Shown here: positions 1-34,118 of the stretch, piece after piece | How positions within the stretch are numbered: the stretch's first letter is position 1 | How the letters are laid out: every line of letters begins with the position of its first letter | DNA from: an uncultured Thermococci archaeon | Lineage (GTDB): Archaea > Methanobacteriota_B > Thermococci > Thermococcales > Thermococcaceae | Direction: 5' to 3' | Assembly: GCA_964615185.1 (NCBI GenBank) | Contig: CAZTOS010000017.1 | Location: 1 to 34,118 of the forward strand | DNA: 34,118 nt | Notes under the pieces: generated by a model | What the model saw: only the letters and a program-made list of their open reading frames with translations | Database searches by the model: none | Told to the model about the DNA's origin: nothing | Program-made: the position numbers and the translations under genes

Positions 1-92
1 GAGCAAGATTTCCTCCTGAAAGTTCATAACAACCACCAATCAACCAAAAATTTAAATGCATATAAATTTAACGACCCGATGAGAACTAGGGT
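1..92 (-). mobile_element. Left end of a probable IS982-family (ISPfu3-like) insertion sequence; transposase 5' end runs off the window
   Basis: Minus strand reads GTG GTT GTT ATG AAC TTT CAG GAG GAA ATC TTG CTC (VVVMNFQEEILL, ATG at 27), resembling my recollection of Thermococcales IS982 transposase N-termini. Putative terminal inverted repeat 5'-ACCCTAGTTCTC starts at 92; IS982 ends begin with ACCC. The other end is not visible. Confidence 0.6.
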
Positions 93-251
93 ATACAGTG
101 ATATTCACAAATGTACAGGAAACCTTTTTATTGTATTAAAAGTAGTATTCTAATAGGTTTAATACATTAAAAATTAAATAAAATATAGTGACAAGGTTAT
201 ATTTAAAAACATTATTATTTTTCAAACACCAAACTGAGGGGCGGGTGGCCC

Positions 252-434
252 TTGCAGAGATATGTATCTAAACCCAAGAGCAGATATAAAACAATTCCTC
301 TTAGAAGGGAAACATACCTACGCTTAAAGCAAGAAAAGATTAAGTTCCAACAGAATTTTGGCCGCGAACTAAGTTGGGATGAGCTTGTTGAGCTACTGTT
401 GGAATTTAAAAGAATAATAATAAATGACGAGTGA
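252..434 (+). CDS. Small ribbon-helix-helix-like DNA-binding protein (CopG/VapB-antitoxin-like)
   Basis: 60 aa, TTG start after GGGTGG. Pattern KTIPLRRETYLRLK...LSWDELVELLL fits a beta-strand plus two helices. Confidence 0.5.
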   Translation: MQRYVSKPKSRYKTIPLRRETYLRLKQEKIKFQQNFGRELSWDELVELLLEFKRIIINDE

Positions 435-480
435 ATCTCCTTCAGGTGCTTTTCCTAGTTGTTTTTAGATTTGATTTTTA

Positions 481-660
481 TGTTATAACACTTTACGATT
501 ATAGAATGTCTTTGGAATATCTCGTCTAATTTCTATATCCTAACCTAATCTTTCCCTATTGGTTTGAAACTCGCATGTAAATTGCTTTAAAATGTTATAA
601 CCCTTTACTTTTACATTTAGTTTTATAAACCAATATTAATGGATTAAAATGTTATAAACA
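481..660. promoter_or_regulatory. Repeated TGTTATAA(C) motifs upstream of glpF, candidate operator array
   Basis: TGTTATAACACTTTAC (481-496) and TGTTATAACCCTTTAC (593-608) match at 15/16. TTAAAATGTTATAA occurs at 587-600 and 644-657. TGTTATAACA (481-490) is a perfect palindrome. Confidence 0.45.
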
Positions 661-724
661 ATAATCTTTATAATCTTTAAAGTTACAAAATAATATACAA
701 AGACCTACGGAGGTGTAATGACTT

Positions 725-3065
<2,341 letters not shown>

Positions 3066-3101
3066 TTTCTGTTTCTCAACTTTTTTATTTGGTTTTTCTT
3101 T
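3066..3101 (+). terminator. Oligo-T tract after glpK, possible archaeal intrinsic terminator
   Basis: TTTTTTATTTGGTTTTTCTTT shortly after the stop codon. Confidence 0.4.
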
Positions 3102-3134
3102 ACCATAACTTAACCATCATCTGGGGGAAAAAGA

Positions 3135-4640
3135 ATGAAAGTTGTTATAATTGGAGCAGGAGTTGTAGGGGCTTCGATAGCCAGAGTTTTAAGCCAGTAT
3201 GAAGGACTGGAAATACATCTTCTTGAGAAAAATGCAGATGCCGGAATGGGCGTCAGCAAGGCAAATACAGCAATAATACATCCAGGTCATGAAGATGACC
3301 CAGACAAGTATCCACTCAGAGCAAAGCTTTGCATTAAAGGAAACAGGCTCTGGTATCAGTGGACTAAAGAGCTTGGAATACCTGCAAAATGGCCCGGAGA
3401 ACTCATGATTGCAGTGGAAGAGGAGGACATGAAGATTGCCGAGCACTATCTTGAGCTTGCCCAGAGAAACGGTGTTCCGGGAGTCAGGTTAGTTGACCAT
3501 GATGAACTTCTAAAGCTTGAACCCAATGCTAATCCAAACGCTGCCGGAGCGCTCTGGGCACCTACAGCAGGTTTAATGTTATCCCCAATGGCAGCTCCGG
3601 CCCTTGTTGAGAATGCTATCGAGAATGGTGTCAGATTCCATCCTGAGACAGAAGTTACAGGGATAAAAATAAAGAAAGGCGAGATTAAGGGAGTTGAGAC
3701 AAATAGAGGATTCATCGAGGCAGATATTGTCATAAACGCTGCCGGTCTTTATGCGGATAAAATTTCGAAGATGGCGGGTATAGATTACTTCACAATACAC
3801 CCCAGAAAGGGGGAGTATTTTGTTTTTGATGATGATGCTAAGCCGAAGGTGACGAAAATAGTCCACCAGACGCCCACTCCGATTACTAAGGGCGTCTACG
3901 TCATCACTGAGATGAATGGTGGGCTTATGATAGGGCCAACAGCTCAAGATCTGCCAGAGGATGCAAAGGAAGATACTTCAACCACCAAAGAAGGCCTTGA
4001 ATTTGTATGGGAGTGGGCGCAAAAGCTTATAAAGGAACTCCCACCGAGAAGCATGGTAATAAGAACATTCGCCGGTCTGAGGCCAGAACCGCCTGATGGG
4101 AGATGGATAATTGATGCTTATGATGATCCATGGGGCTTCATAAATGTCGCAGGTATAAGATCCCCTGGCTTCACATCCGCACCGGCAATAGCATATTACA
4201 TAGTTGAGGAGCTTATTCAGGGCAAGCTGGAGATAAAATTGACCAGAAAATCCCACTGGAACCCCTATAGAAGGGTCATCTTCTTCAAGAGCCTCCCTCC
4301 TGAGAAACAGAACAAGCTCATAAAGAAAAACCCTGCCTATGGAAGGGTAGTCTGCATGTGCCATGGGATAACTGAGGGAGAGATCTTAGATGTAATAAAC
4401 CGCATGAAGAGGATGGGAGTAAAGACGATAACCCTTGATGGCATTAAGATGAGAACATGGCCCATGGTCATGGCAGGAACCTGTCAGGGCTCATACTGCA
4501 GGGTGAGGATAGCCAACATCATCGCTAGGGAAACTGGAATCCCCCTCTGGAAGGTTACATTGAAGGGGAAGGGAACGGAGTACGGTATCGGCGATATTAA
4601 GATCCTCCTGAAAGAGGGGGTGAAGGAAAATGCAGAATGA
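3135..4640 (+). CDS. glpA: FAD-dependent glycerol-3-phosphate dehydrogenase catalytic subunit with C-terminal BFD-like [2Fe-2S] domain
   Basis: GAGVVG Rossmann motif, SKANTAIIH, FAGLRP, IRSPGFTSAPA; C-terminal CMC...GTCQGSYC; adjacent to glpK. Confidence 0.8.
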   Translation: MKVVIIGAGVVGASIARVLSQYEGLEIHLLEKNADAGMGVSKANTAIIHPGHEDDPDKYPLRAKLCIKGNRLWYQWTKELGIPAKWPGELMIAVEEEDMKIAEHYLELAQRNGVPGVRLVDHDELLKLEPNANPNAAGALWAPTAGLMLSPMAAPALVENAIENGVRFHPETEVTGIKIKKGEIKGVETNRGFIEADIVINAAGLYADKISKMAGIDYFTIHPRKGEYFVFDDDAKPKVTKIVHQTPTPITKGVYVITEMNGGLMIGPTAQDLPEDAKEDTSTTKEGLEFVWEWAQKLIKELPPRSMVIRTFAGLRPEPPDGRWIIDAYDDPWGFINVAGIRSPGFTSAPAIAYYIVEELIQGKLEIKLTRKSHWNPYRRVIFFKSLPPEKQNKLIKKNPAYGRVVCMCHGITEGEILDVINRMKRMGVKTITLDGIKMRTWPMVMAGTCQGSYCRVRIANIIARETGIPLWKVTLKGKGTEYGIGDIKILLKEGVKENAE

Positions 4641-5880
4641 GTATGATGTTGTTGTCATCGGCGGTGGTCCAGCGGGACTTGCTGCAGCAATAAAAGCAAG
4701 GGAGCTTGGACTCAAAGTTCTTCTCATAGAAAATAGGGAATTTATCGGGGGAATTCCAATACAGTGTGTTCATCCAGGTTTTGGACTCCACTACTTTAAA
4801 GAGAATCTTACAGGAACTGAATTTATATACCGCTTCATTGAAAAGTTCAATGAAATGAATATTGAGTATTATACAAATGCCCACGTTCTTGAGATCATTC
4901 CCCACTCTTATAGACACAAAATCCTGAAAGTTGTTACAGAAAAGGGACTACTTAACATCGTTACGAAAACTGTCATATATGCCACAGGTGCCAGAGAGAG
5001 ACATGTATTTGAGATAGGAATAACCGGCCATAGAGTTGCGGGAATATACACCGCAGGAGAAGCCCAAACAATGATGGACATCTATGGAATAATGCCCGGA
5101 AAGGAGATAGTTATAGTGGGGTCTGGAGATGTTGGCTTGATAATGGCTCGTAGGTTCACCCTTGAAGGTGCTCACGTTAAAGCAGTAATAGAGATCATGC
5201 CATATCCGGGAGGACTTATAAGAAATGTAGTTCAGTGTTTAGAAGACTTTGGAATACCATTATACCTTAGCCATGCCGTTACAAGAATAGAGGGTAGAAA
5301 GAGAGTTGAAAAAGTTATTATCACAAAAGTCGACGAAAATCTTAGGCCGGTACCAGGAACAGAAAAAGAACTCAAATGTGACACCGTTGTTCTGGCAGCA
5401 GGCCTCGTACCTTACTTGAAAGTGATAGAAAAGGCAGGTGTTATCATTGATCCCGCAACAAGAGGTCCTGTTGTAAATAGTTATCTTGAGACCAGTGTTC
5501 CGGGAGTTTTTGTGGCTGGTAATGCTCTTGTGATAAACGACCTCGTCGATTACGTCGTCGAACAAGGAGAAGAGGCAGCAATAGGAGCCTATGAGTTTAT
5601 CAAAAATGAAGGATTACCCTCCATGAAGTGGAAAAAGATCGTGAAGGGTAGGAACATCCGACTTGTTGTACCGCATTATGTTTCCGACGCAAAGGATGTC
5701 ATGATATATGCGAGGGTTAAAAAACCAGAAGAAAACGTCAGGCTTCGTTTCCCAGAAATAGAAAAAGAAATCAGGTTACCATTTGTTAGACCATCAGAGA
5801 TGATAAGAATCAGGCTGAAAAAAGAAGACATAGCTAAAGCAGGGGACAAAATCACAATGGAGGTTGTCCCAAATGAGTGA
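4630..5880 (+). CDS. NAD(P)/FAD-dependent oxidoreductase, partner subunit of the G3P dehydrogenase
   Basis: GGGPAG, ATGARER, GSGDVG and ETSVPGVFVAGN motifs; overlaps the preceding gene. Confidence 0.85.
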   Translation: MQNEYDVVVIGGGPAGLAAAIKARELGLKVLLIENREFIGGIPIQCVHPGFGLHYFKENLTGTEFIYRFIEKFNEMNIEYYTNAHVLEIIPHSYRHKILKVVTEKGLLNIVTKTVIYATGARERHVFEIGITGHRVAGIYTAGEAQTMMDIYGIMPGKEIVIVGSGDVGLIMARRFTLEGAHVKAVIEIMPYPGGLIRNVVQCLEDFGIPLYLSHAVTRIEGRKRVEKVIITKVDENLRPVPGTEKELKCDTVVLAAGLVPYLKVIEKAGVIIDPATRGPVVNSYLETSVPGVFVAGNALVINDLVDYVVEQGEEAAIGAYEFIKNEGLPSMKWKKIVKGRNIRLVVPHYVSDAKDVMIYARVKKPEENVRLRFPEIEKEIRLPFVRPSEMIRIRLKKEDIAKAGDKITMEVVPNE

Positions 5881-6238
5881 GATTAGGAAGATCAGATTAA
5901 CTTGTATAATATGTCCTCTCGGATGCACCATAGAGGTTACTATGGAAGGAGATAAAATAGTGGGGATAACAGGATACACCTGTCCAAAAGGAAAGGAATA
6001 TGCTATCCAAGAAATCACAGCACCTAAGCGCATTGTTATGAGCGTTGTGAAGGTGAAGGGAGGAATATTCCCAACAGTTTCAGTAAAAACAGACAAACCC
6101 GTTCCAAAGGAGCTAATACCCAAGATAATGAAAAAACTTGTGGATGTTGAAGTAGAAGCACCAGTGCATATTGGACAAATTATAGTTAAAAACATACTTG
6201 ACACCGGGGCAAATATAGTTGCAACAAGACCTGCATAG
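5873..6238 (+). CDS. DUF1667-type CxxC Fe-S/metal-binding small subunit
   Basis: TCIICPLGC...TCPKG; typical third gene of this G3PDH cassette. ATG 5873 follows GGAGGT. Confidence 0.8.
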   Translation: MSEIRKIRLTCIICPLGCTIEVTMEGDKIVGITGYTCPKGKEYAIQEITAPKRIVMSVVKVKGGIFPTVSVKTDKPVPKELIPKIMKKLVDVEVEAPVHIGQIIVKNILDTGANIVATRPA

Positions 6239-6373
6239 AGTGGTTGATATAAACTTTTGAAGATCGAAGGTATTACCAAAACAAGAATTGGAAACCAGCA
6301 AAAAGCTCGTGAGCTTGGAACTAAACTTCATTTTGTTCTTTATTACGCTTACGTGTATATATGAACTGTATCT

Positions 6374-6419
6374 CGAAAATCTTAAATACATTAAGCTGTA
6401 AATAACACTCAGAGTGATA
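6374..6419 (+). promoter_or_regulatory. gor promoter (BRE/TATA) with downstream Thermococcales glycolytic motif (TGM)
   Basis: CGAAAAT-CTTAAATA at 6374-6388; TAACAC-TCAGA-GTGATA at 6403-6419 versus TGM consensus TATCAC-N5-GTGATA. Confidence 0.8.
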
Positions 6420-6432
6420 CGGAGGGATAAGG

Positions 6433-8391
6433 ATGAAATTCACAACCCTCAAAATTAACCTGGAAACTAAAGAGATCAGCATGAATGAAATACAGCAGGA
6501 AGGAATCTATGGAATCATTGACTATGCCATCTATCTTCATGATGAGGTCTATAAGACATACGAACTCGATCCCTATGATCCAAAAAACGTTACCGTCTTT
6601 GGAAAAGGTCCATTTGCAGGTTCAGTTCTGCCCGGAGCACACAGACTTGTATTTGTCTTCAGGTCACCACTCTATGGAACACTTTTCCCATCAACAATGG
6701 GTGGAGCAGCATACATTTTCCAAAGAGTTGGAGTAGACTTTGTAGTTCTTGAAGGAAAACGAGAAAAACCGACAGTCATCTTACTCCAGGGAGACGGAGA
6801 GAACGTTAGCGTTGAACTCCATGAAATTGAGCTTGAAAAGGTTTTAGAAATTTGGCATGGTTATAAAGGAGAAGAAGGTGTCTATGCACTAACAGAATAC
6901 CTCATAGATAACTTCAAGGATAAATTCGATAGCGAGTTTAGAATTGCATGTGTTGGACCAGCTTCGCTCAACACCAACTTTGGGGCAATATTTTCACAGA
7001 CTTTAAAGAACGGAAAGCGTGTAGAAGGGAGCGAGGACTGGGCAGCAAGAGGAGGAAGCGGAAGTGTCTTGATGAGAGTTCATAACGTTGTAGCAATAAT
7101 CTTTGGAGGAAAAGCCAAGAAAAAGTTCCCGGGTGAGAACATAGGAGATATAAAGGTTGCAAGACCCATAGTTGAGGGGGTTCACAAAAAGCCGATGTTC
7201 CAAATCATCAGTGAGAAGACTACAAAGTACAGATATAATCCAAAGCTGAAGACTGGTGGAACATTTGGAGGAAACTATCCAGCTGAAGGCGATTTTGTCC
7301 CAATCCTAAACTGGCAGATGCCATATATTAACAAAGAAGAGAGGATTAAAATCCATGAGAACATAATGAAGCATTACTGGGAACCTTTTAACAAGGAAGC
7401 GATAGAAACCAAGAACTGGACGACCTGTGGCGAGCCCTGTCCAGTTGTGTGTAAAAAATTCCGTAGAGGACATCATGTTGAGTATGAACCATATGAAGCA
7501 AATGGCCCATTAAGCGGAAGTATAGCACTCAGGGCAAGCGATATAAGTGTCCATGCAGTTGATGCTATGGGCTTTGATGCCATTGAGTTTGGAGGATTAG
7601 CTGCATGGGTTCTTGAGCTTGTCTATCGCGGCCTGCTCAAGCCAGAAGAGGTAGGATTAAGCGACAAACCAGACTTCACAAAAGATGCCCTGATTCTGAA
7701 ACCCGTTGAAGCGAGTGAGAAGAATGCAAAGCTTGTTGCAGAATTAGCCCATAGAGTGGCATTTGCAGAAACAGAGATCGCTAAAATCCTTGGTTTAGGA
7801 AAAAGAAAGGCAAGTGCAATTCTTGATGAAAAGTTTAAGGATAGATTGAGCTACGGCGAGAGTTTCAAGGACTATGCAGTCTTTACACCTCTCGGAGAGG
7901 ATGGAGAAATCTGCCCAACTATGTATTGGGCCATGGGAAACTACATTCCATTACCGATCCAAGGAAGATACTGGACATTTTATCAGTTTGGAGTCTTCCT
8001 TGAGCCTGAAGAGTTGGCAAACAAAATCATTGCAAGTGCCCTTTATGAATTCTGGTACGATAACGTTGGATGGTGCAGATTCCACAGAGGATGGATGAAG
8101 CCAGTTCTTAAAGCTCTCTTCCTCGAAGCATACGGTGAGAATGTTGAAATGGAAGAACACGCAAAGAAAGTCATAAGAAAGCTCATAAACTATGCAAAGA
8201 AAGCTGGTTATGAGCCTGTATTCTGGGACAGCATGAGGGTCGTTGATTTAGTTGCTGCAGGTGCAGAAGAGTTTGGAAATGAGAAGTGGGCAGAGAGATT
8301 CAAGAAGGACAAAGTTGGCACTGCAAAAGAATACCTGAAGAAGGTGCTTGACACTTACAGTGAAATTTTGGGAGTTGATTGGACTATTTGA
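6433..8391 (+). CDS. gor: Glyceraldehyde-3-phosphate:ferredoxin oxidoreductase (tungsten AOR family)
   Basis: 652 aa; GPFAGSVLPGAHR, STMGGA, EDWAARGG, CGEPCPVVC and EYEPY match GAPOR; TGM upstream. Confidence 0.93.
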   Translation: MKFTTLKINLETKEISMNEIQQEGIYGIIDYAIYLHDEVYKTYELDPYDPKNVTVFGKGPFAGSVLPGAHRLVFVFRSPLYGTLFPSTMGGAAYIFQRVGVDFVVLEGKREKPTVILLQGDGENVSVELHEIELEKVLEIWHGYKGEEGVYALTEYLIDNFKDKFDSEFRIACVGPASLNTNFGAIFSQTLKNGKRVEGSEDWAARGGSGSVLMRVHNVVAIIFGGKAKKKFPGENIGDIKVARPIVEGVHKKPMFQIISEKTTKYRYNPKLKTGGTFGGNYPAEGDFVPILNWQMPYINKEERIKIHENIMKHYWEPFNKEAIETKNWTTCGEPCPVVCKKFRRGHHVEYEPYEANGPLSGSIALRASDISVHAVDAMGFDAIEFGGLAAWVLELVYRGLLKPEEVGLSDKPDFTKDALILKPVEASEKNAKLVAELAHRVAFAETEIAKILGLGKRKASAILDEKFKDRLSYGESFKDYAVFTPLGEDGEICPTMYWAMGNYIPLPIQGRYWTFYQFGVFLEPEELANKIIASALYEFWYDNVGWCRFHRGWMKPVLKALFLEAYGENVEMEEHAKKVIRKLINYAKKAGYEPVFWDSMRVVDLVAAGAEEFGNEKWAERFKKDKVGTAKEYLKKVLDTYSEILGVDWTI

Positions 8392-8401
8392 GCTTTGATT
8401 T

Positions 8402-9565
8402 TTATTTTACTTTCAGGATACTTACGAGGTTTTGCTCCTCTAATTTATAAGCCACCACCACATAATTTCTATGAACTCCAATCTTGAGAGTTTGTACATT
8501 AAGAGCTTTTTGCTCGTCAATAAGTTTAATGCAGCTAATTTTCTTGGTTTTGTAATTCAAAACACATACTCCATAGATTGTTGAAGGATTTTCCTGACCT
8601 ATGCAGGGATTTGTACCTTTATAGGCGAATGCAAAGAAATGTTCATTTCCATTTCCTTTCACACTTTCAATGAACAAGCAGCTACTCATGTTCCAAATTG
8701 GAATCCTTCCCAAGATTGAGCCATTATAAGAGATTTCCACTATGTCAAAATTCGTTAGACCGTAAATTATGCCATTTGATACGGCAATTCCATGAAAACC
8801 AGATTTTCCAACATGATAGAAGTTTCTGTTATCGGTGAGTCTCCAGACAACTGAATCATTTTTGAGAGCCAGTATGTACCCACCTGTGGGATAGTAATGG
8901 ACTTCTTTAATTTTCCACTGCTTGTTATGTCTCACAACCCGCTTGTAATCACCAACACTCACAATCACTGTATCGTTAACAACCACAATTCCGCTTATTG
9001 TTCCGTTAATTTGGAACACCTTTATTCTGTCCGTAAGAATGATCAGTTTAGAGGTGTTTTTACCAGTATGCCCAAATATAAAGAATTCTTCATCCGTTTT
9101 CAAAATGTGGGGTGTCTCACTAAAAGAGAACCTCAAGTTATTGAGGAATATGGCAGTTGAATTTTGTAGCTCTATCTTCCATCCGTTAAATTCAAACACA
9201 GGTGCTGATAATCTAATGAGCTCTCCGCTGGGATATTTAACCCTATAATGCTCCCCATTGATCCTTAAAAACATGAAGTGATCTAAAAAGTAATACTCAG
9301 AAACTGTCAGCTGTTTCTCAACGGTACCGTTCTCCATACTTAAAAATTTCACCATAGAATCTTCAGGGACGAGGATTGAGTCATTACAATAGAAAAAGTT
9401 TTCTCCTTTTGCAGTCCACATCAAGGAAATGTTACCATGGAAATATGACTCGGTGGTATTTTCAAAGGAACTCTTTTGATGCTTTTCATGAATGCCTATA
9501 ACTACTGTTAGCACAACAAAAATAATAAATACAGAGAGGAAAATGTGCTTCATATTTAAATTCAT
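8402..9565 (-). CDS. Membrane-anchored extracellular protein, probable PQQ-like beta-propeller repeats
   Basis: N-terminal hydrophobic helix, beta-rich sequence (GYILALKNDSVVW), many N-x-S/T sequons; ATGA overlap with the upstream gene. Confidence 0.65.
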   Translation of the reverse strand: MNLNMKHIFLSVFIIFVVLTVVIGIHEKHQKSSFENTTESYFHGNISLMWTAKGENFFYCNDSILVPEDSMVKFLSMENGTVEKQLTVSEYYFLDHFMFLRINGEHYRVKYPSGELIRLSAPVFEFNGWKIELQNSTAIFLNNLRFSFSETPHILKTDEEFFIFGHTGKNTSKLIILTDRIKVFQINGTISGIVVVNDTVIVSVGDYKRVVRHNKQWKIKEVHYYPTGGYILALKNDSVVWRLTDNRNFYHVGKSGFHGIAVSNGIIYGLTNFDIVEISYNGSILGRIPIWNMSSCLFIESVKGNGNEHFFAFAYKGTNPCIGQENPSTIYGVCVLNYKTKKISCIKLIDEQKALNVQTLKIGVHRNYVVVAYKLEEQNLVSILKVK

Positions 9566-10824
9566 GTTGCTGTTCCTCCTTCATGATTAACCCTTCTTCT
9601 CGTTAGGATTATAAGGGAAAGTAAAACCATAAACCCATTCCCACATGTAACGTTTTTTGTTTCAATTACAGTTACTGTACTTGTTTTCGTTTTAACTATG
9701 GTTTCTGTCATGATTTTGGTCACTGTTTCAGTTTTTGTCAAAGCTTCTGCATACTTATTAAAAAGAAGCCTAACCTCACCATTTTGTGAACCAATTACGA
9801 TATATTTTCCATCTCTCGAAATTTCAACGCCTGACCATTCTCCAACTTCAGATTCCCAAAGAATTTTACCCTCGTTATTAAAAAGATAGACCCTACTTCC
9901 AACGACAGCTACAACGAATTCACTATTTTGAGATGCCGAAACATCAAAATAATAAAACACTCCACTTGCATCACCAATTCCACTGCTAAAAGAATAGTAC
10001 GAAGTTGGGCTTAGAGCTTGTGACCACAGAACATTCCCACTTTTATCAAGAAGGTACACATGAGTTGTTCCAACTGTTGTACTCCCCAGAACTTCTCCAG
10101 TCTCAACGGATTCAAGGGCTATATAGTTGTTACTTTCAGATATCTCCACGTCCAATATGTTGCCCTCTACAGAGTAACTCCAGAGCAACTTCCCATCATT
10201 CCCAAAAACGTGTAGCTTTGAGCCCACGCCAACGACAACATAGTTTCCATCGGCTGACAATGAGAGAGGATAAATCCTTCCGCTGAGCCTTTGAGTCCAT
10301 ATTAGTTTCTCATCTTCAAAGAAATACAGAGTTCCGTTTTCTGTACCTACTGCTATATAACAACCACAAGAAGATGCTGACGCTCTAATCGATTCATTAA
10401 ACATCAATTGGGCAATTAATTTTCCATTTCTATCAAGGATGTAGAGTTCTCTTTCCCCAACTCCGATCACTTTTTCCCCGTATTCTGAAATTAAAATTCT
10501 CTCTATATTTGACGTATTTTTATACTCCCACAGAAGCTCTCCATCTCCAGCAAACAGAGCAATACCCTTTCCTCCCACAGCTATGTAATTGTTATTTGAG
10601 AAGGACAGAGAAGACATGCCTTCACGTTTCCAAAGCAAGCTTCCATTTCTATTAAACACATAAACTCTTTCTCCGTTAGATGTCCCAATTGCGGCTATGT
10701 AAGAACCCTCAGGTGATATTTTCACTCTATCAATAAAGTCCTCCGTGTTATACACCCACTGAGATTCGAGTTGAACCAGAGACACAAAAACAAGAAACAA
10801 AACGATAGATGAAAAAGTCTTCAT
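9562..10824 (-). CDS. Secreted WD40/PQQ-repeat beta-propeller with Thr-rich linker and CGP-CTERM-like anchor
   Basis: Signal peptide, repeated (V/L)Y(V/L)F-x-x-x-G-x-LLW units, TKTETVTK linker, TCGNGFMVLLSLIILTRRR. Confidence 0.8.
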   Translation of the reverse strand: MKTFSSIVLFLVFVSLVQLESQWVYNTEDFIDRVKISPEGSYIAAIGTSNGERVYVFNRNGSLLWKREGMSSLSFSNNNYIAVGGKGIALFAGDGELLWEYKNTSNIERILISEYGEKVIGVGERELYILDRNGKLIAQLMFNESIRASASSCGCYIAVGTENGTLYFFEDEKLIWTQRLSGRIYPLSLSADGNYVVVGVGSKLHVFGNDGKLLWSYSVEGNILDVEISESNNYIALESVETGEVLGSTTVGTTHVYLLDKSGNVLWSQALSPTSYYSFSSGIGDASGVFYYFDVSASQNSEFVVAVVGSRVYLFNNEGKILWESEVGEWSGVEISRDGKYIVIGSQNGEVRLLFNKYAEALTKTETVTKIMTETIVKTKTSTVTVIETKNVTCGNGFMVLLSLIILTRRRVNHEGGTAT

Positions 10825-10836
10825 TTAAAGTCCTCC

Positions 10837-12237
10837 CTATTTTTTTGCAAAATATTGAGATGCAGTGTCATCTGGTGCAAAACATCCTCTACAATGTGCA
10901 TTCGCCCATTCACATGCCAAGCCACAATCCCCCTTATATTTACATGCTAGTACATAGGGCCATACCATTAAATTAGTTACCATCGAATATGGTGGATTCT
11001 GTGGATTTGTGGGTAGTTCTCTAAGCCAACTTTTTGAGGGATGACAGTAACCTGTGCTCATATAACAGTTATACTGAAAGATTAGATGGGTTTGTTGATA
11101 TACATGAGCCTCTCTATTATATGCAGTAGCAGTATAAAAGAATTTTATTTGGATTGATCTTATGTTAAGGTTGTATTTTCTACTCATATAATCAACGTAA
11201 GGTTTATATGTTTCAAATATCACACTTGGATTATTACTGGAAGGGAATTTGTATAAACAGTAGTCCGCAACATGAGAACTTCCACTGGGATATGTATCGG
11301 AATACATTCCTATCCATACCACAGCAGGTCTAAGATTTATAAAACGAGTTCCATCACCTAATGGATGCCCAAGGGGATCTGGACAACAGCTCACTACTTC
11401 ACCCTTTCTGATTTCTCTACAAACATACACAATATTACCGTTCTCAGTCTTTTTCCAACATTCCCATGGAGAAGGGGTAGAGCTCAAAGGCACTATGCCA
11501 ATCATTGTATTATAAAGTATTTGATTCCGTCTGGTTTCCTCTAGCGCCTCATATGCATATAGTTCATCCCTCTTCCTTAAATACTGATAAATCTCATTCC
11601 AAAGTTTTCTTTTTTCTTTGATTATTTGAAGGGCATTATTGATCGAAGCTTGGTTGTTCTTAATTTTTTCAAATGTTGTTTGAAGCTCATATTCTAAGTC
11701 CATTATTTTATTAAAAGTATCTTCTGCTAGATACCAGTATAGTCCAGCTATGTCACTTGAAGTTTTTATCTTTCTATTTATTCTATTTGCTGGTAGCAAT
11801 CTCTGAATATCCGTAGTATAATTATTAACAATTGCTTTAGTGTCGTAAGTAGTGTAAAGGTTTCTCTGATACCTCTTTAGAATCTCCTTTACAGTTTTTT
11901 GTCTCTTGTAGAACTCAAGTTCACTCCTTAAAAGTTGAACCTCATCCTCAAGCTTAACAATCTTCTCAAGGGTTTCAACACTTTTGGTTCTGTTGAGTTC
12001 TGCATAAAGTTTCTGTAATTCTGCTTCTTTTTGATTAATCACTTCAGTCAAGTTTTCAATCTTTGCATTCACCTCACTCAAAGCTTTATCAATGTCAAAA
12101 TCCTGGCAAGAACAGCTTTCACACTTCTCAGTCCTAACTTGCAAGTCCTTGACTTCCTAGAACTGCTCAGCAAAAACAAAACCAAAACTGCTAAAAACCA
12201 ACAACACAAGGATGCCCAAAACTACCCATCTTTGCAT
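10837..12237 (-). pseudogene. Secreted coiled-coil plus Cys-rich protein interrupted by an in-frame TAG at codon 27
   Basis: ATG 12237 after a G-rich RBS gives MQRWVVLGILVLLVFSSFGFVFAEQF*EVKDLQVRTEKCESCSC..., in frame with the 435-aa ORF; TAG at 12157-12159. Confidence 0.7.
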
Positions 12238-12483
12238 TCCGCCCCCCCAAACAAGATCATCAATAATACCATTGTAGAAGTAGTATATAACAGTTTCTAT
12301 TGTCATCTATCAACACCAAAAACATAACACAAATGAACACAATTATCATAAAATAAGCCAAATTGGAAAAGTAAAAACAAATTACTCAACCTCAAATTCC
12401 AACACTAAGAAAGAAGCTAATTTTTATTCTCTTAAATTCTTGTAGTTTAATAAGATAGACAAACCATTTAAACCCAAAAACAT

Positions 12484-13181
<698 letters not shown>

Positions 13182-13214
13182 ATGCCCTTTGTTTAAATTT
13201 TTTCCCACGATGTA

Positions 13215-14240
13215 CTATGTCCCTTCAATAACTATTAAATCAGCCTCAATATCTTCAAGAGAAGAATTCCAGCCACCAACCACATACCTTTTCCCATCTC
13301 CAGTTTCAATGGTGATATTGGAAATAACTTTAGCTTCATCCTCATAATAATCCACTATCCTGCCTTCAATCTCTACAGGCTCCTTGCTTTTAACAAACTT
13401 CCCTATGATCCTGACTTTTGAGTTCATTAAGTTAAAGAGTCGTATATCCCTAACCAATTTCCTTATGTGAATGTATTCCCTTGGAAGAATGAGCTTTCTT
13501 TCTTCCTCATACACTGTCCTTCCAGTGGGCCAGAGGGCATGATAGAAATATCGGTCAAACATGAACAGCAAATTCTCGTCTTTGATTATCATAGCATAAC
13601 CATGGAGACTTGAGGTTTTTGACATCAGGGCTTCACTTGGTGCATAAATCCCGGTCTCCTTGTCTTGAATCAGGATAAATGGATCCGGAACTTCTCTCAT
13701 CTTAATTTTATGAGCAACAGAAGGGACATTGCCAGTCCCATACAAAAATAAATCTATTTCAACCCCCATTTTTTTCTTTTTTATTAGGTCATTTTGAATT
13801 CTCTTCAAGAAAGGAAGAGGGAGGGCAAGAGAAATGTGTCTCTTGGCGTTTTTGATTGCATCTTTTACATATTTTTCAAAGGTTATCTTGCTTTTTACAA
13901 CGATTATATTCCCTATCTCACCCTCTCCCGGGTTGTAAAGCTCCTTCAACATTTCTTTTATCAAATTGACTTTTCTGACGTATTTACGTTCAATCTCGGA
14001 GAAGACCTTTTCTGGATTGACTGCAACCACTTTCTTAGGTCTTCCACCGATTGTTATTACAAATCCTTTTCCCATGAGAGTTCTAATTACGTCATATATT
14101 CTTGGCTGGGGAACTTTTGAAAGCGTTGCAAGTTCACCAGCCGTTAATGGACCTTCCTTTATCAAAGTAAGGTACGCACTAACCTCATACTCGCTGAATC
14201 CGAGCTCTTTGAGGAGTTCTTTAAGCTCCTTTTCGCTCAT
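13215..14240 (-). CDS. TrmB-family sugar-sensing transcriptional regulator
   Basis: N-terminal wHTH (LGFSEYEVSAYLTL...VPQPRIYDV) and C-terminal effector domain ending VGGWNSSLEDIEAD; ATG 14240. Confidence 0.9.
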   Translation of the reverse strand: MSEKELKELLKELGFSEYEVSAYLTLIKEGPLTAGELATLSKVPQPRIYDVIRTLMGKGFVITIGGRPKKVVAVNPEKVFSEIERKYVRKVNLIKEMLKELYNPGEGEIGNIIVVKSKITFEKYVKDAIKNAKRHISLALPLPFLKRIQNDLIKKKKMGVEIDLFLYGTGNVPSVAHKIKMREVPDPFILIQDKETGIYAPSEALMSKTSSLHGYAMIIKDENLLFMFDRYFYHALWPTGRTVYEEERKLILPREYIHIRKLVRDIRLFNLMNSKVRIIGKFVKSKEPVEIEGRIVDYYEDEAKVISNITIETGDGKRYVVGGWNSSLEDIEADLIVIEGT

Positions 14241-14248
14241 AGTATCCC

Positions 14249-14698
14249 TCAAATTATCGCTTTTTCAGTATTTTTATCAAAAACATGGATGTTATCTAAG
14301 TCGATTACTATTCTAACCTTACTCCTGACTTCAAGAGGTATGTGACCTGGGAGCTTTACCTTTATGAGATTTCCGCTTCCTATATTGGCATGCACAATTG
14401 TATCTGTACCCAGAGCCTCAATGAAGTTAACTGTTCCTTCTATTGTCGTGCTTCTTTTTACGTGCTCCAGAGATGAGACACCTTCTATGGTCATGTGCTC
14501 TGGTCTTATGCCGAATATAACTGTCCTGTCGATACAATCTCCCAAATCTGATGGGAGAGCAATGACAATTCCATTATCAGTTTCTTTAACAGTCACCTCA
14601 AGTAAGCTTATCTCAGAAACGCCTATAAAGGTTACGACGGATATTGAGTTGGGCTGGATACCTATTGAGAAGTTCTTCTATTTGGAGTAGTTCTGCAG
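14249..14698 (-). pseudogene. Deleted remnant of a MalK-type ABC ATPase, paralog of 17990-19102
   Basis: C-terminal TOBE part is near-identical (FGIRPEHMT...EALGTDTI). A short island AELLQIEELLNRYPAQL lies at about 14645-14698. Walker A/B are absent and there are internal deletions. Confidence 0.88.
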
Positions 14699-14702
14699 GC
14701 GA

Positions 14703-14800
14703 AAGGAGCTCTTTTCACAGGATGAGGAGGTTCTAAAGAGAGCGCTCTCAGAGGAAATTTTTGAAGATGTTACGAAGGCTTGAAGACATTTGATTTTGAT
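14703..14800 (+). pseudogene. Fragment of a glycosyltransferase, paralog of 24472-25614
   Basis: Translates KELFSQDEEVLKRALSEEIFEDVTKA/LKTFDFD (one frameshift) versus KELFKENEAILKKVLSEKTFTQVTKALETFELD in the intact gene. Confidence 0.8.
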
Positions 14801-14880
14801 ATCAAGCAATGGAAAAGGTTTTAAAGAAAACCTATAGACACCTCATAACTCAATTGATTCATTAGAAGGAGGTGTATTCC

Positions 14881-17547
14881 ATGAAAATAACTCCTGTATG
14901 TATAATTCCCCATACACACTGGGACAGGGATTGGTATTTTCCATTTCAAGTATTTAGAGGAAGGTTCCTCCATCTGATGGAGATCGTCTCAGATCTTTTA
15001 GAGGAGTTTCCCGAATTCAAATTCTATTTAGATGGACAAACAATTGTCATAGAAGACTATTTGGAAGTATTCCCTCAAAAACGAGAAGAACTCTTTTCAA
15101 AGATCAGAGAAAAGCGAATATTAGTGGGTCCTTTTTATGTTCTTCCTGACGAATTCCTGATTTCGGGAGAGACGTTCATAAGGAACTTTCTTGTAGCCCA
15201 GAGATTTTTAAATGAGAATTCCCTTCCATCAATGAAAGTTGCATATTTCCCGGATATGTTCGGGCACTCTGCTTACATTCCCACATTAATAAAAGGTCTT
15301 GGAATGAAAACTATAGCCCTTTGGAGAGGGGTGGGAGATAAGTGCAGAGATGCAGAGTTTATTTGGGAAGGTCCCGATGGGAGCGAAGTCTTGACTATAA
15401 ATATCATCGATGGTTATGCAAATTTTCTCTGCCCACCAAAGGAGTACGGGGAGTTTAAAAAATTCTTGGAGGAGAAGGTCAAAAAGTTCATCAAACATTC
15501 CAAAAGCGGTCATATTCTCCTTATGTATGGAGCAGACCGCAGTTTTCCCTCCCGCACAGTAATAGAGTTTGTTAAGAAACTAAAGGAAGAAGGATATAAC
15601 ATCAAAATTGGGAGTCTGGATGAGCATGCAGAAGCTCTACTACGCTTGAACTTAAAGTTAAGAAAAATCAAAGGAGAACTGCGTGATCCCAAATATGAGC
15701 CAATCCTCAAAGATGTTGCTTCTTCCAGAATGCACCTCAAACAAAAAAGCCATTTAATTGAGCATGCTTTGATAAGAGTGGTTGAACCCTTGATTGCAAC
15801 AGCGTATTTACTTGACATTCCAGTAGATACCGAATTAAACCTCCTCCACTATGCATGGAAACTGTTTTTAAAGACCACACCTCATGACGATATATGTGGG
15901 TGTGGCAGTGATCAGGTGGACCGCGAAATGGAAGTACTGCAGGATCAGGTTCTTCAGCTTATCCAGGTTATAAAATGTGAGCTCATGAATAAACTCATAG
16001 AAAAGTTTAGAAGCCAAGGTAAGGACCAGGACAAACATTATCTTATTGTATTTTCACCTTTTGCAAGAGATACAAAAACAATTATCGAAAAAGAAATATA
16101 TCTCCCCCCAGAGGAGCCGCATGAGGACCTGGTGGTAATTGAAAACGGAAAGAAACTCCCGACATTTGTAGAATATCTAGAAGAAACAACCTGTATAATA
16201 AAAAATGACAGAAGTTTTGAGCACTTTAACACAGCAGAAGAGGACTACCTTAGAGAATTCCTGATAACATCGGAAATAGCACCACCACAAAATGTCAGGA
16301 AGAAACGTATAAAGATAAGGTTTGAAGCCAAACTCCCCCCAATTGGTGTCAAAGTCTTCGAGATAACGCATGGAAGAGAAAAATCTACTAACACAAATGC
16401 TCCCGTGAAGCTTCCAATTGAGACTCCGTTTCTTAAGGTTAACATTAATACAGATGGAACACTAAATGTGGAAGATAAAAGAAATGGAAGGAGATATAAG
16501 AACCTATGCTATTTCGAGGACTGGGAGGACATCGGGGACGAATACAACTACTGCCCATCCAAAAATCCTGAAAAAATAAGCACCCTTGGAAAACATGCGA
16601 GAATTAAAACAGTTGCTGAAAATGATCTGGGGTTCTTGATAGAGGTAGAACACAACTTAGAGATCCCAGAATATTTTGACTTCGAAAATGAAAAACGAGC
16701 AACAAAAAGAGTATCGCTTCCAGTTAAAGTTTCATACTTTATCCATAAAACCAGTCCAAGAATAGATGTCAAAGTACACTTCAAAAACAGTGCAAAGGAC
16801 CACAGGTTTAGGGCTCATTTTGAACTACCAGTCATCTCAGACTTCCACATAAGCGATGACTATTTCGGACCAATAAAAAGGGCAAACAAAATAGAAAGTT
16901 CAGGAAACATAGAGGAATATGTTGAATTGCCAGAGAACAGGTATCCAATGCAAAATTTTGTCTATATTGCTGACGAGAACGGGGGTATGGTCATCTCCAC
17001 AAAAGGACTCAGAGAGTATGAAGTCGAGAAGTCCGAATCTGCAATAAACCTCGCACTTACACTATTGAGGAGTGTAGGAATGCTCTCAAGGCCCAATTTA
17101 GTAACGAGGAAAGGAAACGCTGGGCCAGAGGTTTTAACCCCCGGTGCACAATCATTGGGTTCACACACCGCAGAATTTTCATTATACTTCACAGAAAGAT
17201 ACAGCTTGGAAGAAGCATACAACTTCTCGGAAGCTTATCAAGGTTTACCAGTTGCATATTTGGCAAAAGACATAGAAAAAATCAATTTCTCAATGGTGAA
17301 AATAAACCCCTCCTCTCTAATACTCAGTGCATTCAAAGTGGCGGAGGACGGAAATGGAGTAATCTTAAGATTTTACAACATTGCAGATTCGGAAGTTACT
17401 GGATCAATAAGACTTGGATGGATCCCAAACAAAGTTGAAATCACAAACCTAGCAGAGAACTCGATTGAAACTCCAGTAAATATTGAAAAGAATGAAATTA
17501 GGATAAAAGCAAAGCCCCATGAAGTCATAACAATTAAATTAAGCTAA
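14881..17547 (+). CDS. GH38 alpha-mannosidase / mannosylglycerate hydrolase (MngB)-like
   Basis: HTHWDRDWY, LDGQ, PDMFGH (nucleophile Asp) and PHDDICGC motifs; GGAGGTG RBS; no signal peptide. Confidence 0.88.
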   Translation: MKITPVCIIPHTHWDRDWYFPFQVFRGRFLHLMEIVSDLLEEFPEFKFYLDGQTIVIEDYLEVFPQKREELFSKIREKRILVGPFYVLPDEFLISGETFIRNFLVAQRFLNENSLPSMKVAYFPDMFGHSAYIPTLIKGLGMKTIALWRGVGDKCRDAEFIWEGPDGSEVLTINIIDGYANFLCPPKEYGEFKKFLEEKVKKFIKHSKSGHILLMYGADRSFPSRTVIEFVKKLKEEGYNIKIGSLDEHAEALLRLNLKLRKIKGELRDPKYEPILKDVASSRMHLKQKSHLIEHALIRVVEPLIATAYLLDIPVDTELNLLHYAWKLFLKTTPHDDICGCGSDQVDREMEVLQDQVLQLIQVIKCELMNKLIEKFRSQGKDQDKHYLIVFSPFARDTKTIIEKEIYLPPEEPHEDLVVIENGKKLPTFVEYLEETTCIIKNDRSFEHFNTAEEDYLREFLITSEIAPPQNVRKKRIKIRFEAKLPPIGVKVFEITHGREKSTNTNAPVKLPIETPFLKVNINTDGTLNVEDKRNGRRYKNLCYFEDWEDIGDEYNYCPSKNPEKISTLGKHARIKTVAENDLGFLIEVEHNLEIPEYFDFENEKRATKRVSLPVKVSYFIHKTSPRIDVKVHFKNSAKDHRFRAHFELPVISDFHISDDYFGPIKRANKIESSGNIEEYVELPENRYPMQNFVYIADENGGMVISTKGLREYEVEKSESAINLALTLLRSVGMLSRPNLVTRKGNAGPEVLTPGAQSLGSHTAEFSLYFTERYSLEEAYNFSEAYQGLPVAYLAKDIEKINFSMVKINPSSLILSAFKVAEDGNGVILRFYNIADSEVTGSIRLGWIPNKVEITNLAENSIETPVNIEKNEIRIKAKPHEVITIKLS

Positions 17548-17982
17548 TTAACCCCTAAGAATAATCAAATCCGCTTCGATATCCTCGAGAGGACATTCCA
17601 TCCTCCAATCACGTACCTTTTTCCATCTTTTGTTTCAGATTGTTATGTTCAAATTCTTTTTAGTGATGTGCCCTCAAACCTTCTGCCAATGACGAGGAAG
17701 AGGTCAGGAACTTTCCATATACTTCTCTCTCCTTCCCTACAAGGTTGTGTTCCATTATGCCCTTAACATGTGTATAGCTTGTATTTTTCAAAAACTTTTG
17801 GATCAACGCCGATTTTTGGTCTCTCACTCGTAACGACAACAGAACCCCTCCTCACTACATCATATATCTTGGATTGGAGACTTTGGAGGGGGACAAGCCC
17901 CCCGTAAGAGTCAAGTACGCCCCAATCTCATACCCCTTCAATCCAAGATCTTTTAACAGTACTTTGACTTCCTCTTTATCAT
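17548..17982 (-). pseudogene. Eroded TrmB-family regulator pseudogene, paralog of 13215-14240
   Basis: Frameshifted pieces DKEEVKVLLKDLGLKGYEIGAYLTL, SKVSNPR/IYDVV, VPDLFLVI and NITI/ETKDGKRYVIGGWN/LEDIEADLIILRG*. About 435 bp versus 1026 bp for the intact gene. Confidence 0.85.
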
Positions 17983-17989
17983 TTTTCCC

Positions 17990-19102
17990 TCAGATTATGG
18001 CATTTTTGCTGTCCTTTTCAAAAATATGGATGTTGTCAAGATCAACCACTACCCTGATCTTTTGTCCCACAGGGAGGAGTATGTGTCCCGGTAGCTTTAC
18101 TTTGATTATCGAACTGCCAACTTTTGTGTGAATTATAGTATCAGTTCCCAATGCCTCTATGAAGTCAACTATCCCTTCTATTGTCGTGCTTCTCTTTACA
18201 TGCTCCAAAGTTGAGACTCCTTCAACCGTCATGTGTTCCGGTCGGATCCCAAATATAACTGTTTTGTTGATGTAATCTCTTAACAATTCTCCCAGATCTG
18301 GAGGAAGTACAATGACGAATCCCTCTCCCTCAAGAGCAATTCCATTATCAGTCTCTTTAACACTAACATCAATTAAATTCATTTCTGGAGATCCAATGAA
18401 GGTTCCTACAAACACAGACTTGGGTTTTAAGTACACCTCAGTTGGTGGCCCAACTTGGAGGAGCTTTCCTTGATTCATTACTGCTATTCTGTCGCCCATT
18501 GTCATAGCCTCAACCTGATCGTGTGTAACATAAACTGTGGTAACCTTTAACTTTGTTTGGAGCTTTTTAATCTCTGCCCTCATTGCAACTCTGAGTTTAG
18601 CATCAAGATTGGAAAGCGGTTCATCCATAAGCAGAACATTCGGCTCAACAACAATTGCCCTTGCAACGGCAACTCTTTGCCTCTGACCGCCGCTGAGCTG
18701 GGCTGGATACCTGTCCAAAAGTTCCTCTATTTGGAGCAGTTCTGCAGCCCATTTAACCTTTTTGTCTATCTCCTCTTTTGGATACTTTTTAATCTTCAGC
18801 GGAAAGGCTATGTTGTCGTAAACTGTCATGTGCGGCCAGACTGCATAACTTTGGAAAACCATTGAGATGTTTCTATCCTTGGGGGGGAGGTAGGTTACAT
18901 CTTTGTCCCCAAACCATATCCTTCCTCCAGTTGGTTCCTCCAGTCCAGCTATCATTCTCAGCGTTGTAGTCTTCCCACAGCCACTCGGTCCAAGGAGTAC
19001 AAGGAATTCCCCATCTCTTATTGTTAGGCTTACCCCATCAACCGCTTTTACCCTTCCCCTATCAAAATACTTCTTGAGATTCTCAAGCCTAACTTCCACC
19101 AT
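17990..19102 (-). CDS. malK: Carbohydrate ABC importer ATPase (MalK/MsmX family)
   Basis: GPSGCGKTT, LSGGQRQR, LLMDEP, VTHDQ; TOBE domain. Confidence 0.9.
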   Translation of the reverse strand: MVEVRLENLKKYFDRGRVKAVDGVSLTIRDGEFLVLLGPSGCGKTTTLRMIAGLEEPTGGRIWFGDKDVTYLPPKDRNISMVFQSYAVWPHMTVYDNIAFPLKIKKYPKEEIDKKVKWAAELLQIEELLDRYPAQLSGGQRQRVAVARAIVVEPNVLLMDEPLSNLDAKLRVAMRAEIKKLQTKLKVTTVYVTHDQVEAMTMGDRIAVMNQGKLLQVGPPTEVYLKPKSVFVGTFIGSPEMNLIDVSVKETDNGIALEGEGFVIVLPPDLGELLRDYINKTVIFGIRPEHMTVEGVSTLEHVKRSTTIEGIVDFIEALGTDTIIHTKVGSSIIKVKLPGHILLPVGQKIRVVVDLDNIHIFEKDSKNAII

Positions 19103-19112
19103 TTTTCACACC

Positions 19113-19931
19113 TCATTTAAGTGCTATACCCCACATGGATATTAGATACTTCCTGGCAACTGCCACGTAAATTATAGCAGGAAATGCCATTATAAAAGCC
19201 GCTGCAAATTTGTAATAATCCGGCGCAGTTTCCATCAATGTTAACATCAACGCAGGTAGTGTTCTGTGCTTGAAGGTCAAAACTGAAGCTGCAAATACTT
19301 CATTCCATGAACCAACGAAAGTGAACATTGCTGCAGCCGCTAAACCTGGAAGTGCCAAGGGTAAGGTTATTTTAAGGAATGATTGGAATCTTGTAAGCCC
19401 AAACACCATACCTGCCTCTTCCAATTCTGCAGATGTGCCCGCAAATATACTTGCGGTAATTAGAACAACAAGCGGTAAAGCACCGGCACTGTGAGCAAAC
19501 GCGACACCAAGCCTGGTATCGAGTAAGTGCAATCTTATGTAGAGCATTATAAGGGGAACTGCCATTATTGGAACGGGGAATATCTTAAGGGCTAACATTC
19601 CAAGCTTTATAGTGTCTTTTCCAGGGAATATGAACCTTGCTATGGAATATCCAGCTGGAAGTCCAAGTATAAAGCTGATTACTATTGATAGAGTTGCCAC
19701 GATTATACTATTCTTCAACGCTTCCCATCCACCAAGTGTGAAAAGCAGCATTTTAACGGTCTCAACCGTGAAGTGAAGGGGGATTACTTTGTTGGGAGAG
19801 TAATAGTCCTCCGGAGTTCCGAATGCATAAAGGATGGAGACGACCAAAGGTAAGCCCATCCACACTACAACAATGAAAATTAAGGTATAAAATCCTAATT
19901 TTTTAAGGTTGTGCTTTGTTTTCTCATTCAT
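19113..19931 (-). CDS. Carbohydrate ABC importer permease (MalG-like)
   Basis: Six TM segments, EAA loop ELEEAGMVFG. Confidence 0.9.
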   Translation of the reverse strand: MNEKTKHNLKKLGFYTLIFIVVVWMGLPLVVSILYAFGTPEDYYSPNKVIPLHFTVETVKMLLFTLGGWEALKNSIIVATLSIVISFILGLPAGYSIARFIFPGKDTIKLGMLALKIFPVPIMAVPLIMLYIRLHLLDTRLGVAFAHSAGALPLVVLITASIFAGTSAELEEAGMVFGLTRFQSFLKITLPLALPGLAAAAMFTFVGSWNEVFAASVLTFKHRTLPALMLTLMETAPDYYKFAAAFIMAFPAIIYVAVARKYLISMWGIALK

Positions 19932-20785
19932 CTTCCCACCTCCAGATATTCTGCTTTCGTTAGCCTTAGGTAAATGGCACCAATTGTAAGGGACATAATT
20001 GCAATTAGCAATGCATATACTGCTCCAACTCCATAGTCCCTAATCTGTGTCACTTGATAATATGCTTCCCCTGCCAGAACTGGAATGTCTCTTCCAACAA
20101 GAACCCATACAATTCCGAAGATACTGAATGCATATATTGTTCTCAATAACAAAGCAGTTTGAATGCTCGGTTTTAGCAGAGGAATGAGTATGTGCCTCAG
20201 TCTTGTCCAGTAGCCAGCGCCAAATACTTCAGCTGCTTCGATGTACTCTTGGCTTATCATCTGCAAGCCTGCGAGAACTATTACGAATATGGTGACCGTT
20301 GATCTCCAGAGCTCAACAAATACAATTGTGAAAAATTCTCTTGTATGGAACTGGTATCCAAAAAGCTGGATAGGAGAATGAATCAAACCCAAATTTAACA
20401 ACAATTTATTCATAAAACCGCTAGGAGACAACATTGAATACCATATTAAACCCGCAGCAATATCACTTAATGTCATGGGAATTATAAGGAGTGTTAGTGC
20501 AATGTTTCTTCCCTTAAATGTTTTGTTCATTGCCAATGCGAGCACAAGGGCCAGTATAAGCTGAGTGGGGAGGATTATGATTGCCAAACCCAAAGTGTTT
20601 TTCAAAGCTGGCCAGAAGTAGTAATTGTTAACCGCTCTATGAATTGTTGCAAGAGAAAATCCCCCATTTTCATAGAAAATAAGTTTAATACCTTCTATCA
20701 TAGGATATCCGATGAATATGCCCAAATAAATCAACGCCGGAGCTACTAAAAGATATGGGACATATTTTGATACTTTCTTCGCCAT
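19928..20785 (-). CDS. Carbohydrate ABC importer permease (MalF-like)
   Basis: EAA loop EYIEAAEVFGA, multiple TM segments. Confidence 0.9.
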   Translation of the reverse strand: MAKKVSKYVPYLLVAPALIYLGIFIGYPMIEGIKLIFYENGGFSLATIHRAVNNYYFWPALKNTLGLAIIILPTQLILALVLALAMNKTFKGRNIALTLLIIPMTLSDIAAGLIWYSMLSPSGFMNKLLLNLGLIHSPIQLFGYQFHTREFFTIVFVELWRSTVTIFVIVLAGLQMISQEYIEAAEVFGAGYWTRLRHILIPLLKPSIQTALLLRTIYAFSIFGIVWVLVGRDIPVLAGEAYYQVTQIRDYGVGAVYALLIAIMSLTIGAIYLRLTKAEYLEVGR

Positions 20786-20880
20786 CTAATGACCCCCTTC
20801 AATTGTTAAGGTTGGTTTCTGGCTGAGAGTTGTAGAATTTGATTTATAAAAATTAAAACAAAGATAAAATAAAAGTTACC

Positions 20881-22236
20881 TCATGGCAGCGGTACTCCAA
20901 CTTCTTGGAAGATGCTCTTCAACTTGGTACCTATCTCTTTTGTAACCTGTGCAGGATCTTCTCCCTGAAGAACAATTCTTCTAAATGCCTCTTTATAGAG
21001 CTCTCCGAACTGTCCACCGTATTTTCCGAGGTTTGGAATCATGACGACCAAAGCATCTGATGTTGATTGTTGAGCAGCAACACCTTTCGCAAGTACTTTG
21101 AGTGGTCCTGGAGGGAGTTCTTCACTTGCTTCCTTAACAACTGGGAAGAATCCCGTTTGTGAAAGTGTTTCTGCCTGGACTTTTGGTGTGGTGAGATAAT
21201 CTATAAGTTTCCAAGCTCCCTCCTTGTTTGGAGCACCCTTTGGAATGGCCAGACCTGCAACAACCAATATGAATCCCCTGCCCTTCGGCCCTCTTGGAAC
21301 TGGGGCAACTACAAACTTGTCTGGTTCTTTGGCTATTGCATCTTTGATTCTTGCGGTGTGGTCCCATGCAATCAACACATCTCCTCTTAAAAGAGGATCT
21401 GCCATTGCATCCCACGTTGTACTTGAGGGATTTACATATTGCCAGAGGTCCTTGAGGTAACCCCACATTTCAATGGCTTCAGGTGAATCAAACTTTTTAA
21501 CTTCGTAGCCAGTATATGACGGATATAGGTATCCATGGAGGAATCTGTGGAACAATCCCTTAACTGGGAATCCAACAAGCTTTTTGCCAGTTTGTTCATA
21601 AATGTTCTTTGACCAAGCTAAGAATGCATCATATGTCCATTTATCCGTTCCCTTCATGACATCTTCTTCTGTGAGACCTTCTGGGAGGTACTTGAAGGCC
21701 TCTTTATTAATTACCATGACATATGTGGCACTCATCCATGGAACATACACTTTTTTGCCCCTTATTACGGAGTACTTTTGGAATATTGGTATGAAAGTTC
21801 GTCCTTCGAGCTTCGGCATGTCGCTAAGATCCATAAGCCAGCCTTGAGAGTCATAATAATCCATTGCTCCATGGAGATCTCCGATTACACTGATAGTAAC
21901 CTTACCACTTTTTTCTTCGGCTGCAAGCCTCATGGTTAGATCAGACTGACTTATTGGGATAAGCTCAGCATCAATACCAGTTTTCTCTTTAAATCCTGGC
22001 AGAACCGTGTTAAGAAGGAATGCCCTCTCTGCCGGAGGCATTAATTGGGTTGATGCCCAAACAACTTTGCCACCAACTTTGCTCGGAGAGGCGGTGCTTG
22101 ATGGTGTTGCTGATGGTGTACTTGATGGTGTGCTCGATGCTGTTGTTGATGTTTGCTCTCCACCTATACAACCGCTGGCAAATATTGCGGCTGTCAAAAC
22201 ACCTACCAAAAACAAACTCAACATCTTTTTGTTCAT
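20881..22236 (-). CDS. Carbohydrate ABC solute-binding lipoprotein
   Basis: ATG 22236 gives MNKKMLSLF...ASGC lipobox, Ser/Thr/Pro linker and a family-1 SBP body. Confidence 0.9.
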   Translation of the reverse strand: MNKKMLSLFLVGVLTAAIFASGCIGGEQTSTTASSTPSSTPSATPSSTASPSKVGGKVVWASTQLMPPAERAFLLNTVLPGFKEKTGIDAELIPISQSDLTMRLAAEEKSGKVTISVIGDLHGAMDYYDSQGWLMDLSDMPKLEGRTFIPIFQKYSVIRGKKVYVPWMSATYVMVINKEAFKYLPEGLTEEDVMKGTDKWTYDAFLAWSKNIYEQTGKKLVGFPVKGLFHRFLHGYLYPSYTGYEVKKFDSPEAIEMWGYLKDLWQYVNPSSTTWDAMADPLLRGDVLIAWDHTARIKDAIAKEPDKFVVAPVPRGPKGRGFILVVAGLAIPKGAPNKEGAWKLIDYLTTPKVQAETLSQTGFFPVVKEASEELPPGPLKVLAKGVAAQQSTSDALVVMIPNLGKYGGQFGELYKEAFRRIVLQGEDPAQVTKEIGTKLKSIFQEVGVPLP

Positions 22237-22299
22237 GAAGCTACACCCCCATATTTCAAAGCATATTTGACGAGGGAATATATAAGTTTTATGTCTTAA

Positions 22300-22316
22300 A
22301 ACCACTAAGAGTGGTT
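22300..22316. promoter_or_regulatory. Palindromic operator AACCAC-N5-GTGGTT upstream of the ABC operon promoter
   Basis: AACCAC-TAAGA-GTGGTT, just upstream of a minus-strand AAAAC-TTATATA promoter; second copy at 24435. Confidence 0.65.
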
Positions 22317-22349
22317 GTTTTTTACAAAAATGTAAAGGGAAGTTATAGA

Positions 22350-23354
22350 TTAAATATGCACGATCTTTCCTTTTCTGGAAGATTCATAAGCTGCCAAGAC
22401 TATTTCCAGATTTTTCTTGGCATCTTCTCCCGTAATTGGTGGTTCTTTATCTTCAATTATTGATTCAGCAAAGCTTCTAACGATTCCCTCAACATCAGGT
22501 CTTTCCCAGTATATCTTCTCAGCCCTATCCTGATAGACTGTAAAATCTGGATAGGCTGTTCTTATATCCAAGAATCCATCCTTGCCCAGTATGTAGTATT
22601 TTATCTCCAGTCCATATGAATAGCCCTTTGGATTGCCCCAGCCTGCATTTAGAACAGCCGTGACACCATTTTTAAATTCAAGAACTGCAGTTCCAATGTC
22701 ATCCACAGGAAAACCATAGATCTTCGATCCAATATCTGCATAAACTCTCTTAACATCGCTTTCCGTTAACCAAAGAAGGGAGTCAATGCCATGAGGGGCT
22801 GTATCCATGAACCCTCCTCCACCCGCTTTATCCCTGTCCAAAAACCAGCCCATGTCAAGACCTTCAAGGAATATGGGTGGCTTAACGTATTCTGAAATTG
22901 CATAGATGTACTCCAAATTCCCAATTTCGCCACTTTCAATCATGTTCTTTGCTTTTATGAGAGGTACTGTAAATCTTGGATTGAAAGGCACCATGAGCTT
23001 CACACCGGCTTTTTTAGCCGCTTTGATAATCTCATCGGCATCTTCAAGCGTCAAGGCAATTGGCTTTTCCAAGAGAAGATGTTTCCCTTCTTCAATAACT
23101 CTAAGGGCAACCTCCTTATGGCGATAGGTTTCAATTGCAACATAAACGGCATCAATTTTTTTGTCCTTCAACAGCTCATCATACGTCTTGTAGAACTTTG
23201 CCTTAAGCCTCTGAGCTTCCCTCTTTGCAACATCGAAGTTCGCACCATCTCCAGAAATTGCATAAAGCTTAACTTTAGGATTGGATGCAAAAGTTGAGCC
23301 ATACCTTAGGGCATGCGGATGAGCATAGCTTATGATTCCGACATTAATCTTCAT
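22350..23354 (-). CDS. Gfo/Idh/MocA-family NAD(P)-dependent oxidoreductase
   Basis: HLLLEKPIA, GGGGFMDTAPHGID. Confidence 0.88.
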   Translation of the reverse strand: MKINVGIISYAHPHALRYGSTFASNPKVKLYAISGDGANFDVAKREAQRLKAKFYKTYDELLKDKKIDAVYVAIETYRHKEVALRVIEEGKHLLLEKPIALTLEDADEIIKAAKKAGVKLMVPFNPRFTVPLIKAKNMIESGEIGNLEYIYAISEYVKPPIFLEGLDMGWFLDRDKAGGGGFMDTAPHGIDSLLWLTESDVKRVYADIGSKIYGFPVDDIGTAVLEFKNGVTAVLNAGWGNPKGYSYGLEIKYYILGKDGFLDIRTAYPDFTVYQDRAEKIYWERPDVEGIVRSFAESIIEDKEPPITGEDAKKNLEIVLAAYESSRKGKIVHI

Positions 23355-24379
23355 GAGATCACCCCCAGCTCAATGGGCTCTCCTTTTTGAGCAGATTTTA
23401 TTGCTGTTTCAGCAATTTGGAGTGCAATGAGAGCATCTTCTGCTGTTATCACTGGTTCCTCTTTGCCAAGAATCACATTGAAAAAGTGCCTCAGTTCTCT
23501 TTCAAAGGCATCTGGGAACGTTGAAAGCATTGGAGAGAAACGGGGCATTTCAAAGTGACTCTTAACAACACCGACAACGGGAGTATCCATTGGAGTAAAT
23601 CTTATCCTCCCGTTCTTGCCAAGAATGTCCAGATGATGATAGAACACACCATAGCGTGCTGGATAGGAGTAGGCCCAGCTTACTTCAGCAATTCCGGTTT
23701 TACCCCCATCGAACTGAATCATCATGACAAAGTGATCGTAAGTGTTGTTAACTTTTGCCTCTTTTCTTATTGCTTTTCCAATTCCCAGGACTTTAACCGC
23801 TTCACTTTCGAAGAACCATCTCAAGAAATCGGTAACGTGAACACCAAGGTCAATTGCAACGCCACCACCCTTGTTGGGCTTCCAGTACCAAGCTGTTTCC
23901 GGGAACGGGAGCCTCTGAACTTCAGCTTTTCTTATTTGCATGGGCAGTATATTTCTCTTTTTGATAATTTCCTTAATCTGCATCCACCGCTTATCAAATC
24001 TTCTTGTATGCCCTACCAAAAGCCATAACCCTTCCTTTTCTGCAACTTCAATCATTTTTTCCGCTTCTTCACTCCTCAATGCAATTGGCTTTTCGACGAT
24101 CACATGCTTTCCAGCTTTTAGGGCTTTGATTGCAATATCAGCATGGGTATAGGTCGGGCTCAATATTTCAACAACATCCAGATCAAAATCAAGAAACTCG
24201 TCCAAACTTGTGAAATACTTGGCGTTAAATTCTCTTGCTGCTTCTTTTGCTTTCCTTGCTTTGATATCCATAAAGGCAGCCACTTTTATTGTTTTGAGGT
24301 TCTTAAGAGCGTTTTTGTGTGCTAAATTGAATATATTTCCGCAACCTACAACGCCTACCCTTAGTTTACGCTCCGGCAT
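23351..24379 (-). CDS. Gfo/Idh/MocA-family NAD(P)-dependent oxidoreductase
   Basis: GVVGCGNI, HVIVEKPIA, GGGVAIDLGVHVTD. Confidence 0.9.
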   Translation of the reverse strand: MPERKLRVGVVGCGNIFNLAHKNALKNLKTIKVAAFMDIKARKAKEAAREFNAKYFTSLDEFLDFDLDVVEILSPTYTHADIAIKALKAGKHVIVEKPIALRSEEAEKMIEVAEKEGLWLLVGHTRRFDKRWMQIKEIIKKRNILPMQIRKAEVQRLPFPETAWYWKPNKGGGVAIDLGVHVTDFLRWFFESEAVKVLGIGKAIRKEAKVNNTYDHFVMMIQFDGGKTGIAEVSWAYSYPARYGVFYHHLDILGKNGRIRFTPMDTPVVGVVKSHFEMPRFSPMLSTFPDAFERELRHFFNVILGKEEPVITAEDALIALQIAETAIKSAQKGEPIELGVIS

Positions 24380-24434
24380 GGGGCATCACTATTAGGGGGA
24401 AGGGAACAAAAAGTATATAACGTTTTTCATTATA

Positions 24435-24451
24435 AACCACTTTAGATGGTT
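24435..24451. promoter_or_regulatory. Second operator copy in the divergent oxidoreductase/glycosyltransferase promoter region
   Basis: AACCAC-TTTAG-ATGGTT, with flanks shared with 22300 (AAACCACT...TGGTTGT). Confidence 0.6.
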
Positions 24452-24471
24452 GTATTTTAAGGGTGATAAAG

Positions 24472-25614
24472 ATGAGGGTTATGGTAGGAATACCAAGCTA
24501 CAACAACGCCGATACAATAGGCTTCGTAGTCAAACAAGCAGCTGAAGGCCTGAAAAAGTATTTCGGAGGAGGAATAATAGCCAATGCTGATGGTGGAAGC
24601 AAAGACGGAACAAGAGAAGTTGTTATGAAAACCAGCGTTCCGGAAGGAGTGGAAGTAATGAGCTTCGTTTATAAGTGGCCAATTCCTGGCAAAGGTAGCG
24701 CAATGAAGGAACTCATGGAACTCGCAAGGGAAAAAGGTGTTGATGTTCTTGTTTTTGTTGACAGCGATTTGAGGAGCATCACCCCAGAATGGATCTACAA
24801 ATTCGCCAAGCCAATTGAAGATGGATATGATTTTGTTGCTCCGCTCTACATAAGGCACAAATATGATGGCACAATAACAAATAACATCGCTTATCCAATG
24901 ACGGCATCCCTCTATGGGTACAACGTTAGACAGCCAATTGGAGGGGACTTTGGAATCAGTGCAAAGTTATTTGACGTGTATTTAGCGGATGAAGAGGTTT
25001 GGAAAACAGACGTTGCAAGATTTGGTGTTGATATATTCTTAACAACAACAGCCTTAGCTGAGGGGTTCAGAGTAATTCAAACGGCTTTGGGCTTAAAGAT
25101 TCACAACCCAAAGGATCCAGCTGCCTCTCTCGGTCCAATGTTCAATCAAGTTGTTGGCACTTTATTCATGTTGATGAAAAAATATGAAGAGAAATGGAAG
25201 CCAGTTAAAAACATCAATGATGTTAAGACTTTTGGAAGCATTAAATGGCAGGAGCCAGAAGAAGTTAAAGTAACTCTCGAACTTTTAAAACAAAAATCTA
25301 AAGAGCTTTTCAAAGAAAATGAAGCAATTTTAAAGAAAGTCCTAAGCGAAAAGACGTTTACTCAAGTTACAAAAGCTCTTGAAACCTTCGAACTTGATGA
25401 TGTTCTCTGGAGTCATGTCCTCTTTGATGGAGCAGTTGCATACAAGAAAGGAATCCTCAAAAATGCTGAACCATTGATTCCGCTCTACTTTGCAAAAACT
25501 GCTGATTTCGTTGAAAAAACAAAAGAACTAACAACGGCGGAAGCAGAAAAGATCATTCAAGAGAGGGCAAAGATCTTCTTAGAGGAAAAAGACTACCTGC
25601 TTGAGAAGTGGTGA
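24472..25614 (+). CDS. GT-A glycosyltransferase resembling single-step glucosyl-/mannosylglycerate synthases
   Basis: GIPSYNN, DGGSKDGT, GKGSA, VDSD (DxD), RHKYDGTIT and RQPIGGDFG; ATG 24472 after GGGTGA. Confidence 0.7.
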   Translation: MRVMVGIPSYNNADTIGFVVKQAAEGLKKYFGGGIIANADGGSKDGTREVVMKTSVPEGVEVMSFVYKWPIPGKGSAMKELMELAREKGVDVLVFVDSDLRSITPEWIYKFAKPIEDGYDFVAPLYIRHKYDGTITNNIAYPMTASLYGYNVRQPIGGDFGISAKLFDVYLADEEVWKTDVARFGVDIFLTTTALAEGFRVIQTALGLKIHNPKDPAASLGPMFNQVVGTLFMLMKKYEEKWKPVKNINDVKTFGSIKWQEPEEVKVTLELLKQKSKELFKENEAILKKVLSEKTFTQVTKALETFELDDVLWSHVLFDGAVAYKKGILKNAEPLIPLYFAKTADFVEKTKELTTAEAEKIIQERAKIFLEEKDYLLEKW

Positions 25615-25785
25615 TGTACTTTTCAATTAATGGCATAATCCCAGGATCACTGGAAACCGCATGAGAATACCTTAATTATCTCCCGATATTGCCTCGGTTT
25701 GATTTTTAATTCTTATTATAATTATTTCCCAATGGGAGGAAAGTCATGAAACAAAAATAAAGTCCTAGAGAAGAGCACTCAATAT

Positions 25786-26727
25786 TTAGATGAGTCTCCA
25801 AATACTTTTTCTTAGGAATGTCTCTCTTAGCTGTGGTGGAGCTTTTAGCAGGGCTTCAACTAATTGCTTTTGAAAGTTAATCTGCTGAGGAATTCCAGTT
25901 TTTTCAAACTCTTCTTTGAAAGACTTTCCATCTTTTATGGACCTTGACAGTGCATAAGCGGAAATTACTGAAGGTCTTATCCCCTCGCCAGTTAGTGGAT
26001 ATACTGCTCCCAGCGCCTCTCCTATAACAGGATACTTAAAATTGTACATCTCCTCTTTTATGGCTCCGGCATAAATGTGTGCACCTTCTTTTCTTTCAAT
26101 TTTTGCATCTCTAAAACGCTCATCATTTTTAATGAAGGAATTAAGTCTCGCTTTTAAGTCAATATAACTTAAAAATCCTCCAATACCAACATTTGCCTTA
26201 TTTCCTCGTGGGAACACCCAAATATAGCCGACGAAATCAGTGTAAAACCAAATTTCTAAAACATCATCTTCGATTTTAGCATCTTTCAGTGTATATTGAT
26301 ACGTCAAAAACCTCCACCTGCTTTCATTGTAGAACATACTTCCTGTAGCAATTACAATAACATCTTCGTCTTTTGTTTTTATCATGGGTTCCTGCCCTTT
26401 GAATTTAATGAGCTTACCCAGTTTAACTTCTATGTCATTCACAAGCCATTTGATAAATGCAGGTTTGTTGAGTATATATCCCCGAGATGCCCTCTGATAA
26501 TTTTCACTCAACAACTCATTGTTGAGATACGTCCTTTGCCCACGTATTTCATTTAAAATGGACTCTTCTGGAATTTCAATGTATTTTTCTAAACTTTTTG
26601 GAACTGCCCAAGCACATGGCTTTGTTCCTAAAGATTTCCTCATTTCGTAACCTCTTACTTTAAATTCATCTTTAAGATAGTAAGCCAAAGACGCCCCTGC
26701 TATACCCATACCAACTATGTGAATCAT
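25786..26727 (-). CDS. Geranylgeranyl-reductase-family FAD-dependent oxidoreductase
   Basis: ATG 26727 after GGTGA; IVGMGIAG, KPCAW, GYIWVFP, NVGIG, IGEALGAVYPLTGEGI. Confidence 0.8.
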   Translation of the reverse strand: MIHIVGMGIAGASLAYYLKDEFKVRGYEMRKSLGTKPCAWAVPKSLEKYIEIPEESILNEIRGQRTYLNNELLSENYQRASRGYILNKPAFIKWLVNDIEVKLGKLIKFKGQEPMIKTKDEDVIVIATGSMFYNESRWRFLTYQYTLKDAKIEDDVLEIWFYTDFVGYIWVFPRGNKANVGIGGFLSYIDLKARLNSFIKNDERFRDAKIERKEGAHIYAGAIKEEMYNFKYPVIGEALGAVYPLTGEGIRPSVISAYALSRSIKDGKSFKEEFEKTGIPQQINFQKQLVEALLKAPPQLRETFLRKSIWRLI

Positions 26728-26842
26728 TAGTATCACCCAACTTAGTTGGACAAACAACTTACTAATTAAGTTTTTGCTGAAACTAATTGTCAATGTGACA
26801 ACAAGACAATAGGAGATTTTAATCTGTTTACAATATTTGGAA

Positions 26843-26901
26843 CAAAAAATTTAAATAAAAGATAGTAATTAACATAGAATACAAAAACTTAACGGAGGTG
26901 A
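26843..26901 (+). promoter_or_regulatory. BRE/TATA promoter and RBS of the RiPP precursor operon
   Basis: CAAAAAA-TTTAAATA at 26843-26857; GGAGGTGA at 26894-26901. Confidence 0.7.
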
Positions 26902-26907
26902 TATTAG

Positions 26908-27003
26908 ATGGAGTACGAGGCACCAAAGATTGAGAAGGTTGAAGGAAAAGTTGAGCCCTATGGGACTCTCGGGGCTGCTTGCTGTTGCATTCTTCAAGAA
27001 TGA
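26908..27003 (+). CDS. Putative RiPP precursor peptide, 31 aa: MEYEAPKIEKVEGKVEPYGTLGAACCCILQE
   Basis: Below the ORF-track cutoff. Perfect GGAGGTGA RBS 6 nt before the ATG, its own promoter, YxxP leader motif, CCC near the C-terminus, directly upstream of rSAM and PqqD genes. Confidence 0.85.
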   Translation: MEYEAPKIEKVEGKVEPYGTLGAACCCILQE

Positions 27004-27004
27004 A

Positions 27005-27027
27005 TTTACTTTTTATTTTTTCTTTTT
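27005..27027 (+). terminator. Oligo-T tract between precursor and rSAM gene (probably leaky terminator)
   Basis: TTTACTTTTTATTTTTTCTTTTT just after the precursor stop. Confidence 0.5.
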
Positions 27028-27053
27028 AAAATATTACTACAAAGGTGATGAAA

Positions 27054-28238
27054 ATGATGAAAGAGAGAAGGTTGAGAATTGATTGGCACTTAACATACAA
27101 CTGTAATCTAAACTGTCTTCACTGTGGTGTGGTAGAGTATAGGGGTAGAGATTTCATTGAAGATCTCTACCTTAACAATAATAAAAATAGAATAATAGAC
27201 ACTCTTAGGCAACAAGACTTAAATTTGTTTATAAATCTCCTTAAGAATGATGGTAAATACTTGTTTTCAATACATTTTTCACCAAATATTGGAGAATCAA
27301 CTATCCATCCAAATTTTGTAAATATCTGGAATAATGTCTCTTCGGTTGACAGAGTATATATGCTTGCGATTACAACTAATGGGATGACACTTTATAAATA
27401 CCTACCTAGGATGAATGTAGAAAAACTTAGAACCTCAATATTTAGTTTAGATGGTGATGAGAATACACATGACAAAATAAGAGGTAATGGTACTTTTAAA
27501 AAGACATATAGATCAATTCAAAAGATCGATGAGCTAAAGCAAGAAGACAGTTCTTTCTATCTCCAGATTAACTTTGTAATTAATAAAATAAATGCTGCTT
27601 CACTTAAAGAATTACCATTGTTACTAAATGAACTGAACAGCAAAAATATTGTAATAAATGTCATACCTATAGACACAACTTTTGGGAATGCTAGAATAAA
27701 TCGGAAACTACTTGAGATTCAGATTAGTGAAATAGCAAATAGCATAAATGATGCATATAAACAACTTAAAACAATTAATGCTGAAAGAATAAAAAATGGA
27801 AAATCTATCATAAAGATTCGTTTGATGGCATTTACAAGTAAACAAGCACTCCAAATTGTTAGCAAAATTCAAAATTTAAGTTTCTCTGATTTTATAATTC
27901 CTCATAAAGGATGGAAGAAATCATGTTCGGCATATAATCAGAAGGGAATATACTTGGATCCTTACGGAAATTTGTTTCCATGTGAATCATTCACTATACC
28001 TCATGTACTTGCTAGGTTCTATTCAACGAATGGTTATATACCTATTCCAAATATTTATGATGGGTTTAGCTCTATAGAGGAGATATTACATTCACAGTTT
28101 TTTTTAGCTGCAAAAAAGTGGATAAATGAACTTTATGACTTTAGTATTTGCAATTCGTGCCCAATGAAAAAATCTTGTACAGTATGTCCTATATATAGCT
28201 CTATATGGGGGGTTCCACATGACTGTTCAGCATATTAA
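27054..28238 (+). CDS. Radical SAM/SPASM-domain peptide maturase
   Basis: CNLNCLHC (CX3CX2C), ITTNG, SLDG...HDKIRG; SPASM C-X13-G-X4-C...CX2CX5CX2C...C. Exact start (27045-27057) uncertain. Confidence 0.9.
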   Translation: MMKERRLRIDWHLTYNCNLNCLHCGVVEYRGRDFIEDLYLNNNKNRIIDTLRQQDLNLFINLLKNDGKYLFSIHFSPNIGESTIHPNFVNIWNNVSSVDRVYMLAITTNGMTLYKYLPRMNVEKLRTSIFSLDGDENTHDKIRGNGTFKKTYRSIQKIDELKQEDSSFYLQINFVINKINAASLKELPLLLNELNSKNIVINVIPIDTTFGNARINRKLLEIQISEIANSINDAYKQLKTINAERIKNGKSIIKIRLMAFTSKQALQIVSKIQNLSFSDFIIPHKGWKKSCSAYNQKGIYLDPYGNLFPCESFTIPHVLARFYSTNGYIPIPNIYDGFSSIEEILHSQFFLAAKKWINELYDFSICNSCPMKKSCTVCPIYSSIWGVPHDCSAY

Positions 28239-28488
28239 ACTAAATGATGGGTGGATAATTACCGAAGATGGATTCATAGTACATTTAGTGAAAGGAGAGG
28301 TATATAAGCTTAATCATGTTGGCAAGAAGATACTACAACTAATAATGGAAGGCAAAAGCGAAAATGAGATATGCGACATAATTTCAAAAGAATACTCTGT
28401 TGATTCTAAACGAGTAAAGAGTGAATTTAGAAAATTCATAACCTCTCTAGAAGATATCGGGATAGTAGAGGTGGAGAAAGATGAATAA
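28219..28488 (+). CDS. Stand-alone PqqD-family RiPP recognition element (RRE)
   Basis: 89 aa; VYKLNHVGKKILQLI...ICDIISKEY...EFRKFITSLEDIGIV is the typical PqqD pattern. Confidence 0.88.
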   Translation: MTVQHIKLNDGWIITEDGFIVHLVKGEVYKLNHVGKKILQLIMEGKSENEICDIISKEYSVDSKRVKSEFRKFITSLEDIGIVEVEKDE

Positions 28489-29587
28489 TAAAAAGTTTAT
28501 TGGGTTAGATATAGGCGCGTCACATATAAAAGCTACATCCATAGATGAAGACTTGAATGTGAATGTAGAGATTTATCCAATTTGGAAAAGTTCACTAAAA
28601 GGGAACATAAATAGAATTAATCTAATGAATGCAGTAGTAAAGCATATTATAAAGGAGAAAATTAAGAAATATGGAAAAGTTGATGTTAATATAGTGACTT
28701 CAATTGAGATGGCGTATCCATCGTTCAACTATTTAGACTTCTTTAATAGGCTCTCACAAAACTTCTCACAAGTTAATATTTATACGATAAATGAGAAGTT
28801 TGTTGTGACTCCTCTCCATGAATTGGAATCTTGGGCGAATTTATCCGTTTCTCACGCTCTTGGATATATCGGAAGTAAATTAATAGATATGGGAATACTT
28901 ATCCATATGAATTCCTCTTCGACAATATTTGTTCCAGTGCTAGTTGGAAATGCTGTATCCCAAGAAGTTCATTACTCTTCTGGTTTAGGAATGTGGATAG
29001 GGGCATTATATACGGATATTCATATGATTAGTAATGAATCTTTCATCTTTGGGAAAAAATCACTTATATCCCCTTCTTCAGCTACAATCCTCGATATCCT
29101 ACTTGAATTAGACGAACTATCATTAAAAAACATTATGTCAGACTATAAATCACCTGTTTCGATAACAGAAGAGTACAAAAAAGACTCCTTTTATAGATTA
29201 TTAAAACTCCTTGGATGTTTCCCTACGAGAAAATACAAAAACTCACGCAGTGATAAGGAATACGACCTTAAAAATCAAGTAAAAATTTCCTCTTTATATA
29301 TTTACTATAAGTTGTTAAATATTGTTTTTGAAAACGTTATTAAGATACTGTCTGATTTGGACATCCCATTAGATAATTTGAAACTCCTTCTTAGCGGTAT
29401 AGGAAAAGATTTTATTCTCCCCGATGCTTTGTATTTATTCAATGATAAACTTATTGATGTTGAGAGTTATATTCCAAAGCCATATTGCATCTTTCTAGAA
29501 TCTTTTAGTGCCGCTCTTTCCCTCTACGAATACATTACCAACTCAAAAATAAGTTTACATGAAATTAAATGGGGGAGCGATAAATGA
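28481..29587 (+). CDS. ASKHA-fold protein, divergent MfnF / hydantoinase-A-like
   Basis: IGLDIGASHIK phosphate-1 motif; VTSIEMAY, ILIHMNSSSTIFVPV, WIGALYT and SGIGKDFI correspond by eye to MfnF-family motifs (TAELAD, LVDMGSTTTDIIPI, YTGxxRT, GxGxF). Confidence 0.55.
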   Translation: MNNKKFIGLDIGASHIKATSIDEDLNVNVEIYPIWKSSLKGNINRINLMNAVVKHIIKEKIKKYGKVDVNIVTSIEMAYPSFNYLDFFNRLSQNFSQVNIYTINEKFVVTPLHELESWANLSVSHALGYIGSKLIDMGILIHMNSSSTIFVPVLVGNAVSQEVHYSSGLGMWIGALYTDIHMISNESFIFGKKSLISPSSATILDILLELDELSLKNIMSDYKSPVSITEEYKKDSFYRLLKLLGCFPTRKYKNSRSDKEYDLKNQVKISSLYIYYKLLNIVFENVIKILSDLDIPLDNLKLLLSGIGKDFILPDALYLFNDKLIDVESYIPKPYCIFLESFSAALSLYEYITNSKISLHEIKWGSDK

Positions 29588-30351
29588 GGCAGATAAAACA
29601 GGCATGGATTATAACTAAAACAACGTTTAAGAATTGGATACGCTATCCCGAGAACATCTTTGGAATGTTTTTATATTTGGGTATCGTGGCTGTGGTTGGT
29701 TATGCTTTTTCATTATCTAAAGGAATATTAAGTGTCAATGCCGTTCCTTATTACACGGTGGGGCTTTTGATATATTCCATACTCAGCCAGCAAAACGGTG
29801 TTTATATCCAGTTTGGAATCTGGAAAGAGGATATTTTATCAAAACCAATAAAACCGGATATATTTTTATTTGGCACTTTCTTTGGAGGATTGCTGACAAC
29901 ATCCTTGCCATCAATTATGCTCTTTATGTTTGTGTTCATCATTTATAAGAGTGCGTTTGTAATAATAAACCCTGTAATATTAGGGTTAGCACTAATTTTA
30001 GGGATTCTGAGTGCTGTTGGGGTAAGCTATATCTTTGCTTCCCTTGGTTTGAGATTTCGTCCAGAAGGGATGGTAGTGACAATAGTGACATTTCTAATTT
30101 CAATATTCTCTGGCATAATGATCCCCATTTATGCTCTTCCCGAAAAAGTGAGAGTACTCTCCTACCTGATTCCCTATACTTGGGCGATAGATTTGTTTAG
30201 ATACTCTCTCTTAGGCACGGAAACAATTCTACCCACTAATGACGAACTCAAGTACTTACTCTTGAGTGTGCTGGTAACTATAGTTCTCGGAAAGCTCTAT
30301 CTTCACTACACAATAAATGCAATAAGGAAGAAGAAGGTGATAATAAGATGA
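29584..30351 (+). CDS. ABC-2 type exporter permease
   Basis: Six TM segments, FSGIMIPIYALP...LIPYTWAIDLFR. Confidence 0.88.
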   Translation: MRQIKQAWIITKTTFKNWIRYPENIFGMFLYLGIVAVVGYAFSLSKGILSVNAVPYYTVGLLIYSILSQQNGVYIQFGIWKEDILSKPIKPDIFLFGTFFGGLLTTSLPSIMLFMFVFIIYKSAFVIINPVILGLALILGILSAVGVSYIFASLGLRFRPEGMVVTIVTFLISIFSGIMIPIYALPEKVRVLSYLIPYTWAIDLFRYSLLGTETILPTNDELKYLLLSVLVTIVLGKLYLHYTINAIRKKKVIIR

Positions 30352-31199
30352 TAGCCTTTGAGGATGTTCACATTTCATATGGAAAAAATGAGGTTATCAA
30401 GGGCATAAGTTTTGAGGTCAATGAAGGAGAGATCTTCGGCATCATAGGTCATAACGGGGCAGGCAAAACAACACTCTTGAGGGCAATGGTAGGAATAATA
30501 GCTCCAGATGAAGGAAAAATTCTCGTTGATGGCATCAATCCTCTCAAAGAAAAGCCAAAAGTGGCAATGCTCTTTGAGACCACAAAAGGGCAGAGCTTTC
30601 TCCGCTTAACTCCAGTTGAGGACTTGGAGTTTTACTCCGCACTCTACGGCGTTGAAGTGGACAAAGAGAGAATTTACGAGATACTAAAAATCGTCGGATT
30701 ATACAGTGCTAAAGATGAAAAGCTTTACACTTTCAGCAGAGGAATGTGGCAGCGACAATTTCTTGCGAGAGTTTTGCTTCCAGACTTTCCAATAATAGTC
30801 TTGGATGAGCCTTGGCTTGGCTTAGATGTTTCGGCACAAAGAGAAACAGTGGAACTTCTCAAAAAGCTCAAGAAAATGGGAAAGACGATAGTTTTGACAG
30901 CTCACGAGATGCCGCTCATTGAGAGAGTCTGCGACAGAATAATGCTTATCAACAAAGGAAAGAAAGTCATTGAAGGGAGTGTTAAAGAGCTTTTAGACAG
31001 ACTGAAATGGACGTATGAAGTTTTTATAGTTGGGGACGTTGAGAGTTTAAACCCAATCAAAAGGGATGGAAAGCTTATATTCTATGTTAAAGATTTGAAA
31101 GAGTTCCTTCAAAAGTTGAATTTTTCAAAAATTGACGAGATTGATGTTAAACCAATTTCACTAGAAGAAGCTTATTTGAAGCTCATGGGTGGTGGGTAA
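30348..31199 (+). CDS. ABC-2 (DrrA/CcmA-like) exporter ATPase
   Basis: GHNGAGKTT, FSRGMWQR signature variant, IVLDEP, TAH, C-terminal SLEEAYL. Confidence 0.9.
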   Translation: MIAFEDVHISYGKNEVIKGISFEVNEGEIFGIIGHNGAGKTTLLRAMVGIIAPDEGKILVDGINPLKEKPKVAMLFETTKGQSFLRLTPVEDLEFYSALYGVEVDKERIYEILKIVGLYSAKDEKLYTFSRGMWQRQFLARVLLPDFPIIVLDEPWLGLDVSAQRETVELLKKLKKMGKTIVLTAHEMPLIERVCDRIMLINKGKKVIEGSVKELLDRLKWTYEVFIVGDVESLNPIKRDGKLIFYVKDLKEFLQKLNFSKIDEIDVKPISLEEAYLKLMGGG

Positions 31200-31879
31200 T
31201 GATTGAGGCTAAAAACGTTGAGAAGTTTTATGAGTTTGGTAAGGTCAAAGCTCTTAAGAGCATCAACTTAACCTTTGAGGATGGCAAGTTTTACATAGTC
31301 GCTGGAGCTTCTGGGAGCGGTAAGACTACTTTGCTCAACATTTTGACAGGCATTGACAAACCAACCAGCGGAAAGGTTACTGTGGATGGAAGTGACATCA
31401 CGGAGATGAAGGAGAAAGATCTCAGACGCTACCGTCTTGAGAACTTTGGAATAATCTTCCAGTTCTTTTACTTAGTGCCATATTTGACGGGCTTGGAAAA
31501 TGTTTTACTGCCAATGAAGTACTCCAAAAAGATCAAAAATCCAGAAGAGAGGGCATTAAAATTGCTGAAGCTTGTTAATGCAGAACACCTCAAAGATAAA
31601 ACGCCATCTCAAATGAGCGGCGGCGAAATGCAGAGGATTGCCATTGCAAGAGCCTTAGCAAACAAGCCTAAATACCTCTTTGCAGATGAACCAACCGCCA
31701 ATTTAGACTGGGAGAACAAGCTTCGTGTATGGAGGCTTCTGAGAAAAATAAACAAGGAGGAGAGCGTTACGGTTATAGCTTCAACCCACGAGAGGGAATT
31801 TTTCGAGTTTGCCGACGTTCTGATAATCCTCAAGGACGGTGAGGTTCATGAAATTAAAAGCAACCCTCAGAAAGCTTAA
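31199..31879 (+). CDS. LolD/MacB-type ABC ATPase
   Basis: GASGSGKTT, MSGGEMQR, ADEPTANLD. Confidence 0.92.
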   Translation: MIEAKNVEKFYEFGKVKALKSINLTFEDGKFYIVAGASGSGKTTLLNILTGIDKPTSGKVTVDGSDITEMKEKDLRRYRLENFGIIFQFFYLVPYLTGLENVLLPMKYSKKIKNPEERALKLLKLVNAEHLKDKTPSQMSGGEMQRIAIARALANKPKYLFADEPTANLDWENKLRVWRLLRKINKEESVTVIASTHEREFFEFADVLIILKDGEVHEIKSNPQKA

Positions 31880-33794
31880 ACGGGAGAAGAAAAAAGCGAT
31901 TGTTGTGTTTTTAGCATTTCTCTTCGTGAGCCTCGGTTTCAACTTTACCCTCTCGGGAATTGGTAGCATAAATAAGGCTGTTGAAAATTTTGCCAAGCTG
32001 GGGAATGTGGAGCTCGAAGTTGAAGGAGTCAGCGTTGAGGACTTAAGTAAATTTGGTGAGGTTGTAAACTATGTCTACTTCAATGACACAAAGGTTGAGT
32101 TTAACGGGAAGGAATACAGGGCAATGGTGGGTTACGGTGAGTTTAAGTCCTTCCATGTGAAAACACCTGAGGATGGTGCCATTGTTTTAGCATTCCCAGA
32201 AATAAAGAAGGGCAATAAAATCAAGATTAGGGGTAGGGAGTATGAAGTCAGGGCTTCGTACTACTACCTCATGGACATTCCCATCATCTTGGTGAACGAG
32301 AGGGGCCGGCATCTCTACGCCCTCATGCGTTGTAACAACACGGAGGCTTTGGCGGGCTTTTTAATGAAGAACGGGAAAGTTAGATATTTTCGGGTATACG
32401 AAGACGGCGAGATTCCATACATGGACAGCCTGAAGAACACCAAAAACTTCGCAATGAGCTTTTTCTATTTGCTCCTCGGCGCTTCTTTGGCAGTAGTAAT
32501 CCTGATCACAATAACACACGTCAAGGAGAACGTTAGGGAAATTGGGATTCTAAAAGCGCTCGGCATTCCAGATTCATTTACATCTTCCCTCTTTATTGGT
32601 GATTATCTTCTCGTTGCTTTAACTGCATATTTAGCTGGAATCCCACTTGGAATAGAGCTCGGCTATTCCTACATAGCCTCAAAGTTTCTAATACCAACAA
32701 GTCCAGATTATACTTACCCGCTAAAGTTCGACATCTTCATCCTGCTCGGCATAACTCTAATTCTTTCACTCCCCTACCTTTATGTTTCAAGGCTGAAAAC
32801 CATCGAAGCCCTGCGCTTTACGCCAAGGAAGAGCTCTTCGCTTAGGTTCTTTGCAACCTTCTTCATTATCTTTCTCGCCGCTTCTTCTGCATACTTTGGT
32901 ATCAGGAGCATTGAGAATTTGGTCAGCTTCAACATCCCCTACAACCTCATGGTTTGGGGCGAGCCTTTAAAAATCGCCCAAGTTCCCGGCGAAAAAGCTG
33001 GCTATTTAAGCGGGCAGAAAGTTGATGGAATAACCACAGAGATTTACTTTTTCGACTACAAAAGTATCTTTGAGAAAACCCTCGTCGCCGGCCGGTGGTT
33101 CAAGAAACCTGACGAGGCCGTTGTTGAGAAAGGCTTAGCTAAAAAGCTGAGCCTAAAGGTCGGTGATACAATTAAAGTTCAGCTCCTTGGGGAGTGGCAG
33201 GAGTACAAGGTTGTGGGCATAAGTAGCATGAACTTCTACGACTTCAAGGCGGTGTTTCTGCCGAAAGTTCCCTTCGTTCCCGATAAAGTTGCCTTCCTGA
33301 ATGTGAAAAATCCAGAAAAGCTGAGAGAGAAATATGAGAGGTTTGGTCTGGGTGCCGTCACAATGGAAGATTTGAAGAGGCAGACGAAAAGCAACTTAAT
33401 GCTCCTTAAGACCGCAGTCTACGGAGTAATTGGGATAATTTTCTTCATAAGCCTCTTTGCGCTCTTCGCTTTGATCTACCTTGAAATTGAGGGCAACGAG
33501 AAAGTTTATGCAACACTGAAAGCTATAGGCATTCCAAATTCTCACATTTGGAAGGAGTTCCTTAAGAATGCCCTGCCTTCGCTGATTGCTGGCTCGCTCT
33601 TAGCTCTGCCGATAAGCCTTAAAGTTGGAGAATACATCGGAAACATCGTTTTGCCAGCAACACTCAGCATAAGCGATTTGACCAAAGTAGTTCCGCTGTT
33701 GTTGGTGCTCTACTTACTCTATGGGATTTTCATAGTTTTGCTGACGAACAGAGCATTGAACAAGCTCAACGTAGTTAAAGCGTTGAGGAGTTAA
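31848..33794 (+). CDS. FtsX/MacB-type ABC permease with two FtsX repeats
   Basis: REIGILKALG and YATLKAIG repeats, two extracellular domains; ATG 31848. Confidence 0.88.
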   Translation: MKLKATLRKLKREKKKAIVVFLAFLFVSLGFNFTLSGIGSINKAVENFAKLGNVELEVEGVSVEDLSKFGEVVNYVYFNDTKVEFNGKEYRAMVGYGEFKSFHVKTPEDGAIVLAFPEIKKGNKIKIRGREYEVRASYYYLMDIPIILVNERGRHLYALMRCNNTEALAGFLMKNGKVRYFRVYEDGEIPYMDSLKNTKNFAMSFFYLLLGASLAVVILITITHVKENVREIGILKALGIPDSFTSSLFIGDYLLVALTAYLAGIPLGIELGYSYIASKFLIPTSPDYTYPLKFDIFILLGITLILSLPYLYVSRLKTIEALRFTPRKSSSLRFFATFFIIFLAASSAYFGIRSIENLVSFNIPYNLMVWGEPLKIAQVPGEKAGYLSGQKVDGITTEIYFFDYKSIFEKTLVAGRWFKKPDEAVVEKGLAKKLSLKVGDTIKVQLLGEWQEYKVVGISSMNFYDFKAVFLPKVPFVPDKVAFLNVKNPEKLREKYERFGLGAVTMEDLKRQTKSNLMLLKTAVYGVIGIIFFISLFALFALIYLEIEGNEKVYATLKAIGIPNSHIWKEFLKNALPSLIAGSLLALPISLKVGEYIGNIVLPATLSISDLTKVVPLLLVLYLLYGIFIVLLTNRALNKLNVVKALRS

Positions 33795-33820
33795 GTTTTT
33801 GATCTTTGGTTTTTTCTTTA
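33795..33820 (+). terminator. Oligo-T terminator at the end of the RiPP/export operon
   Basis: GTTTTTGATCTTTGGTTTTTTCTTT after the stop codon. Confidence 0.5.
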
Positions 33821-34118
33821 TACTACAATCAATCAGTCATTCTCCTTTAGAAAGGTGTGTACTTGGATTTTATTTTTATAGTCTGCTCACTTCACTCATT
33901 TCCTTGATTCAGAAAAGAGCTTTCGAAAGCTCATCAGTTAAAAGTCTGCACCCAACTAATTAAAATGTTCAATACAAGTCTTGTTATAAACGGTAGAGTG
34001 TAAATAAGAGTTTGTAGGTTATTTTTGCTCAGATTTATCACTTTGATCAGCTCGTGTATTATTTTAGGCTGTTATCTTGTGTTTACAGGAATGCAGTAAC
34101 GGCTTATCAACGATGTTG

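Follow-up and report, generated by a model that had tools for sequence, protein, structure and literature searches.

A radical SAM cassette with an MfnF-like ASKHA-fold protein in a Thermococcaceae archaeon: a probable undescribed RiPP pathway

What is made by a compact run of genes in which a 31-aa peptide is followed by a radical SAM (rSAM) enzyme, a PqqD-type RRE, an MfnF-like protein of the ASKHA fold, an ABC-2 exporter pair and a MacB/FtsX pair? The run lies within 34,118 nucleotides of an uncultured Thermococci archaeon (Thermococcaceae), referred to here as the window (positions 1–34,118 of the forward strand of contig CAZTOS010000017.1, GCA_964615185.1). Characterised archaeal RiPP pathways are still few. 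We conclude that the cassette is very probably an undescribed one (probability about 0.9), and no characterised class combining such enzymes was found described in the literature, in agreement with a sequence-only reading of the window.

That reading had placed the genes in one co-directional run, overlapping from the rSAM onward. All the open reading frames are found there, on the plus strand, and the intergenic gaps from the rSAM gene onward are all negative (−20, −8, −4, −4, −1 and −41). Its extent of 26843–33820 holds for the operon, but the left boundary does not, as the cassette reaches a divergent reductase gene at 25786–26727 on the minus strand. The operon is preceded at 26843–26857 (+) by an element that we take, by archaeal consensus, to be BRE/TATA-like and that would act as its promoter, and a ribosome binding site GGAGGTGA is located at 26894–26901 (+). 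The former is conserved and the latter invariant in five of five aligned loci. A BRE/TATA-like element at 26763–26776 (−), equally conserved (5/5), probably serves the reductase gene, and an inverted copy of its 11-nt core lies at 26882–26892. A contig from another study (X2) covers 26860–27540 with 0 differences. The cluster-member look-up gave names for none of 10 proteins.

The first gene (26908–27003, +) encodes the peptide MEYEAPKIEKVEGKVEPYGTLGAACCCILQE. Residues 1–19 form a leader carrying YxxPxI and PxG, and residues 20–31 a Cys-rich core; we infer that the boundary falls between residues 19 and 20. The peptide matched no Pfam or NCBIfam family. The sequence-only reading had staked its precursor on a conserved small ORF at orthologous rSAM loci across Thermococcales, and each of the five distinct related loci whose upstream DNA is intact encodes one or two precursors (seven peptides in all). 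Every one of the seven has YxxPx[ILV]...PxG and a Cys-bearing core, while the cores differ in length (9–17 residues) and sequence, so that within a short ORF the leader is conserved and the core variable, as in RiPPs generally. The CCC of the window peptide is real, but does not mark the family: CCC occurs in two of the peptides, CC in four and a single C in one. Between the window and genome G066, 7 of the 19 leader codons differ synonymously and 3 non-synonymously, and on this comparison the leader codons show apparent purifying selection. At the distant locus L057 the rSAM is only 39% identical to that of the window, and the peptide lies in the same register, CCC included. Because of the synonymous-rich leader changes and this same-register peptide the ORF does not look like chance, and judged from these sequences the 31-aa peptide is a genuine precursor. 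An open frame at the start of a G094 contig (C1) was rejected as a further precursor, since it is repetitive sequence that occurs at three contig ends there. That the locus is a chance or decayed assembly yielding no peptide product is very improbable; broken copies do occur (G045, G066, G094 and L056), but L057 keeps gene order and peptide motifs at 33–39% protein identity, the leader codons appear selected, and no gene of the window copy is broken.

The rSAM (27045–28238, +) matches PF04055, with CxxxCxxC at 20/24/27, and has seven SPASM-type cysteines (294, 313, 369, 372, 378, 381 and 394). The stand-alone PqqD-type RRE (28219–28488, +) matches PF05402 with 47.3 bits (cut-off 23.4), so an RRE and a maturase, both above their Pfam cut-offs, are encoded alongside the precursor. 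Of the three profiles proposed earlier as a check, only PF13186 gave no match, missing the rSAM, and the SPASM assignment therefore rests on the seven-Cys motif and the fold. In a Foldseek search SkfB and 5why/5wgg, all thioether enzymes, came top; the ranks lie close together (TM 0.5–0.56), so the fold does not fix the chemistry. Nine representatives are found at E ≤ 1e-30, followed by a gap, and by sequence similarity the window rSAM belongs to a small distinct family. Among the 25 best of 43 NCBIfam families none came near its cut-off (best score 60 bits, cut-off 380), and one scan of the rSAM alone against genome contigs gave 2 unrelated bacterial rSAMs only. A predicted complex of rSAM, RRE, peptide and ASKHA protein scored 0.00, but the controls did not fold either, and the score was given no weight.

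The cassette shares with SkfB, CteB, PapB and the CrpC/CrpA system of Methanococcus voltae a seven-Cys SPASM rSAM, an RRE and a Cys-bearing core, and the thioether-forming CrpC likewise has seven SPASM cysteines, as far as described in PMC13692751. As in sactipeptide and ranthipeptide pathways, the rSAM has a SPASM-type domain and potential Cys donors are present in the core (7/7 peptides); the maturase comes near the cut-off of none of those 25 NCBIfam families, and the window is set apart by its separate RRE gene, its short core with clustered Cys, and its extra MfnF-like and geranylgeranyl-reductase (GGR)-like genes. In cyclophane (triceptide-type) RiPPs a conserved aromatic core residue becomes cross-linked. 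Aromatic residues are absent from the window core, and five of the seven peptides have E, T or L in place of the Tyr of PYG, so the cyclophane reading is weak and was set aside; that the cassette is of RiPP type, as originally proposed, is supported. A YxxPx[LVI] leader bound by a discrete RRE is described for lasso peptides/LPP in PMC13381572, and the window has both. The best NCBIfam matches of its RRE are lasso PqqD chaperones, under cut-off. A lasso peptide was rejected, as no lasso cyclase, B2 peptidase, S26 peptidase, HPr-type kinase or other leader peptidase was detected in the Pfam/NCBIfam scan of 10 proteins. Subtilosin-like sboA/albA/albC clusters encoding subtilosin A homologues have been proposed bioinformatically in Thermococcus celer and T. 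nautili (bioRxiv 10.64898/2026.07.27.741052). They have in common with the window the host group and a Cys peptide with rSAM and ABC genes; that description mentions no MfnF-like or reductase gene, and the window peptide differs in its lasso-type leader and short CCC core.

A stand-alone PqqD with an rSAM/SPASM enzyme is also the layout of PQQ and mycofactocin. The peptide might then be only a scaffold: the rSAM would rebuild one residue, which after excision would be joined to another metabolite by the MfnF-like enzyme to yield a signal or cofactor. Of the weak NCBIfam matches to the window rSAM, that of mycofactocin is one of the top ones, and MfnF is itself a cofactor-assembly enzyme. Such systems have invariant core residues, however, whereas the cores here vary in length and sequence, and the cassette is patchy, often decayed and equipped with exporters; this origin is quite improbable.

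The fourth gene (28481–29587, +) encodes the ASKHA protein, which has no Pfam match and whose placement needs profile or fold. It matches TIGR03123 with E = 3.8e-6, under cut-off, and 3c0b by profile with E = 1.7e-10. The ASKHA folds nearest to it are 3c0b/3cet; alignment with the MfnF homologue by VIA-align gave Z = 24.5 (rmsd 4.0, 299 aligned, 20% identity), the next structure having Z = 14.9. Its Atlas neighbours are Hydantoinase_A clusters (0.95). The NF040623/TIGR03123 cut-offs are missed both by the window protein (26.4 of 244 bits) and by P0165, the highest-scoring of the family members tested (70.8 of 520). The window protein shares fold, length and first phosphate loop with MfnF/Orf9 of methanofuran and methylofuran synthesis, but the window protein lies in a peptide operon, far below the HMM cut-off, and has an altered second phosphate loop. 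The earlier term MfnF-like is right as ancestry. Methanofuran synthesis was rejected as a role; MfnB (PF04476) was not found in the window genome (G000, 95.6% complete), and two methanogen controls were positive. Five weaker TIGR03123 matches are ORFs of a longer, hydantoinase type that lack an rSAM motif in the surrounding 1.5 kb or so, and were left out of the MfnF-like set.

In the second phosphate loop the Asp-x-Gly of 3c0b is replaced by H/Q/N-M-N in 10/10 distinct aligned family members, within a motif [HQN]MNSxST, and the alignments show further stretches of the MfnF homologue that the family does not retain. Catalysis may therefore be lost or changed. The family retains DxGxxHxK in the first phosphate loop and GIG on the adenosine side, and its invariant residues concentrate in motifs lining the ASKHA cleft (MNSxST, SGxxxWxG and GIG). 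In the manner of hydantoinase/oxoprolinase A-type domains, the protein could use ATP to phosphorylate a core Thr/Ser or a backbone amide oxygen, driving PxG leader removal, cyclisation or heterocycle formation, with the flavoenzyme reducing or oxidising the product or supplying electrons to the rSAM. The retained first loop and GIG, the Hydantoinase_A neighbours, the lack of a peptidase in the cassette, and the Thr or Cys directly after PxG in six of the seven peptides are consistent with this. The seventh, in G066, has Met there, however; the second loop lacks the expected Mg-binding Asp, and kinases and acetone carboxylase fall ten Z units short of the MfnF homologue, leaving an ATP-using role doubtful.

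Different MfnF-like genes adjoin two unrelated rSAM/SPASM types in G055, G116 and G122. The G055 gene is altered otherwise than that of the window, and in both cassettes the MfnF-like gene directly precedes an ABC transporter. Together with the altered active-site loop, this would suit a non-catalytic protein that acts as an rSAM scaffold, as a carrier to the ABC exporter or in self-protection, the product being a plain thioether-linked peptide. In G045 a deletion took the core, the rSAM and most of the RRE and left the ASKHA gene intact with MacB/FtsX, although the deletion looks recent and so this retention says little. The clustering of invariant residues in the cleft and the DxGT retained in the second loop of the G116 copy argue against a protein without catalysis, and we regard it as unlikely. 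One MfnF-like gene of G116 adjoins a squalene-cyclase-like gene. The locus suggests that the MfnF/hydantoinase-A branch of ASKHA proteins serves in RiPP tailoring, a use for which no description was found. If the MfnF-like protein is a peptide prenyltransferase, as considered below, the MfnF-like genes beside three unrelated rSAM types would mark a recurring, unrecognised family of this kind.

The divergent gene (25786–26727, −) encodes a GGR-family flavoprotein of 313 aa from an ATG at 26727. It matches PF22578 (39.1 bits, cut-off 27) and its best PDB match is 3oz2; against TIGR02032 it scores 111.7 bits, under the cut-off of 158.8. GxGxxG, the active-site Cys and YxWxFP are retained, as in archaeal GGRs and their uncharacterised paralogues, while the protein is short and IGE replaces LxGD, a motif described as poorly conserved among the paralogues (PMC10821996). 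Among named proteins, its nearest relatives come from Sulfolobales and Fervidicoccus (31–39% identity), and the window genome carries two further GGR-family genes. The genomes with the reductase gene are exactly those with the ASKHA gene (6 of the 99 in the order), a co-occurrence that is not independent since the genes are linked and move together. On this distribution the GGR-like gene, absent from the sequence-only reading, is a cassette member. Its identity across relatives (67–81%) is far above that of the inner module, and being linked to the ASKHA gene, moving with it and far more conserved, it could be a passenger of the outer frame. The 8.2-kb contig of L057 contains no reductase, the G055 cassette has none next to it, and in G066 the gene is frameshifted while rSAM, RRE and ASKHA genes are intact.

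In the pathway we propose, the RRE would bind the YxxPx[ILV] leader, by analogy with known PqqD-type RREs. The rSAM/SPASM enzyme probably forms thioethers, each between a core Cys thiol and a carbon in a different residue, with at least one Cys engaged. MfnF joins F1-PP to its acceptor via an ether bond (PMC8141765, PMC11365854, as described there). The MfnF-like protein may keep that reaction type, in which a heteroatom displaces the diphosphate of an activated donor, with the peptide as acceptor. Tentatively, the acceptor would be a leftover Cys thiol and the donor an isoprenoid diphosphate, the likeliest choice because no furan-diphosphate pathway was found; a polyprenyl-synthase motif is present in the genome. 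The single-Cys core cannot serve both the thioether and the prenyl step. The GGR-like flavoenzyme would then saturate the attached chain, as an optional tailoring because the reductase is not in L057. Since the cassette has no peptidase, cleavage after PxG is proposed to be by a host protease or during export. The whole chain of thioether cross-linking, MfnF-type isoprenoid transfer and reduction is possible, though we would not bet on it. More specifically, and more speculatively, the protein could represent a new class of ASKHA-fold peptide prenyltransferase that places a geranylgeranyl or shorter chain on Cys, to be saturated to a phytanyl-type lipopeptide. We know of no ASKHA-fold prenyltransferase. 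If true, the prenyltransferases would gain a new fold, and the product would be a lipopeptide with a saturated isoprenoid chain, an archaeal RiPP whose anchor shares the chemistry of the archaeal membrane; if false, the precursor family, with its YxxP...PxG leader and Cys-cluster core, is still new. With a 31-aa peptide and four small enzymes, the cassette is a compact, heat-stable system that could be rebuilt in a laboratory host.

The product might be antimicrobial or a signal, as the sequence-only reading suggested. Export would be by the ABC-2 pair, comprising a membrane subunit (29584–30351, +; PF01061) and a DrrA-like ATPase (30348–31199, +; Pfam/NCBIfam profiles). The membrane subunit diverges with the inner module (40–57% identity to non-identical relatives). 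The MacB/LolD-type ATPase (31199–31879, +; Pfam/NCBIfam profiles) and MacB/FtsX permease (31839–33794, +; PF02687 and PF12704) might free the product from the membrane or protect the producer. Two predicted exporters are present, as noted earlier, but the MacB/FtsX pair is not specific to the cassette: it occurs in 17 of 99 genomes, 11 of them without the cassette, and by this distribution is a generic module recruited to it.

Across the order the cassette is patchy (6/99 genomes); G020 is a cultured carrier of an intact copy. The order rSAM, RRE, ASKHA is kept in all seven metagenome loci examined, with a transposase between RRE and ASKHA in one, and the four inner genes diverge together (33–57% outside near-identical copies). 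Fifteen further PqqD loci of the order include several rSAM-peptide cassettes of other kinds, and the ASKHA family of the window is missing from all fifteen. Searches gave 1 weak unrelated match in viral contigs and no match in plasmids. We read the cassette as mobile, and even were the prenyl reading wrong, a fixed outer frame with interchangeable peptide-maturase modules in vent archaea would stand. In run X5, at 80% likeness, contigs are deep over the reductase and transporter genes with hardly any over the inner module; low cover alone is no proof, but the pattern fits a swapped inner module.

The eight plus-strand ORFs of the candidate RiPP cluster (26843–33820) were confirmed by an ORF check at the positions given in the sequence-only reading. 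Starting at the 5′ end, the cassette comprises a precursor peptide (26908–27003), a radical SAM (rSAM) enzyme (27045–28238), a PqqD/RRE protein, an MfnF-like ASKHA protein (28481–29587), an ABC-2 pair and a MacB/FtsX pair, and from the rSAM gene onward the genes overlap by 20, 8, 4, 4, 1 and 41 nt. Pfam confirms the assignment of radical SAM, PqqD, ABC-2, two ABC ATPases and FtsX/MacB, but not that of the 368-aa ASKHA protein, which has no Pfam match and for which the sole family match is a weak TIGR03123. The 31-aa precursor ORF is preceded by a strong ribosome-binding site and a BRE/TATA-like element, both kept in five aligned loci. An 11-nt inverted pair CAAAAACTTAA lies either side of the divergent promoter region (26766–26776 and 26882–26892) and is kept in all five loci; the element recurs before the second precursor of genome G020, and the pair may bind a regulator or form part of a promoter.

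The window is contig C17 of a 2.26 Mb genome (95.6% complete). Thermococcales is indicated by the genes present and by a homologue with a name (P0006, Thermococcus), and the sequencing runs that best match the window are vent metagenomes. An assembly from a separate study spans the peptide–rSAM junction with no differences. The rSAM, RRE and ASKHA genes have a GC content of 31–33%, compared with 40.6% for the genome, which suggests acquisition. Three further lower-GC ORFs (8402–12144, minus strand) apparently encode proteins that are secreted or at the surface; beta-propeller-like repeats occur in two of them, and the third is a coiled coil with a Cys-rich C-terminus. Transposase-like ORFs were annotated by eye at two places. 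One is immediately 3′ of the cassette in L050, a window-identical metagenome copy (L050:15597–16615), and likely explains the end of the window's contig; the other lies between the RRE and ASKHA genes of metagenome locus L056 (L056:1024–2601).

The ASKHA protein has matches in six of 99 genomes of the order and at eight metagenome loci. One of the latter is L050, and another (L051, a duplicate of L010) was left out; at all seven examined, rSAM and RRE genes lie upstream of the ASKHA gene. Distinct loci with intact DNA 5′ of the rSAM gene number five (the window, genomes G066 and G020, and metagenome loci L052 and L057). The conserved small ORF that was to be sought at orthologous rSAM loci is present at all five, as one or two copies giving seven peptides in total, each running from YxxPx[ILV] through PxG to a Cys-containing core. 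Judged by these motifs the 31-aa peptide is a genuine precursor, as had been proposed, but its CCC is not general (CCC in two peptides, CC in four, a single Cys in one). Discrete lasso-type RREs recognise the motif YxxPx[LVIFA] (accessible text of PMC13381572 and PMC12710340). Comparison of the window with G066 shows 7 silent and 3 residue-changing differences among the 19 leader codons; the two cores are unrelated. At L057, where the rSAM is 39% and the ASKHA protein 33% identical, the peptide is in the same register and CCC is shared. Upstream of that precursor (L057:2494–3077) are a 67-aa ORF, signal-peptide-like at its start and Gly-rich in its tail, and then an ArsR-like regulator. The remaining loci were unscorable: a deletion runs from leader into RRE in genome G045, a repeated element occupies the precursor position in G094, and the contigs of G054 and L053–L056 stop too early to show the region. 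A decayed assembly is very improbable. We consider the cassette to be a RiPP pathway with a probability of about 0.9; a small-molecule product is improbable.

The rSAM forms a small family: out of 1.84 billion, nine representatives reach E ≤ 1e-30, and the next match is at only 5e-14. Its scores against NCBIfam families all stay well short of their cut-offs. It has CxxxCxxC, with SPNxGES at the position where GGEP is usual, and seven C-terminal cysteines in SPASM spacing, of which the last is absent in two of nine aligned sequences reaching the C-terminus (G066 included). For the model (pLDDT 85), the top structural matches are SkfB and the thioether enzyme 5why/5wgg, and anSME and SuiB rank only slightly lower. 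In its seven cysteines the enzyme resembles the archaeal thioether enzyme CrpC, described as having seven SPASM cysteines and a three-ligand AuxI (accessible text of PMC13692751), and our best guess by analogy is that it would form thioethers in the core. The system as a whole very likely belongs among rSAM RiPPs; that it includes a new enzyme class is rather unlikely.

The MfnF-like call is borne out by structure, the nearest being 3c0b by profile (E 1.7e-10), Foldseek and VIA-align (Z 24.5, next 14.9). Two members of the ASKHA family match NF040623 MfnF (E 1e-19 and 1e-11), far under the cut-off. At least 10 relatives were found among the best 7996 candidates scored from 5.8 billion proteins, near lengths only. 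MfnF couples F1-PP with the acceptor glutamyl-tyramine through an ether bond (accessible text of PMC8141765 and PMC11365854). The family shares the first phosphate loop and GIG with the MfnF homologue, but its second loop is [HQN]MN in place of Asp-x-Gly. Methanofuran synthesis is unlikely and was set aside, because MfnB was not found in this 95.6% complete genome.

A gene for a short GGR-family flavoprotein, divergent from the precursor (25786–26727, minus strand), is a cassette member that was overlooked in the sequence-only reading. Close relatives are present in 6 of the 99 genomes, and these are the six that have the ASKHA gene. In the window, G020, G045, G066 and L052 the gene lies next to the precursor promoter, whereas contig ends cut it off from the rest of the cassette in G054 and G094; it is frameshifted in G045 and G066. 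The protein retains GxGxxG, the active-site Cys and YxWxFP, with IGE where LxGD is expected (family motifs from the accessible text of PMC10821996). The MacB/FtsX permease is generic (17 of 99 genomes); of the 11 genomes that have it without the cassette, nine were read, and in all nine it occupies a different site with no rSAM. Among the order's copies the reductase, ATPases and MacB/FtsX are mostly 67–91% identical, whereas the rSAM, RRE, ASKHA protein and ABC-2 membrane subunit are 35–49% identical, indicating a mosaic of an outer frame with interchangeable inner modules. In G020, G045 and L052 the ABC-2 pair is missing after the ASKHA gene, and another ABC pair lies on the far side of the reductase.

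The favoured chain of steps is tentative, short of even odds, and is proposed by analogy. The RRE would guide thioether cross-linking of the core, a peptide nucleophile would displace diphosphate from an isoprenoid donor on the MfnF-like protein, and the reductase would saturate the attached chain; a host enzyme would cut the leader after PxG and the ABC transporter would export the product. The proposal couples the closest known chemistry of the ASKHA fold to that of the flavoenzyme found with it; the genome has a polyprenyl-synthase motif, and no furan pathway was found there. Several points weigh the other way: no reductase lies within the 8.2-kb L057 contig or beside the cassette of genome G055, the gene is broken next to an intact inner module in G066, and linked genes co-occur regardless. 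The altered second loop also counts against prenyl transfer. ATP-dependent activation by the ASKHA protein, which the kept first loop would favour, is an unlikely alternative to that chain, and a non-catalytic partner role, which the altered second loop would favour, is likewise unlikely.

When 133 genomes of the phylum were searched with TIGR03123, eight gave matches. Outside the window's family these are five longer hydantoinase-type ORFs and distinct MfnF-like genes in genomes G055, G116 and G122. In G055 (L140, G055:C153:2147–4694, minus strand) a 34-aa three-Cys peptide is followed by a CefB/CrpC-like rSAM, an MfnF-like protein altered differently from the window's, and an ABC-2 pair; the rSAM is of another type. 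This cassette and those of G020, G054 and G066 are all downstream of an alanyl-tRNA-synthetase-like gene. In G116 (L116, L117 and L098, on contigs C33, C39 and C9) and G122 (L139, contig C64) the MfnF-like gene is divergent from an rSAM/SPASM pair, and its second loop is more canonical. All three further MfnF-like loci thus adjoin rSAM maturases, two being from one genus. The surroundings of these loci also include genes for a 30-aa peptide and a B12 rSAM, together with a squalene-cyclase-like gene. Contig-end overlaps in G116, by which the joining was pieced together, suggest two MfnF-like copies flanking the 30-aa PxG peptide and B12-dependent RiPP rSAM, with the squalene-cyclase-like gene beyond.

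No account of a hydantoinase-type protein with precursor peptide, radical SAM and RRE was found in full-text literature mostly without subscription papers or supplements. None of the top-ranked papers deals with MfnF and RiPPs together, and MfnF–methanofuran papers were without peptide topics by title. In partly accessible sources, ASKHA with ribosomally synthesized peptides matched solely a gut-microbiota review, and GGR with RiPP and prenyltransferase matched only plants. Literature on archaeal RiPPs and Thermococcus radical SAM enzymes includes subtilosin homologues (bioRxiv 10.64898/2026.07.27.741052, in part); for archaea, the accessible text of a prenylation review (PMC13290415) names nothing beyond archaeol attached to the Cys of lipoproteins. 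The cassette proteins may already be listed in RRE-mining data sets.

Other RiPP-like cassettes were observed. The window's genome has a second (L142, G000:C36:11610–15405, minus strand) within purine genes, ordered as an rSAM/SPASM (473 aa), a 37-aa peptide with a YxPP leader, a FemAB/GNAT-like protein and an MFS exporter. At L063 (8212–13456, contig C3 of G116) a 46-aa peptide, with two CC pairs and a leader that ends in PxG, precedes two rSAMs (distant relatives of the window's), a double PqqD and a B12-dependent RiPP rSAM, with no MfnF-like gene in the 20 kb read. Many more rSAM and PqqD cassettes occur in the order (L064–L077), several with [YF]xxP-type small peptides that are Trp-rich in genomes G018, G040 and G066, CC-bearing in G082 and Val/Ala-rich in G070.

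Follow-up and report, generated by a model that had tools for sequence, protein, structure and literature searches.

Gene clusters in which a radical SAM enzyme is accompanied by a PqqD-type leader-binding protein are well known among the RiPPs; a literature search found no RiPP pathway with an ASKHA or hydantoinase-A/MfnF-type partner. The sole characterised relative of the ASKHA protein considered here is MfnF, in whose reaction diphosphate reportedly leaves and an aryl ether forms. Acidic residues of the second phosphate loop serve in Mg2+-phosphate binding in related ASKHA enzymes and typify the ATP-dependent members of PF01968, and a pseudoenzyme is usually marked by the loss of such charged residues. 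According to PMC8141765, MfnF ligates furfuryl diphosphate (F1-PP) to the Glu-tyrosine/tyramine unit. On the peptide side, YxxP is described as the recognition motif of lasso leaders in PMC12710340, and lasso-type recognition modules are reused by another RiPP class according to PMC13381572. Enzyme-related precursor binders have also been described: in PMC10070186, CgnB and CgnE bind the crocagin precursor and appear to recruit it to a modifying enzyme. Aminopeptidases are the only proteins that they resemble in structure, and they may derive from Zn-dependent peptidases.

The DNA analysed here (the window, 34,118 nucleotides from an uncultured Thermococci archaeon) holds a cassette that joins a lasso-type leader and recognition module to different enzymes, which is a clear case of module reuse between RiPP classes, across domains. 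The genes of this region are the following.

25786..26793, minus strand: geranylgeranyl-reductase-family flavoprotein, divergently transcribed, 335 aa (PF22578 GGR_cat, E 7e-10)
26908..27003, plus strand: precursor peptide, 31 aa, leader Tyr-Glu-x-Pro, C-terminal core rich in Cys (a small ORF lying 42 nt ahead of the radical SAM gene)
27045..28238, plus strand: radical SAM enzyme, 397 aa, its C-terminal region rich in Cys and SPASM-like (PF04055, 34.3 bits; cut-off 29.5)
28219..28488, plus strand: discrete PqqD-family RiPP recognition element of the lasso B1 type, 89 aa (PF05402, 47.3 bits; cut-off 23.4), overlapping both adjoining genes
28481..29587, plus strand: divergent MfnF/hydantoinase-A-like ASKHA protein, 368 aa, ATG start
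29584..30351, plus strand: ABC-2 type permease, 255 aa (PF01061, E 3e-12)
30348..31199, plus strand: DrrA-like ABC transporter ATPase, partner of the ABC-2 permease, 283 aa (PF00005, E 5e-27; TIGR01188, E 9e-50, under its cut-off)
31199..31879, plus strand: MacB-type ABC ATPase, 226 aa (PF00005, E 1e-33)
31839..33794, plus strand: FtsX/MacB-type permease, 651 aa (PF02687, E 1.4e-21; PF12704, E 9e-8)

A first-pass annotation of this DNA had placed the ASKHA gene in a peptide-maturation operon, and the precursor, PqqD, radical SAM and exporter genes bear this out. The ASKHA gene shares 8 nt with the end of the PqqD gene and, at its own end, 4 nt with the beginning of the following gene; homologues are conserved at 31-57% identity over 94-100% of its length, so that ORF 28481-29587 is a real gene. 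The co-occurrence with PqqD and radical SAM genes that the same annotation proposed as a check is also found: among 14 non-redundant ASKHA loci, 13 of which show the DNA just upstream of the gene, PqqD lies directly upstream in 12 of the 13, and a radical SAM gene precedes PqqD in all 11 that extend that far. An ABC-2 permease follows the ASKHA gene in 9 of the 13 non-redundant loci reaching that point, and a MacB-type ATPase gene follows it directly in L001, L008, L022 and L023. This order recurs in records titled Thermococcus, Thermococcaceae, Thermoplasmata and DHVE2, and all named loci are archaeal. The family is rare, with 12 representatives among 1.84 billion proteins and a presence in 6 of 99 genomes of the order. 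NCBI assigns one member (P0024) to the cultured Thermococcus eurythermalis, so the role of the ASKHA protein can be tested at the bench.

Comparing the cassette with known peptide systems reveals both likeness and clear differences. Its PqqD protein is closest to the lasso protein TbiB1 (5v1u), which the PqqD family profile finds at E 8.5e-12, with other lasso B1 proteins at 1e-5 to 1e-4 and PqqD proper at only 0.05. Small precursor ORFs with a Tyr-Glu-x-Pro leader occur in all eight loci with upstream DNA and encode 10 distinct peptides, in every one of which an aliphatic residue follows two positions on; this matches the Tyr-x-x-Pro-x-aliphatic leader of lasso peptides (TbiB1, TfuB1) as given in PMC12710340 and PMC13381572. 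However, no B2 peptidase or lasso cyclase family was matched among the cassette genes, the modifying enzymes are a radical SAM/SPASM enzyme and the ASKHA protein, and PqqD, for which lasso PqqD chaperones are the best NCBIfam models, stays under their cut-off (37.7 versus 70 bits). The Cys-rich core, SPASM-like enzyme, PqqD-type element and ABC exporters are shared with sactipeptides and ranthipeptides, the radical SAM/SPASM thioether RiPPs. Unlike in those systems, the radical SAM enzyme, whose translation contains the CxxxCxxC motif, falls far under the cut-offs of all 45 NCBIfam radical SAM/SPASM families that it matches (best TIGR04317, 60 versus 380 bits), and none of the six precursors tested matches an NCBIfam family; nor does the enzyme match any PDB sequence at E <= 0.001. 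The subtilosin-like system of Thermococcus has another gene set, namely sboA, albA and albC, according to bioRxiv 10.64898/2026.07.27.741052. In the linear polyphosphorylated peptides (LPP) of Bacillota, too, enzymes foreign to lasso systems work with a YxxP-like leader and a recognition element of the lasso type, but according to PMC13381572 these enzymes are an HprK-like kinase, an NTP transferase and a protease resembling signal peptidases, with no radical SAM enzyme and no ASKHA protein.

Profile and structure comparisons place the origin of the ORF 28481-29587 product in the short hydantoinase-A/MfnF branch of the ASKHA superfamily, and confirm that it is a strongly diverged, full-length relative of MfnF, with similarity far beyond chance. 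The NCBIfam model TIGR03123 aligns over profile positions 1-322 of 327 to residues 7-344 (E 3.8e-6). Its curated cut-off of 244.1 bits is missed by a wide interval, the protein scoring 26.4 bits and, in a whole-genome search, 24.8 bits, and a Pfam search returns no family at E <= 1, the PF01968 gathering threshold not being reached. An hhalign comparison of the family with 18 PF01968/TIGR03123-type sequences (alignment A4) gives a probability of 99.92%, E 4.4e-35, over 343 aligned columns, and the family profile finds 3c0b/3cet (Q6M145, the solved homologue for MfnF/TIGR03123) among PDB sequences at E 1.7e-10. The structure check that the first-pass annotation had named points the same way. 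In an AlphaFold2 model (pLDDT 79.9, pTM 0.80) the fold is that of an ASKHA protein, two RNase-H-like domains with a cleft between them; Foldseek places 3cet/3c0b first at E 5e-14, with the next matches at about 1e-6, and VIA-align superposes 310 of 330 residues of the two-domain fold of 3cet_B, a protein of similar size, at Z 24.9 and rmsd 4.0. All 988 chains re-aligned to the model reach Z >= 5, and the listed ones are all of ASKHA type (actins, sugar kinases, FtsA, MreB, Hsp70); these are Foldseek's top-ranked chains for the model, so that the count speaks for consistency and does not test the fold independently. The resemblance to MfnF and hydantoinase A that had been noticed from the letters is therefore well founded.

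The second-best structural class is that of hydantoinase A and acetone carboxylase beta (5svc_B, Z 19.9), ahead of ROK kinases at about 15, and PF01968 is carried by all 30 ESM-Atlas clusters nearest to the protein. It is also carried by most of the distant relatives listed, among them P0016, whose clade consists of Theionarchaea-type intermediates; apart from the window itself, P0016-like proteins show one partial match only in the phylum. The ASKHA protein differs from this class in being about half the size of its subunits, in giving no PF01968 match at E <= 1 and in the absence of the acidic second-loop residues. Two other identities were considered and rejected. An HgdC-type iron-sulfur activase (4eht/4ehu are among the Foldseek matches, E 3e-6) is set aside, since the 15-sequence alignment of the family, from which the conservation values below are taken, holds no invariant Cys. 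A leader peptidase was considered because the cassette is without a protease; no protease family was matched, and the fold is that of an ASKHA protein.

Might the protein nonetheless be a true MfnF that serves to make methanofuran? Nothing else in its own genome matches TIGR03123 as well, which speaks for such a reading, yet no protein there reaches the cut-off, and no match at E <= 1e-20 exists in 121 genomes of the phylum. Likewise, the MfnB family (PF04476) scores only 17 bits in the host genome against a cut-off of 22.4, and PF01968 has no match anywhere in it, in line with the earlier expectation that the host has no methanofuran pathway. Furthermore, identity to MfnF is at most 21%, the Asp residues of phosphate-2 are lost, and the context is one of RiPP genes at every locus and not one of methanofuran/H4MPT genes. 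As far as sequence evidence goes, the low score, the lost Asp residues and the absent pathway genes lead us to reject this reading, to which we give next to no credence; we infer that the ASKHA protein is no MfnF and is unconnected with methanofuran.

It is informative to examine the loops of the cleft in light of this divergence. Both strings that the first-pass annotation had quoted stand in the translation, a phosphate-1-like one at residues 8-17 and an altered phosphate-2 one at residues 142-149, and the degeneracy of the latter holds column by column. In the parent motif, D-T/x-G-S-T-x-T-D, two Asp are invariant (here and below, for the parent branch, within the 18-sequence alignment); by hhalign they align with His/Gln/Ala and with Ile/Val/Leu/Met, and they are replaced in all 15 family members, while the intervening Gly is matched by an invariant Asn. 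In the loop that follows, an Arg invariant in the parent branch aligns to His/Tyr, and an equally invariant Glu is aliphatic in 11 of the 15 sequences. Other features are retained: the phosphate-1 Asp-x-Gly and Lys, the GxGK(D) 'adenosine' loop (its Lys absent from 2 of the 15 sequences) and an Asp near residue 205 are shared with MfnF, D10, G12, K17, G306 and G308 are invariant in the family, and the second loop has become an invariant Asn-Ser-x-Ser. Against a mean of 2.58 bits per column (SD 0.85), the best 9-residue windows of the 15-sequence alignment are the phosphate-2 loop (3.86), the phosphate-1 loop (3.69), loop 168-176 (3.62) and the GxGK loop (3.60). No part of the family is better conserved than these four cleft loops, and this argues for a ligand-binding site that was re-tooled rather than one that decayed. 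Residues 164-175, one of the conserved loops, are the sole low-confidence stretch of the model (pLDDT < 50), so the cleft geometry of the model is not reliable.

Several features speak against a tailoring enzyme. The main clade has replaced all of the two Asp, the Arg and the Glu, and a minority clade of four sequences (P0008 and P0012-P0014) retains the Glu. The His at the first phosphate-2 Asp position varies, being Gln in 4 of the 15 sequences and Ala in one. Acetate kinases have a His in place of the second-loop Asp, and an acetate-kinase-like second loop was considered and set aside, the His not being invariant in the family. The sequence names no cofactor, donor or product, and a search of sequencing runs listed 11 DNA sources and no RNA source. 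The missing Pfam match and, as described below, the weakly supported complex and the G045 locus count on the same side.

Our preferred explanation, which we hold tentatively and at somewhat less than even confidence, is that the ASKHA protein is the third core protein of an undescribed archaeal RiPP cassette, running from the precursor through the radical SAM/SPASM enzyme and the lasso-type PqqD to the ASKHA protein and the exporters, and that it is probably a catalytic tailoring enzyme recruited to the peptide whose leader is bound. Homology and fold, the conserved cleft, the gene linkage and the lasso-type leader and recognition element speak for it. The protein would still bind a ligand and probably be catalytic; it would dock on the complex of PqqD and leader and modify the Cys-Cys core, before or after the radical SAM step, by transferring a group from a phosphate-bearing donor without the acidic residues that related ASKHA enzymes use.

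The precursors bear on what such an enzyme could act upon. By-eye reading of the 10 peptides finds Cys-Cys, Cys-x-Cys or Cys-Cys-Cys near the C-terminus in 9, and a Cys-Cys core, present in 9 of 10, is the conserved feature of the core. Two targets suggested earlier find no support in this reading: Tyr stands close to the core in just 2 of the 10 precursors and so is not a conserved target, and the terminal residue is Glu in only 3 of the 10 (Glu or Asp in 7). In one genome (G094) a search with the window's DNA found no precursor upstream of the radical SAM gene or elsewhere; its contig ends 175 nt upstream of that gene, and DNA identity with the window stops a few bases past the precursor stop codon.

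The same observations can be read in another way, in which the ASKHA protein would be a non-catalytic, enzyme-derived subunit, a scaffold or chaperone holding the PqqD-bound precursor or the Cys-rich core for the radical SAM enzyme. The first-pass annotation had offered a catalytically dead scaffold as one of its possibilities. The loss of residues invariant in the parent-branch alignment (both Asp and the Arg, with the Glu lost as well in the main clade), the failure to match any Pfam family and the translational coupling of the gene to PqqD all fit this reading. So does a structure prediction of PqqD and precursor with the ASKHA protein as partner, which scores 0.34 against 0.01 for the best of three controls, with runs agreeing in at least 48% of contacts and a partner pLDDT of at least 86. 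The mark used is reached by 116 of 157 solved complexes and by 2 of 215 mismatched pairs, but passes at or below 0.60 comprise only 18 of the 157 solved complexes plus both passing mismatches, and unless the pairing was already likely on other grounds, a low-scoring pass such as this one will more often than not be wrong; the prediction lends weak support to a complex of the ASKHA protein with PqqD and precursor, which would suit the preferred reading as well. CgnB and CgnE provide a precedent as enzyme-related precursor binders, but according to PMC10070186 their relatives are aminopeptidases and not ASKHA proteins, their host is bacterial, and no sequence relationship connects them to the present family. 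On the other side, the cassette already has a dedicated leader-binding protein, and drift would be expected in the cleft of a pure scaffold, whereas its loops (Asn-Ser-x-Ser, the phosphate-1 Asp and Lys, GxGK) are the best-conserved parts of the protein. The earlier suggestion fits the lost charged residues and is weakened by the conservation of the four cleft loops, and we regard a scaffold as the main rival, less likely than the preferred reading.

A more specific chemistry is suggested by the divergently transcribed flavoprotein. It scores 111.7 bits with TIGR02032, under the cut-off of 158.8, and lies far under the housekeeping lipid-reductase models, which sets it apart from the housekeeping lipid reductase. 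The 6 of 99 genomes of the order that have the ASKHA gene are also those with close homologues of the flavoprotein (57-92% identity), the other three matches in that search being weak (30-32%), and in a distant locus, L013, a GGR_cat/FAD_binding_3 protein occupies the equivalent position. One can imagine that the ASKHA protein is an S-alkyl or prenyl transferase derived from MfnF, with a Cys thiol of the precursor displacing diphosphate (from geranylgeranyl diphosphate, for example), the flavoprotein saturating the chain and MacB/FtsX exporting a thioether-lipidated peptide. The Cys motifs near the precursor C-terminus resemble eukaryotic Rab prenylation motifs, and a paralogue of the geranylgeranyl-reductase family that is not the lipid-pathway enzyme and recurs with the ASKHA gene would find a use in this scheme. 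Furthermore, MfnF itself ligates a diphosphate substrate, F1-PP, according to PMC8141765. However, the acidic residues that were lost are those expected to hold Mg-diphosphate, the radical SAM enzyme has no role in the scheme, and the flavoprotein gene was not found in loci L002, L004 and L015. It is either an optional accessory or a passenger of the same island, and may simply travel with that island in Thermococcus. A literature search did not find geranylgeranyl reductase together with RiPP biosynthesis, which makes the scheme unprecedented and does not thereby support it. We consider this S-alkylation or S-prenylation improbable.

One locus invites a different view. Genome G045 (locus L022) has lost the precursor, radical SAM and PqqD genes by deletion, with 32 nt left of the old upstream region, but retains an intact ASKHA gene next to those for the MacB ATPase and FtsX. 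An ASKHA protein that acts in export or self-protection with the MacB/FtsX transporter, and not in maturation, would account for this arrangement, and also for the four loci (L022 among them) in which the MacB-type ATPase gene directly follows. However, P0006, the protein of G045, falls into one 90%-identity cluster with P0024, which comes from the same kind of locus elsewhere, and the adjoining gene for the geranylgeranyl-reductase-like protein is already fragmented; from these sequence relationships the deletion looks recent and the whole locus appears to be decaying. Likewise, the ABC-2 pair stands between the ASKHA and MacB genes in 9 of 13 loci, and the constant neighbour is PqqD (12 of 13). 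A role confined to export or self-protection is thus still less probable than S-prenylation.

It is worth considering what each of these readings would mean. If the ASKHA protein is catalytic, as we tentatively prefer, the cassette would represent a new way of tailoring peptides at vicinal cysteines, with thermostable proteins doing the work. A non-catalytic ASKHA protein would be a second example of an enzyme-derived peptide-handling subunit. Should S-prenylation prove true, a MacB/FtsX pump would be exporting the first archaeal RiPP with a thioether-linked lipid.

The cassette in the window is tightly packed, with the ASKHA gene as its fourth element, and is laid out as follows.

Genes of the cassette
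26908-27003, +, precursor of 31 aa
27045-28238, +, radical SAM enzyme, C-terminal region Cys-rich
28219-28488, +, PqqD-family protein
28481-29587, +, ASKHA gene
29584-31199, +, ABC-2 permease and ATPase
31199-33794, +, MacB-type ATPase and FtsX permease

The ASKHA gene opens with an ATG, encodes 368 aa, and overlaps the PqqD gene by 8 nt and the permease gene by 4 nt; both motif strings quoted in the first-pass annotation can be read in the encoded protein (residues 8-17 and 142-149). Its product has eight close homologues (32–57% identity, 94–100% of its length), and when 1.84 billion cluster representatives were searched exhaustively with HMMER, 12 proteins came back at E <= 0.001, eight of them at E <= 1e-10. 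The gene is real and its family genuine but rare. G+C content is 29–33% over 27–30 kb, which holds the radical SAM, PqqD and ASKHA genes, versus about 41% in the flanks; the low value across 27000-30000 fits a horizontally acquired island. The remaining genes are those of an ordinary chromosome (glycerol uptake/kinase, aldehyde ferredoxin oxidoreductase, triosephosphate isomerase, TrmB and a sugar ABC system). Two ORFs on either side of a gene for a beta-propeller (PQQ_2-like) protein, at 8402-9565 (-, 387 aa) and 10837-12144 (-, 435 aa), match no Pfam family at E <= 1e-5.

The linkage of these genes is conserved among 14 non-redundant loci drawn from genome, metagenome and whole-genome searches, with records from Thermococcus, Thermococcaceae, Thermoplasmata and DHVE2 MAGs. 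A PqqD gene lies just upstream of the ASKHA gene in 12 of the 13 loci showing that DNA, and a radical SAM gene precedes the PqqD gene in all 11 that extend that far. At the exception (L022, G045:C44, 7066-7405), PqqD has been deleted together with the radical SAM and precursor genes; only 32 nt of the former upstream DNA remain, and the ASKHA, MacB ATPase and FtsX genes are intact. Downstream, 9 of 13 loci continue with an ABC-2 pair, and in the other 4 the MacB-type ATPase gene comes directly next. A role for the ASKHA protein as an export or immunity accessory strikes us as highly improbable. In locus L012 (748-3577), a gene for a 525-aa DDE transposase (PF01609) interrupts the ASKHA gene about 54 codons in, with PqqD present upstream. 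The cassette copy of L003 (the same as L007 and L016; G066:C183) appears decayed or badly assembled, with many stops in its geranylgeranyl-reductase-family (GGR-like) gene and an FtsX gene in two pieces. The radical SAM gene of L004 (6112-7288, a DHVE2 MAG) is two overlapping ORFs of 310 and 92 aa, a frameshift or assembly error.

Small ORFs, one or two per locus, occur in all eight loci with upstream DNA and encode 10 distinct peptides. By eye, every one has a Tyr-Glu-x-Pro leader followed two positions on by an aliphatic residue, and nine have Cys-Cys, in some cases as CCC or CCxC, close to the C-terminus, the sole one without it being that of L003. Tyr lies next to the core in two of the 10; the C-terminal residue is Glu in three and Glu or Asp in seven. 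Loci L008 (2260-2593) and L023 (5311-5630) each hold two tandem precursor genes, whose products bear an additional Cys ahead of the Cys-Cys, and both lack the ABC-2 pair. No precursor was found at positions 1-180 of L024 (G094:C1), where the rest of the cassette is 97–99% identical to the window; identity with the window DNA stops a few bases past the precursor stop codon, and 175 nt of contig precede the radical SAM gene.

RiPP clusters that pair a radical SAM enzyme with a PqqD-type recognition element are already known. The motif described for lasso leader recognition is YxxP (PMC12710340), and our PqqD profile matched lasso B1 proteins (TbiB1 at E 8.5e-12, others at 1e-5 to 1e-4), versus only 0.05 for PqqD proper. 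Because the leaders are of the YxxP type and the PqqD protein is TbiB1-like, the cassette joins a lasso-type leader/recognition module to non-lasso enzymes; the LPP family offers one precedent for reuse of such a module (PMC13381572).

The kinship of the ASKHA protein is distant and clear. No Pfam family matches it at E <= 1; the NCBIfam MfnF-type model TIGR03123 matches end to end (E 3.8e-6), scoring 26.4 bits where the cut-off is 244.1. The family profile found Q6M145 (3c0b/3cet), a solved TIGR03123-type protein, at E 1.7e-10. Profile-profile comparison with 18 aligned sequences, from 77 PF01968/TIGR03123-type proteins gathered from the distant relative P0016, gave a probability of 99.92% and E 4.4e-35 over 343 columns. 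PF01968 is present in all 30 of the nearest ESM-Atlas clusters. With an AlphaFold2 model (8-row alignment, pLDDT 79.9, pTM 0.80), Foldseek ranked 3cet/3c0b first (E 5e-14; all other structures about 1e-6), as did VIA-align (3cet_B, Z 24.9, rmsd 4.0, 310 aligned; acetone carboxylase beta came next at 19.9 and ROK kinases after it at about 15). The fold is ASKHA, as the first-pass annotation had proposed, and the branch is the short hydantoinase-A/MfnF one. The closest outgroup of the new family is the P0016 clade (P0016 identity 27%), of which the four members in the 18-row alignment still have the second phosphate loop with its two Asp. This clade (P0016, P0027-P0042) comprises PF01968 proteins of 360–386 aa, some named as Theionarchaea MAG products. 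A partial PF01968-like protein from a genome of the window's own taxonomic class (L025, G116:C9, 2-583) has an intact acidic second loop; its gene is convergent with one for a squalene-hopene-cyclase-repeat (prenyltransferase-like) protein at 899-1978.

The described role of MfnF is to ligate F1-PP to the Glu-tyrosine/tyramine unit (PMC8141765). In the window's own genome (95.6% complete), the ASKHA gene is the single TIGR03123 match, no PF01968 protein was found, and PF04476 (MfnB) gave a sub-threshold match alone (17 bits); at E <= 1e-20, TIGR03123 had no match in 121 genomes sampled from the phylum. These searches agree with the earlier expectation that this host would lack a methanofuran pathway, and the chance that the protein is a true MfnF is negligible.

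The comparison alignment has two invariant Asp in the second phosphate loop (loop 2) and an invariant Arg and Glu in the loop after it. The corresponding columns of the ASKHA family are as follows.

Residues in the 15 ASKHA family sequences
First loop-2 Asp: His (10), Gln (4), Ala (1)
Second loop-2 Asp: aliphatic residue
Invariant Arg: His or Tyr
Invariant Glu: aliphatic in 11, kept in 4 (proteins P0008 and P0012-P0014)

The replacement of the second phosphate motif, first noticed in the window's protein, holds in the profile alignment, with both Asp columns substituted. The family retains Asp-x-Gly and Lys of phosphate-1, the GxGK loop and an Asp near residue 205, and its new invariants include Asn-Ser-x-Ser of the second loop. 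In a sliding-window ranking of conservation, the second phosphate loop comes first (3.86 bits per column; mean 2.58), followed by the first phosphate loop at 3.69, the loop of residues 168-176 at 3.62 and the GxGK loop at 3.60; the sole low-confidence stretch of the model, residues 164-175, coincides with one conserved cleft loop. That the cleft loops top this ranking argues for a re-tooled, strongly constrained cleft that has not simply decayed.

We tentatively favor a still-active tailoring enzyme, whose re-tooled phosphate-binding cleft would have the Cys-Cys core as its target. An enzyme-derived, non-catalytic subunit that handles the peptide would find a parallel in CgnB/CgnE of crocagin biosynthesis (PMC10070186), but we consider this unlikely. 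The ASKHA protein would act on the leader-bound peptide. A three-chain prediction hints at such a complex: with PqqD and precursor together and the ASKHA protein as partner, it scored 0.34 versus 0.01 for the best control. Of solved complexes, 116 of 157 reached the mark, as did 2 of 215 mismatches; those that reached it at 0.60 or under were only 18 of the 157 and both passing mismatches. The runs share at least 48% of their contacts, with partner pLDDT at least 86.

The GGR-like gene of the window (25786-26793, -), in divergent orientation, encodes a geranylgeranyl-reductase-family flavoprotein, for which Pfam/NCBIfam matches rule out a housekeeping lipid reductase. Exactly those 6 of the 99 order genomes that have the ASKHA gene also carry close homologues (57–92% identity), the other three matches in the order reaching only 30–32%, and a gene for a GGR_cat/FAD_binding_3 protein occupies the equivalent place in the distant locus L013. 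It is absent from L002, L004 and L015 and fragmented in G045 and G066. It is possible that this gene is an extra cassette component; that its reductase is coupled to an MfnF-like S-alkylation or prenylation by the ASKHA protein we think improbable.

At threshold, no curated model captures the ASKHA/MfnF-type partner, the radical SAM subfamily or the precursor family, and a literature search found no published description of a RiPP pathway with such a partner. One member of the P0024 protein cluster is named by NCBI as coming from cultured Thermococcus eurythermalis, and bench tests are feasible for that reason. Within the order, the cassette is an accessory island with a patchy distribution.
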